64,000 bases of DNA from a virus (Duplodnaviria > Caudoviricetes): IMG/VR virus record IMGVR_UViG_3300028581_000010; one strand, written 5' to 3'. The notes below the pieces were generated by a model. That model had not been told where the DNA came from. It searched no databases and saw nothing but the letters and a program-made list of their open reading frames with translations. The position numbers and the translations under genes were made by a program. This document shows, piece by piece, positions 1 through 64,000 of this stretch; position 1 is the first letter of the stretch, and each line of letters begins with the position of its first letter.

Positions 1-151
1 TACGCACTTGGCCATCCTGCATTATGTGCAAAGGCACGAAGGATTCCAGATAGTCACATCTGCGGCATATGAGCTCTTTGCCGCGCTTAACTCTGTAGGC
101 TACCTGCCCACAGTCGCATAGACCTTCTTCGCGTATGGAGTGTTTAGGCAT
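1..151 (-). CDS. Partial Zn-ribbon hypothetical protein (runs off the window start)
   Basis: Manual translation MPKHSIREEGLCDCGQVAYRVKRGKELICRRCDYLE...; CxC...CxxC motif similar to the neighbour at 156-539. Confidence 0.6.
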   Translation of the reverse strand, partial: MPKHSIREEGLCDCGQVAYRVKRGKELICRRCDYLESFVPLHIMQDGQVR

Positions 152-155
152 AGAA

Positions 156-539
156 TTAATTCACGAGCGCACGCCCGCAGGTTCCTTGTACTTTAATCAC
201 TTCCACACCATTTGCGGTTATGGTTACGCTGCCGGAGCTGTATGGCATACAGTAGGCCTCGCAGATACCCTCCTCGCGCCAGCGCAGCTGTTTATCCGCC
301 GCGCGCTCCTCGGCTGTTTGTGCTACAGTACCGTGGAGCTTGTTCAGCTCGCGGCGTGCTGCCGCAGTGTTGAGCCTACCACTCAGAAGGCTGTTGGCAT
401 AGTAGCGGAGCTCCAGCTCCCGACAATGCGCGCAAACGCCGTGCGCATCTTTCTTATTAAACTTCACTGCAACCCGCCCACAGTCGCAGTACTTGACATA
501 CGGCTGGGGCGGTGTGCTCGTTGCTGTGCACATGGGCAT
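156..539 (-). CDS. Hypothetical Cys-rich (Zn-ribbon) protein
   Basis: 127-aa ORF with CDCG...CAHC motif; tiles with its neighbours. Confidence 0.65.
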   Translation of the reverse strand: MPMCTATSTPPQPYVKYCDCGRVAVKFNKKDAHGVCAHCRELELRYYANSLLSGRLNTAAARRELNKLHGTVAQTAEERAADKQLRWREEGICEAYCMPYSSGSVTITANGVEVIKVQGTCGRALVN

Positions 540-543
540 ATCA

Positions 544-876
544 TCAGGCGAACATGATTAGAGCCACAGCACCAACGCCAATGAGCGTAGCAAACCCATA
601 TAGGAGTATTCCCTCGTTGCTGTGCACGGGTTCATACAGTGTGTACTTCCGTGTAGTAGCCTTCGTTGCCGCGTCGTGCTGCTCCGAGTCGAGGTTCTTG
701 CGGAGCAAACGCTCGATGACGAGCCCTGTGCACCAGAGCGTGATCAGTACGACCACGACTCCGAGAAGGACCGAGAGTGTCGAAGCCTGCGACACGAGCC
801 AGGGCACGATAAGGCCCAGAATGATAACGAGTAGAATAGCTGACACAGCTGCCAGCATGAGTTTATTGATGATCAT
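544..876 (-). CDS. Small membrane protein
   Basis: 110 aa, three hydrophobic segments. Confidence 0.7.
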   Translation of the reverse strand: MIINKLMLAAVSAILLVIILGLIVPWLVSQASTLSVLLGVVVVLITLWCTGLVIERLLRKNLDSEQHDAATKATTRKYTLYEPVHSNEGILLYGFATLIGVGAVALIMFA

Positions 877-881
877 ATAGG

Positions 882-1514
882 TTATTTGATTTTGTCTTCG
901 TCTTCGGGATCAGGAGGCTGCGGAGGAGCCCCGGCATCCAGAATGTCCTGGAATACCTCATCCTCGTTCTTTCCTGCGAGTGGCATGCCTAGCACCGTTG
1001 CTGCGCCGCTGTTCAGTGCCTCGATGAGCTTTTCGCTGAGTGCAGCCGCACCGGAGCAGGCCTTTACGTTACCTGTGAGTGCATCGTATTGCGCGATGCC
1101 CACCTGTATGCGAATGTCCGTATGTGCGTCCGCACTGGTGATCTGCTTCATGCTGCCTGACCCGATCTGATTGGCAAGCTGTTCGAGCACATCGCGCTGT
1201 TCCTCGAACTCTCCCTGTGCGGCAAGCTCCATCAGCTCATCGCGGAAGGTATGCACGAGCGTATCGATCATCTCATGCACGTCCTCAGGGTCACCCTGAC
1301 AGCTACGGAAGTGTTTCACCAGTTCGCGGGCCTTTTCAGCCACAACCTCATCCGAGGCATACGCTTCCACGGATGTGATGAGAGACTCGAAGATCTCTTT
1401 GTGTGCATCCATGTGATCTCTCGAAGGCATGTTGCTTCTCCGGCACTCTTGCGCGGCGGCAAGAAACCGGTTAGTAGCATCTTCCATCTTTTTTAGAATG
1501 TCTGACAATTGCAT
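882..1514 (-). CDS. Hypothetical acidic helical protein
   Basis: 210-aa ORF tiling on the minus strand. Confidence 0.7.
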   Translation of the reverse strand: MQLSDILKKMEDATNRFLAAAQECRRSNMPSRDHMDAHKEIFESLITSVEAYASDEVVAEKARELVKHFRSCQGDPEDVHEMIDTLVHTFRDELMELAAQGEFEEQRDVLEQLANQIGSGSMKQITSADAHTDIRIQVGIAQYDALTGNVKACSGAAALSEKLIEALNSGAATVLGMPLAGKNEDEVFQDILDAGAPPQPPDPEDEDKIK

Positions 1515-1516
1515 GG

Positions 1517-1693
1517 TTAGTTCTTGGGTTGCGAGGCGTTGAACGCGTCGATTTCCTTGATGCGCACCTTGGCGACATTGCGCCAGCGTGCTTTGGTTTT
1601 CTTCGAGACCAATTCAAAGGTCTCACCTTGTGCGAAGAGAGCGTCGATCTCCTCGCGGCTATCTGCGTTACGGATTTTATCCACTAGTCCCAT
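1517..1693 (-). CDS. Hypothetical protein (58 aa)
   Basis: Manual translation MGLVDKIRNADSREEIDALFAQGETFELVSKKTKARWRNVAKVRIKEIDAFNASQPKN; fills the gap between genes. Confidence 0.6.
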   Translation of the reverse strand: MGLVDKIRNADSREEIDALFAQGETFELVSKKTKARWRNVAKVRIKEIDAFNASQPKN

Positions 1694-1932
1694 AATAGGA
1701 GTTTGTTTCGAAGTGTGTTGACTCTGTTGTTGTAGCGGACTTCGTCGCGAAGCCCTGTTTCGTTGGTTTGTAGGAAATCGAAGCCCTGCTTGGGGCTGCC
1801 GATCGTCCTGTCGTGAGGTACAAACGTGCTCAATAGCGCGGTATGATAGCCGAAGTCGATGACCTCAGGCCCTATATCACATGCACGTTTCTTCTTAACT
1901 TTTCTTGCGGGTTTGCGTTTTGTAATAGGCAT
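1684..1932 (-). CDS. Hypothetical basic protein
   Basis: 82-aa ORF directly downstream of the tRNA. Confidence 0.55.
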   Translation of the reverse strand: MPITKRKPARKVKKKRACDIGPEVIDFGYHTALLSTFVPHDRTIGSPKQGFDFLQTNETGLRDEVRYNNRVNTLRNKLLLWD

Positions 1933-1948
1933 CTGCGGGGAAAAGAAT

Positions 1949-2020
1949 TGGGGGCGGATGGATTCGAACCAACAACCAACCAGTTATGAGCCGGCTGCTC
2001 TACCGTTGAGCTACACCCCC
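1949..2020 (-). tRNA. tRNA with CAU anticodon (Ile2 or elongator Met)
   Basis: Cloverleaf: acceptor GGGGGTG/CGCCCCC-A, loop CT-CAT-AA, T-loop TTCGAAT; no encoded CCA. Confidence 0.9.
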
Positions 2021-2025
2021 AATGT

Positions 2026-3621
2026 TTAGTCTTTCCGTGGTTCAGGTAACCCGTCGTCCTCGACAGGTATCTCCTCCTGAAATTTGAAGTACGGACAGGC
2101 CTGTTCCTTCTGGGCCTTGATGAGGATTCCGACGTACTTCACGAAGATCCAGCAGTTCTTGATGATCTTATACAGCACGGTGCCAACAGGGCTGATGAGA
2201 TCGTAGCATGGATCTGTAACTTTGTGGCACATGGCCTCCCACTTGGCGGCAATGGCTTTTTTCTCCTTTGCCGCCTCGTTGAGTTGCTTGCGGCAGAGGT
2301 TTACCTCGCGCATGCATGCGACAATAAGCTTTTGACCTTCAACCGAGTCGCGGACCTCCACATCAACCGCGTAGCTGGGAGAGGTGTCACCAGGAACAAG
2401 ATCGTAGATCGTCAGCCATACGCTGGACTCTACGCCGTAACACATGGCGATTGCCGTCTTGGCTACGTTCGAGGAATACCTCTGGCGCACCATGCGCTGC
2501 TTACCTTGCAGCCGATGCGTAAGGTGTACAAGCTTCGCAGCAGGCACAGTAATAGCCTCACCATCAGCCGCCAGCTTTATGGCAGCAGGCTTGACAAGAG
2601 TACGCAACCATGGCAGCATCGCCTTTCTGTAGTAGCGCAACATAATAGCGTCCTCGGCAGTCGGGCGCCCCATTGTGCCGAAGAAATTACCCGGATATTC
2701 TTGGCAGTAATCCTCTGCAGATGAAGCGAGGATTGTGGTCAGGTAGTCAGCCCACTCATCTATGCTTGATGGCTTCGGTTTGGCTGCTTCGACGAACTTT
2801 CCAGCGTCGCCGAACAACATAAACCAAGTAGCTGCAAGTAGTACGAGCCACAATGCGGTGAGGACCAATACCAGTCCAAGATTAGCCATCACAATAGCGG
2901 GAATGGACAGTAGAAAGCCTACGAGCCCAGCCCATATCGCCACAGCCACTACAGCCACAATATGCCACAACCAAGCGGCAATGGAGCATACGAAGCCAAC
3001 AGTAGATGTAAACATTCCTGGTGCAAAGAAAACACCACTCACCACAGCCATGGCGATCCAGGCATAGATGTATATTTCAGAGTGACATCCTTTGTAGGCG
3101 TGGTCGTAGCGGCGTCTGTCACTAACATATGACTTATGTATGAGCACGCATATGCCTGTGATCAGCCCACTCAACAACATTACTATACTATACGTGACGC
3201 TCATCGGAAGAAGCCAGCATACTTTCAACATCTGTATAACACCACAGACGACAATGCTAGCCAGGACCAGTATACTCATCGCCACGATAAGCGCGAGTAT
3301 GGTTACAAAGCCAGGTATCTCGATCTGCGCCAGCGGACTGGCCGTGAACCACTTGGGTCCGTGCTTGCGTATGAGTCTGTCAGGCACGCCGAGCATCTTG
3401 CCGAACACGCGGCACAGCGGAATGATGGTCATGCGAATGACGAACACCGCGGGCATGAAGACGAGAATGGAGAACATCGCCATCCAGAAGTAGGGGCATA
3501 CCGTAAAACCTTGAGGCATGCTGTGGTTCCAGAGCTCATTCTGGAATAGATATTTGAATGCTTTATATATCGTTGAGGAGGGCCGAAACCACTCCTGTAC
3601 GATGTTGCGTGGAACTAACAT
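2026..3621 (-). CDS. Large multi-pass membrane protein with soluble C-terminal domain
   Basis: About 7 hydrophobic helices in the N-terminal half; start moved to MLVPRN (3621) to avoid a long overlap. Confidence 0.75.
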   Translation of the reverse strand: MLVPRNIVQEWFRPSSTIYKAFKYLFQNELWNHSMPQGFTVCPYFWMAMFSILVFMPAVFVIRMTIIPLCRVFGKMLGVPDRLIRKHGPKWFTASPLAQIEIPGFVTILALIVAMSILVLASIVVCGVIQMLKVCWLLPMSVTYSIVMLLSGLITGICVLIHKSYVSDRRRYDHAYKGCHSEIYIYAWIAMAVVSGVFFAPGMFTSTVGFVCSIAAWLWHIVAVVAVAIWAGLVGFLLSIPAIVMANLGLVLVLTALWLVLLAATWFMLFGDAGKFVEAAKPKPSSIDEWADYLTTILASSAEDYCQEYPGNFFGTMGRPTAEDAIMLRYYRKAMLPWLRTLVKPAAIKLAADGEAITVPAAKLVHLTHRLQGKQRMVRQRYSSNVAKTAIAMCYGVESSVWLTIYDLVPGDTSPSYAVDVEVRDSVEGQKLIVACMREVNLCRKQLNEAAKEKKAIAAKWEAMCHKVTDPCYDLISPVGTVLYKIIKNCWIFVKYVGILIKAQKEQACPYFKFQEEIPVEDDGLPEPRKD

Positions 3622-3929
3622 ATTGTTTTGTGTTTTGCCTCGAGCACCACGCCTTCTGCAGGTGTATAAGACCAGGTCATGGAATGAGGTAAGAAGTAGC
3701 GGTGGATTTCGTAGTGCTGCCACGACCCATTAGTCATAATGCGATCGAGCCAGGTGTTTGTTTGAAGGCGCGCCAATGATAGAATGAGCTGTTGGTCAGC
3801 GGCATTCCTGGCAGCGAACTGTCTAAGTCTGTGGTTGATGAGTAGTCTCTTGCAGCCCTCTACGAGCCATAAGAAAAGACCCACGCATAGCCACAGTACG
3901 ATGGCCCAGAGGGCGAGTTGTGTCAACAT
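3615..3929 (-). CDS. Hypothetical protein with N-terminal TM helix
   Basis: 104-aa ORF. Confidence 0.6.
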   Translation of the reverse strand: MLTQLALWAIVLWLCVGLFLWLVEGCKRLLINHRLRQFAARNAADQQLILSLARLQTNTWLDRIMTNGSWQHYEIHRYFLPHSMTWSYTPAEGVVLEAKHKTIC

Positions 3930-4456
3930 ATCTTGGATATAGGCTTTACTTGATTTATACTGGCTGCGAGGTCGGGATGATAGATCACCCAGGCCTTGTT
4001 AATGGGAAACTGCAGCGCCGTAATATAGGCGGCAGATAGTGCTTCGTCGTTGTGATAGAGCACGTTGTTGTAGTACAACAACCACGAGTTATCCTTGGAC
4101 GTTAGCCGTGCATTTATGAGCACGAGATGATGCTGGGTGATTGTGTCTCTGGCCTTGAGTAGCCTTTCCTTCACCTTATCAGTGAGGCAGAGTATATGAA
4201 AGCCAGCTTTCTTCAATTCGCGAATCATGAACGACTCGCTCATGCCTCGCTTGAAATTGTTTCTCCAGCTTATGTCAGATGGAGGACGACCTGTCAGCTT
4301 CGACAGTATTGCTTCCCCGCAGCTACCCGTATCCATCGGGGTGTGTGACGCTAGCCACAACCCCGAGTGAGGGTAACCTTTGGGAAGTATGCGCTTTCTT
4401 CCATAGTAGCCGAGCAGGACAGAGTCCTGCACCGTTCCCTCACTCGAGGTTCTCAT
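3923..4456 (-). CDS. Hypothetical protein, possibly papain/C39-like fold
   Basis: SCGEAILSKLTG resembles a C39-type catalytic Cys helix; catalytic His not clearly placed. Confidence 0.45.
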   Translation of the reverse strand: MRTSSEGTVQDSVLLGYYGRKRILPKGYPHSGLWLASHTPMDTGSCGEAILSKLTGRPPSDISWRNNFKRGMSESFMIRELKKAGFHILCLTDKVKERLLKARDTITQHHLVLINARLTSKDNSWLLYYNNVLYHNDEALSAAYITALQFPINKAWVIYHPDLAASINQVKPISKIC

Positions 4457-4457
4457 G

Positions 4458-4631
4458 CTAGCGCAGGAGGTCGGCGATGGAGAGGCGCGAGGTGGGCGCC
4501 GTCTTGGCTGCCGGATTCTCGGCTTTCTTCGCCGGAGCTGCCTTTGCGGGCGCTGCCTTCTTGGCGGCTGGTTTCTTCACGGGCTTCTTGACAGCCTTGG
4601 GAGCTGCCTTCTTAGCGGTTGCTTTTGGCAT
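4458..4631 (-). CDS. Histone H1-like Lys/Ala/Pro-rich small DNA-binding protein
   Basis: Manual translation MPKATAKKAAPKAVKKPVKKPAAKKAAPAKAAPAKKAENPAAKTAPTSRLSIADLLR. Confidence 0.75.
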   Translation of the reverse strand: MPKATAKKAAPKAVKKPVKKPAAKKAAPAKAAPAKKAENPAAKTAPTSRLSIADLLR

Positions 4632-4690
4632 TGTGTTTTTGTGTTGTGTTTATCTCATGCCTTGCTGTTGGATAAAATATCCCAAGGCAT

Positions 4691-4717
4691 AAAAAAGGCT
4701 GTTATTGCTAACAGCCT
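4691..4717 (-). terminator. Intrinsic terminator
   Basis: AGGCTGTTA-GCAA-TAACAGCCT followed by a T-run on the minus strand. Confidence 0.75.
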
Positions 4718-4721
4718 CTTC

Positions 4722-4736
4722 CAAGTTATTATACCA
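4722..4736 (-). promoter_or_regulatory. Extended -10 promoter motif TGGTATAATAnnTTG
   Basis: Same motif recurs at 23565, 23676 and 43529. Confidence 0.55.
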
Positions 4737-4750
4737 ATAATTGATTGATA

Positions 4751-6262
4751 TTATGCGTAGAAATTAATCACTTCCTTGACGCCCTTGTCACCTATTACCA
4801 GACACGATTGACGCGCCATACAATTCAGTCCAGCCGCCTCGGCATGACCATCTCCAGACAATAATGTAGGAAACATGTAGTGCTCGAACTCAGCATACTC
4901 CTTCATCTCGTAGTGATGCTGATCTGCTGTGAGAAGTACCTTGGATGCCACACCAATCAGCTCCTCCGGATGAGACAGAAACAGATTACCTGCATAGCTC
5001 TCTCTCGCTTTACCGCTAGCTGGAAGTCTGCCCTTGTATTCAGCAGAGTATCCGTGAGATATAACGAACAGTGTGCTGTTAACCTTGAACAGACCGTGGT
5101 CACTCTCAAAGACGTCGAACGCAATATTCTTATCACCACGATAGTATGCTGCCAGCGCCTTGAAGAGAACGTAATCACCGAAGTCATTATGGTTACCCTT
5201 TACCGCTTTGACGCGCACCTTGGGAAACAGCTCGAGCAGAGTATCGATGAACTCCACGATAGCGTCGAACGCCTTGTTGAATTGCTCCTCCTTGATGCAT
5301 GCTGTGGTAAGAGGTGTTCCCTTTGTAGTGAACCCTCTACCAGACGAGTGGAGTATATCTCCCAACGAGGCAAGAATGCACTCGTCGAAGTTATGCACGC
5401 GCTCTTCTACCAGGTTATGAATCTCTTCGCCATATGCGCGCATTGCATTGACAAGGCTGTCAGTTGTCGTGCCCTTGCCTCTGAACGATAGCTTGGAGTT
5501 AGCGAAGGCTCCGATGTGTATATCGGATAGGCCGACCAGCAGTGAGCGACCAGTCTTCTTCGTGTGCTTAACAGCAGCACGATTAACTACTCTGCGTTTA
5601 GGTGGCTGCCATGTTTGAAGAAAGGATTGAAACGGGTTGAACACACCGTCCATCATATTGAACCATTTCTCTGCAGCCTTCTCTGTGTCTACCCAGCTGC
5701 GCTTCTGCACCTTCTGGTATAGCTGGAACTTCTTCTTCTCCAGAATGTCTTCTGCGAGTTCGTCTATGTCTCTCTCGATGAGCTCTTCTTTGCTGACGGG
5801 CTCGGAGTCATGCGTAATACCAAGAGCATCGCGAATCTCGTTGAAGTAGTTGCGAGGAATCTTGTAGTTGCGGCAGATGTCATTGACCGAGGCTGTGTCA
5901 CCATACCAGTCGGAGTAGTTCTCGATGATGCCACGAATGATGTGGCCTGGAATAACTACGTTGCCATTGGCTACCTTGAGATAGATGATGTACTTGTCAT
6001 CAGCCTTGTTGTAGACATACTTCTCTGTGAACTTAAGAGCAGCCTTCCACTCCATGTCGTTCTCTACCGCGGCTACAATCGGTGCTTCATCAGGAGCACC
6101 CAAGAACTCTTCTAACTCCTTGTCGCTGTTAATCTTATCTAGAGCACGTCCGACCTTGTCTGCCTTGGCCTTTGTATAACCCTTTGATACCAAATAACTT
6201 ACTACACCCTTCTTCTGCTGTCTTAGTTTCTTACACTTAACGTATATGTTTTCTTTGTCCAT
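4751..6262 (-). CDS. Calcineurin-like metallophosphoesterase with long N-terminal extension
   Basis: Motifs SDIHIG, GDILH, GNHND, ISHG, DQHH. Confidence 0.85.
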   Translation of the reverse strand: MDKENIYVKCKKLRQQKKGVVSYLVSKGYTKAKADKVGRALDKINSDKELEEFLGAPDEAPIVAAVENDMEWKAALKFTEKYVYNKADDKYIIYLKVANGNVVIPGHIIRGIIENYSDWYGDTASVNDICRNYKIPRNYFNEIRDALGITHDSEPVSKEELIERDIDELAEDILEKKKFQLYQKVQKRSWVDTEKAAEKWFNMMDGVFNPFQSFLQTWQPPKRRVVNRAAVKHTKKTGRSLLVGLSDIHIGAFANSKLSFRGKGTTTDSLVNAMRAYGEEIHNLVEERVHNFDECILASLGDILHSSGRGFTTKGTPLTTACIKEEQFNKAFDAIVEFIDTLLELFPKVRVKAVKGNHNDFGDYVLFKALAAYYRGDKNIAFDVFESDHGLFKVNSTLFVISHGYSAEYKGRLPASGKARESYAGNLFLSHPEELIGVASKVLLTADQHHYEMKEYAEFEHYMFPTLLSGDGHAEAAGLNCMARQSCLVIGDKGVKEVINFYA

Positions 6263-6299
6263 TTTTAAAAATCACAGACAAGTCGACCTCTGCTTATTT

Positions 6300-6662
6300 T
6301 TAGTAAATGGTTGGTATTGTGCTGGTTGCCCCACGTTTTATTACGCGTTTATTTCTGACTGCGTACCTTCCGCGTGACGTTTCCGGCACAACATGAACAA
6401 CCAAATTCTTTCGTCTTAGGTCTTTCCTGTTGTAATTTTCAAACCGTACCACACACGCAGAATCTGTCAAGCCCAATATCTCTCTTTGCAGGAAATGCAC
6501 GCGCCCATTTTCGTAGAAACCTGGATAGCCGCGGGACACCTCGTAAATTTTCTTCGACTTAAAGCGTTCAAAATCTTCAGGATCCACAAGCACCGATACG
6601 CGCCGCTTGTGCTTGCGCCCATCTGTGTACTTGTTCATAAATAATTTTGACGGAGCTGACAT
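6300..6662 (-). CDS. Degenerate HNH endonuclease-like protein
   Basis: LQREILG...VVRFENYNRKDLRRKNL aligns by eye to the LHR.ILG...VDHINGNxLDNRRxNL pattern, but the catalytic His is absent. Confidence 0.55.
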   Translation of the reverse strand: MSAPSKLFMNKYTDGRKHKRRVSVLVDPEDFERFKSKKIYEVSRGYPGFYENGRVHFLQREILGLTDSACVVRFENYNRKDLRRKNLVVHVVPETSRGRYAVRNKRVIKRGATSTIPTIY

Positions 6663-6663
6663 T

Positions 6664-7476
6664 TTAATAGATGAAATCCAGAATTAGAGTCAATTTGTTC
6701 TCCGGCAATCCCTGGTCGTTCACATCAACGTAGTCGATTGGCCAAGGCGCCTGCCCGAGCGCAGAATGTTTCCAGTAAATGCCGTCGACAGTGATCAGTA
6801 TATCAGAGCTGTCCAGAGAAATACCATTGCTGTCGATATATGCGTATGGGAGCTTGTCCGCATTCGGAGGCCACAGTGCGGCCAGTGTAGCATCCTGTGC
6901 AATATTGTATTTGAACTTGCAGCCTTGTGGGTCGGTGTTGATGCAGTTGAGCCAACCAGGTAGGCTCGTATTCTGCGCACCCACATAATGGTTGCTGGGA
7001 ATTGTAACAATGTCATTAGTACCACACGGGCGCGCAAACAATGGCAACCTATAATGCGCCGTGATGACAGATAACGTCTCTCTGACTGCTGTATCACCTG
7101 TTATGGTGTATATACCATCAACGGACAAGTCCTCCATGACGCTCACATCCAAGGCTAGCTTGTTAAGCTCATAGACTATTGAATTGAAGATAGCCTCTAG
7201 CACCTCTGGCGTACGGGCCACTAGCTCTACAAGGCTGTCTCTGAAGTATGATGTACCTGACGCAGGTGACTTCTCATTAAAATCCTGCAGTTGCGTAGGT
7301 GTACAGACCGCGGCAAACACGTCTATGAACTTACCTTTAGCAAAATCATGGATTCTTTGCTTGACAAAAACACTCTTTGATATAGATTGAGTCGATATGA
7401 CTTCCAGAACTAGCTTATACGAGCTTAAATCAGGAATCCATTTTGTGGATTTACGGAGAAGTTGTATACTTGGCAT
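6664..7476 (-). CDS. Hypothetical protein (possibly virion-associated)
   Basis: Long ORF; start set at MPSIQLL. Confidence 0.65.
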   Translation of the reverse strand: MPSIQLLRKSTKWIPDLSSYKLVLEVISTQSISKSVFVKQRIHDFAKGKFIDVFAAVCTPTQLQDFNEKSPASGTSYFRDSLVELVARTPEVLEAIFNSIVYELNKLALDVSVMEDLSVDGIYTITGDTAVRETLSVITAHYRLPLFARPCGTNDIVTIPSNHYVGAQNTSLPGWLNCINTDPQGCKFKYNIAQDATLAALWPPNADKLPYAYIDSNGISLDSSDILITVDGIYWKHSALGQAPWPIDYVDVNDQGLPENKLTLILDFIY

Positions 7477-7521
7477 AACTAAGTTGATTATACTACAACA
7501 GACAGAGCAAACAAACAAAAT

Positions 7522-8127
7522 ATGGAATACCCAGTAATGAGAGGTGACCTAGTCGTGGGCGGAAAGAGTCCCGACGAGGCAGTATTTAGCGAGAGTGGTA
7601 GAAAGATAGCCGACGTAACGGGAGCTGTTGCAGGTACACCACAAGAATTAGCGAGCATTCAGCAGAGGCTCACGAGAATTTCCGCAACTGCGGGAGGCAA
7701 GGCGTTAGAAATAACACCACAGACAAAAGTAACACGTGCAAAAACACAAAAAACAGTGAAGAGACAAGCAAAAGCAGCAATAGTTAGCCCGTTCCACGAA
7801 GACATCGAGGCAGAAAACGAGCAAATAGCTAAATCCTCGCAGCAATATAGAGAGGTTGCCCCCCAAACACCACAAAAACTGACTGTACAGCTGGAAAATG
7901 ACTTCGGCAAGATGAAATTACGTGTCGTTGCGGTGTTAGAACAAGAGCTAGCCTTTGCTCTTGTGTTCGAAAATGAAGAAGATATGGTTTTTGAGCCAAA
8001 AGTTGGAGAATATTTGACATTTTACGACGAAAATAGACAAAAACACACCGTTTATTACCCCGGAGTGACCTTTGATTGGACAAATTCGCAAGAAAAGGTT
8101 ATGATATTGTTTCGGGTCAACGAATAA
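7522..8127 (+). CDS. Hypothetical protein
   Basis: 201-aa ORF, first gene of the plus-strand block. Confidence 0.7.
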   Translation: MEYPVMRGDLVVGGKSPDEAVFSESGRKIADVTGAVAGTPQELASIQQRLTRISATAGGKALEITPQTKVTRAKTQKTVKRQAKAAIVSPFHEDIEAENEQIAKSSQQYREVAPQTPQKLTVQLENDFGKMKLRVVAVLEQELAFALVFENEEDMVFEPKVGEYLTFYDENRQKHTVYYPGVTFDWTNSQEKVMILFRVNE

Positions 8128-8131
8128 CACT

Positions 8132-8290
8132 ATGGAAAAGAACGCGATGCTTACATCTGAGTCACAAAGCGACTTCGACAACACAAAAAAGGCAGAATAC
8201 TACGACGAAGAGGGCTTCATGGTAGCGGACGAGGCTAACAAGGACAAACTTGCCAAGCCTGTACCTGTAACTAAGCTCTCGGAGGAATAA
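8132..8290 (+). CDS. Hypothetical acidic peptide (52 aa)
   Basis: Manual translation MEKNAMLTSESQSDFDNTKKAEYYDEEGFMVADEANKDKLAKPVPVTKLSEE. Confidence 0.55.
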   Translation: MEKNAMLTSESQSDFDNTKKAEYYDEEGFMVADEANKDKLAKPVPVTKLSEE

Positions 8291-8294
8291 TAAT

Positions 8295-10064
8295 ATGGCT
8301 TTAGATCCCAACGGTCCGGGCAACTTCTTCAATTTCGGGCAAAATGCTAAGGATAGGTACTCCAACCCGTTCTATAACATACCTTTACAGTATCTTCCTC
8401 AGAATATTGATGGAATGATGCTCTGGGCGGAGCACTTTTTGTTCCGCAATGGCTTCTACAAGCAAGCGCTGAACCGTATTGCTAACTATTTCATCACATC
8501 TCTCACTATTGAGTGCGATGATAGCGAGGCGAAGGAGAAATATACCAAGGCACTTGACCAGATAGGCTGGAAACATATTCTAGCCAAGGCTGGGCTCAAC
8601 GTATTGGCCTATGGTAACGAGTTTATCACTGTAAACCAGGGGTTTACACGCTATTTGACGTGCCCGGAGTGTGCTAGAGTGCACGCTATTGACAAACTGG
8701 ACGACTTTGAGTTCCAAAGTGGTAAGTATAAGATGACTTGCCAGCAATGCGGCTATCGTGGCAACCACAAGTGCGAGGATAAGTCCTCGAACGATATGGA
8801 GAAGGTCCATGTAGTGCACTGGCCAGCTAAAGAGATCAAGATTAGGCACGAGGACATGACCGGAGAGAGTGAATACTTCTGGGACATACCGCAGACCTAC
8901 ATCAAGAAGATTACAACGAAGAACAACAAGTTCTATAGCAAGAAAACACCACAGGTTGTGTTCGATTGCATCGAGAAGAAGCATATGTTGGCCTTCAACC
9001 CGAAGAACTTTCTGCATCTTACGCTCGACACACCTAATACTATTCGTACTGATGGTAAGGCAGTGCCTCCATGCATGTTCCTGTTCGAAGATTTGTTCAT
9101 GCTACAGACCTTGAAGCGCTACAATGAGGTAATATGCTTCGAAGACATTGCTCCTTTCCGTGTTATCTCTATGGCCAAGGAAGCCAACTCCGCGGCTAAC
9201 CCTATTCTACACCAGAATGGTGGCTTGTGGGCGGCTTCCGTAGACCAGATGATCGAAGAGCACCGCAGAGACCCAGGTTCTTATCATAAATTCCCATTTC
9301 CTGTTGAGTATCAACAGCTTGGTGGTGAGGGTACGAAGCTGGCGCCTGTAGAGCTTATGGAACGTCTGCAAAACAACATCTTAAATGCATTGGATATTCC
9401 GGTGGAGATGTTTCAGATGTCCTTTCAGCAACAAGCTGCTGGTCCTATGCTTCGTATGTTCGAGAATGCCTGGTCTGTCATTCCCGCTAACTATAACAAG
9501 CTACTCAACCACCTAGGTACGGTGATTGGTAAGATACTTGGCCTTGCTGAGGCACAGATATCTCTCATTCCTATTACATTCTCCGACGACATGGAGCGCA
9601 AGTCCGTTGTTGGCCAGCTTGTATCGGCTAATGCTATCGCAAGATCCGAACTGCTCAAGCTATACAACTTCGACTACGAAGATCAGGTGCGCAAAAAGAT
9701 GGAGGAAGATCGTGTTACTGCTGATGTGCAGAAAGAAGAGCAGGAGAAGGACATGATCGCCCAGCAGACAGATGCAGACATCTATAATCTACTCGGGCAG
9801 CAACAGGGTGGACAACAAGGGCAGGGTGGAGCTCCTATGACTCCGCAGGATGCTCTTGCACAGGCCCAGCAGATTGCACAGCAGCTGTTTCCGCTAGACG
9901 GAGCACAACGCAGACAGCAGCTGCAACAACTCAAAGCCCAGGATCAGGGATTGTACGCTCAGGTTAAGTCACAGCTCGACCAGATGACGTCGCAATCTAA
10001 ATCCCAAGGCGTACAGCAAGCCAAGCAGCAAGGGCAGCAAGGCGGACAACCTCCTCAACAGTAA
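8295..10064 (+). CDS. Probable portal protein with Zn-ribbon insert and Gln-rich tail
   Basis: 589 aa; portal-like N-terminus (helix...LAYGNEF), CPEC...CQQC insert, LG(I)P-type segment, Q-rich C-terminus; precedes the tail genes. Confidence 0.6.
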   Translation: MALDPNGPGNFFNFGQNAKDRYSNPFYNIPLQYLPQNIDGMMLWAEHFLFRNGFYKQALNRIANYFITSLTIECDDSEAKEKYTKALDQIGWKHILAKAGLNVLAYGNEFITVNQGFTRYLTCPECARVHAIDKLDDFEFQSGKYKMTCQQCGYRGNHKCEDKSSNDMEKVHVVHWPAKEIKIRHEDMTGESEYFWDIPQTYIKKITTKNNKFYSKKTPQVVFDCIEKKHMLAFNPKNFLHLTLDTPNTIRTDGKAVPPCMFLFEDLFMLQTLKRYNEVICFEDIAPFRVISMAKEANSAANPILHQNGGLWAASVDQMIEEHRRDPGSYHKFPFPVEYQQLGGEGTKLAPVELMERLQNNILNALDIPVEMFQMSFQQQAAGPMLRMFENAWSVIPANYNKLLNHLGTVIGKILGLAEAQISLIPITFSDDMERKSVVGQLVSANAIARSELLKLYNFDYEDQVRKKMEEDRVTADVQKEEQEKDMIAQQTDADIYNLLGQQQGGQQGQGGAPMTPQDALAQAQQIAQQLFPLDGAQRRQQLQQLKAQDQGLYAQVKSQLDQMTSQSKSQGVQQAKQQGQQGGQPPQQ

Positions 10065-10375
10065 TGAGTAAAAAGCATCTATGTGTAGTTAGCGGTAAGG
10101 CTATTCCAAAGGAAAGAGTGGCAGCCCTGCGTATGCTGGGCACACCAGAGAACCAATGGACCTGTGTGGAGTATTCTCTCACAAAACCCAGGCAGGGTAT
10201 CTTCCTGGGTGAGTCGGGCACTAGTCAGCTATTGATGGTTGACCGTGTTTATGATGACTCTGTACGTGCTGTGTTCAAGGCGGCAAGTAATGAGACAGAC
10301 GCCGAGTATAAAGCCAAAGATATTGAGTATTATGCTGGCGAAGAGGACGATAAGGTAGAAGACCCTCTGAAGTAA
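10064..10375 (+). CDS. TraR/DksA C4-finger-like protein (degenerate finger)
   Basis: CVVSGKAIPKERVAAL...TCVEYS matches the CxxCGxxIPxxRLxAL...CVxC pattern, with two Cys replaced. Confidence 0.6.
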   Translation: MSKKHLCVVSGKAIPKERVAALRMLGTPENQWTCVEYSLTKPRQGIFLGESGTSQLLMVDRVYDDSVRAVFKAASNETDAEYKAKDIEYYAGEEDDKVEDPLK

Positions 10376-10395
10376 GAGACAGATTTGCTTGTTTT

Positions 10396-10445
10396 GGTTG
10401 TGTAACTGGGCTATTATTGGGTAGTTCAGTTACACAACCTTTTTT
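10396..10445 (+). terminator. Long-stem intrinsic terminator
   Basis: GGTTGTGTAACTG...CAGTTACACAACC then TTTTTT. Confidence 0.75.
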
Positions 10446-10453
10446 GTACCTAG

Positions 10454-11587
10454 ATGAATCACGATTTCACATATTCCCAGGAGATATCTGGGGTAACAGT
10501 CTTCAAGACAGTTACACTCACGCCCTCCTATTTTGTTAGCATAAACTCCTCGGGAGACCTCAGAGCACAGAGCGCAGCTGACTTTGCGTCCGCAGTTGGC
10601 ATGGTGACAACCTCTACCATGAATGCTGCGTTGACCCCCAAGGCGGCCACTACCTATGTAGATGCCCAGCTCGCTCTTAAGGCGGCCACCACGACGCTTA
10701 CAGCGCATACATCCAGCACCTCCAATCCACACTCTGTAACTAAAGCGCAGGTCGGCTTGAGTAACGTAGACAACACATCGGACGCCAACAAACCTATATC
10801 TATAGCCACGCTGGCCGCATTGAACAACAAGATAGCTACCAGCCATGTATTCACGATCAGTGAGATCAGCTCACTGCAGGACACACTGGACGATAAGGCC
10901 TCTCTGATTCACACGCACCCAATCTCAGGCATTACTGGTCTGCAGGCAGAGCTAGATGCAAAACAGGGTGCCGATGCACTTGCCGACCACGTAACTAATG
11001 TCAGCAACCCGCATGTGGTAACCAAGGCGCAGGTAGGCCTGAGCAACGTCAACAACACAAGTGACGCCAACAAGCCCATATCTACGGCCACACAGACAGC
11101 GCTAGATCTAAAAGCATCTATAAGCAGCGTATCAGCCTGGCTGGCAGACAAAGTTGATAGCGCTACATTCACTGCCCACACCAGCAACGTCAGTAATCCC
11201 CATAGTGTTACAAAGGCACAGGTTGGCCTAGGAAGCGTGGACAATACCAGCGATTTGGATAAGCCCATATCGAACGCTACACGTGCTGCTCTCAACAGTA
11301 TCTCTACATACGGACTGTTCGTAGACACCACCATTACAACTACGGGCACAACCGGAGATCAAACGATAAACAAGCCCTCCGGACGTGTTAACTTCGAGGC
11401 GGCCGCCACTAGCTTGGTGGTCACGAATGACAACGTGACAACAGAGAGCATAGTAATGATTAGTAAGGCCACGGATGACGCTACGGCACTACTTGGTGCG
11501 GTTGTTGTAGACGAAGGCTTCTTTACGATTTATATGGATACAGCTCCTTCTGTTGAATGCGCTGTTAACTTTCTAGTACTTAACTAA
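10454..11587 (+). CDS. Tail fibre/virion protein with NPHxVTKAQVGLxNVDNTSDxxKP repeats
   Basis: Three copies of the tail-fibre repeat; Thr/Ala/Ser-rich. Confidence 0.85.
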   Translation: MNHDFTYSQEISGVTVFKTVTLTPSYFVSINSSGDLRAQSAADFASAVGMVTTSTMNAALTPKAATTYVDAQLALKAATTTLTAHTSSTSNPHSVTKAQVGLSNVDNTSDANKPISIATLAALNNKIATSHVFTISEISSLQDTLDDKASLIHTHPISGITGLQAELDAKQGADALADHVTNVSNPHVVTKAQVGLSNVNNTSDANKPISTATQTALDLKASISSVSAWLADKVDSATFTAHTSNVSNPHSVTKAQVGLGSVDNTSDLDKPISNATRAALNSISTYGLFVDTTITTTGTTGDQTINKPSGRVNFEAAATSLVVTNDNVTTESIVMISKATDDATALLGAVVVDEGFFTIYMDTAPSVECAVNFLVLN

Positions 11588-11588
11588 T

Positions 11589-12377
11589 ATGGCTGAGGAC
11601 ACAATCTTATCAAGACTTCCCGTAAAGGGTGCAACAAAGACAAGCGCCGGTGTAGCTGATGCTGGTAAGGTCCCGATGCTTGGGGCTACAGGCACACTCG
11701 ACCCATCAGTTATTCCACCCAGCGGTGTATTCTCGGTATTCACAGTAGCTGATGAAGCCGCGCGTGTAGCTCTTGTTGCAGAAGTTGGAGACATTGCCAA
11801 GCAAGCCGATAACCAGCGCTCTTATGTGCTGCAGACGTTACCAGCCAGTGTCGAAGGTAACTGGATACAGCTCACACCCGAGCTGATCAACCCTCCATAT
11901 AGTTACATAGCTGATAATGATTTGCTTGTGTCCGGTGGTAGTTATCTTGCAGACACAACGGCTGGAGCTATTAGCTGCACACTGCCAGCTACTCCACTTA
12001 TTGGAGATTGCATACAGATCATAGATCCATCCACTAGCTGGGGTACAAACTCACTCACAGTGGAGCGTAGTGGCAATCTAATCAGTGAGTTAGACGAAGA
12101 CCTTGTTGCAGATGTCTCGGCTTATATCACTCTTGTTTTTGTAGGTGGGTTGGTTGGATGGCGCTTGCTACCCAACGCAACATTCGAAAACTTCATACTT
12201 CCACAGGATATAAACCTAAAGTTGGCAAGTGCACCCGCCCATAACAACAGTGCTTTGTCAGTACCGTACGAGGCAGGCACACAGTATCTGGCATTCAGCA
12301 CTCCGTATATGTACTTTTATACGGGCGACGGCTCCACCCACAGCTGGCTCAAATTTCTAGGCTCAAACTCATTCTAA
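11589..12377 (+). CDS. Tail fibre-associated protein
   Basis: LPATPLIGDCIQIID...WGTNSLTVERSG segment of the T4 gp34-like repeat type. Confidence 0.75.
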   Translation: MAEDTILSRLPVKGATKTSAGVADAGKVPMLGATGTLDPSVIPPSGVFSVFTVADEAARVALVAEVGDIAKQADNQRSYVLQTLPASVEGNWIQLTPELINPPYSYIADNDLLVSGGSYLADTTAGAISCTLPATPLIGDCIQIIDPSTSWGTNSLTVERSGNLISELDEDLVADVSAYITLVFVGGLVGWRLLPNATFENFILPQDINLKLASAPAHNNSALSVPYEAGTQYLAFSTPYMYFYTGDGSTHSWLKFLGSNSF

Positions 12378-12378
12378 C

Positions 12379-15300
12379 ATGGCTAATCTCAGCGATTTAC
12401 TTAAAACATCTGGCAACTTCACTGTAAGTGTCGACGACATTGTTGACGCGGGCGCAAAGGGTAAGGACCTCCTACAGTCCACAACAGCGGCAGAAGCTAA
12501 AGGCTTTCTAGCGCTGGAGACTGTCGATAACACTGCAGACGCTGATAAGCCTGTAAGTGATGCCGCGCAAACGGCGCTAGACCTCAAGGCAGACGCCTCT
12601 ACAACTACAGCAGCTCTTGCCGATAAGTCTGACGTAGGTCACACGCATACAGCTAGTGAGGTTTCGGATAGCACAAGCGTAGGCAGGTCTATACTAACTG
12701 GCACCGACGCCGCTGCAGTAAAAACTACACTAAGCCTTAACTCTGTGGATAATACCGCAGACGCAGACAAGCCTATAAGTGACGACACACAAGCTGCGCT
12801 GGACCTCAAGGCAGACATAACCGCTGTCGAACTCAAAGCTGACGCGACCGCTCTTACAGCTCATACCGGCAATACAGCTAATCCTCATACGGTTACTAAA
12901 ACACAGGTAGGCCTGGGTAATGTGGATAATACGTCCGACGCCAACAAACCAATAAGCAGCGCTACACAGACTGCTCTTGACGGAAAAGCGTCTACTACCC
13001 ACACGCACAGTTCTGAAGATTTGACCGATGTTACAGTGTTGGGTACAAGCATTGTATCCGCTGCAAATCTCACAGGGCTCTACACTATCATAGGCGGCAC
13101 AGCTGTCAAGTATCTCGGAGATACGCCGACCAGTGTCACGCCAGATGCAGTGAACCAGGTGGGCATAGATGTGGAGGGTAAGCTATACACCACAACAGAT
13201 GGTACCAACTGGATAGGTGTTACGGTGGACAATGCTGTTGTGGCTGACACCGCCACGTTAGCAGATACGGCCACAACGGCCTTAAACGCTGGTGGGGACC
13301 TCCTAACTACAATTGCGGGGTTGCAGCCCACCTCAGCTAAAGGACAGCCTAATGGCTATGCTTCTCTGACAGGGGTAGGCAGATTACCTAGTACTCAGCT
13401 GACAATTTTAACAGCCTCGTTTATAAGCGACAGCTCGTCTACAGGACGCACTGTACTGACAGGCTCGGCCTCCGCAGCCAGAACCGCAATAGGGCTTGGT
13501 AATGTAGACAATACCGCAGATTTGTCTAAACCAGTGAGCACAGATATGCAGGCAGCTTTGGATGATAAAGAAGACATGTTGGGCACACCAACAGTCGACG
13601 GCTACGTGTTAAGCTCCATGGTTGACGGCACCCGCAGCTGGATAGAGACCGGTGTTGGCTTGGAGCCTGCCCTAGGTAACCCAGCCGCAGATAACTATGT
13701 ATTAAGCTCATTGGTTGATGGCACCCGCAGCTGGGTGGAAGCTGGCCTTGGTAGCGAACCTTCCTTAGGTACTCCCGCAGCTGACGGCTATGTACTCAGC
13801 TCGCTGACGGATGGTACACGTAGCTGGATAGCTGCTGGAGCACCGACAGGGCCAATACGTGTCGTAACCACGCACGCAAACGTCGTACTGAGCGACGCGG
13901 AGGGCACTATTATCGTAGTGAACAATGCGATCGACTACGACACACATCTAACACTACCGAATCCTTCCATGGAAGATACTTTTCCAATAGGTACAAGAAT
14001 ACAGATTGTGCAAGGAGGCATATCGCCAGTAATTGTCAGATGTGAGGACCCCTATGTTAAGATAAACGGCGTGACATATACAGCTACTAACTATAGCGAG
14101 CGCCCTGTGATTGCCGCTCGCACAGTTGGGCTAAACTCAAGCCTAACGCTAACACAGTTACCAGACGATGCCTGGAGTGTATCTTGCTCAAGCAATAACA
14201 CTGAAGACAGTTTCACCCTTCAACCACGCGAAGCTGCGCTCAGGTTGTTAAGCACCACTACATATACAGATAGCACACAACTACTATATCACTTTGATAA
14301 ACGCACTGATGTAGATGATTTCGAGCCTTACAATATAGGATCGAAATACGCATATTATACACCGGTAGAGCGTACCGCCCCGTGGCCGTCGACTGTGGCG
14401 CTGGATTCTAACGAAGTTAAGTACGGTAGCGACTCATTACATCTGGACGGTACTAGTACGCCAGTGTTAACCGGTATACACATTTCTCTTAGAGAAATGC
14501 TCAGGACTTTTTCATTAAATTTTACGCTTGAGTTTTACATGAGGCTTCCAGCGGACCCTTCTGATGAGCTGAGTGACTTTATAGAAATAACCGATTCAGT
14601 GCTTGGTAACTTTCTACGCCTAGGGTTCGAGGTATCTACACAACAGCTAAAGCTCACACTGGCAGGAAGCACGTACAATACATCGAGCACTTATGCAAAA
14701 GATACATGGAACCATATCGTCATTACACGGCACGGCACAAACATAAAAGTTTATGTGAATGGTGTACTGGAGATAACAGTGGCTCGCCCAACCGCCTTCG
14801 ATGACGCCTGGAGCGACGGCGCATATTTGGATGTAGGTAATACCACAACCGGTAGCGGTTGGGCAACATTACACATTGATGAACTGCGCGTTTCGAATAA
14901 CACGGTATATACTGCTGCTTTTACACCACCGACCGAGCCCTTCGACGCTCTTGGTAAGCTTGATCTCACTGGGGCGAACTTAGCAGAGCTGGCGGATGTG
15001 GATAGTGCTGCCCCTATAGACGGTAGTGCATTAATTTGGAATGAGACGGGCGCTACGTGGACAGCTAGCACTACCGCCTTTGCGCCTAAATATCCGGTAG
15101 TAAATGCACAAACCGACACTACATACATCGCAGTACTCGGCGACGATCAAAAGTTTATTACATGCGACAACGCCGATCCTGTTACTTTCACCGTACCAGC
15201 CGAAGCAGATGTTGCTTTTCCAATAGGCGCTTCAATGACGGTCTATCAGGTTGGAGCGGGTCGTGTAACTTTTGCTGGAGATACTGGCGTCACTGTTGAG

Positions 15301-15402
15301 ACGCGCGGTGGAGCATACTCTATATCTGCACAATACGGCGTAGCAACATTGTTCAAGAGAGCTGCGGATACCTGGGCGTTAATGGGAGACCTATCGGTGT
15401 AA
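12379..15402 (+). CDS. Long tail fibre protein with LamG/concanavalin-like lectin domain
   Basis: VDNTADxxKP repeats, three EPxLGxPAADxYVLSSLxDGTRSW-type repeats, FTLEFY...WNHIVITR...IDELRVS LamG motifs. Confidence 0.85.
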   Translation: MANLSDLLKTSGNFTVSVDDIVDAGAKGKDLLQSTTAAEAKGFLALETVDNTADADKPVSDAAQTALDLKADASTTTAALADKSDVGHTHTASEVSDSTSVGRSILTGTDAAAVKTTLSLNSVDNTADADKPISDDTQAALDLKADITAVELKADATALTAHTGNTANPHTVTKTQVGLGNVDNTSDANKPISSATQTALDGKASTTHTHSSEDLTDVTVLGTSIVSAANLTGLYTIIGGTAVKYLGDTPTSVTPDAVNQVGIDVEGKLYTTTDGTNWIGVTVDNAVVADTATLADTATTALNAGGDLLTTIAGLQPTSAKGQPNGYASLTGVGRLPSTQLTILTASFISDSSSTGRTVLTGSASAARTAIGLGNVDNTADLSKPVSTDMQAALDDKEDMLGTPTVDGYVLSSMVDGTRSWIETGVGLEPALGNPAADNYVLSSLVDGTRSWVEAGLGSEPSLGTPAADGYVLSSLTDGTRSWIAAGAPTGPIRVVTTHANVVLSDAEGTIIVVNNAIDYDTHLTLPNPSMEDTFPIGTRIQIVQGGISPVIVRCEDPYVKINGVTYTATNYSERPVIAARTVGLNSSLTLTQLPDDAWSVSCSSNNTEDSFTLQPREAALRLLSTTTYTDSTQLLYHFDKRTDVDDFEPYNIGSKYAYYTPVERTAPWPSTVALDSNEVKYGSDSLHLDGTSTPVLTGIHISLREMLRTFSLNFTLEFYMRLPADPSDELSDFIEITDSVLGNFLRLGFEVSTQQLKLTLAGSTYNTSSTYAKDTWNHIVITRHGTNIKVYVNGVLEITVARPTAFDDAWSDGAYLDVGNTTTGSGWATLHIDELRVSNNTVYTAAFTPPTEPFDALGKLDLTGANLAELADVDSAAPIDGSALIWNETGATWTASTTAFAPKYPVVNAQTDTTYIAVLGDDQKFITCDNADPVTFTVPAEADVAFPIGASMTVYQVGAGRVTFAGDTGVTVETRGGAYSISAQYGVATLFKRAADTWALMGDLSV

Positions 15403-15403
15403 T

Positions 15404-17077
15404 ATGCGTATATTTGGCTTTGGCGCCGGTAGAAATGGTGCTTCTGCCGACTTATACTTTAGCAGCGTAGCTCTTCTCCTAAACATGGAGGGTGACGCAG
15501 CATCTACTACATTTTTAGATAGCTCGTCACATGAGTTCACTGTTACCGCACATGGTAACGCACAGCTAGACACGGCCCGCTATCGTAATGGGCGTACTTC
15601 TGGTTTATTCGATGGCTTGTCGTATCTCACAGCTCCAGATAATACAGCCTTTGAACTTACTGGGGATTTCACTGTAGAAACATGGGTCTATTGTACCGCG
15701 AACTCTACACATGTTGGTGCCATATTTGATGGTTGCCCTTTAGGTGGCTCCGCAGCTCGCGCTAATACATTTCTGTTAGGGTTAGACGACACCGGGCATC
15801 CTTACGTATACAGCGATGGCGGAATTCTGGGAACGGCGGCCACTGCTTTAACGCTCGATACGTGGCAGCATATAGCATTGGTACGCTTTGGGAGCAACTT
15901 GCAGCTTTATTTGCACGGAACGTCTGTGTTAAACATAGCCTGCACAACAAGCTTTTCTACAGGGGGTTGCGTCATAGGTAGCACTGGAACAGAGGCCGGT
16001 ACAGCAGGGTACGGGTTCATAGGTAATATGGATGGGTTGCGTATAACCAACGGAATAGCCCGCTTTATAGGAAACTTCAACGCAGATAATACACGCTACT
16101 ATACCGAGCGGATACCGGTTGACCTTCCTGAGAGCCTATTTGCTGACAGCATTGCTGAGAATTTCAACAACGCTATAGAGCTCTTTGTCAACTCCCTAGC
16201 TCTTAACGATATACTGTATATCGACGCCGCAATGTCATTAGATAACAGCGGGACACCAGATATCGTAGAAGGAACCATGGCCGTTCCTAGCATAGCTTAT
16301 ATTGTCGGCGTGGCTGAGCACGATGTGGCCGGTACACCAGAAGAGATATCTAACACGGTAGCAGTACCGAGCATCGGCTACGTAATAGGTAACGTAGAAC
16401 AAGACAGCTCGGGAGCACCAGATGAGCTCTCCGCTACACTAGGCGTGGCTTCAATAGACTACCCTACTAGTGCGAGCTCTCACGACGAGTCCGGAGCTCC
16501 AGACGCTTTTGGAAGCACACTTACCATAACAGGAATGCGTTATCTAGGTGTGAGCCCTGACGCGTTTGCGGCCACCCTCAGCCTGAGCGAGTTACTCTAT
16601 GTGGATACTGTTAGCGAGCAGACTATACTGGAGGCTTTCGCCAATACAGTAGCGCTAAACTCCATGACCTACACGACAGACGGGCCTGTAGAGGTTTCTG
16701 CCACGTTAGAGGCCTTTGCTAACACAATTAGTTTAACGGCAATAAGTTATGTGACCGCACTTAATATCATAGACAACTCTGGAACGCCAGAGACATTCTC
16801 TAATACATTAAGCCTTTCCTCAATCACATATGCCACTGCAGCCTATGCGGAAGTTCCTACCAGTGTAGAGGAGTTCTCTGCCACCGTAAGCGCACAATCG
16901 ATGAGCTTCTTTGACGGTTGGGTTATATATACCGCCTCAGGTACTGCCGAGGAGTTTTCTGTAGCTAGCTCAGCGCAATCCTTGAGTTATTTTGACGGGT
17001 GGGTTATTCAAGATAACTCTGGAACTGCTGAAGAGTTTTCTGTTACAATTAGTGCCATAACCCTATCCTACGCTTAA
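15404..17077 (+). CDS. LamG-domain tail protein with acidic repeat region
   Basis: DFTVETWVY...WQHIALVR...MDGLRIT; SGTPE/AEEF repeats in the C-terminal half. Confidence 0.8.
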   Translation: MRIFGFGAGRNGASADLYFSSVALLLNMEGDAASTTFLDSSSHEFTVTAHGNAQLDTARYRNGRTSGLFDGLSYLTAPDNTAFELTGDFTVETWVYCTANSTHVGAIFDGCPLGGSAARANTFLLGLDDTGHPYVYSDGGILGTAATALTLDTWQHIALVRFGSNLQLYLHGTSVLNIACTTSFSTGGCVIGSTGTEAGTAGYGFIGNMDGLRITNGIARFIGNFNADNTRYYTERIPVDLPESLFADSIAENFNNAIELFVNSLALNDILYIDAAMSLDNSGTPDIVEGTMAVPSIAYIVGVAEHDVAGTPEEISNTVAVPSIGYVIGNVEQDSSGAPDELSATLGVASIDYPTSASSHDESGAPDAFGSTLTITGMRYLGVSPDAFAATLSLSELLYVDTVSEQTILEAFANTVALNSMTYTTDGPVEVSATLEAFANTISLTAISYVTALNIIDNSGTPETFSNTLSLSSITYATAAYAEVPTSVEEFSATVSAQSMSFFDGWVIYTASGTAEEFSVASSAQSLSYFDGWVIQDNSGTAEEFSVTISAITLSYA

Positions 17078-17080
17078 ATC

Positions 17081-18181
17081 ATGCAAATACTTAAAAAATC
17101 TTATGTGGAAGCCGACGCCAATATATCTGTCGGTGTGGGAGGCGTGTGGAAGGTCTCCGTCGTAAACGCCAGCACAGGAGCTGAATACTTTCCGTTCGGT
17201 GACGAATTTCGTCCCAACCTCATTCTCAACCAAGGGCTGGATATGCTCGTCGGCTCCTCATCGCAGTGGTTTCAGAGCACCTCTGGATACTCGCAGCAGG
17301 CAGGTACAATTCTGGCAATATCTACCGCACGTTGTGGCACGTCAAGTACCGCAGCCGCCGCCTCGCAAACTGGGCTACAAGCAGCTACAGCTGCTACATC
17401 TGTCACGACCACTCCAGGCTTCACGTGCCTGTCCACAAGAGATACCGTCAGTGGTTTCTCGACGTTCACGAGGTCATTCGACTTCGATATAGTTACTTCA
17501 GGTGTGACCTTGTATGAGGCAGCGCTATCGGCGGATGGTACTAACTCAGGAGGTAGTGGTTCCAGAATATTTACACGCTTCGTATTTCCCTCTCCAGGTG
17601 TTTCTTTGGTTGCAGGCCAGTTTTTGCGACTAGTATACTCGCTCAAATGCTCCATTCCGTCTACGGTTACACCAATCACTGTAACAGTTAACAATGGTGG
17701 CTTCACTGGCGATGGCTCGGTTCAAGCGGTCGGCACATTTGCAGAGCTGTTTGGTACGCTGAACAGCGACGGCACATATGTAGACTCTGGCTGGCACGGT
17801 CAGAAAGGTTACCTGCCCGCTGGCTGGGCGAGCTCGAGTCTGTATGCTCACGCCTACATGGTTAGCTCAGCGGCGAGCTTTCCATCTGTCGACACAGCTG
17901 CATCACTGTCTATAGTCGGGTCGCTTATCAGCGTTGCGCCAAATATAACATCAACAACATACTCGGCAGGCTCTGGTACTAGGGATATCACATATATCTT
18001 TCCAGCTAACAATCCAGGGTCAGACACATCTATTGGTGGTGTGTTATTCAACTCAGCCAGTATGACCGGCACACATAGCAGGCTCACAGACGGCTGGCTA
18101 TGGCTGTTTGATAGCCCGCAAACCAAGCATGCTACCAAGTCGCTGGTCATCAACCTCACTACGACGCTCACCAGAGTATAA
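17081..18181 (+). CDS. Virion structural protein (paralog A)
   Basis: Ser/Thr/Gly-rich; clearly paralogous to 18181-19275 (NLILNQGLD, SRFVFP.GVSLVAGQFLRL.Y.LK). Confidence 0.75.
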   Translation: MQILKKSYVEADANISVGVGGVWKVSVVNASTGAEYFPFGDEFRPNLILNQGLDMLVGSSSQWFQSTSGYSQQAGTILAISTARCGTSSTAAAASQTGLQAATAATSVTTTPGFTCLSTRDTVSGFSTFTRSFDFDIVTSGVTLYEAALSADGTNSGGSGSRIFTRFVFPSPGVSLVAGQFLRLVYSLKCSIPSTVTPITVTVNNGGFTGDGSVQAVGTFAELFGTLNSDGTYVDSGWHGQKGYLPAGWASSSLYAHAYMVSSAASFPSVDTAASLSIVGSLISVAPNITSTTYSAGSGTRDITYIFPANNPGSDTSIGGVLFNSASMTGTHSRLTDGWLWLFDSPQTKHATKSLVINLTTTLTRV

Positions 18182-19275
18182 TGAACATCCTTAAGAGGAA
18201 CTACATAGAGGGCGAGGCAACGGTTGGAGCCAGCTTCGGAGGAACGTGGAAGGTAGCTATTGTTAACGCCAGCACTGGTGCGGTGCACCACCCTTTCGGT
18301 GATAAGTTTCGTCATAACCTCATTCTCAATCAAGGATTAGATCTGTTTGTAGGGTCAGCCACATATTATAATGACAGCAGTGTAGGCGGGGCCACGGCGG
18401 CACATCTGGTCTCCACATTGTCTCGAGCAGGTGTAGGCACATCCACTACGGCGGCAGCAAATAGTCAGACAGGTATACAGGCAGGCGCGGTATACACTCA
18501 AACAGCCACATCTGGGTTTAATCACAGCACTACTGATGATACGGGTGCAGGCTCCAGGACATTTGTCCGCTCATATGACTTTGCACCGGTTGCCTCACCG
18601 GTAACATACAACGAGGCGGTCATTGAAGCCCAACGACAAAATATAGGTGCCCTGTATGCATATTCACGCTTTGTGTTTCCGAGCGGTGTATCTTTAGTAG
18701 CCGGACAGTTTCTACGACTTTCTTACGCATTAAAAATTACTGTCCCCTGTATTGTGACTCCGATTAATGTAACGATCAGTAATGGAGGCTTCACAGGAGA
18801 CGGTACTATAAAGCTTGTAGGCACCTTCAACACAATTTTTGGTTCATTAAACTCGTCCACTGCTGTGGTGGGAGATAATGGCTATGGGTGGAAAAACTTT
18901 CTACCGTTTTGGAATGGTAATAGTACTAGTGGCACTGGAGGCAACAACCGGTTAGCTATGTTAAGTAGCGCAGCCGACTTCCCGGCTGTAGGTGTGGCAC
19001 CTTCGTTGGCGCTTGCCACAAACTCGTCTCATGTGCCCCCTGCCAGTATTACAACAGGAGTATATACAGCTGGGTCAGGTACCCGGGATGCCTCCTATCT
19101 AGTCGCTGCAGGCAACCCATCAGCTACGTCAACCCTTGGCGGGCTTCTGCTCTATACGGATTCTGCGAGCAACCGACTAACAAGTGGGTATCTGTGGAAG
19201 TTTACCACACCGCAATCCAAGGCAGATACAAAGGCGCTCGTACTAGGTATGAGAGTAACAATCACAAGAGGCTAA
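18181..19275 (+). CDS. Virion structural protein (paralog B)
   Basis: Tandem paralog of 17081-18181. Confidence 0.75.
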   Translation: MNILKRNYIEGEATVGASFGGTWKVAIVNASTGAVHHPFGDKFRHNLILNQGLDLFVGSATYYNDSSVGGATAAHLVSTLSRAGVGTSTTAAANSQTGIQAGAVYTQTATSGFNHSTTDDTGAGSRTFVRSYDFAPVASPVTYNEAVIEAQRQNIGALYAYSRFVFPSGVSLVAGQFLRLSYALKITVPCIVTPINVTISNGGFTGDGTIKLVGTFNTIFGSLNSSTAVVGDNGYGWKNFLPFWNGNSTSGTGGNNRLAMLSSAADFPAVGVAPSLALATNSSHVPPASITTGVYTAGSGTRDASYLVAAGNPSATSTLGGLLLYTDSASNRLTSGYLWKFTTPQSKADTKALVLGMRVTITRG

Positions 19276-19556
19276 TGGCTAACAAGGTACAAGAATACAA
19301 CGCCGATGGTAAGAAGCTCGTGGGCTTTCTCTGCCCAGGCTGCAACACAGTACATGTGGTCAACGTAGATACTACTTCTCGTCCAGCATGGTCATTCAAC
19401 GGTGACTTAGAGCATCCTACATTTTATCCCTCCCTTCTAATGAACCTAGCCGGGCTAGTCTGCCATTCTTTTGTTAGAAACGGGCTCATTGCCTTCATGG
19501 GTGACTGCTCCCATGACCTGAAAAATAAAACAGTCGAGCTGGGCGATATTGATTGA
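19275..19556 (+). CDS. DUF6527-like small Cys/His protein
   Basis: FLCPGC...H...WSFNGD...PTF.PSLL...CHSFV..G.I.F..DC.H pattern; start set at MANKV. Confidence 0.7.
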   Translation: MANKVQEYNADGKKLVGFLCPGCNTVHVVNVDTTSRPAWSFNGDLEHPTFYPSLLMNLAGLVCHSFVRNGLIAFMGDCSHDLKNKTVELGDID

Positions 19557-19581
19557 TTTTGGCTTCAGCCAGCGGTAACAT
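19549..19581 (+). promoter_or_regulatory. Possible sigma70 promoter for the lysis cassette
   Basis: TTGATT-17 bp-TAACAT, 6 nt before the ATG at 19588. Confidence 0.4.
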
Positions 19582-19587
19582 ACAGGT

Positions 19588-19821
19588 ATGAAAAATACAG
19601 TACTGATTCTATTCATGTTCCTCGTCGGTTGCTCTTCGTGGCACAAACCACTACAAGCTCCAGGAAGAACTGCACCACCTCCTGCAAGCACAACAAACCT
19701 CAACGAGCAGATCAACACACTAGATACGGCTCTACGTAACGCTACGACAAGAACGGATCGCATTCGCCTGCTTGTGGACGCACTGTCCTTCAAAGACGTA
19801 ATTACTCCTGAAAAAAGATGA
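19588..19821 (+). CDS. Lipoprotein, candidate o-spanin
   Basis: Lipobox LVG|C, Pro-rich linker, then helix; first gene of the lysis cassette. Confidence 0.6.
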   Translation: MKNTVLILFMFLVGCSSWHKPLQAPGRTAPPPASTTNLNEQINTLDTALRNATTRTDRIRLLVDALSFKDVITPEKR

Positions 19822-20315
19822 AAGCCATATATGCCGCAATAGCCATGGTGTTCTGTGCCATGCCCGCCCATGCGCTGACTAACGCACAAATCAGAGACCA
19901 GCTAAAAATAGAGATCACAGGTCTACAGACAGAGCTGACTACTGCAACCAAGACCAACGAGGCGCTTAAGAAAGAGCGCGATGTAATTCAGCAATCGCTG
20001 GATAGTATGCGCACCTGGGGTATGGACCAACAGACAGCGGCTACGACATACTTCAACGAACGTGAAGCTGCAGTGAAAGCACATGAGGCCGAGCGTAAGG
20101 CGCATCTGGCTACCATAGACAGATATCATAGACTGAAGCTGTTGTGTTCGTTGCTGACAGGTATGTTCGCAATGATCTTCTATCTAAGAAGCAACGGCAC
20201 TGGTGCTATTCTTAGCTCTGTGTCTGCCCTATCTCCTTATGCGGGTATCGTCAAGATACTTGCACCTATTCTCGTATTTGTGGCTGGCTTTTTAGTCATT
20301 TGGCTACCTCTCTAA
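19818..20315 (+). CDS. Periplasmic coiled-coil membrane protein, candidate i-spanin-like
   Basis: Signal peptide (AHA|L), coiled coil, two C-terminal TM helices. Confidence 0.5.
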   Translation: MKAIYAAIAMVFCAMPAHALTNAQIRDQLKIEITGLQTELTTATKTNEALKKERDVIQQSLDSMRTWGMDQQTAATTYFNEREAAVKAHEAERKAHLATIDRYHRLKLLCSLLTGMFAMIFYLRSNGTGAILSSVSALSPYAGIVKILAPILVFVAGFLVIWLPL

Positions 20316-20319
20316 GTAT

Positions 20320-20775
20320 ATGTGGACCAAGATTGTCGAATTCAGTAAGAACATTACCTGGCCCCTAGCGCCTGGTATACATCCACCACATGCAACAGAG
20401 GAGCTAGCTAAGTCGATGGATAGCACTGCACATCTGATGTCGAAGAAGTTCTTTATGACTTTCTTTGCATTGCTGTTGGTGACTGGTTTCTTCTTCGCTG
20501 CCGTAGGCTTGCTGTTCATGCTCCCTACAGACGCAGCAATTGCAGGCATGGTTACCATGTTTGTAAAGATCGCGGAGATCGTTGCAATGATCGTATCCGT
20601 TATGATACTTGGGCAGTCTGCTGTTGACCTCAAGTACGGCAGCAACAACAGCACTAACTATAACACAAACACTGTCACCGAGGAAAAAGAGAGCAACATC
20701 AAAAAAGAGATTATCTCGAATACTAAGGAAGACGACTACAGTATTTCAATGGACGACGTATATGAATCCGAGTAA
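20320..20775 (+). CDS. Candidate holin
   Basis: Two TM helices and a charged C-terminal tail; directly upstream of the endolysin. Confidence 0.55.
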   Translation: MWTKIVEFSKNITWPLAPGIHPPHATEELAKSMDSTAHLMSKKFFMTFFALLLVTGFFFAAVGLLFMLPTDAAIAGMVTMFVKIAEIVAMIVSVMILGQSAVDLKYGSNNSTNYNTNTVTEEKESNIKKEIISNTKEDDYSISMDDVYESE

Positions 20776-21361
20776 AGAAGGCATCGATTTTATCATAGAG
20801 TGTGAGACAGGCGGCAAGAGCTACTACGAGCAGGTATACAAGAACACGTTCTGCTGGCCAGGCGAATCCTCCGGGCCTACCGCAATGGTTGGCATAGATT
20901 GTGCCTACTATTCACCCAAGGAGCTCAGAGAGATCTTCGGCCCCTATACCTCACAGCAGGAGCTGGATCTTATTCTAGGCGCAGTCGGCAAGACAGGTTC
21001 CGCTGGAGCCTCCTATACAAAGAAGCTCAAGGGCATCACCTTTACCTGGGACGAGGCTATGGAGGTCTTTAAGAAGTATACCGTACCCAAGTTCTCGGCG
21101 CTCACAGAGAAGGCCTTTCCTGGCGTCTACGAGCTCTGTCCTGACGCCCAGGCAGCCGTACTATCCATTGTATTCAACCGCGGCGTAAAGATGTCTGGTG
21201 ACAGGCGTTTAGAAATGCGCTCTTTAAGAGATGCCGTGGCAGCTAAAAGCTACAAAGGTATGGCCAGCTCCATCCGCGGGATGAAGCGTTTATGGCCAGA
21301 TACCCCGAGTCTACGTAGACGCAGGGAGCAAGAAGCCTTGCTAGTAGAGAAGTGCGCTTAA
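20762..21361 (+). CDS. Endolysin, pesticin-like/T4-lysozyme-fold muramidase
   Basis: MNPSKEGIDFIIECETGG...WPGESSGPT..GID...AVLSIVFNRG...RRREQEA; start set at 20762. Confidence 0.75.
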   Translation: MNPSKEGIDFIIECETGGKSYYEQVYKNTFCWPGESSGPTAMVGIDCAYYSPKELREIFGPYTSQQELDLILGAVGKTGSAGASYTKKLKGITFTWDEAMEVFKKYTVPKFSALTEKAFPGVYELCPDAQAAVLSIVFNRGVKMSGDRRLEMRSLRDAVAAKSYKGMASSIRGMKRLWPDTPSLRRRREQEALLVEKCA

Positions 21362-21609
21362 TTACGATCGCTATCTGCGTCGTGACTCTCTTCATCGCGT
21401 AATGCACAATTACGCAGATGTTTTTGCATTGCAGACACTTGCGCATCTGCATAGTTTAGGACACCAAGCTGGACAACAGGGTTATCAAAGCTCTCATATG
21501 ACTCGAGATTTCCTAGCTCATTGCAGACAACCAAGTAGTATCCTCTCGAGAACTCATTGAGCTGTTCGAGGAATTGTTTGGGTAGTTTGAATCCAGTTCT
21601 TTCTTCCAT
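21358..21609 (-). CDS. Hypothetical protein
   Basis: MEERTGFKLPKQFLEQLNEFSRGYY...; preceded by TGC-TATACT extended -10. Confidence 0.65.
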   Translation of the reverse strand: MEERTGFKLPKQFLEQLNEFSRGYYLVVCNELGNLESYESFDNPVVQLGVLNYADAQVSAMQKHLRNCALRDEESHDADSDRN

Positions 21610-21638
21610 ATTCCTTAAGTATAGCATAACTGCTAGCT

Positions 21639-21663
21639 AAAAAAAGGAGATATTGCACTCCTT
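21639..21663 (-). terminator. Intrinsic terminator
   Basis: AAGGAG-TGCAATAT-CTCCTT then a T-run. Confidence 0.65.
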
Positions 21664-21680
21664 TAATGTCTTTGTGCTGA

Positions 21681-22142
21681 CTATTTGTAAGCGTCCCCCG
21701 TGGAGACATAGCACGGCATTGCAGCCCGCTCAGCGTCAGACAACCGACGGAAGAACTCAGCCTCCGTAATTTCGTTTCCCTTCCTCCACGACTGCAGCGG
21801 AAAGTACTTGCGTTTATACTCGTAGGCGTACTTTGCACCACCCGAGAACTCACAACTCCAGGTCTGCTTGAAGTTCAGATCCCTGTAGAGCTCCCCGCTG
21901 TTTTTATAGCGGCTCCGTACCCACTTCCAAATTTGGGCACGCACGTTCTCCGGAACGTCGCCGTCATCCTGCATCACACGTTCCTCTATCGGAGGCTTGC
22001 GGTTTGCGAAGCTTATTGTACCGAGCTGTCCACCCAACTCATGTACAAGATCTGTAGCTGCTGCGGCTATGCTTGGTGCTGCCGACCTCAAACTGTTGGT
22101 CACCAGACTGAATCCCTTGGTGTGTAGTGCCGCTAGAGCCAT
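21681..22142 (-). CDS. Hypothetical protein
   Basis: 153-aa ORF. Confidence 0.6.
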   Translation of the reverse strand: MALAALHTKGFSLVTNSLRSAAPSIAAAATDLVHELGGQLGTISFANRKPPIEERVMQDDGDVPENVRAQIWKWVRSRYKNSGELYRDLNFKQTWSCEFSGGAKYAYEYKRKYFPLQSWRKGNEITEAEFFRRLSDAERAAMPCYVSTGDAYK

Positions 22143-22173
22143 ACTTTTTGCACACCCAGTTCGCGCTTTTGAA

Positions 22174-22473
22174 TCATCCTTTGGTTTTTTCCCTTTGTCC
22201 AGAAGCTTTTGTTTTCTTTAGCCTCGCGATTTCCTCGCGCAGGCTCTTGTTTGTTTCGTCCAACACTAACACTTTTTCCCGGTGAATCTCACGCCGGTCG
22301 CGCTCTTCCTGACTTATGTATTTCAAGAACTGTCCGAAGAGCAGGACAGTCAGTAGCAGCACCATCAACCCAATGAATATCTTGGGAGTGCCGCAAGTGA
22401 AGCCCGCCAACTCAAGGGCTCCCCAGATTATCAGCAATAGGTTTGTTATGGCAAGCTTGTTCATTGTATGCAA
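22174..22473 (-). CDS. Small membrane protein with C-terminal coiled coil
   Basis: Two TM helices. Confidence 0.65.
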   Translation of the reverse strand: MHTMNKLAITNLLLIIWGALELAGFTCGTPKIFIGLMVLLLTVLLFGQFLKYISQEERDRREIHREKVLVLDETNKSLREEIARLKKTKASGQREKTKG

Positions 22474-22517
22474 GGGGCGGCCGGGAATTACACCCGACCA
22501 CCCCTGCGGTTAAGGGC

Positions 22518-23492
22518 TTACTTGCGCGTGCGCTCGACAGCTGCAACAGCTGCCTGCGCTGCGATCTCTGCAATCACCTCAGCAGAGAACGCCCCGCCGA
22601 AGCGGTTCTGTTTCTGCTGGTGGTTGCGCTGACCGCCCTTCTGGGGCTTGCGCCCCTGATGGGGCTTGCTGACCTCGCCTGACTTCGGCACGTGCATGCC
22701 GATGTTCACGAAGGTCTCCTCGAGGCCATTGCAGGCGACGCGGTCGCGATCCAGACCGGGGTACCAGGCCATCAAGCACTGGTCCTCGATACGGACTTTG
22801 AACGTCACCGCCTGATACCGGCGGACACTCTCGGCCGAGACCGAGGACTCCGTCCCAGGGCCAAACGGCTGCATCTGCCTGCACACTAAGAAGGTGGCAG
22901 GCGCAACGCCTTTCTTCCAGGGCCGAGTGACGTGCACACGAACCCCTTCATGCATGAAGTAATGTGGAGGGATATCCCTCACCATTACACTCGGCACACG
23001 AACCTCATAACCCTGAGGCAGGGTGGCGCGGACGAGCAGCATCTTGCTGCTGTCATGCCCGCAGTATCCCGTCTCCTGGGTTGCTTCGGCAATTGAGCCG
23101 ATGAAGGCCTCGAAGTCATCCTGCTCCAGGACTTGAGACTTCTTGCCGTCGATCGTTTGGAACAACCCAACTCCAGGGCGGTTCGTGATCGATTGCTGAT
23201 GGGGCAGCCACGAGGGGCGCCACTGGGCGGCCGGAATCGAGGCCCGGCGGCGGACTTCGTTCATGTAGGCTGCACGGATCAGGTCCGCATCATCACACAC
23301 GCCGGAGTGAGCCGGAGTGGGGTTGATGTTGACGATCGGTTCCATGGTAGCCGTGTGGGTTGTTTCGGGTTGGATGATGAGATCCTCGTCCGACGCACGT
23401 GCGTGGATGGACTCAGCGCCTAGGTCAATGCCGTGTTCGGCTGCGAGACGGTTTTGCTCCGCCTCTTCTTCTTTGGTCAGTTGGATGGCCAT
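22518..23492 (-). CDS. Hypothetical protein
   Basis: 324-aa ORF, visibly more GC-rich than its flanks. Confidence 0.7.
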   Translation of the reverse strand: MAIQLTKEEEAEQNRLAAEHGIDLGAESIHARASDEDLIIQPETTHTATMEPIVNINPTPAHSGVCDDADLIRAAYMNEVRRRASIPAAQWRPSWLPHQQSITNRPGVGLFQTIDGKKSQVLEQDDFEAFIGSIAEATQETGYCGHDSSKMLLVRATLPQGYEVRVPSVMVRDIPPHYFMHEGVRVHVTRPWKKGVAPATFLVCRQMQPFGPGTESSVSAESVRRYQAVTFKVRIEDQCLMAWYPGLDRDRVACNGLEETFVNIGMHVPKSGEVSKPHQGRKPQKGGQRNHQQKQNRFGGAFSAEVIAEIAAQAAVAAVERTRK

Positions 23493-23564
23493 GCGAGTTT
23501 TATGTTGGTTTTGTGGTTTTGCGTTAGTTTAAAAAAGCCAGTGCCCAATAGGACAAAGTCTTCT

Positions 23565-23580
23565 TCAAATTATTATACCA
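23565..23580 (-). promoter_or_regulatory. TGGTATAATAATTTGA promoter motif
   Basis: Recurrent motif. Confidence 0.55.
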
Positions 23581-23611
23581 GCTTTTGCTGGACGCTGCTT
23601 ATTCGCTAGCT

Positions 23612-23652
23612 AAAAAAAGGTGCGCCAGATTGATTTCTCTCTCTGACGCACC
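23612..23652 (-). terminator. Intrinsic terminator
   Basis: GGTGCGTCAGA...TCTGGCGCACC then TTTTTTT. Confidence 0.75.
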
Positions 23653-23675
23653 TCCGCACCACAACCAAATCTCTT

Positions 23676-23691
23676 TCAATGTATTATACCA
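23676..23691 (-). promoter_or_regulatory. TGGTATAATACATTGA promoter motif
   Basis: 16-bp identity with 43529-43544. Confidence 0.55.
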
Positions 23692-23694
23692 CTT

Positions 23695-24156
23695 TTATTC
23701 GGTTTCGTGGTCCACAGGATGCATGTCCTGCAGGTAGTTCTCGAGTGTGGTTATCGAGAGGCCAAGCTCCTTGAAGAAGATTCCACCGCTACCACCGTAG
23801 TAGCCTTCATATTGCTCCTGTATAACAAATATGGCACGGCTGCCCTTGCTCATAAAGCAGTAGCCCTCCATATCCGATAGAGAGGCAGCTGCAATGAGAT
23901 ACTCCGCATACGCCTTTGTCTTCTTGAAGGCCTTGGCGCTCAGTGTATAGGGGCTATCTATTACGTTGGACTCTCCCAGCGTGATGTCTCTATACGTACC
24001 GTCAGTCAACTGATGGAGAGGTATGGTGAACTGAATCTCTCCAGCGTGCCACTCTATACCTTTCTCCGTCAGCTGCTTAAGTGCTTTCTTCGAGACGCCG
24101 AAGTGCTTGTATACTTGTGTGAGAATCTTGGAGCGTGTGAGGTTTAGTTTAGACAT
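23695..24156 (-). CDS. Hypothetical protein
   Basis: 153-aa ORF. Confidence 0.65.
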   Translation of the reverse strand: MSKLNLTRSKILTQVYKHFGVSKKALKQLTEKGIEWHAGEIQFTIPLHQLTDGTYRDITLGESNVIDSPYTLSAKAFKKTKAYAEYLIAAASLSDMEGYCFMSKGSRAIFVIQEQYEGYYGGSGGIFFKELGLSITTLENYLQDMHPVDHETE

Positions 24157-25232
24157 TGGAATAGAAGCTTCTTCATATCATCGTTATCCAGTGTACCTCC
24201 GTCAAGCAATTTAAATGCGAAGCCTGCACGGTTCGTATTGCCGTAGGCCTGCGTAATTGCCAGAGCCGCTTCCTTGCGCCCCGAGCGCTCCTTACCATCG
24301 AAGCCACGTACAAACTGCTCCATGTGTGTCGTTATTCTGTTAACCGTCACCATGGCATCACATATCTTGGAGGCATCTGCCGAGGCTCTGAGCATGCACT
24401 CGAAGTCCAGCTCGTCCTGCAGGTAGGCCATGAAGTCTATGTAATGCGGTCTGCCCTGTTGAAGGTACAAGTCGATGACTCGCTCCACAGAGTAGTCAGA
24501 CTTGAACCGGTGCTTAGCCAGGTAGTCGTCACTCTTGACCTTCTTAATGTCCTGATCGTTATGGTAGTATATGCAGTAGCCCTCGATGCCCAGCACGGTC
24601 TTCATTTCATCCGTAAGCTTGTACAGGTCGCTGTACGTGGCTGTCTTAGGTCTCTTGAGCTTGTACTCCCGCGCAATCTGATCCAGCTCGTGCTGCGGCA
24701 GATACGAATAGTCCAGGTGCTGCACAACACCAACCAGACGTATGTCTGGAATAGCGCCGTAGTCCAGCACTATGACGTTTGTAGGAGTAGTGAACTCATA
24801 CAGAAACGTGTACTGCTCGGAGTTAATCTGAGGGTTGTCGAACGCCATAGGATAGAAGTCCTTGAGCAACTGTAGCTCATCGGCGTTTGCTTGCTCGGCA
24901 AAATCTACCGTACCCCTCGTGCGCACTATCTCATGCCCCTTGTGTTTGGAGACGATGAGGCACGTGCCGTCGAGCTTCTCCACGACTGTGCACTTCTCCA
25001 GCGACACCGGATCGGCGCATATATGAGGAGCTTCACCCAGGTTAAAGAATTTTTTGAAACCCAGAGAGACAGGCTTGCCGTCTCTTGTCCACATGCTTGA
25101 TCTGTAGATCATATTCTCTGCGCCCCACTTGACGCCTATCTTCGTTGGGTAGACCAGATAGAGCTCCTCGCCCTTTATGACTCTGGTCTTAACCGCAAAT
25201 TCCTGTTCTTTGAGTTTCTCTAAGTTAATCAT
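24144..25232 (-). CDS. RNA ligase, T4 Rnl1-like
   Basis: FKKFFNLGE, motif I EKLDGT, FLYEF, motif IV IEGY, motif V KVKSDDY. Confidence 0.85.
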   Translation of the reverse strand: MINLEKLKEQEFAVKTRVIKGEELYLVYPTKIGVKWGAENMIYRSSMWTRDGKPVSLGFKKFFNLGEAPHICADPVSLEKCTVVEKLDGTCLIVSKHKGHEIVRTRGTVDFAEQANADELQLLKDFYPMAFDNPQINSEQYTFLYEFTTPTNVIVLDYGAIPDIRLVGVVQHLDYSYLPQHELDQIAREYKLKRPKTATYSDLYKLTDEMKTVLGIEGYCIYYHNDQDIKKVKSDDYLAKHRFKSDYSVERVIDLYLQQGRPHYIDFMAYLQDELDFECMLRASADASKICDAMVTVNRITTHMEQFVRGFDGKERSGRKEAALAITQAYGNTNRAGFAFKLLDGGTLDNDDMKKLLFQCLN

Positions 25233-25561
25233 TGTTGTATGTGTTCCTCTATCGCTGCGTCAAACTCTTCCGGGCGGCATTGGATAATATCGGCAAGTGC
25301 CTCTGTTCTGTAATCACTCTCCTCAGGAGCCTCGGGTAGGCCTGCCTCTTCGTTAGCCTCCTGAAGCGCATCACGAGCCTCGTCTGTAAGAAAACCGAAG
25401 CGTGGTCCTATCGCATAGGCCAACGCATCAGCCGCCTTATCAAGATCCCTGACGGCTTTACGCAGCTCCTTTGCCTGGGCCTTGTGTACCCAGTACTCTC
25501 TGTTAACCTCCTTGCAAATAGCTACTTGCGCAGGAGTAAGAACTAACGGAATGTTATCCAT
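25229..25561 (-). CDS. Hypothetical protein
   Basis: 110-aa ORF. Confidence 0.6.
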   Translation of the reverse strand: MDNIPLVLTPAQVAICKEVNREYWVHKAQAKELRKAVRDLDKAADALAYAIGPRFGFLTDEARDALQEANEEAGLPEAPEESDYRTEALADIIQCRPEEFDAAIEEHIQQ

Positions 25562-25817
25562 GTACTTTGTAGAGCTTGCGCTTACTCAGCACGAAGTTTG
25601 TATTGGCGTGCTGCTTCAGATCCAAAGGGGCCACTACTCGCGCCCCTATGTGCACGTGCATGATGCCTGGCGTAGTAGAGGCATTCTCGGGAGGAACCGA
25701 CATAACCCACTGCAATGGTCGCGGAGGGTCGAATTCATATACGCCAGGGACTTTAAACAACTCCTTGCATTTAAAGTTCTTAAGCAGTGTACTGCTCGTA
25801 TCTGGTGATTGTCTCAT
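25554..25817 (-). CDS. Hypothetical protein
   Basis: Start set at MRQSPD. Confidence 0.5.
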   Translation of the reverse strand: MRQSPDTSSTLLKNFKCKELFKVPGVYEFDPPRPLQWVMSVPPENASTTPGIMHVHIGARVVAPLDLKQHANTNFVLSKRKLYKVHG

Positions 25818-25995
25818 CAAGCTCCTCCTCGTCTGTGTTGTAAACCAGATCAAATATCAGGTTCTCTTCACGTCCCTCCTCCACCTGTACTACGTTGAGT
25901 AATGCATGGTAGATGAAGTCTTGCTTGGCGGAAAGCTCAGCAATCTTTGCGCTTGCTTCCTTAACTGCTTTTCTTTGGCTGTCTGTTAGTTTCAT
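25780..25995 (-). CDS. Hypothetical protein
   Basis: 71-aa ORF. Confidence 0.6.
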   Translation of the reverse strand: MKLTDSQRKAVKEASAKIAELSAKQDFIYHALLNVVQVEEGREENLIFDLVYNTDEEELDETITRYEQYTA

Positions 25996-26297
25996 TTTGG
26001 TTGTTTCTTTTTCTTTGGTGCTTTAGGTGGTCTGGGATGGTGCTCCTTGAACATGTACTCCATGTCGGCGTCACCATACCAATCGTCCACAACGTACTCC
26101 GCAGCGGTCTCATCAATTTCTAGAAGGCCATGCGCTCTGCAATGGGCGACGGCGTCCTTAGAGAGTTTCATCTGAACTTCGTCAAGTGCATTGGCCTTGT
26201 CTCTTAACTCCTGGGTTATTTCATCGAGCTGCCTGTACGCCTTTCTTGCATTGCGCAAGATGCTCTCTATCTCTGGGTTACAGTATCCAAGTCCCAT
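25992..26297 (-). CDS. Hypothetical protein
   Basis: 101-aa ORF. Confidence 0.6.
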   Translation of the reverse strand: MGLGYCNPEIESILRNARKAYRQLDEITQELRDKANALDEVQMKLSKDAVAHCRAHGLLEIDETAAEYVVDDWYGDADMEYMFKEHHPRPPKAPKKKKQPK

Positions 26298-26303
26298 ATA
26301 ACA

Positions 26304-26519
26304 CTAGGGCAGAGAATGCCCGCAGTAGGGGCAGAAGCGCTGCGGTGTATTCGTTTCCACAGGTACAGGAGCACCCATGGGGTTAGCGTAATAGCGCGTA
26401 TGCTTCTTCTTGGTCACGTCTACTATATTAGGTATAGCTATTGAAACTATGATTGCGATTACAGATATCACCACGAGCAGCTCGAGGAGACTAAATGCTT
26501 TGTGTTTAAGTTTTTTCAT
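26304..26519 (-). CDS. Miniature prepilin-like (type IV pilin N-methylation motif) protein
   Basis: KHKA|FSLLELLVVISVIAIIVSIAIP is a class III signal with F1 and E5; C-terminal CPYCG. Confidence 0.8.
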   Translation of the reverse strand: MKKLKHKAFSLLELLVVISVIAIIVSIAIPNIVDVTKKKHTRYYANPMGAPVPVETNTPQRFCPYCGHSLP

Positions 26520-26706
26520 TGTCGTTCGTTAAAAAGTATTCGATGTCGGCGTGTGCCAGCTTTAAAGCTCGTTGCTTTTCATCTTTGGTCTTGTAGCTGA
26601 ACTTGCATGTGCTGACTTGCATAAGTTTTCCATCCACATTTTCACATATAGCTTCCACGTAGACAACAGCTCCGTCATCGCGTGCATTTGTTTCGATTAT
26701 TTTCAT
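26506..26706 (-). CDS. Hypothetical protein
   Basis: 66-aa ORF. Confidence 0.55.
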   Translation of the reverse strand: MKIIETNARDDGAVVYVEAICENVDGKLMQVSTCKFSYKTKDEKQRALKLAHADIEYFLTNDNEKT

Positions 26707-26709
26707 TGT

Positions 26710-27249
26710 TTAAGTTGGTGGGCAGAGTAGCATATGCTGCTCCGCATGACAGTTGCGGCACAGTATTTGCAGGTTATTTAAGTCGGAGTTACGCCTATTT
26801 TTATCTTTATGGTGCACTTCTAGCAATTTGGGGAATTTATCATAACTACATAACTCACAGCAGCTTGCTTTATGTTTAAACGCCTTAGCTCTATAGCGGC
26901 TGTAGCCTTCTTCCCCAAGGGTCCCGTAGTGCTCGGGTAAAAACTCCAAGGGGCCACCTACGTGCTGCGCACTAGCCCTACAGGTATTAGAGCAAAAGTA
27001 TAAGCCGCTTTTAGATAGCTTCAACCTACGCGGTGAGCGGTATAGTGCTTTTGCGCAAGCTGCGCACTTTACGTTACTACCCATCCGTTCTTTTCTTTCA
27101 GCTGTTTCTTTTTTACGACGGGCTGCTATGTCCTCTCGGACACAAGCAGCAGAGCAGTATAGCCCCCAACCACGGGCCACATCTCTGGCGGTGGTTAAGA
27201 AGGATTTAGAACAGCGCTTACAGTTTCTGTGTACATTTTTCGTTAACAT
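26710..27249 (-). CDS. HNH homing endonuclease with N-terminal Zn fingers
   Basis: CELC...LEVHHKDKNRRNSDLNNLQILCRNCHAEQH; own promoter TTGTGA-16-TATATT. Confidence 0.85.
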   Translation of the reverse strand: MLTKNVHRNCKRCSKSFLTTARDVARGWGLYCSAACVREDIAARRKKETAERKERMGSNVKCAACAKALYRSPRRLKLSKSGLYFCSNTCRASAQHVGGPLEFLPEHYGTLGEEGYSRYRAKAFKHKASCCELCSYDKFPKLLEVHHKDKNRRNSDLNNLQILCRNCHAEQHMLLCPPT

Positions 27250-27315
27250 AACTACGAATATACACGGTAGATAGAAAATCACAATCTAAATCTGCGTCTA
27301 CCCTGTTGGAAAGAA

Positions 27316-27386
27316 TGGGAGGTGAGGGGATCGAACCCCCGCTTTCTCCGTGTAAAGGAGACTCGCTACCATTACAACAACCCCGC
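27316..27386 (-). tRNA. tRNA-Val(UAC), 5' half overlapping the HNH gene end
   Basis: Loop TT-TAC-AC in stem TCTCC/GGAGA; canonical T-arm; acceptor has a C2:C71 mismatch and the D-stem is weak. Confidence 0.75.
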
Positions 27387-27698
27387 GTGTATTTCGGCGT
27401 GGCAATTTGCACACACCAAATCACATTTGTCTAGCTCGTCAGTAACCTTAGCCCAGGCTCGATTGAATCCAGTACCTATTCCGAAGTCCTTCTTATCCGG
27501 ATCCCTGTGGTGGAAATGCAGTGCAGCTAAGCATTTATCATAGTTGCAATATTTACATTTTCCTCCTTTGTACTCGACAGCTTTACCTTTAATCCTTAGA
27601 TTTTTTGCTTTAGTGAAACACGAGTTGCACATTGTTACTCTGTGCCCGCGACTTCTGGCGTACGCGTATTCCCTGCCGCATTTTTTGCATGTGGTCAT
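27372..27698 (-). CDS. HNH homing endonuclease inserted in tRNA-Val
   Basis: CKYC...LHFHH...ELDKCDLVCANCHAEIH; stop codon lies inside the tRNA D-arm. Confidence 0.85.
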   Translation of the reverse strand: MTTCKKCGREYAYARSRGHRVTMCNSCFTKAKNLRIKGKAVEYKGGKCKYCNYDKCLAALHFHHRDPDKKDFGIGTGFNRAWAKVTDELDKCDLVCANCHAEIHAGLL

Positions 27699-27733
27699 TC
27701 ATAATATTTACCACACACGGTAGACTTAGTCAA

Positions 27734-27757
27734 GCTCTACCGCTGAGCTAACCTCCC
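27734..27757 (-). pseudogene. Orphan 5' half of tRNA-Val (acceptor strand plus D-arm)
   Basis: GGGAGGT-TA-GCTC-AGCGGTA-GAGC; GGGAGGT is the perfect complement of ACCTCCC at the tRNA-Val 3' end (27317-27323). Confidence 0.85.
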
Positions 27758-27769
27758 GGTTGTTAAATT

Positions 27770-27846
27770 TGGTGGGCGCGGTAGGATTCGAACCTACGAC
27801 CTATCGCCTATCAAGCGATTGCTCTAACCAGCTGAGCTACGCGCCC
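27770..27846 (-). tRNA. tRNA-Ile(GAU)
   Basis: Cloverleaf, loop TT-GAT-AG, encoded CCA. Confidence 0.93.
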
Positions 27847-27847
27847 G

Positions 27848-27925
27848 TGGGGTACTCGATGGGGCTCGAACCCACAACCGCCCGACCCACAATCGGGAGC
27901 TCTAACCAATTGAGCTACGAGTACC
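27848..27925 (-). tRNA. tRNA-His(GUG)
   Basis: G-1:C73 pair, loop TT-GTG-GG, encoded CCA. Confidence 0.93.
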
Positions 27926-27930
27926 GTTTG

Positions 27931-28245
27931 TTATGTTGCTTTGTATTTTTCGCAAAGATCCCGCATTGGAACGTATACGATAGGCGCAAGCAGGTTTTCC
28001 ACTTCCTCGGCTGCGATCTTGATTACGTCTCTGTTGTAAGCACTTATAGCGTACGTCCTTTTTCGGAGATGGTGTTCCAACTTGTGTACTTGAAAATAGG
28101 ATACATACAGGCTTTTCTTGCTGGCCACCTCCTTAACCACAGCGAAGCGCATGACTGTATTCACAGGAAACATCACGTAGTCTCCTGGAAACACCGGGCG
28201 CTTAAATAAGTCTAAAAATACTTCTGGTTGTCGTTTGTCATCCAT
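27931..28245 (-). CDS. Hypothetical protein
   Basis: 104-aa ORF; DLFKRPVFPGDYVMF is an SH3-like start common in phage small proteins. Confidence 0.6.
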   Translation of the reverse strand: MDDKRQPEVFLDLFKRPVFPGDYVMFPVNTVMRFAVVKEVASKKSLYVSYFQVHKLEHHLRKRTYAISAYNRDVIKIAAEEVENLLAPIVYVPMRDLCEKYKAT

Positions 28246-28383
28246 TGTTGTTAAATTTACTTGCCTAATTTATTGATTTTGGGCATAGTTGCCGTATGAA
28301 TAAAGGATTTAAAGATAAGATGCGTATTTGTCTTTGTGCAAAAAGTACTCGAGCATAACGGATATACTATCTCGAAGAAAAAG

Positions 28384-28467
28384 CAGCGTCGCTAGGGGTC
28401 GAACCTAGAATGCCTAATAGGCTCTATCTCCAAAGGATAGTGTGTCTACCAATTTCACCACGACGCT
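28384..28467 (-). tRNA. Class II tRNA with UUG (Gln) anticodon on a Leu-type scaffold
   Basis: AGCGTCG/CGACGCT-G73; D-arm GTGAAATTGGTAGACAC; loop CT-TTG-GA; variable hairpin GCCT-ATT-AGGC. Confidence 0.8.
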
Positions 28468-28505
28468 AAAGCTGTCAGCCATATCTATGTGCTGTAAGTA
28501 AATTA

Positions 28506-28578
28506 TAGGAGCTCTGGGACTCGAACCCAGAACCAAGAGCTTAAAGGGCTCCTGCTCTACCAATTGAGCTAAACTCCC
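28506..28578 (-). tRNA. tRNA-Lys(UUU) with C33
   Basis: Cloverleaf; loop CC-TTT-AA. Confidence 0.88.
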
Positions 28579-29003
28579 TGTAATTTATTGTTAGCTAAGT
28601 AATGCAATTCTCTGTGGCAGTTAGCGCAGAGCACCTCACATTTAGCAATCTCGCGTAGAAGTGTGGTCCTTGAATATTTTGCGTACATCACGGATACTTC
28701 ATGAAGTTTATCTTCAGCCTTGTGGTGAAAGTCTAATACATAGTGTCTTGCGTCTCCACATTTAGAGCACTTTAATGTTTGCTTATACTCTATAAACCAC
28801 GTTTTGTTTTCTTGTACGCGCGCAGCTCTCTTGCCGACCTCCGTTTGTTTATTACGCAAATAATAGGCTGTACGGCGCTGTGAAGAGCACGTCTTGCACA
28901 TACACTGCCTGCTCACATATATACTGCCGTCCTTGCGCTTTTTATTTTTTATCCAAAACTGAGACAGGTCCAGCTGCTTCTTACATTTGCTGCATATTTT
29001 CAT
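28569..29003 (-). CDS. HNH homing endonuclease
   Basis: CSKCG...LDFHH...EIAKCEVLCANCHRELH; stop TAG = tRNA-Lys positions 8-10. Confidence 0.85.
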   Translation of the reverse strand: MKICSKCKKQLDLSQFWIKNKKRKDGSIYVSRQCMCKTCSSQRRTAYYLRNKQTEVGKRAARVQENKTWFIEYKQTLKCSKCGDARHYVLDFHHKAEDKLHEVSVMYAKYSRTTLLREIAKCEVLCANCHRELHYLANNKLQGV

Positions 29004-29009
29004 TCTGTA

Positions 29010-29038
29010 AATATACAGCTAAAAAGCAGTGCTGTCAA
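29010..29038 (-). promoter_or_regulatory. sigma70-like promoter (leaderless HNH transcript)
   Basis: TTGACA-17-TATATT, ATG 7 nt downstream. Confidence 0.7.
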
Positions 29039-29066
29039 ACTTTAAAGATGCTGACAGTCTATTGGA

Positions 29067-29138
29067 CGGAGCCTACGGGATTTGAACCCGTGTTACAGCC
29101 GTGACAGGGCTGCGTGTTAACCACTACACTAAGACTCC
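29067..29138 (-). tRNA. tRNA-Asp(GUC)
   Basis: Cloverleaf, loop CT-GTC-AC, G73. Confidence 0.93.
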
Positions 29139-29147
29139 AAGACCTTG

Positions 29148-30281
29148 TTAAATATCCAGGTCCATGCAGGACAGCCCGTTACCCATAAAGCGGTTTCCAC
29201 CACCACGGAACACTCTGTTGTAAGAGCTGCGAGGCTCGATACGCAGAGTACGAATGGGCTGCTTGCAGATGTCGAGTTCCGTATCATTTTCCTCAGCATC
29301 AATAATCTCCTTCTCAGTGAATGCGGAGTATATGTTGATCAGATCCGTGTCGAGTACCTCGGCGATCTGGCCGAGCTCGTCGCGGTTGGCCCAGAGGTCG
29401 TAGCCCACACAGCCATAATTGAGCGGAGCGGGCCGCAGCTTGATGTTATCGTGCAGCAGCTTCTCGCCAATAGGCGTGCCATTCTCATCCTTGATAACCT
29501 CGTAGACGGCGTGCAGATCCGCGATCTTCTTGACGTTGAACACGTCTTCGAAGGCGGAAGGAGCCTCGTGGTGAATGTTCACCTCATCGATGATGGCGCA
29601 CACGGAGTCCACCGTAATAAGCTCCAGCTCGGAGACGAAGTCGATGACAGACTGCCGCAGCTCGGTATACTTCAGCCGGTCATCCACGATCTGGTAGATG
29701 ATGTCCGGATGCAGGTTGCCGAATGTCTTCACGTACCGAATACGTCCTGGCCGCTGTATCATGTTGGGCTCGATGTTGAGCTCGTTGGTTGTAAGCAGAA
29801 ACAGCTTGCGGTAGGCACCCTTGGTAACGCCGTCCATAAGCATGAGCAGTTTACTTGGGTGGCCGTATTCCCGAGGAAATACCTTCTCGAACTCGTCGAA
29901 GAAGAGCACCACGTCCTGCTGAATGTTACCGACGAACTCATTGATGTCGTCGTAGGCAGCGTCCACGATGATCACGGGCAGCTGCAGCTTGTTGGCAAGA
30001 ATCTCGCAGGTAACCGTCTTGCCGGTACCCCGAATGCCGTTTAGCAGCGCTCCGAGGTTGGTAGTTGTATTGTTCCAGGTACGGATGACACGTGCGATAA
30101 AGTCGTCGCACAGGCCATATACCTTCGGTGGCAGAGGGAACTCCTTGGAGATGTGCTCCAGAAAGAATCCCATGCGTTGGTTCCACCGAAGGATGTATAT
30201 TCCAATCGGTAGTAGTTCTAGTTGCTGGCTAACCTCTTCGATGCGGAAGATGTTGCCACTCTGTGACCAGTTGTTTTTCAT
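29148..30281 (-). CDS. AAA+ ATPase
   Basis: Walker A GIRGTGKT, Walker B FFDEFEK, sensor TTN, Arg finger RPGRI. Confidence 0.9.
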   Translation of the reverse strand: MKNNWSQSGNIFRIEEVSQQLELLPIGIYILRWNQRMGFFLEHISKEFPLPPKVYGLCDDFIARVIRTWNNTTTNLGALLNGIRGTGKTVTCEILANKLQLPVIIVDAAYDDINEFVGNIQQDVVLFFDEFEKVFPREYGHPSKLLMLMDGVTKGAYRKLFLLTTNELNIEPNMIQRPGRIRYVKTFGNLHPDIIYQIVDDRLKYTELRQSVIDFVSELELITVDSVCAIIDEVNIHHEAPSAFEDVFNVKKIADLHAVYEVIKDENGTPIGEKLLHDNIKLRPAPLNYGCVGYDLWANRDELGQIAEVLDTDLINIYSAFTEKEIIDAEENDTELDICKQPIRTLRIEPRSSYNRVFRGGGNRFMGNGLSCMDLDI

Positions 30282-30309
30282 TTATGTGTTGTGGTGTGTT
30301 GGTTGTTTA

Positions 30310-30972
30310 TTAGTAGGTCTTTCCCTCGGCATAACGCTTCCTGCGATATGCCCGCCCTTTTCCTTTATTCTTGTTCTTATACGTTGGTAGCTGCATGTCG
30401 CAGTTTCCGCAAACTAAGCGGATGTTATTTATCTTGTTGTTGCCGGAGTCTCCATCAATGTGGTCCATGATTAACGGAATAGGTTGTCCTTGCCATGTTG
30501 TATTCTTACATATGGCGCAGTTGTGTCCTTGTTTTTCCAGCATATAACGCTTAGCTGGGCCTTTTGATCTGGCTGCTATAAAGCTGCCACTCTCGATAAT
30601 TTTGGCGCGCGACGCTGCTCGCCGTGCTTCTGTAGCGCATTCCTGTGAGCAGTACTTAGTGTAAGTCATCACCTTTTTGCAGGTTGCGCATGCCTGTTGT
30701 GTACGTTGCAGCCTAGCTACAGTTACAATATCTAGCGAGCCTGCGCCACGCCGATATCGGCCTACATTGTTGTGGCTTACAGCGCAACCGCAGCTACAAA
30801 ACTTATTATGTCTTTTAGCGTATATAAGTTCCCGTTTACAGGTAGTGCAGTGTGCAGGGTTATCTTTATATTGTTGCTTGCGCTTTAAGCATATAGCTTG
30901 TTGCGTTTCTCTGGATTTTAGCCAACCTAGCCTCCCAGCTTCGGTATGGCTCATTTTATTAGTTGAGTTCAT
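30310..30972 (-). CDS. HNH homing endonuclease with Zn fingers
   Basis: CAIC...MDHIDGDSGNNKINNIRLVCGNC; promoter TTGAAT-16-TAGACT, 7 nt before ATG. Confidence 0.85.
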   Translation of the reverse strand: MNSTNKMSHTEAGRLGWLKSRETQQAICLKRKQQYKDNPAHCTTCKRELIYAKRHNKFCSCGCAVSHNNVGRYRRGAGSLDIVTVARLQRTQQACATCKKVMTYTKYCSQECATEARRAASRAKIIESGSFIAARSKGPAKRYMLEKQGHNCAICKNTTWQGQPIPLIMDHIDGDSGNNKINNIRLVCGNCDMQLPTYKNKNKGKGRAYRRKRYAEGKTY

Positions 30973-31017
30973 GCAACAAGTCTACCAACCATTGCAAAAC
31001 ATTCAAGTATAAAGATG

Positions 31018-31091
31018 AGCCCTTGCTCAGATTCGAACTGAGGACATCCTCATTACAGGTGAGGTGCTCTAACCAACTGAGCTACAAGGGC
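31018..31091 (-). tRNA. tRNA-Thr(UGU) with C33
   Basis: Cloverleaf; loop CC-TGT-AA. Confidence 0.9.
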
Positions 31092-31094
31092 TTA

Positions 31095-31165
31095 TGGAGC
31101 TGTCGAGGGTCGAACTCGAGAATCCGGCTTGCAGGGCCAGTGTTTTACCACTAAACTACAACCCC
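31095..31165 (-). tRNA. tRNA-Ala(UGC) with C33
   Basis: G3:U70 Ala identity pair; loop CC-TGC-AA. Confidence 0.9.
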
Positions 31166-31176
31166 ATGTAAAAATC

Positions 31177-31250
31177 TCGGAGAAACAGGATTTGAACCTG
31201 CGGCCTCCTGGTCCCAAACCAGGCGCTCTACCAAGCTAAGCTACTCTCCG
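31177..31250 (-). tRNA. tRNA-Pro(UGG)
   Basis: C1:G72, loop TT-TGG-GA. Confidence 0.93.
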
Positions 31251-31273
31251 TTGTCTGTAAATACTAACAGGTA

Positions 31274-31594
31274 TTACGAATCTTTGTCAACTTCTTCCAG
31301 CCATTCGAGAACCTTCATCCTCTTGGCTAGCAGCCATGTGCCTCCCTGACTCTCAGGTCTTGAAAACTCTTGGTAGTCATCTACTTCTACCTTAAACCAA
31401 GCTCTCTTCTTCTTTGAAAGATGCGGAGCTGTGGGTTTTTTCAAGGCATGAAAGCCTGGGCGGACTGCAAAGCCTTTTGTGGGGTGGTTCTCCGCCACCA
31501 TCCACTCGTTAAAAGCTATCTTCTTTGTCTTGTTGATGAACAGGGACTTTACGTCCCCGTTCTTCAACACGCGCATTAACTTGTAGGCGATCAT
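31274..31594 (-). CDS. Hypothetical protein (conserved phage type)
   Basis: 106-aa ORF with a GFHA motif. Confidence 0.65.
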   Translation of the reverse strand: MIAYKLMRVLKNGDVKSLFINKTKKIAFNEWMVAENHPTKGFAVRPGFHALKKPTAPHLSKKKRAWFKVEVDDYQEFSRPESQGGTWLLAKRMKVLEWLEEVDKDS

Positions 31595-31600
31595 TATCCT

Positions 31601-31936
31601 TTAAGCAGGAGACTCATCTACAGCGCAAGCCTCCCCTACCGTATTGCGTGTAGCGCGCACCACATCAACCATGGTTGCTCTACTTGCCCCTAGCGACGCA
31701 CTTGCCCCGCAGCATTCATGCACTTCTCCTCTTGCCTCAGCCACTGTCGCAATGCCGTCAATGTGCTTGCTGTTAAGGCTGGTGGCCAGCATTTTCACCT
31801 CTTTGTCTGTAGGGTTGGCGTAGTATTCATGTAACCCGTCGAGTAACCCAGATACCGAGGTGTAGACCACTCGTTGGCATCCTACCTTGACTATGAAGCC
31901 GTTTAATACGGCTGTTATGTGTATGTCTCTAATCAT
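31601..31936 (-). CDS. Hypothetical protein
   Basis: 111-aa ORF; NGFIVKVGCQ. Confidence 0.6.
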   Translation of the reverse strand: MIRDIHITAVLNGFIVKVGCQRVVYTSVSGLLDGLHEYYANPTDKEVKMLATSLNSKHIDGIATVAEARGEVHECCGASASLGASRATMVDVVRATRNTVGEACAVDESPA

Positions 31937-31943
31937 ATTGTTT

Positions 31944-32549
31944 TTAGCTTAACTGCAGGCTCTTTGGTAATCCATCGCCTTCGATGGTCTTCTTGAAGCA
32001 CATGTTTGCGGCGATATGGTAGCACACGATGCCCTCAGGGTTCATGAAGCCTGGTGCGGCTGCGCTGCCGTTTTCCTTTAGCTTGGCTAGCGTATCGTCA
32101 CATGCTTCTGTTGTAAATGGTCCCCTGTATAACACAGGCGCCAAGTGGCAGCAGGCAGGCAGCACTTCCTGGAGCTTGCTACCAACCAAAGCGGGCTCTG
32201 TGCCGTGAGCGCACCATCTGGAGACGTTGAATAGGCTCCAGCGCTTTTCCTTCATGTTGTATTTTCTCTGAATACCCAAGCCCCACCATTCTCCAAAGTG
32301 GCGGCCAGGCCCAAGAGTAATGAGCTCGTCACGGTGCTCTGTTACCCAGCGGGCAAACCCAGCATTATCATCCTGAGGTGTAATCCACCTCGTACGGGAG
32401 CCGATCAACAGCTTGCCCTCGTCAGTGATGTACACACAGGCGTTGGTCCCATCGATTTTTTCACTAATTATTACTTCTCTTGACAATCTCGCCATCTTTG
32501 GGAAAGCAAGAAACTCGTCATTTATTGTTGTTTGATTTGTGTTTTCCAT
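31944..32549 (-). CDS. RNA ligase (Rnl2-like adenylyltransferase domain only)
   Basis: EKIDGTN, GSRTRWI, FGEWWG, PEGIV, FKKT. Confidence 0.85.
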   Translation of the reverse strand: MENTNQTTINDEFLAFPKMARLSREVIISEKIDGTNACVYITDEGKLLIGSRTRWITPQDDNAGFARWVTEHRDELITLGPGRHFGEWWGLGIQRKYNMKEKRWSLFNVSRWCAHGTEPALVGSKLQEVLPACCHLAPVLYRGPFTTEACDDTLAKLKENGSAAAPGFMNPEGIVCYHIAANMCFKKTIEGDGLPKSLQLS

Positions 32550-32991
32550 GTCCTGTTTTACGATCTCGTGTTCTTATTCTATGGCAGTTGGCGCAAACTA
32601 AGTCACACTTGTCTAGTTCCATCTGGATTAGCTCTCGGCTATAATGGTGTGCAAACATAGTACCAACATTGTACTTTTTCTTTGCACCGCGGCAGTGATC
32701 AAAGTCCATGCAGCATGTTGGGAACTTTCCGCCGCAGTCTATGCACACCTTAGATTTTAGCTCTATCATCCACGTTTTGAGTGCCTTAGCCTTATCCCCC
32801 TCCTCTCGCCAGTTCCCCTCTGCAGCGTAACGCCTTGCACGATATTTTCGTACTGCTTCATTAAGCTTATCTCTATTGTTTTTCCTCCAATACTTGTGTC
32901 GGCAACGTGCAGAGCAGAATTTTGGCGGATGACTACGATATTTGCGTACTGACTTATTTAAGCATTCGGGGCATATTAGCGTTATTTCCAT
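32518..32991 (-). CDS. HNH homing endonuclease
   Basis: CIDCG...MDFDH...ELDKCDLVCANCHRIRT; start set at MEITL from the promoter position. Confidence 0.85.
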   Translation of the reverse strand: MEITLICPECLNKSVRKYRSHPPKFCSARCRHKYWRKNNRDKLNEAVRKYRARRYAAEGNWREEGDKAKALKTWMIELKSKVCIDCGGKFPTCCMDFDHCRGAKKKYNVGTMFAHHYSRELIQMELDKCDLVCANCHRIRTRDRKTGHGKHKSNNNK

Positions 32992-32997
32992 ATATGC

Positions 32998-33026
32998 ATT
33001 ATGGTTCAAACGCTAAATTATGTCAA
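32998..33026 (-). promoter_or_regulatory. sigma70-like promoter (leaderless HNH transcript)
   Basis: TTGACA-17-CATAAT, ATG 7 nt downstream. Confidence 0.7.
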
Positions 33027-33043
33027 TAAGTATTTGGGCTTAA

Positions 33044-33775
33044 CTAGACTAGTAGTTTTTTGTAGGCCCTCTTACAGATGTCGACTGCGACATCAGTGTC
33101 GAAGGTCATTACAACACCTGGGGCTTTTCTAGCCTCGTCGAATTCGTTCATGGCTCCTGTCGCCCAGACCTGCAGCTCCTCCACACTGAATAGCTCAGGG
33201 TTTGTTCTTATCTTAAGTAGTTGGTCCGCCAATGCAGGCTTCCACTTGCGCACATGCACAGGATAGACACCGGTTCTTAGAAACTCAGCGCTGCATAGCA
33301 ATATGCGTATAGCGTGCGCTACGTTCTTCGGAGAGAAGCCGTATTTGGCTAGGAGCTCTTTTCTACTCGCGCCTAGGTCACCAGCCTTCTGGCCGAAGCC
33401 CACCATGATCTCGTTTGAGGCATACCCCATCGAGGCATGGCCGTAGTGGTTGGTGTCTATGAGCTGCGACCTGTGTTGGAGTATGTCCTTCAGCACGTCG
33501 CTGCTATAGAGCCACGTATCGTTGAACATCAGCTCGACGGTCTTGACCGTTGATCTGCGACACAGATGTAGAAAGTGGCGCAGTTCCCAGTACGACTCGT
33601 TCTCCGTTGTAGTGTTGTGCACCCAGCTATCGTCTGTGGCTAGGCCGAACAGTGCGCCTGGTTTGTCTGTGAGGTATATACCAGCATAGTCATGATCGCT
33701 GTCCTCGGTATTGATCCCATACATTCGAGATCCGTTTAGGTAAAGTCCTACGTAATTAAGTTTTTCATTTGGCAT
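33044..33775 (-). CDS. RlaP-like (Pol beta superfamily) nucleotidyltransferase
   Basis: GSRMYGINTEDSDHDYAGIY (GS...DxD), E-x-x-x-F, KNVAHAIRIL. Confidence 0.8.
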   Translation of the reverse strand: MPNEKLNYVGLYLNGSRMYGINTEDSDHDYAGIYLTDKPGALFGLATDDSWVHNTTTENESYWELRHFLHLCRRSTVKTVELMFNDTWLYSSDVLKDILQHRSQLIDTNHYGHASMGYASNEIMVGFGQKAGDLGASRKELLAKYGFSPKNVAHAIRILLCSAEFLRTGVYPVHVRKWKPALADQLLKIRTNPELFSVEELQVWATGAMNEFDEARKAPGVVMTFDTDVAVDICKRAYKKLLV

Positions 33776-33817
33776 ATTGTCAATAGCTAAGACTTGCTCG
33801 GTGCAGACTACAATGCT

Positions 33818-34321
33818 TTATGGCTCTTGTAGTAAATACTGCGTCATCTCTTCGATCGAGTAGCAAATCACACCGTTGTAACCAAAACAGGCAGCTCGAA
33901 CGATAACTTCTTGCCCGTATTGGTAGGTCATAGGAAAGCCGACCACCAGCTTCTGCTTTACAGCGTCCACTTCATGGGACTCGCTGACACACTCCTGCCT
34001 TTGTAAAATAGCACCTAGCTCAAACATAGCCAGGTCTTTACAAAAGTCATCCTCGAACCACAGCACTACAGTAGATGCGCTCTTGCATCTCTTGTGCTGC
34101 CATTCTATATCCGTGTACTGCTCCTCCGCGGTCTGACGATGCAGAACCTGCCAAGTGGGTTTGGGTACATAGATTGTTGTTGCGGTGTGTTGCAACCCTC
34201 CGTTGACTAGCCTGTCTCTCCAGTTGTCTTCCACATACTGTGAGGGGCTGCCGCCTAGGTATATTGTCTTAGGAAATCTCGCCTTCTCGTAGTTCGGGCT
34301 TACTATTATCTGTGCTATCAT
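33818..34321 (-). CDS. Nucleoside 2-deoxyribosyltransferase-like protein
   Basis: TIYLGGS...WRD...EWQH...VVLWF...MFELGA. Confidence 0.7.
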   Translation of the reverse strand: MIAQIIVSPNYEKARFPKTIYLGGSPSQYVEDNWRDRLVNGGLQHTATTIYVPKPTWQVLHRQTAEEQYTDIEWQHKRCKSASTVVLWFEDDFCKDLAMFELGAILQRQECVSESHEVDAVKQKLVVGFPMTYQYGQEVIVRAACFGYNGVICYSIEEMTQYLLQEP

Positions 34322-34709
34322 GATTGAATATTATGCGCATGTGATTGTCGAGTATATTTGAGGCCTCTTCCTTGGTTACCCATAGAAAGCTGTCCAGCTC
34401 GGGCTCGCCGTTAGGGCACAAGGCTATGCACCTTATATCCTCGGGGACCTCCTGCAGCTCTGCAGCAAATACGACAATCTCCTTCTTGTGGCGCTTGGTT
34501 GTGTAGCGCATTATCGGCGTTACACCAATGTCGCCAGGCTGGAGAGTTATGTTCGTCTCCTCCTTGAGCTCACGCAGGGCAGTCTCGGCCTCTGTCTCGC
34601 CTTCCTCTTGCTTACCTTTAGGTATGCTGTAGCTCTTGAAAGTACCGCTGGCTCTACCCAGCAGGTACTTGTCCTTCACCTTCAGCAGAACCCCACACGA
34701 CTTTATCAT
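34269..34709 (-). CDS. Nudix hydrolase
   Basis: Nudix box GKQEEGETEAETALRELKEETNI. Confidence 0.9.
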   Translation of the reverse strand: MIKSCGVLLKVKDKYLLGRASGTFKSYSIPKGKQEEGETEAETALRELKEETNITLQPGDIGVTPIMRYTTKRHKKEIVVFAAELQEVPEDIRCIALCPNGEPELDSFLWVTKEEASNILDNHMRIIFNHDSTDNSKPELREGEIS

Positions 34710-35499
34710 TTTTGTATTTGATTATGTTGATGGTACCGTTTTCGATTGTCAGATACTCCTCACCCAGAGTATCTATGAAGTAGCCGTTAGCGATGCTATC
34801 CTTCTTGTTTGGAAACCAGCTCTGTACCACGTGCCTGTTCGGCGTATGGCCCATGATCTGGTCAATGCCGCGGATTGGTGTGAACTGTGTCATGTGTAGC
34901 CAGTACGGCCCGCCATGACCAGGTTCTCCGCACCTGTAGCCTTGATACATGAAGTGATGGTAGCCGCTCTTCTCCGCCGCTTCGCGCCACCTCGGCTCCT
35001 GCTTCTTCATCTCAAAGAGATGCTCGTCCACAGTGAGGTCCATCAGGTGCCTAAACTTGCCACCCTTCTTCACGTACTCCATGTGGCGGAATCCGTATAG
35101 GTTGGCTAGCGTGAAGCCTGCGTGGCTTATGACTATGGGCCGCTCGTCTCTACCGCGTTGAATCTCGTAGTAGAGCCTCAGCTGCCGGAAGTCCAGCTCG
35201 TTTATAATGCTTCGTATGGCCCTGTTCTTCTCTGGGCTGTATCCTGGACACCACAACGCACTATTATGACAGAAGGCGTAGGCTGCGTCGTGGTTGCCTA
35301 GGAGATGTATGCGGTTTGGCCTGGTAAGAGACCTCTTGAGCCAGTTGGCCGTCTTTCTTGCTATGTGCTCGTCATCTCCCCAGCCGTCGAAGTAGTCACC
35401 ACAAAATATGATCTTGTGAGTGTCCTCGTACTTGGAAGCAACGTGCTCAGCCGCATCTATTCTGTTGTGTATGTCTCCGTATACGAGGTACTTATCCAT
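34654..35499 (-). CDS. Calcineurin-like metallophosphoesterase
   Basis: GDIHN, GDYFD, GNHD, SHAG, GHTP. Confidence 0.9.
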   Translation of the reverse strand: MDKYLVYGDIHNRIDAAEHVASKYEDTHKIIFCGDYFDGWGDDEHIARKTANWLKRSLTRPNRIHLLGNHDAAYAFCHNSALWCPGYSPEKNRAIRSIINELDFRQLRLYYEIQRGRDERPIVISHAGFTLANLYGFRHMEYVKKGGKFRHLMDLTVDEHLFEMKKQEPRWREAAEKSGYHHFMYQGYRCGEPGHGGPYWLHMTQFTPIRGIDQIMGHTPNRHVVQSWFPNKKDSIANGYFIDTLGEEYLTIENGTINIIKYKNDKVVWGSAEGEGQVPAG

Positions 35500-35705
35500 T
35501 ATGTGGCCATTGCTGCCCGCCGCTCCTTGTTTCTTCTGCGCAGCTTGATCGTATCCTTGCGGTCGCGCTTGCCTCTGTATGGGCGCGGAGGGTCAACTCT
35601 AATGAGAGAGCCGTCTACCATGCGCTCGTACGAGCTGTTGGAGAATGTCACGGTCTCTACGGCCGTATTCTTGTCAATGTAGTCAAAAGGGAATTGTCTT
35701 TTCAT
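35499..35705 (-). CDS. Hypothetical basic protein
   Basis: 68-aa ORF. Confidence 0.55.
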   Translation of the reverse strand: MKRQFPFDYIDKNTAVETVTFSNSSYERMVDGSLIRVDPPRPYRGKRDRKDTIKLRRRNKERRAAMAT

Positions 35706-35706
35706 G

Positions 35707-35940
35707 TTATCTTGGTCCTTTCGGGCTGTATAGCTCGCTATGTATTTCGGAGTCTTTTAGCAGTGCAGCTATCTCCACGTATGGCTGCTTGGCTAGAAAA
35801 GAGCCGTTGGTTGTAAAGATCCACGTGTGGTTCTCAAACGTGTCAGAGGCCGTGGCGGACACGATTGAATCTAGGTTCAGGCATACGCGTTCGTCTGTCT
35901 GTGTGACTATCTCAATAAATCTTGGTCGTCTTATGCTCAT
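35707..35940 (-). CDS. Hypothetical protein
   Basis: 77-aa ORF. Confidence 0.55.
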   Translation of the reverse strand: MSIRRPRFIEIVTQTDERVCLNLDSIVSATASDTFENHTWIFTTNGSFLAKQPYVEIAALLKDSEIHSELYSPKGPR

Positions 35941-35941
35941 G

Positions 35942-36163
35942 TTAGTCTCCTATGTAAGGAAAGGCTCGCTGGAGCATACGCAAGGCGTATTCGCCCTCGT
36001 TCAGTATTTCTCCGTCAGTTCCCTCAGCTTGGTCATAGTCCGTGCGCTGCATAAATAGCGCAACCACGGAGTTAGAGATTACTTGTAAGTTGTGGGCGAT
36101 TTCATCGGGAGTTAGCTCCAGCCCTGCATCAATTTCTGCATCAGTTCTTATGATTGCTTTCAT
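35942..36163 (-). CDS. Hypothetical protein
   Basis: 73-aa ORF. Confidence 0.55.
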   Translation of the reverse strand: MKAIIRTDAEIDAGLELTPDEIAHNLQVISNSVVALFMQRTDYDQAEGTDGEILNEGEYALRMLQRAFPYIGD

Positions 36164-36608
36164 TTATGAATGTTTTGTTGTTGAATACCGTTATGTGCGT
36201 GCCGTCCCAGTCCGGATAGTCTGGGTGCTGGTAGCTGTCTTCCACTACTCCTACGAGCTGTTTTATATCATTGATCAATTGGCAATGAACAGGTAGGTAA
36301 AAATTTAGAAAGCCTCTTGACCTTCCCCCGTATACGCCGTCGGGGTAGTAATGAAAGGTTACCTGCATATCATGTAGGTGTAGAATAGGTGTTGTATCTA
36401 TTCCTGGATGCAGCCGCTCATTGATTATCGTTATGTGCCCGTCATGGGCAGGAGACCCCACCTTAATCGTGTTAAAGGAGGCCTTCCTGAATAACCATAT
36501 GTAGTACTTGCAGAAGTCTACACCCACATAGATGCGTATGTCTCCGGTTGTTACCCGGAGTGTGCCGGTCGCTTCTATCCAGCTGCCGTCTATAGGAAAA
36601 GGCGCCAT
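36141..36608 (-). CDS. 2H phosphoesterase superfamily protein
   Basis: Two HxT motifs, GHITII and THITVF, about 80 aa apart. Confidence 0.7.
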   Translation of the reverse strand: MAPFPIDGSWIEATGTLRVTTGDIRIYVGVDFCKYYIWLFRKASFNTIKVGSPAHDGHITIINERLHPGIDTTPILHLHDMQVTFHYYPDGVYGGRSRGFLNFYLPVHCQLINDIKQLVGVVEDSYQHPDYPDWDGTHITVFNNKTFINESNHKN

Positions 36609-36697
36609 ACCATGAACGTCAGATACTCAGCCAGATACATGGTTGTCACCATTATCGGTACAACTACTGTCAAATATAGCTTTGTTAGAATTCGCAT
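36590..36697 (-). CDS. Small hydrophobic peptide (35 aa)
   Basis: Manual translation MRILTKLYLTVVVPIMVTTMYLAEYLTFMVWRLFL. Confidence 0.45.
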   Translation of the reverse strand: MRILTKLYLTVVVPIMVTTMYLAEYLTFMVWRLFL

Positions 36698-36927
36698 TAT
36701 TGTTCCTCTCTGAAGCCGAACATTATGCGGGCCATCTCTCTCATCTTCTGTTCGGCGTAGTACATGCCTCCCTCGGTGAGTTTGTACCCATGCGGAGCAT
36801 CAGCATCCTCCTCGATGAAGCCCTCCGCTAGGAGGTACTTCTTCTTGGTCTCAAAGTAGGCCTTTGCCTGTTCGAGTTGCTGGTCCTCTGAGCCACCCTG
36901 CGACGCTTGTTCCTCCGGATCTTCCAT
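36697..36927 (-). CDS. Small winged-helix-like protein
   Basis: LLAEGFIEE...GYKLTEGG wing motif; start set at MEDPE. Confidence 0.5.
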   Translation of the reverse strand: MEDPEEQASQGGSEDQQLEQAKAYFETKKKYLLAEGFIEEDADAPHGYKLTEGGMYYAEQKMREMARIMFGFREEQ

Positions 36928-37051
36928 TTTTAAGTGCTTTCTTTCCAGCTGCGGTGATTTTGTAGCTGAGCTCGCCGCCCTTCTCGCAGACGGCGACGTG
37001 GCCGGCAATGATAAGGTTGCTGAGTGCTGTTTTTATTTCCTTGATGTTCAT
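36851..37051 (-). CDS. Small winged-helix-like protein
   Basis: LSNLIIAGHV...YKITAAGKKAL wing motif. Confidence 0.5.
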   Translation of the reverse strand: MNIKEIKTALSNLIIAGHVAVCEKGGELSYKITAAGKKALKNGRSGGTSVAGWLRGPATRTGKGLL

Positions 37052-37359
37052 GTGGTTGTTCCTGTCTTGAGTTGTAGCAGTGCTTTAGCCCGCCTTTTTG
37101 CAGGTGCGAACCATAGCCATACCAGGCTTGTGCGCCCCACTATGTCGTTGTACTTCATACGCTCGTCATAGGTGAGTGCGGCTTCTTCCTCGCAGATCGC
37201 ATCAAGGTCCGTGCAGAAGTTCTTCACTTCCTTCAGCCCTAATGCAGCGGATAGCTCTTTGTTGATCTGTGCTTCTTCCTGCTTGTTTGTTTGTTTAGGT
37301 TTTTTGTTTTTCGAAAACATGGCTCCAATATTGGCTGCTGTTTTGTCCTTGCTTTGCAT
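37048..37359 (-). CDS. Hypothetical protein
   Basis: 103-aa ORF. Confidence 0.5.
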   Translation of the reverse strand: MQSKDKTAANIGAMFSKNKKPKQTNKQEEAQINKELSAALGLKEVKNFCTDLDAICEEEAALTYDERMKYNDIVGRTSLVWLWFAPAKRRAKALLQLKTGTTT

Positions 37360-38083
37360 CCCAGTACAGGCATCTAGCGATATATGGAGGGATATTCCAC
37401 ATCTTGGACATCTCTACCCAGTGGCGTTCCAGATCTGCGTACTGCCTGGCATGCTTGGTTTGATCCAAACCATAGGCCTGAAACATGTGCGTGTCCAGGC
37501 AAACTACATTTGTTTCGTTAGGGTAGCACATCTCTATGGCAAAGCTCGTCTTAGCCTTGCCTAGCCCTAGAGTGACGCGCTCAAGTCTATCGCGGTATTG
37601 CACCCACGTTTCATTGTCACCCTTGCTATAAAATTTTGGGTTCTTCCAAAAGCTTGTAGCAAAGGTGTTCAGATACTTGGCCCGATTATTCTGCATGCCC
37701 ACTCTGGAGTCAACCAGGCGGTCCTGCAGCTCGGTTGCGTTGTTAATCCACTCCCACCAGTTCTCTATCGCTTTATAGCCCGTTACGTTTGCCTTCCATG
37801 ACGTGTGTACGCTCATAAAGGCAAACAGAAAGCGCTTAAAGACCTCAGACAGATCCTTTGGTGATATGTGTGTCCAGTAGCCTGTGTAATCTCCTACAAG
37901 GCTTGGGTTTATGTTGACGAAGAACGGCTCCACTCCTGTGTAATCAGGCTTGGCGCTATAGTCAACGACGGACAGAAGCCCGTCAAAGATTTCATACTGC
38001 TCCTCTACTCTGGGGGGTAGGTAACCCCCCAGAAAGTCGAGTTGAGGAATGCTATTCCGTTGGTCCTCTATATATTTTTCCAT
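37295..38083 (-). CDS. HhH-superfamily DNA glycosylase/AP lyase (Ogg-like)
   Basis: GLGKAKTSF HhH motif with Lys; VVCLDTHM catalytic Asp-His. Confidence 0.7.
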   Translation of the reverse strand: MEKYIEDQRNSIPQLDFLGGYLPPRVEEQYEIFDGLLSVVDYSAKPDYTGVEPFFVNINPSLVGDYTGYWTHISPKDLSEVFKRFLFAFMSVHTSWKANVTGYKAIENWWEWINNATELQDRLVDSRVGMQNNRAKYLNTFATSFWKNPKFYSKGDNETWVQYRDRLERVTLGLGKAKTSFAIEMCYPNETNVVCLDTHMFQAYGLDQTKHARQYADLERHWVEMSKMWNIPPYIARCLYWDAKQGQNSSQYWSHVFEKQKT

Positions 38084-38450
38084 ACTTTTTTCTGAATGCT
38101 TTCTTCTTCATCGTGAGCAGCGCTTCCTTTAGCTCGGTCTCTAGTTTGCCGTGCTGCTCCATCATGCGCTTCTCGATTAGTTCGTCTGACCACTCCACGG
38201 TGGCTACTATCTCGTACTTTGTACTCCATGAGCCTCCGTGGTTTACCGTCACGCTTATGATATTCTCCGCATCATCGCGCTTGTCTATTTCATGCAGTAG
38301 CTCCTGGAGCTTCTCCGTAAGTACTTTGTTCTTGGCGATTTCGTTGTTGATAACGTCGCTGGGCCGTGAGAATAGTGTTGAGGTAGGCCAGGCTGCTGCT
38401 GTGATCCATGTGTTCTCTTTCTGTACGTAACGGGGTTTCCGTGCGGCCAT
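38052..38450 (-). CDS. Hypothetical coiled-coil protein (possibly the 3' part of a frameshifted gene)
   Basis: 132-aa ORF overlapping 38285-38611 by 166 nt. Confidence 0.5.
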   Translation of the reverse strand: MAARKPRYVQKENTWITAAAWPTSTLFSRPSDVINNEIAKNKVLTEKLQELLHEIDKRDDAENIISVTVNHGGSWSTKYEIVATVEWSDELIEKRMMEQHGKLETELKEALLTMKKKAFRKKYGKIYRGPTE

Positions 38451-38611
38451 TCGGCTAGCCTCTTGTTCGTAGTTGGCCTGTTCTTGTAGAAGTATGCGCG
38501 CTCCTTCTCCAGGCGCTCCATACCTCTCTGGCGCTTCTTGTCAAGCGCCTGATAGTCAGTCAGCCTGAGCTCTATGTTGTCGAACAGTATTTTAGCGTCT
38601 AATTCGTTCAT
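38285..38611 (-). CDS. Hypothetical protein (possibly the 5' part of a frameshifted gene)
   Basis: Helical N-terminal 60 aa; tail looks out of frame. Confidence 0.45.
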   Translation of the reverse strand: MNELDAKILFDNIELRLTDYQALDKKRQRGMERLEKERAYFYKNRPTTNKRLAEWPHGNPVTYRKRTHGSQQQPGLPQHYSHGPATLSTTKSPRTKYLRRSSRSYCMK

Positions 38612-39290
38612 TTATAAGCTCGCTTATGTTGATGAAGTCCTTCAGCTGAGGCACGTTCCAGTAGTCGTAGTCGACTTCCGCCACATATGCCACTTTGTTC
38701 TTTTGTTTGTACAGCGCAGCTAGTTCCTTACGCAGCTCGTGTCGAATGAGCTTATCGAACGAGATGGCCATCTTCTCTATTCTTGCACGAAACTTATCCG
38801 CGGACTCCTTGTTGGCTACAGCCCTGGTTTCATACTCGATAAAGATATTGATGTCGCGGTCGTTGTCTTCGTAAGTTAAAGCCGCGTCGACCATATCCTT
38901 ATCATCGAGATCCTTGAACTTATCGTTGATCGCTTTGATGAGCCCTGCAGCGCGCTCCTTGGTCTTAGCTACGGTGAGCATGACGCCGGACTCGAGAAAT
39001 GGGCGAATGTTAAGCTCCATGCGCTTGGTTCCTCTAGTAGTGGTCTGGCCTGCCTCGATAGCCTTCTTAAGCTTGGACACGTAGTTCTCTATGTACTTGG
39101 CTAGCTTCTGGTGCAGCTCGGCATGAATCACCGTCTGCTTCACCAGCATGGCTTGCTGTACCTTAGCCGCGTCCTCGATGAGCTTGCTCAACTTTTTTAT
39201 CGACCCTGGCTTACCAGCCCAGGCACCTCCTACAACCTTGGCGTCGATCATCTGCCGCAGGAGCTTGTCTACATCTAGTTGTTCGTTCAT
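38592..39290 (-). CDS. Hypothetical helical protein
   Basis: 232-aa ORF. Confidence 0.7.
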   Translation of the reverse strand: MNEQLDVDKLLRQMIDAKVVGGAWAGKPGSIKKLSKLIEDAAKVQQAMLVKQTVIHAELHQKLAKYIENYVSKLKKAIEAGQTTTRGTKRMELNIRPFLESGVMLTVAKTKERAAGLIKAINDKFKDLDDKDMVDAALTYEDNDRDINIFIEYETRAVANKESADKFRARIEKMAISFDKLIRHELRKELAALYKQKNKVAYVAEVDYDYWNVPQLKDFINISELINERIRR

Positions 39291-39380
39291 AGTTTACGAT
39301 TTTGTTGCTTTCGCATAAACTCAGCCAGCAGTAAGCCGTCTGCGTCTCCTGTTAGTTTCAGTTTCTTGTTTTCATTTTTG
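39287..39380 (-). pseudogene. C-terminal remnant of a RuvC-like resolvase gene
   Basis: Start-less frame ...KKLKLTGDADGLLLAEFMRKQQNRKL*; its stop overlaps the next ATG (ATGA); resembles KKDADPLAIAWYLKK of 40004-40507. Confidence 0.55.
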
Positions 39381-39396
39381 ATTGTTGAATTAATAC

Positions 39397-39424
39397 TTGA
39401 CAGTTCTTGGGGTTCAGCTATTCT
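39397..39424 (+). promoter_or_regulatory. sigma70-like promoter for the inverted cassette
   Basis: TTGACA-16-TATTCT, ATG 9 nt downstream. Confidence 0.6.
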
Positions 39425-39432
39425 AAGCTAAT

Positions 39433-40002
39433 ATGAAACCTATGCAAAAAGTTAAACTACACCACAATTGCAAAGATCTTACCGGCAAGCGCTTTGGTAA
39501 ACTGTGGGTGGTAGCATACACTCCACAAAGGAATAGAACACACTCAGTGCTATGGAGGTGTATGTGTGGATGCGGCAATGAAAAGCTTTTATCTTCAGCA
39601 GCATTACTGCACGACAAAACGCGCTCTTGCGGATGTGTGCGCAAAGCTGTAGGCCGAAACAGTATAAAATGGCAAGGTTGGGGCGAGATCAGTTTATCGT
39701 ATTTCAATAAGATTAAACGCGAAGCTACTACCCGTGGGCATGTCTGGAGCCTAGATATAAAGTATGTCTGGAGGTTGTTCCTAAAGCAGGGAGGAAGGTG
39801 CCGGTTTTCGCGTCAGCCGTTAACATTCGACGTTAGCCAAAGCGCACACGGACGCACGGCCTCATTGGACAGAATTGACTCAATGGGCGGCTATACCAAG
39901 GGAAACGTACAGTGGTGCCATACTAAATTAAATATGATGAAAGGTGCATTATCTGACCAAGAATTTATTGACCTTTGCAAAGCAGTGGCGAATAATAACT
40001 AA
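39433..40002 (+). CDS. HNH-type homing endonuclease
   Basis: DLTGKRFGKL.V...WRCMCGCG...SCGC N-terminus; SLDRIDS.GGY.KGNVQW....NMMK nuclease motif. Confidence 0.85.
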   Translation: MKPMQKVKLHHNCKDLTGKRFGKLWVVAYTPQRNRTHSVLWRCMCGCGNEKLLSSAALLHDKTRSCGCVRKAVGRNSIKWQGWGEISLSYFNKIKREATTRGHVWSLDIKYVWRLFLKQGGRCRFSRQPLTFDVSQSAHGRTASLDRIDSMGGYTKGNVQWCHTKLNMMKGALSDQEFIDLCKAVANNN

Positions 40003-40003
40003 C

Positions 40004-40507
40004 ATGAAAACTATATTTATTGGTGTCGATAATGGTGTTTCAGGTGGGGTAGGCATACTCACACCAACTGAGTCTTTTTATTATCGCACTCCGACAATAA
40101 AGCAGCGCAGCTACACTAAAGAGAAAAAGTTTATCAGCAGGCTGGATGTAGAGAAATTCAAAGATCTATTAAAGGCACATGTGCAAGACCCGCGTGATGT
40201 GCTTCTCATGTTTGAGAGGCCTATGGTCAACCCTAGAAGATTTGCGGCCACAATGTCGGCAGTTAGATGTGCGGAAGCTGCGCTCATAGTGGTTGAGGCT
40301 TTGGGGTATACCTACGAGTGGATAGACTCGCGCAAATGGCAGCATGCGCTTTTACCGGATGGAATAACCGGGTCATCTGCGTTGAAAGCAGCTAGTTTAG
40401 CTTTTGGAAAGAAAACATTTCCACAACTAGCTGAGGAGCTTAAAAAAGACGCCGACCCCCTGGCTATAGCATGGTATTTGAAAAAGATGGAGCACCGTAC
40501 ATTATAG
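40004..40507 (+). CDS. RuvC-like Holliday junction resolvase
   Basis: IFIGVDNG, FERP, WQHALL, DADPL acidic motifs. Confidence 0.8.
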   Translation: MKTIFIGVDNGVSGGVGILTPTESFYYRTPTIKQRSYTKEKKFISRLDVEKFKDLLKAHVQDPRDVLLMFERPMVNPRRFAATMSAVRCAEAALIVVEALGYTYEWIDSRKWQHALLPDGITGSSALKAASLAFGKKTFPQLAEELKKDADPLAIAWYLKKMEHRTL

Positions 40508-40583
40508 CTTTCAATCGCTAAGAATAACATGTGTTAAAATGGATCCCGGAGAGCAGCCGTAGCCACTCTCCGGGACGATTGGG

Positions 40584-41084
40584 TTACACGTTCGAGACGA
40601 GCTCGGTGAGCTCATCCTTCGTGAGGTGTTCGAGAGCCTGCCGCACGCCCTCCTTGTAGCAGTAGTTGTCCTGCGCGGAGCATTCGGCAGACACGAAGTA
40701 CACCTTACCGGTGGTCTTGTGTTTGATCTGGATATGCGTGTACCCGCCGAACGGGTCCAGGTCATAGTCCATACTCTTCTTGAAGCCGGCGGGAAGAACG
40801 ACGCTGTGGCGCCCGTCCTCGTGCATCGCGAATCCATGGCCGTATTGCAGGCCCTGGCGCAGATACACACCCCACCGCTGGTGCATCACTCGGACCTTGT
40901 GGCCGAGCTCGAGCAACCGCTTCATTGATACCCCGTGTGAGGGTACGTAGTTGCGACGGGTGGTCTGGGGGTCCTTTGCAGGCCAGATCCACTGACGTCC
41001 TGTTCCAACTTCCGTGCGGACGAACTGTTTGTTAACAGAGTCCAGCACCGTTTCATACCCTTCCGATTTACTTGTTTGTGTCAT
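40584..41084 (-). CDS. Hypothetical protein
   Basis: 166-aa ORF; followed by a strong hairpin at about 40543-40575. Confidence 0.65.
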   Translation of the reverse strand: MTQTSKSEGYETVLDSVNKQFVRTEVGTGRQWIWPAKDPQTTRRNYVPSHGVSMKRLLELGHKVRVMHQRWGVYLRQGLQYGHGFAMHEDGRHSVVLPAGFKKSMDYDLDPFGGYTHIQIKHKTTGKVYFVSAECSAQDNYCYKEGVRQALEHLTKDELTELVSNV

Positions 41085-41099
41085 TTGTAGTGTGAAACG

Positions 41100-42323
41100 C
41101 TAGGAGCCGTCGAGATCCTCCTCTAGATTCGACTTCTTCTTGCGCTTCTTTTTGTTTGTTTGTTCGATTTCTCGCCTAGCGGCCTCACTAGGCATGTCGG
41201 GTAGCCCGAAGGCTTGCCGGCATATTTCCTTGGCCTGAGGACTGTTCTGGATGAGGAAACCCAGTTCGCCCTCCCTATATTTTTTGATCTTCTCTTCACC
41301 ACCCACGACGTGCTTAGTCTGGATGACACCTACCGCACCTGTTTCTGGGTCGATATACTCCGTTCCTTCTGTCTTCCAAGAGTAGTATCCACCTGCGTGC
41401 GAGCCCACGATATGTGGGTAATTAGGAGCCAGTGTGGCTCTTACGAGTGGGGAGTACCAATCTATGCCTCCCTCGATGTGGATGTCGAACTCGATCTTCT
41501 GGCTGTTGCCTTCTCTACCGAGCTTATTCCGCTTGACGGTCAATGTATGTATCGACCCTGACTTTCTCTGGACGCCGTTGCTATCCGGTGAAGTAACGTC
41601 CTTAATTCGAGCGACCTTGAATTGATAGGTCGAATTAAAGCGTTGAGCCTCACCACCGATGAGCGCCTCGGGCTTCTCTGTGCCGAACCCCTGCATGCCA
41701 CCAATCTGCTCGCGCAGCTGGTTCGTGGCTACAAAGATGACCTTTTCTGTTTCCAGGTATGGAATGACGTTCCTGTAGAAGTTAGCCATAAGCTTGGCAT
41801 GTTCGCCAACCTTTGTCTCACCAACCATGTCCTTGTCGCGTTCGTACTCTGTGCAAGTACCGGCGATGGAGTCAAGCGCCACCATAATGGGAGTGGTCTG
41901 CTCAGGATCGAACTTGGGCACGTTCATGATGATATTCTTACATAATGTCAGTGCCTGCTCTAGCGTGCGCGGATTGTGGTAGTGCACACGCTCATCATCT
42001 ACACCCTGCTTACGCATATAGTCGAAGTCTGGGGCCGACTCCGTCTCAATCCAGAACATCATGCCACCAGCCTTCTGGAATATCTTAGCCAGATCGAACA
42101 GAAGCGTCGTCTTAGAGCAACCCTTCTTGCCATAGATCAGGTAGCACCGACCGTAGGCCATAAACCTACGGTCAAATGCATACTCCAATAGAGGGTTGTC
42201 CAGCACTATACCAGTAGCTGGTGGCTCCTTCGATACCGGATTGAGGTCCATCTTCTCGTCAAACTTCTTATTGAACGAGGTCTTAATGGTCTCCAGGTAT
42301 TTCTTGAAGTTGTCTGGGTCCAT
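41100..42323 (-). CDS. RecA/UvsX-like recombinase
   Basis: YGKKGCSKTT, WIETE, VALDSIAG, ATNQLR, IGGEAQRF. Confidence 0.9.
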   Translation of the reverse strand: MDPDNFKKYLETIKTSFNKKFDEKMDLNPVSKEPPATGIVLDNPLLEYAFDRRFMAYGRCYLIYGKKGCSKTTLLFDLAKIFQKAGGMMFWIETESAPDFDYMRKQGVDDERVHYHNPRTLEQALTLCKNIIMNVPKFDPEQTTPIMVALDSIAGTCTEYERDKDMVGETKVGEHAKLMANFYRNVIPYLETEKVIFVATNQLREQIGGMQGFGTEKPEALIGGEAQRFNSTYQFKVARIKDVTSPDSNGVQRKSGSIHTLTVKRNKLGREGNSQKIEFDIHIEGGIDWYSPLVRATLAPNYPHIVGSHAGGYYSWKTEGTEYIDPETGAVGVIQTKHVVGGEEKIKKYREGELGFLIQNSPQAKEICRQAFGLPDMPSEAARREIEQTNKKKRKKKSNLEEDLDGS

Positions 42324-42324
42324 C

Positions 42325-43383
42325 TTATTCCTCTGGTGTCTCTAGCAGTCTACGTGCCTGTTCCCGTGACAACCCTGCTATGGGGTTGGCTGGCAGCTTA
42401 GAAGCCTTTTTAGGGGCAACTGGGGCCGCAGGCTTGGGTGCTGAGAATGTGGGCTTCGCGACCTCGAAGTCGTCTTCCTCCTTAACTTCTTCCTCCACTA
42501 CACGCACAGGAGGGCTGACGTAGTCAACTTCTTGCTCTTCCTCGTATTCAGGTTCCGGCGGTCTAGCCAGAGGTTTCCTCGCAGGTGCCTTAGGGGCTAC
42601 CTTGATGACCTCTCTGGGCAAACCATCATAACCATCCATGCACTCGTTAAATACCTCACGCGAGTACATTTTGCGCAATCCTGCAATGATCTCTTCCGTG
42701 CTCTTGAACTGGAGTACGTCGTCCAAGTTATACAGATAGTCCGCATCTGCGAGCTTATCTGGTAGCTTGATCGCTTGACTTGGATCAGGTGCGATCGACC
42801 ACGGGTTGGAGCTATTCTCTTTCAGCTTCACGTGTACCGCTAGACAGCGCTCGGGATCATTGATGAGCGGGCGGTCATTACCATGCAGATCTTTCTCTGC
42901 CAGCCAGTTATGGAGCGAGTCCGCACCATTCTTTAGCGGTAGGTCGAGGACGTGGGCCCCTGCCTTTAGGTTGTTTGCGAACGCGACATTATATAGCACG
43001 CGCTGCGTGATTCTCCCGAAGTTGGGATACTTCTTGAACTTCTTACCATTCACATCTACCTCGCCTACAGCGGCTTCATCTGGATAGAGTAGCTTGAAGT
43101 TATTTGCAAAGTACTCGGCTGGATCTTCCGCCTTGTTGAGTACGATATATTTCTCTTTGTAGTTGTCGCCGAAGTTATCACGAATCGTGATCACCTTGAA
43201 CCACACACCGTTGCCGGCACCGTCATCTGTATAGCCGGGCAGGAAGTAAAGATATGCACCTTCCTGGTTTGTTGTCTTATTGAATACCGCGCGGCGCACA
43301 CCCTCGCGGATATACTGCGCACTATTGGAGCCTAACTGCATTTCCGACCCCTGGAATGTTTTCGATGGTTTTATAATCGCCAT
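42325..43383 (-). CDS. Probable single-stranded DNA-binding protein (gp32-like position and architecture)
   Basis: Adjacent to the recombinase; aromatic-rich core and acidic/Pro-rich tail. Confidence 0.55.
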   Translation of the reverse strand: MAIIKPSKTFQGSEMQLGSNSAQYIREGVRRAVFNKTTNQEGAYLYFLPGYTDDGAGNGVWFKVITIRDNFGDNYKEKYIVLNKAEDPAEYFANNFKLLYPDEAAVGEVDVNGKKFKKYPNFGRITQRVLYNVAFANNLKAGAHVLDLPLKNGADSLHNWLAEKDLHGNDRPLINDPERCLAVHVKLKENSSNPWSIAPDPSQAIKLPDKLADADYLYNLDDVLQFKSTEEIIAGLRKMYSREVFNECMDGYDGLPREVIKVAPKAPARKPLARPPEPEYEEEQEVDYVSPPVRVVEEEVKEEDDFEVAKPTFSAPKPAAPVAPKKASKLPANPIAGLSREQARRLLETPEE

Positions 43384-43528
43384 TTTGTATTACTGTCGTC
43401 TGTCACTGTCTTTTTGCTTGTTTGCTATGTTTGCTATGTGCACTATTCCCGATAGCAAGCGGGATGTCAACCACATTATTTGCCCCTGGCCCGGCTCTGT
43501 TTTTCACAGAGCCGTAAGCCGGGCAGCA

Positions 43529-43544
43529 TCAATGTATTATACCA
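43529..43544 (-). promoter_or_regulatory. TGGTATAATACATTGA promoter motif overlapping the E1 stop codon
   Basis: Identical 16-mer to 23676-23691. Confidence 0.55.
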
Positions 43545-44142
43545 TCAGAATCTTTTTATCTGTGCGTTGACCACGCAGATAATTCAGGAAGGTTTGTAGC
43601 ATCATACCTGAGATGATGATGGGCAATGCATGCGAGATGTTCTCCTCTTTCTCCCATGCGAGCAGGCAGCCGCCTGTCTCCTTCGAGTCGTCGATGTACG
43701 GCTCCAGCTGGTTCTTAGGCAGTTCCGAGTTGAACAGCGCACCGGTACGTGACGTACAGCGGCCGTCGATCCAGAACGGAGCATCCTTGCCATGCTTCCA
43801 GCCATAGTTGTAGAGCATCTTGCGGAACTCCATGGAGTCCACACACGAGAACACAACATCATATTTCTTCAAGTCCTTCTCAGTCATGAATTTGGTGATA
43901 CCATTGACCACGAACTTCTCCTCGAGCACCTTCACCTTATGCTTGCCGACATCGTCGAGCGTAAAGCGCTGGTGCAGCAGGTTGGATGTATCCACAACGT
44001 CGTCGTCATAGATGTCAACCTCCATGCCGGAGTAGTCAAACTGCTTTCTGTTGTAGCCGTAGTCGAACAGGACCGCAAGCAAATTGCTTCCAATCCCTCC
44101 CGCTCCAGCAATGCCGATTTTCTTGATTTTCTTAATGTCCAT
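43537..44142 (-). CDS. E1/ThiF-family adenylyltransferase
   Basis: GAGGIGS, DDDVVDTSNLLHQ, GKHKV, SCVDS, WIDGR, candidate catalytic Cys in TGGCLL; no CxxC Zn pairs. Confidence 0.9.
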   Translation of the reverse strand: MDIKKIKKIGIAGAGGIGSNLLAVLFDYGYNRKQFDYSGMEVDIYDDDVVDTSNLLHQRFTLDDVGKHKVKVLEEKFVVNGITKFMTEKDLKKYDVVFSCVDSMEFRKMLYNYGWKHGKDAPFWIDGRCTSRTGALFNSELPKNQLEPYIDDSKETGGCLLAWEKEENISHALPIIISGMMLQTFLNYLRGQRTDKKILMV

Positions 44143-44581
44143 TTGATAGGAGAGCCTCCATGGAGCTCTTGGGTAGATAGTAAATGTACAGGTCCTCGTA
44201 GGCCTCACCCATCCACTCGGAAGCAGAATAGTATCCGCGCTCCGTAGCATAGATGTAGTTGTACTTGAACCCCATAAACAGTTTGTTTAGGTCCAGCGAG
44301 CTTGGAGACGGGCTGAACGACGGGTGAGTGTGAAAGCTGCCGTGCAACTTCCATCCTTCCTGCACACGCGGTACGATCAGCTCACCGAAGTCTCCCTCGT
44401 GGGCCTCATATAGCCCAAGCGCTGTGGTCGAACCTGTGTATATGTTACGCAACTTGACAAACTCGAAGTCTTCGTCGCGATGCAGGAGTAATCCGCCCTC
44501 TTCTTCCGAGGACTTGCTGCACAGAGCAGCTGCTCTGTATAATTCTTGGGCTAGGTTGTAACTGATTCTTTCTCTAAGCAT
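44132..44581 (-). CDS. JAB/MPN+ metallo-isopeptidase
   Basis: EEEGGLL (catalytic Glu); FHTHP...PSSLD JAMM motif. Confidence 0.85.
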   Translation of the reverse strand: MLRERISYNLAQELYRAAALCSKSSEEEGGLLLHRDEDFEFVKLRNIYTGSTTALGLYEAHEGDFGELIVPRVQEGWKLHGSFHTHPSFSPSPSSLDLNKLFMGFKYNYIYATERGYYSASEWMGEAYEDLYIYYLPKSSMEALLSNGH

Positions 44582-44643
44582 TATAGGTTTGGTTGTTGGT
44601 TATGCTGGGCCGCGGAGTCTCACCACGGCCCAGCCTGTCTCGT

Positions 44644-45021
44644 TTAGTACGCAGGGTATTCCTGCTTCTTGTGAACACCCATCTCTCCAAGGTGCTCATC
44701 GCCCAGTCCTTCCGGGTCAAACTCCTCGTCGTCGAATGCTGTGTCCCGTATTGGGTCGAACAGCAAGGCTTCGATGTCAGGATCGTCCATAATCTCCTTG
44801 TCAGCATTCTCGAGCTCCACAGCCACCGGCTGCAGTACGCTGGCATCTTCTTCTGCCGCGTAGATGCGATCCAACGCCTTCTCGAGGAACAACGCCAAGG
44901 CGTTCTCCACTTCGACTGGGTTGGTCTGCAGCCGCTCAAGCGCCTGTGTTATGGTTAGGGTTTCATCCAAGGCTGCTGTAAGCACCTCGGCCAATAGGTC
45001 GTCTTGTATTTCGATTTGCAT
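44644..45021 (-). CDS. Hypothetical highly acidic protein
   Basis: 125-aa ORF, coupled to the upstream gene; GC hairpin follows the stop. Confidence 0.65.
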   Translation of the reverse strand: MQIEIQDDLLAEVLTAALDETLTITQALERLQTNPVEVENALALFLEKALDRIYAAEEDASVLQPVAVELENADKEIMDDPDIEALLFDPIRDTAFDDEEFDPEGLGDEHLGEMGVHKKQEYPAY

Positions 45022-47213
45022 TATGCTGGAATTAGGTTGTCTTTAATCTTAGCGATGTCTTCGATAACTGCGTCATCCGGCAGGGCAGCGAGAGCTGCAA
45101 GGCCGTTGTCACGTTCAGGGTGATAGTCATCGTGGGCGTTCTCAGCACCTGGCTGAGCATGACCCTTGAGCGTACCGATCTTGTTCTGAACTGCAGAATC
45201 ATTCTTTAGGGCGAGTAGCCGAGAAGCGATGTCATCGTAGCCAGCACCTTTGTAGTGATAGTCATTGACGATACATCTGTATTGCTGAGTGTCATAGTCA
45301 TACACCTTAGCATTCTCAACCACAACTGCATACTTGCGCAGCTTGCCTTGGACGATATACGCGTCCTTGCCCTTGAACTTCTCCATCACGGCACCAGTCA
45401 TCTTGATCGCAGCGTTCAAGAACTCCTTCGAGCGCTCGATAGCCTTGCTCTTGTTCTCGATAACCAGACCAACCACTTTCTCAATGTCCTTGAGTGTGAT
45501 CTTTGCCTTAACGACTTTGTTGCCGTCCTCATCCTTGGTAGTCTCGGACGTGGTATCGATCAGTGCCTGAGCGGTCTCCTTCCTGGCCCACTCGAAGTCA
45601 CGACGTTTGTAATCGTAGCCCTGGCGGCCGTACTGATTGTTCGTGCGCTTGTTGACGCTGTTGACCTTGGCAATGAGCGAGCGCAGCGATACACGCAGGC
45701 TACGTTCCTTATCAACCTCCAGCATGATGTGATGCTTCTCCGCATCGAAGTAGAACTTGAGCGCAGGTGCATTCAGCCCTGGTATCTCGTCGTTGTACTC
45801 ATCGTTCGTGATGTTCTTGTGAATCTTCACCGGCAGCCCGTTAGCGATGACGTCATGCCACTTGATGGACATGCGACTGGTCGCCTTGAGGAACAGCTTG
45901 TAGTCCTCTGCACTGCGGTAGCAGGACGCACGATGGATAACCTGCCCAATCTCGTCCTTGTTGATGCGCGTTCCGTTAACCTTGCGCTGGTGATCCTTCG
46001 TAATGGAGGCCTCGATGTCGATGCCGTTGATCTTGATTGCCGGTAGCTTGTACTCCTTGGGAGCCTCTTCGCCGGCTTTCTTCGCGGTAAACGCGTCAGC
46101 AGGGAGTGCTCCGTTGGCGAGCTTCGCCGTCAGCTCTCCACCAACCAGGTCGACGATCGTGTAGATGTCGAACTCGCCGTTGAAGTTCAGCTTGTTGTAG
46201 AGCACGTCGATCAGGTTTGGATACTCGACCGATACGTTCTCATATGTAGCTGTATCTTGCTTGATGGTGATGTCGTTGATCTTGATCTGCTGGATCTCAC
46301 CTGCCTTGAGCTTACCCACGACCACGAGGTTGGAGCTTCTGCGGTAGTCGTTCTCCATCTTTACATGGGCAGCGGCATACGCCTCCTTAACCTTCTTGGT
46401 CAGCTTCTTTTCCATACGCAGGCGTAGAATATCTCCGTCGTGCGAGTTGATGAAGCACTTCTTAACAAGCAGCTTGGTCAGCGCAGGCTGCAGCAAGCAC
46501 ATCAGCATGATGTGGGCTGTGTTGATGTCGTAGTTGTTCGTGACAATATACGACGGCTTGCCTAGCCGTGTTGCCGATGGCGCCTTCATGAGGAAGAAGC
46601 CCTTGTCTAGGTAGTCGTACAGCGGCTCAGTCTCCTTCACCATCATACACAGCATCGGAGAGTCACCGGAGTAGCTCACCTCAGTCCTGTTTGTGTCGAA
46701 GTGCTGACCTGTCAGAATACGATATGTATTTCCCTTGGACAGATGCTCAATAGGCTCGTGCTGAATCAGCGTCGGCGTATAGGCGATGTCCAGCTCCTGT
46801 GGCACCAGCTTGATGCTCTTGTGCAGGGCCGGTAGATCTTTCCGAATGTGCGTCAGCGTGAGGTTCTTCTGCGGAGCAGGGTAGTTCGTATTGGTGTTCT
46901 CATAGAACCCGCGTACGCCATACTCCACACCTCCGCCACCAGCGCTCTTGCGAATCTTGTCAGGAAGCTCCCTGTCGGCGGTTGTGAGCTTTAAATTGTG
47001 CAGAAACAGCGGTGAGCCGCCTGCTGCGAAGTATGCATGCATCTTGTGCGCGTCGGCAAAAGAGGCAGCCTCGAGATACAACACGTGAGATAGCCCGCCC
47101 TGCACTGTGTTGTTGTACTTAAAGTCAAAAACTACAGCGCCGTCAGACAACGCCCCTGAGGACTTGCTGAACGAGCTGATTAGCTTTTTAAATTCTGGTA
47201 ATGTTAATTTCAT
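45021..47213 (-). CDS. Large (730 aa) hypothetical protein of the Ubl module
   Basis: C-terminal YIVQGKLRKY...QYRCIV...RLLALKND segment resembles a conserved domain found at the C-termini of DUF4132-type proteins (by recall). Confidence 0.75.
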   Translation of the reverse strand: MKLTLPEFKKLISSFSKSSGALSDGAVVFDFKYNNTVQGGLSHVLYLEAASFADAHKMHAYFAAGGSPLFLHNLKLTTADRELPDKIRKSAGGGGVEYGVRGFYENTNTNYPAPQKNLTLTHIRKDLPALHKSIKLVPQELDIAYTPTLIQHEPIEHLSKGNTYRILTGQHFDTNRTEVSYSGDSPMLCMMVKETEPLYDYLDKGFFLMKAPSATRLGKPSYIVTNNYDINTAHIMLMCLLQPALTKLLVKKCFINSHDGDILRLRMEKKLTKKVKEAYAAAHVKMENDYRRSSNLVVVGKLKAGEIQQIKINDITIKQDTATYENVSVEYPNLIDVLYNKLNFNGEFDIYTIVDLVGGELTAKLANGALPADAFTAKKAGEEAPKEYKLPAIKINGIDIEASITKDHQRKVNGTRINKDEIGQVIHRASCYRSAEDYKLFLKATSRMSIKWHDVIANGLPVKIHKNITNDEYNDEIPGLNAPALKFYFDAEKHHIMLEVDKERSLRVSLRSLIAKVNSVNKRTNNQYGRQGYDYKRRDFEWARKETAQALIDTTSETTKDEDGNKVVKAKITLKDIEKVVGLVIENKSKAIERSKEFLNAAIKMTGAVMEKFKGKDAYIVQGKLRKYAVVVENAKVYDYDTQQYRCIVNDYHYKGAGYDDIASRLLALKNDSAVQNKIGTLKGHAQPGAENAHDDYHPERDNGLAALAALPDDAVIEDIAKIKDNLIPA

Positions 47214-47245
47214 TGGTTAGGTTGGTCTCCATGCCTCGGCATGAT

Positions 47246-47279
47246 AAAACAAAAAGGGTGGGGAAGTTATCCCCACCCT
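47246..47279 (-). terminator. Intrinsic terminator after the Ubl gene
   Basis: AGGGTGGGGA-TAACT-TCCCCACCCT then TTTTGTTTT. Confidence 0.8.
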
Positions 47280-47370
47280 CTTGTTCAAAAACTCACCCCC
47301 GATTACGCATAGCTGCTTGATACAGCCAGAGGCGGGGGGTGACGTAGTCAGTGGCCCTTAGGGCCGTACA

Positions 47371-47667
47371 TTAGAGCTTGTACAGAGCTGTGTAGAAGTC
47401 GTACGCCTCCTGGGCAGTACCACCAACCAGCACACCAGTCAGAAGGATCATCGGATCATTCTCGGCAGCGAGCTTGTTGCGGAGCTTATTGACGTTTGCG
47501 TTGTCGCGCACGTCAGCGCCCTCGAACTCGAACTTCTCACCGTTGATGAAGACCCAGCGTTGGTTCTTCTCGGCGTTATCGCAGATTGTGTCGACGGCGG
47601 CGTCGAGTTCTAGATCTGCTACTGTGGTGTGACCAGTGCGGTCAGCGATGTCGATTTTGTATGTCAT
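47371..47667 (-). CDS. Ubiquitin-like (beta-grasp) protein with GG and a 15-aa C-terminal propeptide
   Basis: MTYKIDIADRTGHTTV...WVFINGE...MILLTGVLVGG|TAQEAYDFYTALYKL; upstream of JAB and E1. Confidence 0.7.
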   Translation of the reverse strand: MTYKIDIADRTGHTTVADLELDAAVDTICDNAEKNQRWVFINGEKFEFEGADVRDNANVNKLRNKLAAENDPMILLTGVLVGGTAQEAYDFYTALYKL

Positions 47668-47723
47668 ATTACTTTTCTCTTTGGTTTGGTTTGTCTTTAT
47701 ACTAACGCTTAAGTTCGTTGAAC

Positions 47724-48464
47724 TCAAGATTTAAATAGCACAATCGCGAGGTTGTGCAGGTCACTCAAAAGCCCAGCTTTTGCCACTAGATTCACGTATG
47801 CTTCCGTGCTATCTGTTTGGTGAAAGCCAAGGTTGAGCTTGTTAATGCTGTGCCCGGTTTTTGCAAGCTTCCGCGTTAGCAACCGGTCGAACTCTCTATA
47901 TAGAATGTAATAGGGTTCTCTGTAGGCCCACTTGTCCGTCTTCTCGATGTAGGCCTTAGTCATTGGGTGAGCTGCAAGCTGCTTCTTTGTGTAAGCAGTG
48001 CATATGCGTTTGATATCCGCCTTTAGTACAGCCTCTTGAACACGACTGAACCGCTCGCCAGGATATTTTGTGGCCCTGACAACCACCTTTTTCTTCTTAG
48101 CCTTTCGCGCTACTTTCTTGGGGCGTTTCTTCAACTTTCCCTTTGCAGCTACGATGTGCGGCAGCTTGGCCCAGGCAGGAAGCCGCTCTCTAACTCCGGC
48201 TACCGTCTTCTTCTCCGCGGCGTGAATCTTCGGGTAGGTCTTCAGCTGCCGTGTGTTCAGGTGCAACGGGCTTGCGATGACCACATTTCTAACTACGTTT
48301 GGCCTACGCAGCGCGCCGTTCTTGCTCTTGTCATACAGGTTGTTAGTGGATAGCACCCCTTTCACCGCCTTTGTTACGGACGGGTTGGTGTAATCGGCCC
48401 TAAGGTCGCTGATGACATAGCACCTAACTCCATTCATAAGATAGTAAGGTTTTGTCTTTATCAT
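47724..48464 (-). CDS. Hypothetical basic protein
   Basis: 246-aa Lys/Arg-rich ORF. Confidence 0.65.
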   Translation of the reverse strand: MIKTKPYYLMNGVRCYVISDLRADYTNPSVTKAVKGVLSTNNLYDKSKNGALRRPNVVRNVVIASPLHLNTRQLKTYPKIHAAEKKTVAGVRERLPAWAKLPHIVAAKGKLKKRPKKVARKAKKKKVVVRATKYPGERFSRVQEAVLKADIKRICTAYTKKQLAAHPMTKAYIEKTDKWAYREPYYILYREFDRLLTRKLAKTGHSINKLNLGFHQTDSTEAYVNLVAKAGLLSDLHNLAIVLFKS

Positions 48465-49196
48465 TTATTTGTGGATAGGGAATCTTATATGCCGTATGGA
48501 CCCATCTTTCAGAGTTCTGTCTACGCAGGCACGGCATCTCAAACACGCACCACTATCCTTTGTGTTCTTCATCTTGCCTGTAATTTCCGGACAGACCAAC
48601 ACAGGCCTGTCGTTGAGTTGGGCAGGAAACTCGTCGCCCATGAACGCCACAGATATGTTCTTACAATCCTTATACTTCTCGTTATACTCAGCCAGCACCT
48701 CAGCTTGATTCACAGGGTCGCAGCTCAGCAGTATTGTAAGGTGCTCGCAGTCCTTCAGGGCATGGACAGCAAAAAGACTTCTGGTATACAGCCAAAACCG
48801 TATATCAGAATTCTTTTTGATGACCCTGCTCCAGGCGTGCGCATATGCGTCGTTGAATAGGTCTCCAGATGTGTGCAGCCTGAAATATGGTGAGCGGTCG
48901 CCGCCGTTTAAACGCCACTTTGTTACAGTGTTGTCCAGTATCTCAAACAGCTCCTCTGCCGTTTTATCTTGCAGTAGTGCAGTATTCTCGTCTTCAACCG
49001 CAGCGTAGCCCTTGTAGCGCTTTCGTAGAGAGGCTGCGTAGCATACCTTGAGGCAGCCACCTTTACCTTCTGTAGCACATGGACAGCTTCCTCCATCTTC
49101 TGGCTTGCCAGAACGTAAGCTGAACGTATTGAAGTGTCCGTCGTAACTTCTTACTTTTGAATTATTTGTTAATTTTAATGACTTGTATTTTTCCAT
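48465..49196 (-). CDS. Gp88-like (radical-SAM-related) protein
   Basis: FSL...SCP...GCLKVCYA, YFRLHTSGD, FWLYTRS. Confidence 0.75.
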   Translation of the reverse strand: MEKYKSLKLTNNSKVRSYDGHFNTFSLRSGKPEDGGSCPCATEGKGGCLKVCYAASLRKRYKGYAAVEDENTALLQDKTAEELFEILDNTVTKWRLNGGDRSPYFRLHTSGDLFNDAYAHAWSRVIKKNSDIRFWLYTRSLFAVHALKDCEHLTILLSCDPVNQAEVLAEYNEKYKDCKNISVAFMGDEFPAQLNDRPVLVCPEITGKMKNTKDSGACLRCRACVDRTLKDGSIRHIRFPIHK

Positions 49197-49296
49197 AAGC
49201 TATTTTAATAAGCCCATTTTTATTGTGTTTAAATCAATATCGTGTACAATGTTTATATGGTCTCTATTTATAGTTTAAAGCACCCATGGCGGGGAA

Positions 49297-49737
49297 ATGA
49301 TAGACCCCCTCTTTGCTAGGCTTGGAGGCTATAATGCGCGAGGCATAAAGCCCACCACGCGACAATTTACATCTAAGTTTGTTGGAGTGCGCTGGCACAC
49401 ACAAAGAAAAAAGTGGCAAGCATATATTAGCTTAGGGAAGAAGCAGCTGCACCTCGGTATGTACGCCACAGAGGATGAAGCCGCCCGCGCATATGATAAA
49501 GCTACATTGCTTTTTGTGAAAACCGGCGTCATTAACCTTAACTTCAGTAAAAAGGACTATGCCGCGCTTGATCTAGCGGCATGGTACGCCTCCATTCAGC
49601 GTACATATACCTCCAAGCATAAACACGTTAGTTTCTGCCACACTCATAAGCGCTGGCTTGTAAAATACCCTCCAACGAAGGTGCGCCGCTTCAAAACGGA
49701 GGCTGAGGCAGTTAGCTATGCCTCTACCCTAGCTTAA
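49297..49737 (+). CDS. AP2-domain protein, probably a decayed homing endonuclease
   Basis: SKFVGVRWHTQRKKWQAYI...HLGMYATEDEAARAYDKA; no intact nuclease domain; opposite strand to its neighbours. Confidence 0.75.
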   Translation: MIDPLFARLGGYNARGIKPTTRQFTSKFVGVRWHTQRKKWQAYISLGKKQLHLGMYATEDEAARAYDKATLLFVKTGVINLNFSKKDYAALDLAAWYASIQRTYTSKHKHVSFCHTHKRWLVKYPPTKVRRFKTEAEAVSYASTLA

Positions 49738-52460
49738 TCATCCCACACCCATAGCCCGTTCTTAAAATCCCACTTGGTAGCTTTGTCGAATACCGCATCT
49801 TTCCCTTTCCAAGCGTTCGCAGCTACTATCTCGCAGCCAAGCGCGTCGCCGGTGACCAGCCGCACTTTATCGCAAAACATATACTTTAAAACCTCCGGAA
49901 AGTAGTTGTCTTTAAACAGAGCTTTGTGCACTATCCATATTGCTGCGTCATGAATAGTGTTAACTGGATACACGTATTTCATCCAGAGCCCTTCTTTTTT
50001 TAAAAAGGTCCTTAACTGCACTAAAGCATCCCATAGGTAGCAGGCGAGCTCTGATGCTATAGGAAATGCAAGAGATTCATTCAGCCAACCGGCTTTGATG
50101 CCGAAGTTGTCTGTATCCTCGTACAGCAAGCGCATTCCTCGCGCATTGGTTATACGGTTGTGTGCCTCCACTTCATGTGTACACTCCTCACGGTACGCCA
50201 TGTAGCGCTCATACCTTCTCCAGGTACCTAGCGCATATTTGATTGTTTCGATGTCCACCATCAGCCCGTTCTCGGCATAGATGTCTGCCTTGATAGGCTC
50301 GGCAGCAAAGTCTAGTCCTGCTGTGTAGGACACGCGGAATGTAATCCCCTTCGAGATAACATACTTGGCGATATCCTTCTTTGTCAGCTCCGGATCGTTG
50401 AAGTACTCCCGCATCTTTGTTTGGTGGAAGTTGCCCGCACGTATGTCTGCAATGAACAGCGGGTCTTGTGAGATAAACGCCATGATAGCAAGGTCTGCTC
50501 CTGCTATGTCTAGCTCCACCCAGTGAAAGTCAGGGTCTCCTGGGTAGAAGATCTGCCTGATGTTGTTGGGTAGGAACTTCTCCGCGGCCTTTAACTCTGA
50601 GCCGGAGAGCTTCGATATGCCTGGCACAAATATCTCTGGTATATACGACAAAACCTTCGAAGCAGGATTCTGTACGTTAGGCGAGCTCGACGACCTAAAG
50701 TTTTTCAAGAGCTCGAAGAACGAGGCATGTATTCTACCATCTTTTGCGATCGCTGCCCAGTAACTTTGCTTTAAAGGAACCTCCAGATTAGCTAGCTCCT
50801 CCTCGTCGTCCTCTTCCTCTTCCTGCTCAACATCTAGTACCAAACCCTTCTTGGATAAGAACTTAGTGGCAAAGACGCTTACTCGGTTGAAGTTAAGCAT
50901 CAACGAGATGAGATCTAATTTATCTTGTAGGTCTCTATTATGTGGCATGAATTCCAGTTGTTCAGCCAGATTAAACTTGATCGTCGCCAGTGACTTACCG
51001 TTCGACGACGGCGCAAATTGCGCCTGTATGTTTTTCTTCTGCTTGTTGTACCAAGCAGCAGATTTCGGGGATTTGCCGGCCTTAGTGTAATACGCAGGCT
51101 CTAATTCCAAGGTTTTGAACAGAAGCTCTCTTTTCTGTATCGACGAGTTCGGGTTGAACTCCTCTATACCGTAGCGCTCCTTGAGCAATCCCGCGAGCTG
51201 CATCTTCAGCTCCATGTACTTCTCCATGTACTTGTTAGTGACGTCATCGAGAAGTTCCTTATCCACTGGTATGCCGGTATACTCCATGTCTGTGAAGTAA
51301 CTCGTCAGCGGAAGATATACGTTGAAATAGTAATCCTGTAAATGCTCGGGAAAGGCACGCATCATCTTGAGGCAGGCCCTGCGGTGAGATACTGCGTCAC
51401 CAGCACAATAATCATAGTAGACTTCTGGCTCGAGAAATTTCATCTTGGCCATCTCTTTCTTATTGATCTTATGCTCCTTCATCTTTCTAGCAAACTCGAC
51501 GTAGTAGGGCTTGTAGCTGGTGAACAGCCTAATGCCGGTCTCCAACCCTTTACCTAGTCGTGAGTCAAAGAAGGCCACTGCCTTCATGCCGTCGAACGCC
51601 AGCGTTTCATCTGGAAGCTTGAAGCCTCTATGCATGAGCCGCAGGTCGTCAGCGCGGATGTTCCATCCAAGCCTCTCTGCCTGTGGGTGCTCCAATATCA
51701 TCTTCATCGTATCGAGCAGCTCTCTGTTCTCGGTCTTACCGTCTGGAGAGATGTTCAGTATGACGGCGACGTGATCTTCACAGCTATACTGGAACTCATA
51801 CATCACTTCATCGTCAGCCCACTTCTCACCACACCACTCAGCGTCATACCCAATCTTAAACGCACCCTTGTCGATGTAGTCTTGAAGAATCTTCTTGTTC
51901 TCCTCTGGGTCGTTGATGATCCTGTACGTGTAGGGCACGAAGTGCAGGTCGTCGTCGAGCAGTCGTGTGACCATCTCGAAGCTTCTCCGGAACGCGGGTC
52001 TCTTTGTCGGGTCCTGTGCAACAATGAATCCTGGGGCATAGGTAGGCATGAGCTTACCGTAGGGTGAGTCAACAAACTCACCTATGTAGTCGCCCATCTT
52101 GATGTTGGTCTTCATCATTCGCTTGAATACCTCTGCCCCTAGAGTAATGATCACTTTTGGGTTTACATCCTTGACCTCCTGGTCGAACTCCTCTGCAAAG
52201 AACTCTATGTCCTCTGCTGTGGGTTTCTTACCTGCTCCCAACCCACATTTAACCATTCCAGTGAAGTAGACCTTCTCCTGTGGAATGCCAGCCAGATCCA
52301 GTGCTTGGTGCACCTCTGCTGCTGCAAACCCTGCCACACCAAATGCACGCTCTGTTAGGTCATCTGGACTAGGGTGTGAGAAGACTACCATTACCTCAGC
52401 CTCCTCAGGGTCGCCGTTAGGCTCCACTCTTACTTTATCCTCTATAGGTATTCCTGCCAT
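49734..52460 (-). CDS. Family A DNA polymerase with N-terminal uracil-DNA glycosylase-like domain (SPO1-type)
   Basis: UDG4-like N-terminus (VKC..., PKVIITLG); exonuclease YDAE, DAVSH; polymerase motifs LDIAGAD, KGITF...Y, IHDA. Confidence 0.9.
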   Translation of the reverse strand: MAGIPIEDKVRVEPNGDPEEAEVMVVFSHPSPDDLTERAFGVAGFAAAEVHQALDLAGIPQEKVYFTGMVKCGLGAGKKPTAEDIEFFAEEFDQEVKDVNPKVIITLGAEVFKRMMKTNIKMGDYIGEFVDSPYGKLMPTYAPGFIVAQDPTKRPAFRRSFEMVTRLLDDDLHFVPYTYRIINDPEENKKILQDYIDKGAFKIGYDAEWCGEKWADDEVMYEFQYSCEDHVAVILNISPDGKTENRELLDTMKMILEHPQAERLGWNIRADDLRLMHRGFKLPDETLAFDGMKAVAFFDSRLGKGLETGIRLFTSYKPYYVEFARKMKEHKINKKEMAKMKFLEPEVYYDYCAGDAVSHRRACLKMMRAFPEHLQDYYFNVYLPLTSYFTDMEYTGIPVDKELLDDVTNKYMEKYMELKMQLAGLLKERYGIEEFNPNSSIQKRELLFKTLELEPAYYTKAGKSPKSAAWYNKQKKNIQAQFAPSSNGKSLATIKFNLAEQLEFMPHNRDLQDKLDLISLMLNFNRVSVFATKFLSKKGLVLDVEQEEEEDDEEELANLEVPLKQSYWAAIAKDGRIHASFFELLKNFRSSSSPNVQNPASKVLSYIPEIFVPGISKLSGSELKAAEKFLPNNIRQIFYPGDPDFHWVELDIAGADLAIMAFISQDPLFIADIRAGNFHQTKMREYFNDPELTKKDIAKYVISKGITFRVSYTAGLDFAAEPIKADIYAENGLMVDIETIKYALGTWRRYERYMAYREECTHEVEAHNRITNARGMRLLYEDTDNFGIKAGWLNESLAFPIASELACYLWDALVQLRTFLKKEGLWMKYVYPVNTIHDAAIWIVHKALFKDNYFPEVLKYMFCDKVRLVTGDALGCEIVAANAWKGKDAVFDKATKWDFKNGLWVWDD

Positions 52461-52463
52461 ATG

Positions 52464-53909
52464 TTATTTCTTCTTTCCTTTTTTCTTAGTTTCCCAGCCG
52501 TCTGCCTCTGGAAGATTACCAACCTTCTCCCTTCCGGGAATGTTGGCGAATAGCCCGTCTGCTCCTGCAGCGGCCTTGCGCTTTCGTTCTTTAATAGCGG
52601 TGTTGATGCGCTCGTCGGCAGCCTTGTCGTATGGCTCAAAGCACATGAACTCCAGCTCAGCGCGGTAGTCCTTGGCGAAGGCCGCTCCGTGACGTACCTT
52701 CAACGAGAAGATGTTTACAATCTTGTCGGTAGGGGCGTCCTTGCCTATACCTATCATGTAGTCAGCTGGTTTCAGAATTCCCTTGAAGCCTGATATCTCG
52801 TTATTGCTGAATGTTCTACGCATCTTACCAGTAGCCTGGTGTACAAGCCATACCGCAATAGGATGCTCTCCACCTGTCTTATGTTGGCGTGCCATCTGTT
52901 GCACCTCATTAGACAAGCTCTCGTAGTTCTGCCATCTATCATCTACAGGATTTGCAGCTTCGAGAAAGTCCATCTGGTCAATATATACAAGGTCTGGATA
53001 CCAGCCCGTAGCTTGATACTCCTCCTCAATGGCATCCCTAAGCGTGTCCACTCGGATAGGAGCGGCCATGCTTAGGTCCTTCAAACGAAAGTTATCACCG
53101 AGGGCTTCTATCAACTTAGGGTCGGCAAACTCCATGGCCTGCTTCAGCTCTTCCTGTACTGCGAAGTTGCCTTTGTGCAACTCTGTGTACGGCAGCTTAA
53201 ATATATGAGCGTATGCTCTGTTGTTTAGGTTCTCGCCAGGTTCCTCAATAGAGAAGTAGAGCACCTTGGTACCCTGCATAGCTCTGCGGACCGCAGAGAA
53301 TACAGCCAGCGCAGTCTTACCTGTGCCTGAGTAACCGATCATGATTCCAAACTCGGAGTACTTGAGCCCGTAGGAGACTTCATCAATGGTAGGTAGCCCA
53401 AGCCCCATAGTCTGTTCTAGCTTCTTGAACGTTAGTTTTTTAAATGGCTCGAAGCTACGCATCTGCGCCCACTTGTCCACTCCAGCTAAATCCTTGTCAA
53501 GCTGAATAGCCTTCATGGCCACCTCCTTGGCGGTCGAGGAAGACTCGCGGATAATGTCGAAGCGCCTTACTTCTAGAAACGGCTTTATCTGCTTCAACAT
53601 GTAATCCTCGTTGTTCAGCTCATCGGAATACATGAAGGATAGCAGCTCTGCTACTTCATCTATCTGCTCCCGCAGTATCTCGCCGCTCTTAATCGCCTCT
53701 TTGATCTGCATGGCGAGTAGCTCCTGATCCACAGGGGCTGCGCCTATATCCAGAATGAGTTTGGTCAGCACTCGGTATACGTTAACGCTACCAACGTCTG
53801 CTGGTGCTAGCTTGGAGGCTCTGGCTAACTCAAATACCTTGGGGCTGCGAGCTATGTACTTGAGCAATAGCTCGATGAAATCTGCTGAATTGTATGTTGC
53901 TTCTATCAT
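52464..53909 (-). CDS. DnaB-like replicative helicase
   Basis: GYSGTGKT, FSIEE, YIDQMD, VHQAT, KVRHG; start set at MIEAT. Confidence 0.88.
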   Translation of the reverse strand: MIEATYNSADFIELLLKYIARSPKVFELARASKLAPADVGSVNVYRVLTKLILDIGAAPVDQELLAMQIKEAIKSGEILREQIDEVAELLSFMYSDELNNEDYMLKQIKPFLEVRRFDIIRESSSTAKEVAMKAIQLDKDLAGVDKWAQMRSFEPFKKLTFKKLEQTMGLGLPTIDEVSYGLKYSEFGIMIGYSGTGKTALAVFSAVRRAMQGTKVLYFSIEEPGENLNNRAYAHIFKLPYTELHKGNFAVQEELKQAMEFADPKLIEALGDNFRLKDLSMAAPIRVDTLRDAIEEEYQATGWYPDLVYIDQMDFLEAANPVDDRWQNYESLSNEVQQMARQHKTGGEHPIAVWLVHQATGKMRRTFSNNEISGFKGILKPADYMIGIGKDAPTDKIVNIFSLKVRHGAAFAKDYRAELEFMCFEPYDKAADERINTAIKERKRKAAAGADGLFANIPGREKVGNLPEADGWETKKKGKKK

Positions 53910-54442
53910 TTGAAGAATAACCTTTCTGTGTCGTAACCTTTGCTGTCCAGGAACTTTTTTAACTCGGGAGTACATTCAAGCCTGGCTATCTCCCTATATT
54001 TATCCAGAATCTCCTGATCGTTCTTGTTCGATGCTATGATTCTGAACCAGCCGTACAGGCCGTTTTCCGGATATAGCAAGACTTCTCGCTCGCTCCAACC
54101 ACTCTTAATTACGTAGTTGCTTACTATCTCTAGCTGGTTGGCTATCATTCCAGCGAAGCTCTCCTCATCCACGGTCGCCATCTTATTGGCCGGGTTCTTG
54201 CCGTGAGCTACCAGCGTGATGTTGTCCGGAGAGAACTTCATCTTGTTAGGTGCATCATTCCACGCAGCCTGTATGTAACCATCAGCTGGTAGGTCGTTAT
54301 CGATACAGATCTTAGCCATCTTCTCAAACAGCTTATCGTATCGCGGAGAGCTTACATATTGGTATTGTGGGTTGGCTATGCGCTTCTTCTCCACGTAGTA
54401 CTCGATTAACTCTGTTTTGACTTGTTCGATATCTCTTTCCAT
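53906..54442 (-). CDS. Hypothetical protein (possible helicase loader by position)
   Basis: Lies between primase and helicase; ATGA coupling. Confidence 0.6.
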   Translation of the reverse strand: MERDIEQVKTELIEYYVEKKRIANPQYQYVSSPRYDKLFEKMAKICIDNDLPADGYIQAAWNDAPNKMKFSPDNITLVAHGKNPANKMATVDEESFAGMIANQLEIVSNYVIKSGWSEREVLLYPENGLYGWFRIIASNKNDQEILDKYREIARLECTPELKKFLDSKGYDTERLFFK

Positions 54443-55347
54443 TCTTCCTCGATCATGAACTGCAGTTGTTCTGTTGTGGCTTCATCCGGAGATGGGAAGC
54501 CGTATTCCATCGGATTTACGTTGACACAGGTGCGCCCACTGAACGTGAACTCTCGCTGCAGTTGTCTTGCGAGTAGCTGCGTCTTATCGTCTCCATCTAG
54601 AATCAACGTAATCTTTTTCCATCCTAGAATCAACTGTTTTTGTGTGTCTGCTATTCCCTTACCGAGCGTTGCAACCGCATTGGGTAGTTTAAGAGCCTTC
54701 TTAACTCCCTCCACCACAACAACGTTATCGTGCTTCTTGGCCTCATCATAGTTGAATAAATAATTTCCCTTTGGAAACAGGTGCATGTATCTCATGAACT
54801 GAAATCTATCACCGTTCCATGTTCCAGGAATAAACCTAAGCTGCCAGCCTACGAACTCGCCCATGTGGTACACGGGAAAGAACAAGCTCTCTGACGTATT
54901 AAGCGTAAACCCTGAGTCGAATTGAATATTCTCACCGCCGCCACACGGTATGTAGCCTATACCCAGGCTCGAGTAATATTTCATCTTGTACAGCCAGTCT
55001 TTTGTAAGGAACTGGATCACGGGCTCGTCGAAGTCTAGCTCGTGGAGCTGCACAATGTTCTTGTACGGAAGCTTTCTTGCAAAAGGGTGTTCCGTTACCT
55101 CCTTGTCCTCCGCGGATACCTCGAAGCGGAGGGCGAGCTGATCATCGCTCAGCAGTTCCCGTATAGGAACCACCTTGTTGCAGATGAAGCAGTTGCTCAC
55201 AGTCCAGGCTGGAGATAAATATCTTTTCATCTTCTTTGCGTCATGTGCCGTGCAAGTGGGACACACAATGCGGTAACCGCCTCCGGTCACCATCTTTGCC
55301 TTACCAAATTTATCCCGTAGGGATTTTAGTACTGTTGTGTTTCCCAT
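54406..55347 (-). CDS. DNA primase (Zn finger plus TOPRIM)
   Basis: CPTC...CFIC, FFPVY...GWQLR, VVEG, ILDGD. Confidence 0.88.
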   Translation of the reverse strand: MGNTTVLKSLRDKFGKAKMVTGGGYRIVCPTCTAHDAKKMKRYLSPAWTVSNCFICNKVVPIRELLSDDQLALRFEVSAEDKEVTEHPFARKLPYKNIVQLHELDFDEPVIQFLTKDWLYKMKYYSSLGIGYIPCGGGENIQFDSGFTLNTSESLFFPVYHMGEFVGWQLRFIPGTWNGDRFQFMRYMHLFPKGNYLFNYDEAKKHDNVVVVEGVKKALKLPNAVATLGKGIADTQKQLILGWKKITLILDGDDKTQLLARQLQREFTFSGRTCVNVNPMEYGFPSPDEATTEQLQFMIEEEWKEISNKSKQS

Positions 55348-55370
55348 TTGTTATTAGCGTTGTCCTCGGC

Positions 55371-56840
55371 TTATAGCAGCCTTTGCTCAAATGAATGCCA
55401 GTCTATTTCATCTGGTGTATTCACTATCTTAATCGTCCACCCCTGCTGCTTGTAGTATTCCATGCGCTTCTTGGCCATAGACTCGAGGACCGTATCATGG
55501 TTATCCATGAAGTCCACAAGCACGAAGTGTGTTTTTTCTGGAAGGTCGAACTTCTCTCTTTGCTCGGTTGTTAGTATGCGGCTGCCTCTGTAGGCCTCCT
55601 GCAGCACCTCAACCTTGGAGGAACCTCCCGATGCCTGTATCACTACACGGCAGTTAGGAATGTCCACACCTGCTCGGAAAGCGTCTGACGCCACCAGAGT
55701 CTCAAACCTATTGTTCGAAAAGTCGTCAATGGTTTGGTTTTGTTCCTTCGGACTCAGCGCAAACGTACCAACATTCTTCTTGCTCGTCTCCCTGTGCAAA
55801 TACCTGGCCCCTTTGGGTAGATACTTGAACAGAGGTACAAGATGATCTTTCACATGATCTATGAATACGATTGCCTGCCATTTATCAGGTATCTTGCTGC
55901 ATACCTTGCCGATGAGCTCGTTGCGTGTGGCGTTTCTCTTAATGCCGTTGCGCAGCCTCGTCTCTATGCTCATCTGGCTGTCTGGTAGGAATATGTTTGG
56001 CATACGCACCATGTATACCACGCCTGGCACTACAGCACCGGCATCTTCCGCCTCGTCGTAGGGAAAGTAGATTAAGTCATCGCCGAAAATACCCTTCAGC
56101 AACTTATCTGTATTGTTGAACATGCCTTCAGTCGTCGCAGAGTAACCGAATATTCTATACGGCTTTATCTGGTTGAGACACGACTGGAACGTAGGCTGCC
56201 CTGCCGACTGCATCTCGTCTACTAGGAGCAGTTCGCACTTCTCGAGGGCGCAGTTCTTTAGTGACCTAAACGTTGCGATGGTTATGTCGCTGCTTATGTC
56301 ATTTTTACCGTCACCAACTATACCGATGTGCTTGTCGGGAAATAGCTGCTTAAACTTCTCGTAGGTCTGTATGACCACCTGCTTAAGCGGAATGGTGAGG
56401 ATTGTGTTCAGGTTGTTCCAGGCTGCATATGTAATGGCCTGTAGATATGTCTTGCCCGAGCCTCCTGTGGCGTTGACCACGCCACTGTCTGCCTGCCCTT
56501 TGAAGAGCATGTCGAGCACCATATCCACCTGGTAGTCGCGCAGTTTGATCTGTTTGACCCGTGCCCAGTCCGGTGCCGGCATGGGAGTGCGCAGGTCTAT
56601 CATCTTGCACGTATCTAGATTCTTCTCGATGAGCGCCTGTATAGCATGCGCAAATCCTGGAAACGTGTACAGGTCATTCTCGCTGCCGACAGTATAAAGT
56701 AACCGTTGCTCGAAGACACATTGCCGCTTCCAATTAACCGTCTTCATCTCACGATGCTGATACTTCAGAAACTTCTGTATGTATGGTGGGCCGGGCTTGA
56801 TCCGCAGCCCACCGTCGAACCTGGTTACCTCAATGTTCAT
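55371..56840 (-). CDS. SF2 helicase, UvsW-like
   Basis: LRDYQ, TGGSGKT, DEMQ, SAT, GVDIP, QEAYRGSR. Confidence 0.9.
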   Translation of the reverse strand: MNIEVTRFDGGLRIKPGPPYIQKFLKYQHREMKTVNWKRQCVFEQRLLYTVGSENDLYTFPGFAHAIQALIEKNLDTCKMIDLRTPMPAPDWARVKQIKLRDYQVDMVLDMLFKGQADSGVVNATGGSGKTYLQAITYAAWNNLNTILTIPLKQVVIQTYEKFKQLFPDKHIGIVGDGKNDISSDITIATFRSLKNCALEKCELLLVDEMQSAGQPTFQSCLNQIKPYRIFGYSATTEGMFNNTDKLLKGIFGDDLIYFPYDEAEDAGAVVPGVVYMVRMPNIFLPDSQMSIETRLRNGIKRNATRNELIGKVCSKIPDKWQAIVFIDHVKDHLVPLFKYLPKGARYLHRETSKKNVGTFALSPKEQNQTIDDFSNNRFETLVASDAFRAGVDIPNCRVVIQASGGSSKVEVLQEAYRGSRILTTEQREKFDLPEKTHFVLVDFMDNHDTVLESMAKKRMEYYKQQGWTIKIVNTPDEIDWHSFEQRLL

Positions 56841-57046
56841 CTAGGTGCCCGTTGCTTTGCTTTCTTTTTCTTCTTAGGCGGACGGTTTTGCTGCTGCTTA
56901 GGCGCGCGTTGACCAGTCTCCTGATCAACAACGCGCCCAACAGCAATCTTAGCTAGGTCCGCCAGGCTATTGCCTTGCCGCTTGATACCGAAGTATACTG
57001 CGGCCCCAGTCAGTAGTGCTGGAATTATGGGTGTTTCGTCTGGCAT
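56837..57046 (-). CDS. Small basic protein with N-terminal hydrophobic segment
   Basis: 69-aa ORF. Confidence 0.5.
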   Translation of the reverse strand: MPDETPIIPALLTGAAVYFGIKRQGNSLADLAKIAVGRVVDQETGQRAPKQQQNRPPKKKKKAKQRAPR

Positions 57047-57189
57047 ATTTCATATGTGGTATGTATGTGGTCGAAGTGTTGCAGCTTTCTGTCGAGCGCG
57101 GCTATAGCATCCTGTTCGGTGTAAGCCTGCCCAAAGATCTGGAACTTGTTAACTCCGTCCTCTGATACGGTGCATCCTGCTCTAAACAT
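57025..57189 (-). CDS. Hypothetical protein (54 aa)
   Basis: Manual translation MFRAGCTVSEDGVNKFQIFGQAYTEQDAIAALDRKLQHFDHIHTTYEICQTKHP. Confidence 0.5.
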   Translation of the reverse strand: MFRAGCTVSEDGVNKFQIFGQAYTEQDAIAALDRKLQHFDHIHTTYEICQTKHP

Positions 57190-57191
57190 AC

Positions 57192-59255
57192 CTATAGACG
57201 CAGGACGTTGTCAACAGCATCTTCCAATGCTGGATCGTGGTCAATTACTATGATCTGTTTCAACTTGCTCATGTTTTTGAGGTTACGTATGATGTCAAAG
57301 TATTGTTTTTTTGCTGAAGGAGCCAGCCCGTCGGAGCCCTCGTCTACAATCATAAACGGAAAGGATCCACCGAACAGCTCGTGAACGGCTAGCCGCATAC
57401 TCATGCCGACCATAACTTCCTGTCCCCCTGATACAGAGGGCAGTTTGTTACCGGACGAGTCGAATACGTCTATACCGAAGTTATCATTGACTTCCACCGT
57501 ATAAGGGAAGTCGAACGCCGTTAGTATGTTACTCATGCCGACAGACACGTTATTGGCGTATGTCTGAATGAGTAGCCTGGGCAACTTAGATGTGTGGAGC
57601 ACATCGTAGATCTCCTCAAGTACCTTAGCGTAGCGCTGTCTGCGCGCATTGATCTTCACGTCTGTGGCGTGCTTCTCTATCAGGCTGTCGAGCTTATCCA
57701 GCTCTCTCAGTGTCACAGACTCCTGTACCACAAGCTCGGAGCGCTGCTTGTTTTGCTCCTTATACCTAGCTAGCCGTGCCTCGACGCTGAGCAGCTCCGC
57801 ATGCGCGGTGGTGTCTCTGTTGTCGTACGCTGTCGTGCCTGCCAGCTCCACAGTAATGTTCACCTTATGGTTCTCTTCGTTGCGCAACTCAGCCTCAAGC
57901 CTATTCTTCTTCTCTAGCAGCTTGTCGAACACGCCTAGAGTATCGGCGTATTCCTTGTGCGTGTCTGCGTCATACTCGAGGTCTTCAAGAGCATCTAGAG
58001 ATGATTGCTTCTCGCGCCACGAGTTCTGCAGCTGATCCAGTATAGTCAGGTTACGCTTCATTATCTCCAAAGCACGCTTATCGTTCTCAAGCTGCGCTCT
58101 TAGCTCGGAGCCATGGGCCTGCTGCTTAGCAAGGTCCTCCTGTATGTGCGCGATCACGGTTTTGAGATCGTGTATCTCGCTACCACAAGTAGGGCAGGAT
58201 TCAACTTCTGCGCTAAGCCCTTTGCTAGCGTAGCCAGCGAGTCTATCCTTGTCCTTGTTGTACTGCGCCCGAAGTGCAGTTAATATAGCCTCGTCGCCAC
58301 GGATCTTCTGGTCCAAGACAGCGTACTCATCGCGCGTCTGTTCTGTAGCTTCGCATTCAGCCAATCCGCGCTCAATGTTACGCATCGACGCCTGCAAGGC
58401 CTCTTTCTTAGCTACTCTAGGCTTCAGTAGGTCCAGCGTGTAGACCTCCTTCTTGATCAGCTCGTGCTGCTCGGCGTTGTAATAAGCGGACACGGCGGTG
58501 ACCTCCGCCTGCAGCTGCGCAATGGTTTCCTCTAAGCGCGCCAAGCTAGCTTCATGAATGGCTACTGTGAATTCCGACCCAAGGCACTTTTGCAGATAGG
58601 CCTGGCGCACCAACGCCTCCTCCATATCTACTGTGTTATCAGGTGTTGCGGCGAGCTGCGCACGTATAGCAGTCAATGAGGCGGTTGTCTGTGTCTTGGT
58701 CTGCTCCAACGAGCCTGTGGGATGCACTGGTATAAGCGGCGGGGCATTCTTGATGTAATCCTTCCAGACTATATCCCTGAGCCTGGTTGTGTTGGGGACC
58801 ATGAAGATCTTCTGAAAGAGCTTCTCTCTTACAGCAGCATCTCCTGAGAACAGTAGCGCGATGTCTTTCTGCTTGGAGATAACCACGTTCTTCATGATGT
58901 GCTTGTCTATCTGAAACAAGCTATCCCAGAGATCGTTGACCTCGCCGGACTTCTTCAACACCTTGCCATCGTACTTCAAGCTAACCTTGGATGTGTCCAG
59001 GTGTCGCTCGAGAATAGCCAGCTTGCCGTTGATCTTGAAGTGGCCAATGGCGTAGCCGGTGACCTCACCTGTGGTGATGACCGACTGCTTGCTCTCTCCG
59101 TAGTAATCCCCTGTGAGCAGGAACAGAATAGCTTCTACGATACTAGACTTTCCTGCTCCGTTTGTTCCGGAAATACCGGTAACACCGCTTGAGAAATTAA
59201 ACTCCGCCTTGCGATGGTTGCGGAAGTTTCTAAGTATCAGTTTCAGCAGTTCCAT
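57192..59255 (-). CDS. SbcC/Rad50/gp46-like SMC ATPase
   Basis: GTNGAGKSS, Zn hook CPTCG, signature VSGGQ, Walker B IVDEGSDGL, VIDHD. Confidence 0.92.
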   Translation of the reverse strand: MELLKLILRNFRNHRKAEFNFSSGVTGISGTNGAGKSSIVEAILFLLTGDYYGESKQSVITTGEVTGYAIGHFKINGKLAILERHLDTSKVSLKYDGKVLKKSGEVNDLWDSLFQIDKHIMKNVVISKQKDIALLFSGDAAVREKLFQKIFMVPNTTRLRDIVWKDYIKNAPPLIPVHPTGSLEQTKTQTTASLTAIRAQLAATPDNTVDMEEALVRQAYLQKCLGSEFTVAIHEASLARLEETIAQLQAEVTAVSAYYNAEQHELIKKEVYTLDLLKPRVAKKEALQASMRNIERGLAECEATEQTRDEYAVLDQKIRGDEAILTALRAQYNKDKDRLAGYASKGLSAEVESCPTCGSEIHDLKTVIAHIQEDLAKQQAHGSELRAQLENDKRALEIMKRNLTILDQLQNSWREKQSSLDALEDLEYDADTHKEYADTLGVFDKLLEKKNRLEAELRNEENHKVNITVELAGTTAYDNRDTTAHAELLSVEARLARYKEQNKQRSELVVQESVTLRELDKLDSLIEKHATDVKINARRQRYAKVLEEIYDVLHTSKLPRLLIQTYANNVSVGMSNILTAFDFPYTVEVNDNFGIDVFDSSGNKLPSVSGGQEVMVGMSMRLAVHELFGGSFPFMIVDEGSDGLAPSAKKQYFDIIRNLKNMSKLKQIIVIDHDPALEDAVDNVLRL

Positions 59256-59396
59256 TTATTTATCCAAGTATAGAATGACACCCTTCTCAGTGATGTCTGC
59301 GGGCAGCGCAGGCCCAGGCTTCTTAGCCGTGTGTGAACATGCTGTGCCCAACAACAGCAAGCCTACTAGCGCGATTATATTTCTTGTTCTGTGCAT
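59256..59396 (-). CDS. Small lipoprotein (46 aa)
   Basis: Manual translation MHRTRNIIALVGLLLLGTA|CSHTAKKPGPALPADITEKGVILYLDK. Confidence 0.6.
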   Translation of the reverse strand: MHRTRNIIALVGLLLLGTACSHTAKKPGPALPADITEKGVILYLDK

Positions 59397-60496
59397 GGTT
59401 CTAACAGTTTATGTTTCAGTTCGTCGAGTACGGATTTGGGGTCCTCGGTGCCAAGCATTCTGTGCAGGGCATCGTAGAGCATATCCGGCTCGCTCGTGGG
59501 TTTAACCAACTCTTTCAGCACCGCGGTAATGCGGTCACCTGTCTTGAGCTCGGAGCGTATGTTGATTAGCTCCGCACCCAGTGCGCTGTCGTCCTTTATG
59601 CGACTCATCTTTACAAAGCCGTATTCATACAGGAAGTCCAGGCGCCCTGCTACGTTGACTCCGTGCAGCAGGCATAGAAAGACCGGTCTATTGGCCTCTC
59701 CAGTATACTCTGCAAAGTCTTGCTCTGTAACCTTTTGCAGATACTCTTCAGTCACGTCTATGCGGACAAACTTTCTAGGCAGCTCGTAGTCAATCAGGTT
59801 CAGCGTCTCGCCGTTCCAGTAATACAAACCCTCCTTGTTAGTCTCGTTCGAGGCTGTTACGCCAAGCGAGCCGCAGTAGCCTGCAAATATCTGCTTGTCG
59901 CAGTTTGTGTCGAAGAACTTCGTCTCCTTGCGAATGTGTATGTCCCCCAACATCAGCCCTACCAGTGACTCACAATGATTGGAAAAGTCCATGTCTTTCA
60001 TGGAGATCTTCTTCTTGTCGTCACAGAAGGGCCAAAGCTCGGGAAGCTGTGCGTGCAGAAATACAAACCTTACTGTGTTGTTAGGTCTGCTGTTCAAAGT
60101 GTTGTTGAGCTCCTCTAGAACAACGGCTGGATTGTCGTTGTAGTTTACACCGACGAAGCTCTGGTGCCCATCGGAGATATTCTCGAAGCCGCAGATCTTC
60201 TCCCAGGTGACGCCGTGCACCGCCTTGGAGTGGTCTCCGCAGATGGCCAGCGGTTTAATACCGGCCTGCTTCAAGCGTACTAGCTCTGAGCGCACGAAGT
60301 CCACGAGCTCGGAGGTAGGCTCGTTGTCGTCGAACAGATCTCCAACGGAGATCAAATAGTCTACCTTAAGTTCTATCGCAGTGTCCACCACTTGAGAGAA
60401 AAGCGACCTGTTATCCTGCTCCAGCTCAGGAATGTTGTACAGCTTTGCTCCCAGATGCTCGTCTGCGAACGCTATGAAGCGTGGGTTGTCTGTCAT
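59375..60496 (-). CDS. SbcD/Mre11/gp47-like nuclease
   Basis: ADEHLG, GDLFD, CGDH, FLHAQ, GDIH, YCGS. Confidence 0.92.
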   Translation of the reverse strand: MTDNPRFIAFADEHLGAKLYNIPELEQDNRSLFSQVVDTAIELKVDYLISVGDLFDDNEPTSELVDFVRSELVRLKQAGIKPLAICGDHSKAVHGVTWEKICGFENISDGHQSFVGVNYNDNPAVVLEELNNTLNSRPNNTVRFVFLHAQLPELWPFCDDKKKISMKDMDFSNHCESLVGLMLGDIHIRKETKFFDTNCDKQIFAGYCGSLGVTASNETNKEGLYYWNGETLNLIDYELPRKFVRIDVTEEYLQKVTEQDFAEYTGEANRPVFLCLLHGVNVAGRLDFLYEYGFVKMSRIKDDSALGAELINIRSELKTGDRITAVLKELVKPTSEPDMLYDALHRMLGTEDPKSVLDELKHKLLEPCTEQEI

Positions 60497-61044
60497 TATA
60501 TTGGTAATTTGCGGTGTTCCGCCTCGTGCTCGAGTTTGCTAGCTTTCTCCTGTGCTTTCTTGGCGACCATAAGCTCCTCTGTTGCTCTGCTTAGCATATC
60601 TTCGAGCTCCTCGATTTTTCTCTGTTCCGGTGAGCGTATGTCCAGCACACCGGAGTATACCCGCAGCCCATTGGTGGCTGTTGTTACCATACCTGTGGTA
60701 ACCCCAAATCCGTCATACTGACCTGGCTCCGACCACTGCACAAACCTATCTCCGTTGGCGTTGATATACGTTACCTCATTGGTCTGCATCCAGTTCATAG
60801 GAGCCGGAATAGTAACGTTCGCTGTTACCACATTATTCACCACGTTCATCATGGACTGATCTATCTCCACACCAGTGACCTCGGTCATGGCTTCTGCTGT
60901 TTGTGCGCGCACGTCGACCGTATTCGGCTGGCCTATATAAGGGCGCAATCGTTCTTGTAGTGCCTCTTCTATCACTTGCAGATAACCCTGCGGTTGCTCT
61001 TCGTTCATATCCGCTGATACTATACACAGCCCGACGGCTGTCAA
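60496..61044 (-). CDS. Hypothetical protein
   Basis: 182-aa ORF (true start may be MNEEQ). Confidence 0.6.
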   Translation of the reverse strand: MTAVGLCIVSADMNEEQPQGYLQVIEEALQERLRPYIGQPNTVDVRAQTAEAMTEVTGVEIDQSMMNVVNNVVTANVTIPAPMNWMQTNEVTYINANGDRFVQWSEPGQYDGFGVTTGMVTTATNGLRVYSGVLDIRSPEQRKIEELEDMLSRATEELMVAKKAQEKASKLEHEAEHRKLPI

Positions 61045-61046
61045 GA

Positions 61047-61430
61047 TTAAACAGGCAGTCTTCTGACTGTTTCCTCTGCTCCGGCAGGAGAATCTTCTAC
61101 GTTCTTCTTGCCAGCTTGTTTCATACGTCTTTCGCTATCCTTGGCCGCAGCCAGAATAGCGGGAAAGCCAGGTATGTCTAACGCGGCTCCTTGTCTGACC
61201 TGATCGTAGCCTTCCCGCGTCTTGGAGGCCACGATGCTGTTGAACTCTGCCAATGCAGCAGCATATGAACTCGTCGTAAGCTTAAGCTGCTTGATGAGGT
61301 TCTTCATAGCACGCTTGCCGTAGTTGGCATAGACGTAGTACGCGTCGTCCACCTGCAGCAATTCGACGATATAAACTTTATCGCTACTACCTGCCTTGTA
61401 ATGCAGTATTTCTAGTTTCTTGTGTTTCAT
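61047..61430 (-). CDS. WGR-domain protein
   Basis: SSDKVYIVEL...YANYGKR...A..EF...VASKTREGY. Confidence 0.8.
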   Translation of the reverse strand: MKHKKLEILHYKAGSSDKVYIVELLQVDDAYYVYANYGKRAMKNLIKQLKLTTSSYAAALAEFNSIVASKTREGYDQVRQGAALDIPGFPAILAAAKDSERRMKQAGKKNVEDSPAGAEETVRRLPV

Positions 61431-61671
61431 CCGCTTCGAGTTGCTTGTTTAGGTAATTGCGCTCGATAAGAATCAGGGAGGCACGATCTGTGTGCCTCCC
61501 GATTTCCACACCATCCTTCGTGGTAGCCACCCATTCCTGGGCGACCTCATCGAACTCTATATCTGACACGCGGCGCACTTCTCTGCGCCCTAGAACACCA
61601 AGCTTGTCGAAAAGCTCGTCTGACAGTCCAGTAATGTTCCCCTCGGTGTCGATGTAGAGAGTCGACTCCAT
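61387..61671 (-). CDS. Conserved hypothetical protein of the DUF2997/DUF1257 module
   Basis: LYIDTEGNI...VRRVSDIEFDE...W. Confidence 0.65.
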   Translation of the reverse strand: MESTLYIDTEGNITGLSDELFDKLGVLGRREVRRVSDIEFDEVAQEWVATTKDGVEIGRHTDRASLILIERNYLNKQLEADETQETRNTALQGR

Positions 61672-61871
61672 TAGATTCTTATGCCGTCCGGCTTAACCTC
61701 TACAGGCTCGTTGTATTCCTCTGTGAACTTCCTCGAGGATTCGTCTGGTATGCCCATACGCTTCTCGAGCGGGGCTGTAAAGTCAGCGCAGCCCTCGCCA
61801 AAGCCTTCCAGCTTATCAATCGACAGGTTGCCTTCCTTGTCGATTGTGAACTCACCGTATTTATCAGACAT
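61671..61871 (-). CDS. DUF2997-like protein
   Basis: FTIDKEGNLSI...GFGEGCADFTAPLEKRMG. Confidence 0.75.
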   Translation of the reverse strand: MSDKYGEFTIDKEGNLSIDKLEGFGEGCADFTAPLEKRMGIPDESSRKFTEEYNEPVEVKPDGIRI

Positions 61872-62133
61872 AGGTCATGGTGCTGCGCAAGAACTTGCCC
61901 GAGGGATTCTCGTACTTGAACTTGATGTTCACGGTGTGCACCTTCCGCCCTGGGCAGTTCACGACATACGTGACGCGTGCTGTGGCTGTGTCCTCTTCGT
62001 CCGGGACCGGATGAATTGCCGCATACGGAATGCGGAGCTCATCAGGCGGAGGATTGTTCTCCCGATACAGTGTGTTGTACAAAGACCGGGCCATTACTGA
62101 TTTGATTTGATCAAACGTTAGCGTTTTTTTCAT
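61864..62133 (-). CDS. Hypothetical protein
   Basis: 89-aa ORF. Confidence 0.55.
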   Translation of the reverse strand: MKKTLTFDQIKSVMARSLYNTLYRENNPPPDELRIPYAAIHPVPDEEDTATARVTYVVNCPGRKVHTVNIKFKYENPSGKFLRSTMTYV

Positions 62134-62773
62134 GATGTTCTGCTGTTGCGTTTAAGGTTACTCTGTCGATGCCCCATCTCTGGGCAATATCCGTCTTCTC
62201 CGGAATATAATTCAGCTGCAGGCAGGCCTCCTTACACAGCGTCCTGCGCCAGCCGTGGCCTGTGCCGTCGTTGGGTAGGCACAGGGCAGTATTTGATGCG
62301 CCTGTGACCTCGCAGGTAAATGAGGCTTTGCGCTCATAATGGTCTAAGACTGCCCGAAAGATCGGATATATCTCCTTTGGTAGATGGTGGTTTCCCTGCC
62401 ACACCATACTCCCGAACTTCTCCTTGAAGATGAACCCGTGAATGTAGTATTCCTGCGGGGAGGTCGCAGAAGGCAACCCACAGGCGGGCTGACCGCGTAC
62501 AAGCTCTATAAGCGTAGATAGTTGTTCGGAGAGGTCGGCTGCTATGGGAAGCCAACCCGCACCAAACTCAAAGCCATATCTCAGGTTGACGTAGCTGCCA
62601 TCCTGCTGCATCTTTGCAGCCACTGCCGCACCGAGAATGGTCTCTATCTGCGTGTCCATCTCGGTGTAGATCAATGGGTTGTCCTCTACAATCTTGCGCC
62701 CTGCCTCGGCCAGGTGTATCTTGTCAAACTCAATCATACGGCTAAGCCCGCGCGATAACTTTAAGCTTTCCAT
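62111..62773 (-). CDS. Hypothetical protein (conserved phage type)
   Basis: GFEFGAGWLPI...KEKFGS...CEVTG...GWRRTLC. Confidence 0.65.
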   Translation of the reverse strand: MESLKLSRGLSRMIEFDKIHLAEAGRKIVEDNPLIYTEMDTQIETILGAAVAAKMQQDGSYVNLRYGFEFGAGWLPIAADLSEQLSTLIELVRGQPACGLPSATSPQEYYIHGFIFKEKFGSMVWQGNHHLPKEIYPIFRAVLDHYERKASFTCEVTGASNTALCLPNDGTGHGWRRTLCKEACLQLNYIPEKTDIAQRWGIDRVTLNATAEHHEKNANV

Positions 62774-63128
62774 TTGGAAGCTCCTGTATCTCGCAGCTCA
62801 TCTCCTGCTCTCGCAGGAACTTCTTGAGCTCGAGCTTTGTGTAACCCTGCTTGACCTTGCTGAGACCGTTGCCCAGCTGACGCTCGATGGAGGCATCCCA
62901 CGGATCGTACTTGAACGATGCGCAGCCGTCCTCCATGTTAACACCTATGTCGAACTTGCCCGCAGGGTTAATTGCGACCAGGTCATAGGTCAGTGTGCCG
63001 GCTACGTCCGAGGAATACATTCTTGCCTTGGAGTTAACCGCAAACTTTGTCCATCCGCTCTCGGCGAATGCCTTCTTAAGCACTTCTATATTTTTGAATT
63101 GTGTCTTTACTGCTACAGCGTGACTCAT
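62742..63128 (-). CDS. DUF1257 (Ycf35-like) protein
   Basis: MSHAVAVKTQFKNIEVLKKAF...YDLV...DIG...F.YDPW...LKQ.Y. Confidence 0.8.
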   Translation of the reverse strand: MSHAVAVKTQFKNIEVLKKAFAESGWTKFAVNSKARMYSSDVAGTLTYDLVAINPAGKFDIGVNMEDGCASFKYDPWDASIERQLGNGLSKVKQGYTKLELKKFLREQEMSCEIQELPNGKLKVIARA

Positions 63129-63436
63129 AGTATTTTGATCTGGTCGTATGTTTGTTTGACCTGAACACTCAGCTTGATTATGTCTTTTGTGGCGAAGCTC
63201 TTCTCGATCAACGCCGTGAACTCCGCGCAAGATAGCTTGATCGGAGGTACATCTTGATTGGCGGACTTGATGCAGATCTCGTCCAACTCGGCGTTTACAG
63301 AGAAGATGTCTCCGTTAGCCACTTCACAATATGGTAGTATCGTCGGCGTTGTGTCGCCCCTGAACCACACGTATAACATGTCGTTCTGGGGCGTATCGGC
63401 CAACGTATCACCTGATTCGAATTCGTTCATTTCCAT
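63125..63436 (-). CDS. Hypothetical protein
   Basis: 103-aa ORF. Confidence 0.55.
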   Translation of the reverse strand: MEMNEFESGDTLADTPQNDMLYVWFRGDTTPTILPYCEVANGDIFSVNAELDEICIKSANQDVPPIKLSCAEFTALIEKSFATKDIIKLSVQVKQTYDQIKIL

Positions 63437-63439
63437 GGT

Positions 63440-64000
63440 TTAAACCGCAAGTCTTCTGAAGTACTCACCAGAGATGTCTCTGACATCCGACAAGTCCTCG
63501 GCTTCTTTGATCAGGTCTTCAAGGTGAGTGCGCAGTACAACTGCTGCTTCCTTGTCGTCCTGTACCGCACTGTCCTTGGTCAACAGCGTCTCAATCTCGT
63601 TGAGCTTGTTGTTGATCTTTGTGTCCTCCACAAAGTTGAGAGTGCGAAACTCGGATATGTGCTGTAGCAGCGTCTTTACGCTGGCCTCGGAGGCTACCTC
63701 CTTTTTCTTTAGCTTGTCTACAACAACCGTGCAGTGCTCGACTACCTTGCCGCGCAGTTCTGCAACAACGTCCGCAACGAACGTATTGATCTTGCCCAGG
63801 TGGTTATCCAGCTGCTCCTGGTAGATGTCGGCGTACTTAGCCTGCTCCTCCTGCTTGGCCTGGTCGGCTGCGCGCTCTCTGTCGATCTCCTTGTGGACAT
63901 CAACAGCAGCGAACTCCGTAGGCATTGCAATCTCGTAGGAGATGATCTCGAAGTAGAACTTGGTCCGGACGTCTTCCTTGGAAGGATAGAGTGTGTCCAG
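63440..64000 (-). CDS. DUF3150-like protein, C-terminal part (starts beyond the window)
   Basis: Frame is open to the window edge: LDTLYPSKEDVRTKFYFEI...; FRTLNFVED; RRLAV end. Confidence 0.65.
   Translation of the reverse strand: MDTLYPSKEDVRTKFYFEIISYEIAMPTEFAAVDVHKEIDRERAADQAKQEEQAKYADIYQEQLDNHLGKINTFVADVVAELRGKVVEHCTVVVDKLKKKEVASEASVKTLLQHISEFRTLNFVEDTKINNKLNEIETLLTKDSAVQDDKEAAVVLRTHLEDLIKEAEDLSDVRDISGEYFRRLAV

Follow-up and report, generated by a model that had tools for sequence, protein, structure and literature searches.

A putative four-gene ubiquitin-like activation and transfer cassette among the DNA replication genes of a giant lake-water phage

The locus described here raises the question of why a virus would carry a ubiquitin-like protein (Ubl) together with an E1 enzyme and a JAB peptidase. 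To our knowledge, the only role demonstrated for prokaryotic Ubl conjugation so far is bacterial antiphage defense (Bil, Bub and CBASS Cap2/Cap3). Sets of Ubl, E1 and JAB are also found in sulfur-carrier pathways such as QbsCDE and CysO/Mec. We analyzed a stretch of 64,000 nucleotides (hereafter the window) from IMG/VR record IMGVR_UViG_3300028581_000010, in which a cassette of this kind lies amid the DNA replication genes of a giant lake-water phage. As the preliminary description had reported, five co-oriented open reading frames (ORFs) are all present at 43537-47667 on the minus strand, and the features of the locus are as follows.

47371..47667, minus strand: Ubl precursor, 98 aa; beta-grasp to Gly82-Gly83, then a 15-residue tail
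47424..47419, minus strand: codons of Gly82-Gly83 of the Ubl
47252..47282, minus strand: terminator-like hairpin, a 13-bp stem followed by a T tract, in the interval between the Ubl gene and the 730-aa gene
45021..47213, minus strand: 730-aa partner protein, a distant DUF4132/DUF7737 relative by sequence and fold comparison, with invariant Cys431 and Cys647
45114..45500, minus strand: DUF7737-like C-terminal domain of the 730-aa protein (residues 572-700), with Cys647 in YRCIV
45275..45273, minus strand: Cys647 codon of the 730-aa protein
44644..45021, minus strand: acidic 125-aa protein, accessory
44132..44581, minus strand: JAB/JAMM metallopeptidase, 149 aa, Pfam Prok-JAB
43537..44142, minus strand: minimal ThiF-type E1, 201 aa, Pfam ThiF; 11-nt overlap with the end of the JAB gene

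The most likely start codon of the E1 is the ATG at 44142 (MDIKKIKKIGIAGAGG, 201 aa), in line with all homologues; the start at 44250, giving an ORF of 237 aa, is probably unused. The hairpin, which lies 3′ of the Ubl gene, is a match to the terminator consensus only; it suggests that transcripts of the Ubl may outnumber those of the downstream enzymes. The window also encodes a WGR-domain protein.

The Ubl, the large protein and the JAB occur together in 10 further metagenomic phage loci (L001-L007, L026, L042, L043), and the E1 is present wherever the contig extends far enough. Synteny with replication genes is found in all loci; gene order is kept across them but is changed in a different phage type among the 10. 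At the level of 90% clusters, Ubl homologues make up 44 clusters and large-protein relatives 92, and an HMMER search retrieved 491 representatives of the large protein (E<=1e-3) among 1.84 billion. The conservation of the cassette is far beyond chance, and the four-gene set is conserved over hundreds of phage lineages. Megablast and tblastn searches with the module, the 730-aa protein and the E1 gave no match in 50,697 GenBank phage records; an IMG/VR search with the 730-aa protein gave no confirmed match, and no published description of the cassette was found in the literature searched. The locus had been described as a five-gene unit, which has to be narrowed to a core of four genes (Ubl, large protein, JAB and E1). 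The acidic protein, for which no family match was found, was rejected as a core component and is regarded as accessory because it is not conserved: a homologue was found only in L004, L002/L003 and L007 lack the gene, and L001 and L006 have other genes in its place.

The small protein was proposed to be a Ubl with a masked di-glycine, and both parts of this proposal were supported. Its AF2 model (pLDDT 82) is a beta-grasp with the topology bb-a-bb-a-b, whose nearest folds are ubiquitin, UBL, PB1 and ThiS as well as three viral small-protein clusters; weak fold matches include 8tyz_B, the Ubl of a solved bacterial E1-E2-Ubl complex. The C-terminus in the window reads LVGG followed by TAQEAYDFYTALYKL, and the GG is invariant in 32/32 homologues aligned. 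The tail after the GG varies from 0 to 40 aa in this 32-sequence alignment and reaches about 105-160 aa in L001 and L043. No other protein of the cassette is as well conserved as the Ubl (53-82% identity), in keeping with a modifier that touches several partners.

The JAB matches Pfam Prok-JAB (E 1.5e-7), and its JAMM motif is indeed intact, with E27 and H84-x-H86-x7-S94-x2-D97 invariant in 7/7 sequences compared. It also weakly matches desampylase and Cap3 models, desampylase being the best NCBIfam match. The JAB may mature the Ubl, as suggested earlier, but not as its sole function: it is kept in L002, L006 and L026, where the Ubl already terminates in GG. Therefore, maturation cannot be its only role, and it probably strips the Ubl from adducts as well.

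The E1 matches Pfam ThiF (E 7.7e-18). The adenylation motifs and the candidate Cys that had been read from the window alone (GGC loop, Cys160) proved to be conserved: GxGGxG, DDD, NLLHQ, K70, D103, C130 and C160 are invariant in the 7 sequences compared, and the protein has no CxxC pairs. Its best NCBIfam model is the PRTRC ThiF (TIGR03736), at 59.4 bits below the cut-off of 144.75, and its second best is ThiF. A profile search of genome contigs with the E1 alignment recovered generic ThiF relatives only (25-39% identity).

ThiF and ThiS serve in sulfur transfer, and ThiF Cys184 forms an acyl-disulfide with ThiS. The cassette could be imagined as a sulfur-carrier (or other acyl-carrier) system, which we consider unlikely. 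The E1 would adenylate the Ubl, a host persulfide would turn it into a thiocarboxylate, and the 730-aa protein would be the synthase; Cys647 might then form an acyl-disulfide, the product might be a thiolated nucleotide, tRNA or DNA base, and the JAB would trim the precursor, as in QbsD/QbsE, or free an adduct, as in Mec+/CysO. Sulfur-carrier systems with a JAMM peptidase are known, a group in which we place QbsC/QbsD/QbsE, CysO/Mec+/MoeZ, ThiS-ThiF and MoaD-MoeB, and JAB proteins do accompany GG-with-tail precursors in such systems. The shared traits are a GG-ended beta-grasp carrier, sometimes with residues removed by the JAMM peptidase, and a ThiF/MoeB-type E1; these systems are discussed in PMC1779556. 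The ThiS/MoaD-like sequence pattern of the phage Ubl, the ThiS family cluster among its nearest folds, the minimal E1 with ThiF as second-best model and the failure to detect a bona fide E2 all fit this reading. However, the phage E1 has no rhodanese domain, and the large protein, with 5 Cys in total, has neither a PP-loop nor a Fe-S Cys cluster. Sulfur-transfer genes had been said to be missing nearby, and within the 64 kb covered, from a contig of about 215 kb, no such Pfam domain was found in the module or about 20 flanking ORFs: there is no rhodanese, desulfurase, PP-loop protein or synthase partner of the ThiG, MoaE, CysM or TtuA type. Additionally, the JAB is kept where the Ubl requires no trimming, and the surrounding genes belong to replication and recombination rather than to cofactor synthesis.

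The question then turns to the large protein, which is not the orphan that it had seemed. On sequence comparison, it is a distant DUF7737 relative below the level of Pfam membership: the window protein reaches 13.6 bits with Pfam DUF7737 (PF24879), whose cut-off is 27, sub-threshold matches occur in 41/44 family members (best E 9.7e-5), and hhalign of the phage C-terminal domain with the ends of bacterial DUF7737 proteins yields E 0.0012. The top Atlas fold rows for its AF2 model (pLDDT 82.6) are DUF4132+DUF7737 proteins, with DUF4132 proteins as the top two Atlas rows and two AFDB rows at a TM of about 0.3, and no sequence match to DUF4132 (PF13569) was found in the window protein or family members. 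Other searches were uninformative. Foldseek gave no PDB match at E<=0.001, the BFVD fold search returned unnamed viral proteins only, and the Atlas feature search, with a poor Atlas model of its own, gave no usable match.

The Cys in QYRCIV, singled out early as a possible active site, is Cys647; all 44 close members and 8/8 remote members examined have it, and Cys431 is likewise invariant in the 44-sequence alignment. His653 was considered as a universal catalytic partner and rejected, as it is missing in remote members. Within the motif, Cys647 corresponds in position to the Cys (LCIVP) found in the DUF4132 protein of Deinococcus radiodurans: the motif reads YRCIVN in the phage, FLCIVP in D. 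radiodurans, where the 5′ protein ends in LAGG, and YLCIVP in Nonomuraea. Four Bacillota DUF7737 giants without a GG protein upstream have no Cys at this position. The conservation of Cys647 and its co-occurrence with GG-ended partners point to chemistry at this Cys.

In the AF2 model, the Cys647 domain has an E2-like topology, with the Cys in a loop after strand 4. Among the top 50 VIA-align matches, 11 are E2/UEV/RWD folds, including a match to chain D in the solved BubCD-BubB-BubA complex 9eav, and the tandem-UEV protein BRE provides 13 of the top 18 fold matches in Swiss-Prot. On the sequence side, no E2 family match was found in Pfam or PADLOC, hhalign against Prok-E2_D (PRTRC protein B) gave 0.6% probability, and a profile of the C-terminal domain recovered no E2 and nothing meaningful from PDB sequences.

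With no E2 sequence signal in the large protein, the E1 might work without any E2, moving the Ubl to lysines by itself; the 730-aa protein would then be the main substrate or a scaffold rather than an enzyme, and Cys647 would have another role. Conjugation of this type is known from archaeal SAMP/UbaA and Thermus TtuB/TtuC. Precedent for E2-less conjugation exists (PMC4895103, PMC9574740), and the desampylase match of the phage JAB agrees with it. However, E2-independent transfer leaves unexplained the invariance of Cys647 over very divergent members, as well as its presence beside a GG-ended partner in D. radiodurans and its absence from the four partner-less Bacillota giants checked. We regard this explanation as distinctly improbable.

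Overall, we favor a model in which the four genes form a phage Ubl activation and transfer cassette, by which the Ubl is matured, adenylated and passed to Cys647; we judge this reading about evenly poised between right and wrong. From the genes, motifs, conservation, synteny and predicted folds, we infer the chemical steps, the role of Cys647 and the target as follows. The beta-grasp Ubl would be produced as a precursor, with either a variable tail or an entire additional domain after the GG. The JAMM/JAB peptidase would cleave this precursor after the GG and probably also free the Ubl from adducts. The exposed C-terminal Gly would be adenylated by the minimal ThiF-type E1, and the activated Ubl would pass to Cys647 in the DUF7737 domain of the 730-aa protein, which would then either carry or ligate the Ubl in the manner of an E2 or be its final acceptor. 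The cassette would be expressed together with the phage genes for DNA replication and recombination, and its probable target is that machinery or signaling of the DNA-damage type. Notwithstanding, no sequence method ties the Cys647 domain to any E2 family, the ATP-binding Arg of the E1 motif NLxRQ is replaced by His in 7/7 sequences, and the E2-binding and Cys domains that canonical E1s possess are missing from this E1.

A broader proposal, which we put forward only tentatively, is that phages of many lineages have a complete Ubl conjugation pathway of their own and that DUF7737 represents a new class of E2-like Cys carrier, common to the DNA-damage-induced bacterial DUF4132 proteins, with which the phage would tag its own or host replication or repair proteins during infection. 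If this is true, a virus-owned Ubl/E1/JAB set would mean that phages use Ubl chemistry too. The function of the DUF4132/DUF7737 proteins, a family widespread in bacteria and induced by DNA damage in Deinococcus, would also become approachable for the first time. With an E1 and a protease of its own, the compact phage cassette of four genes would be far easier to reconstitute than the bacterial giants.

The phage cassette resembles the Bil, Bub (6E) and CBASS Cap2/Cap3 systems (PMC10557695, PMC11601596, PMC10097602) in that a Ubl or C-terminal Gly donor is co-encoded with a ThiF-type E1 bearing a Cys and with a JAB. It differs from BilABCD, Bub and CBASS in being encoded by a phage, inside replication genes. 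In contrast to those systems, it has no recognizable UBC-family E2, whose place is taken by the DUF7737 Cys domain of the 730-aa protein, and its 201-aa E1 is unfused to an E2 or JAB and carries NLLHQ for NLxRQ. Bacterial Ubl systems act against phages (PMC10097602, PMC10557695), which invites a counter-defense reading: the phage JAB would strip host Ubl conjugates, such as the products of Bil and CBASS Cap2, and the phage Ubl and E1 would serve as decoys or competitors. The JAB weakly matches CBASS JAB/Cap3 models and the E1 Cap2-type E1-E2 models, but these matches are generic as well as weak (E 1e-5 to 1e-2), and PADLOC models gave only generic matches to the cassette. Moreover, decoys leave unexplained the conserved large Cys protein and the replication-gene synteny kept strictly in every locus, and they do not account for the homologous D. 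radiodurans pair under DNA-damage control (PMC8533742). We consider counter-defense very unlikely.

The closest cellular relatives of the phage E1 belong to PRTRC (ParB-related, ThiF-related cassette) systems of plasmids and ICEs, operon type 6d of Iyer et al. 2006 (PMC1779556). In a plasmid tblastn with the E1, all 15 matches listed, out of 46, were PRTRC ThiF. PRTRC operons are located on mobile DNA and, judging from five plasmids, are colinear with the phage cassette in the order Ubl, large protein, (E2), JAB and ThiF; no functional study of them was found in the literature searched. Unlike PRTRC, the phage module and its flanking ORFs yielded no ParB, PRTRC E or Prok-E2_D protein (protein B). 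By hhalign, the phage Cys647 domain has no profile similarity to protein B or protein F, and the phage Ubl and PRTRC C belong to unrelated families.

Another parallel to the phage pair of Ubl and large protein is drA0165-drA0166 of D. radiodurans, in which a GG-ended small protein lies immediately 5′ of a DUF7737 protein; hhalign of the phage Ubl with the bacterial GG-ended protein gives E 0.003. The sequence similarities between the phage and bacterial pairs are consistent, though weak. No DUF7737 was found in 401 Desulfobacterota genomes. The drA0165-drA0166 operon belongs to the DdrO radiation/desiccation regulon and is under DNA-damage control, and WGR proteins (DR2173, MolR) are tied to the same regulon (PMC8533742). 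The D. radiodurans pair and the phage cassette share a context of DNA metabolism or DNA damage. However, the phage large protein is shorter (about 620-790 aa) than bacterial DUF4132/DUF7737 proteins (800-1700), and, unlike the bacterial pair, the phage possesses a dedicated E1 and JAB and encodes its Ubl as a precursor.

The cassette lies on a phage contig of ~215 kb that includes the window (an identical 730-aa protein is encoded by a 215,276-bp contig), and this stretch was present in lake-water metagenomes from 11 studies. ORF calling in the window recovered all five co-oriented genes of the preliminary description on the minus strand, from 47667 to 43537, and coordinates were verified via translation.

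Minus strand: Ubl, ubiquitin-like protein, 98 aa, C-terminus LVGG+TAQEAYDFYTALYKL
47424..47419, minus strand: GG codons of the Ubl
Minus strand: large protein, 730 aa, second ORF of the five
45275..45273, minus strand: Cys647 codon of the 730-aa protein
Minus strand: acidic protein, 125 aa, third ORF of the five
Minus strand: JAB, 149 aa (Pfam Prok-JAB, E 1.5e-7)
Minus strand: E1 (Pfam ThiF family, E 7.7e-18)

For the E1, the ATG at 44142 is the most likely start; all its homologues begin M-x-x-x-K-I-x-I-A-G-A-G-G. A terminator-like hairpin (13-bp stem and T tract) lies 3′ of the Ubl gene. On its upstream side, the cassette is flanked by genes for a UDG-fused DNA polymerase A, a GP88-family protein and a basic protein of 246 aa, with an AP2-type gene on the opposite strand; on its downstream side come a 352-aa protein whose tail is acidic and then a RecA/UvsX-like recombinase. 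Genes farther away encode DnaB-type and DEAD/ResIII helicases, an SMC/Rad50-like ATPase, an RNA ligase, a WGR-domain protein, and NUDIX and nucleoside deoxyribosyltransferase-like proteins.

49734-52460, minus strand: DNA polymerase A; in related loci its counterparts have an N-terminal uracil-DNA-glycosylase-like domain (PF03167+PF00476)
49297-49737, plus strand: AP2-type DNA-binding protein, 146 aa, between the polymerase and GP88 genes
48465-49196, minus strand: GP88-family protein (PF17338, E 3e-30), Cys-rich N-terminal motif CPCATEGKGGCLKVCYA
42325-43383, minus strand: protein with an acidic, low-complexity C-terminal tail and no family match
31944-35499, minus strand: RNA/nucleotide repair-type run of RNA ligase, RlaP nucleotidyltransferase, nucleoside 2-deoxyribosyltransferase-like protein, NUDIX and metallophosphatase genes

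In tblastn comparisons, GenBank phage polymerases reach only ~25% identity to this polymerase. The AP2-type gene looks like a homing-endonuclease-type insertion, and its slot is occupied by an AP2/GIY-YIG gene in the related locus L001, which likewise keeps the NUDIX and deoxyribosyltransferase pair.

Ten related metagenomic phage loci were studied in detail (L001-L007, L026, L042 and L043). All but L026 belong to the same broad phage group and share the order polymerase, GP88, variable genes, Ubl, large protein, variable genes, JAB, E1, in some cases a small protein, a ~340 aa protein and RecA. GP88 accompanies the cassette in most loci and is absent from L002/L003 and the inspected part of L026. 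L026 represents another phage type: it encodes a ribonucleotide reductase, a dUTPase and a sigma factor, its polymerase is shorter, and its cassette runs large protein, Ubl (ending LVGG), JAB and E1. A homologue of the acidic protein was found only in L004; in the other loci the slot either contains no gene or is taken by an exonuclease-like or Cys-rich one. Therefore, of the five-gene module first proposed, the Ubl, large protein, JAB and E1 were retained as a four-gene core and the acidic protein was dropped. The conserved acidic-tailed protein (335-400 aa), always encoded between E1 and RecA/UvsX, is a possible single-stranded-DNA-binding protein. Several related phages also have, after E1, a conserved small protein of 87-116 aa (motif W-x-I/V-D/N-K ... 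P-x-Y-x-W-F), which the window, L005 and L043 lack.

L001:11798-12091, small post-E1 protein
L002:11465-11728, small post-E1 protein
L004:12282-12632, small post-E1 protein
L007:11019-11297, small post-E1 protein

The Ubl has 44 homologue clusters (identity 53-82%). All 32 aligned sequences keep Gly82-Gly83; the tail after GG is unconserved and ranges from 0 residues (homologue P0136) to ~40. The AlphaFold2 model (pLDDT 82, pTM 0.73) has the beta-grasp order strand-strand-helix-strand-strand-helix-strand, with the tail as a low-confidence helix. Foldseek matches in the PDB were mostly ubiquitin and weak (E about 0.02); in ESM-Atlas, three small viral protein clusters ranked best (TM 0.57-0.78, rmsd about 2 Å), followed by ThiS, Ub-RnfH and ubiquitin families. 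The model topology thus agrees with the earlier view of a beta-grasp protein, and the GG of that view is conserved. In the more distant loci L001 and L043, a whole extra domain (~105 and ~160 aa) is fused straight after GG.

L001:7396-7944, Ubl and post-GG domain fusion
L043:4254-4988, Ubl and post-GG domain fusion

These domains are conserved, with the common motif ...VSDYNG..., and once released may have a function of their own; the fusions recall eukaryotic ubiquitin fusion precursors.

The intact peptidase site, the E1 adenylation motifs and the candidate thioester Cys noted previously are conserved across loci. Glu27 and His84-x-His86-x7-Ser94-x2-Asp97, the complete JAMM site, are invariant in all seven JAB sequences (window and related loci). 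The Ubl ends exactly at GG in L002/3, L006 and L026, yet JAB is present there, which speaks for a further role besides trimming. The E1 proteins, 52-70% identical among the window and related loci, keep GxGGxG, the DDD strand end, Lys70, Asp103, Cys130 and Cys160 (in GGCLL), and CxxC zinc pairs are absent from their alignment. The Arg of NLxRQ binds ATP in ThiF/MoeB-type enzymes; every locus compared has NLLHQ, with His in its place. The best NCBIfam model was PRTRC-system ThiF (59 bits; cut-off 145). Of the 46 tblastn matches in plasmids, the 15 listed all carry the annotation PRTRC ThiF, and MccB was the sole solved relative by sequence (E 0.004). ThiF-type E1s, GG carriers and JAMM trimming likewise occur in sulfur-carrier systems, so that a sulfur-carrier pathway is the main rival to protein conjugation. 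However, in line with the preliminary description, which saw no sulfur-transfer genes nearby, the roughly 20 flanking ORFs include no rhodanese, desulfurase or synthase partner, and we consider this pathway unlikely.

The 730-aa protein itself had no significant Pfam, PHROG, NCBIfam or PADLOC match. It has 92 homologue clusters, and a profile search over 1.84 billion representatives retrieved 491 related proteins (E<=1e-3). Most of the 150 listed have lengths of 600-790 aa; about two dozen are shorter and fragment-like. In the alignment of 44 members, Cys431 and Cys647 occur without exception and conservation is highest over the C-terminal 130 residues; 41 of these members match Pfam DUF7737 (best E 9.7e-5). 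The two best ESM-Atlas fold rows for the model are DUF4132+DUF7737 clusters, DUF4132 proteins also appear among the AFDB rows, and hhalign against six bacterial DUF7737 ends gave E 0.0012 with the Cys column aligned. These three independent lines are all weak; therefore, we regard the protein as a distant DUF4132/DUF7737 relative and not a Pfam-level member.

A bacterial counterpart is encoded on chromosome II of D. radiodurans, where the gene for a 1626-aa DUF4132 protein directly follows that for a 134-aa protein with the C-terminus LTALAGG. The DUF7737 domain of this DUF4132 protein reads ...GGFLCIVPV..., a Nonomuraea 801-aa protein has ...VYLCIVPE..., and at Cys647 the phage protein has ...QYRCIVND.... 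In four Bacillota DUF7737 giants (from 6 matches in 301 genomes), both an upstream GG-ended protein and a Cys at the motif position are absent. Although the sample is small, such a pattern would be expected if the Ubl C-terminus and the Cys cooperate. The D. radiodurans operon, drA0165-drA0166, is strongly induced on depletion of the DdrO repressor, and the WGR-domain proteins DR2173 and MolR have been tied to the DNA-damage response alongside DRA0166 (PMC8533742). The window has a stand-alone WGR protein gene adjoining the SMC/Rad50-like ATPase gene and separated from the DUF4132-like gene by 14 kb.

61430..61047, minus strand: WGR protein, 127 aa (Pfam WGR, E 8e-5)
57192-59255: SMC/Rad50-like ATPase

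In the 730-aa model (pLDDT 82.6), a long helix (574-606) and four strands (609-639) precede a loop with Cys647, and helices 660-675 come next, an element order that is that of the UBC fold. BRE/BABAM2, a tandem-UEV protein, filled 13 of the 18 top Swiss-Prot model matches (residues about 348-683, E 0.02-0.16). Because no sequence method (Pfam, PADLOC, hhalign, PDB-sequence profile search) found an E2 for this domain, and because His653, six residues past Cys647, is lost in remote members, we treat E2-like character as a reasonable hypothesis and not a result. Conjugation that proceeds independently of an E2 is, in our estimate, quite improbable.

We offer, at about even odds, a putative conjugation mechanism whose chemical steps are all inferred. 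JAB would expose Gly83 of the Ubl, which E1 would adenylate; the Ubl would be handed to Cys647 of the large protein, which would either relay it to targets or be the end point, and JAB would also undo the adducts. That the set instead serves as an anti-defence decoy seems very unlikely.

Our literature search, incomplete in coverage, found no paper on a phage-encoded Ubl/E1/JAB set of this kind, nor one that assigns a function to DUF4132/DUF7737 or PRTRC. In its proposed mechanism the cassette resembles the bacterial antiphage Ubl systems Bil, Bub and CBASS Cap2/Cap3, but in place of a recognisable E2 of their kind it has only the candidate Cys647 domain. It lacks ParB, PRTRC E and a Prok-E2_D protein of the plasmid/ICE PRTRC cassette, to which its E1 is nonetheless nearest and with which its gene order is colinear.
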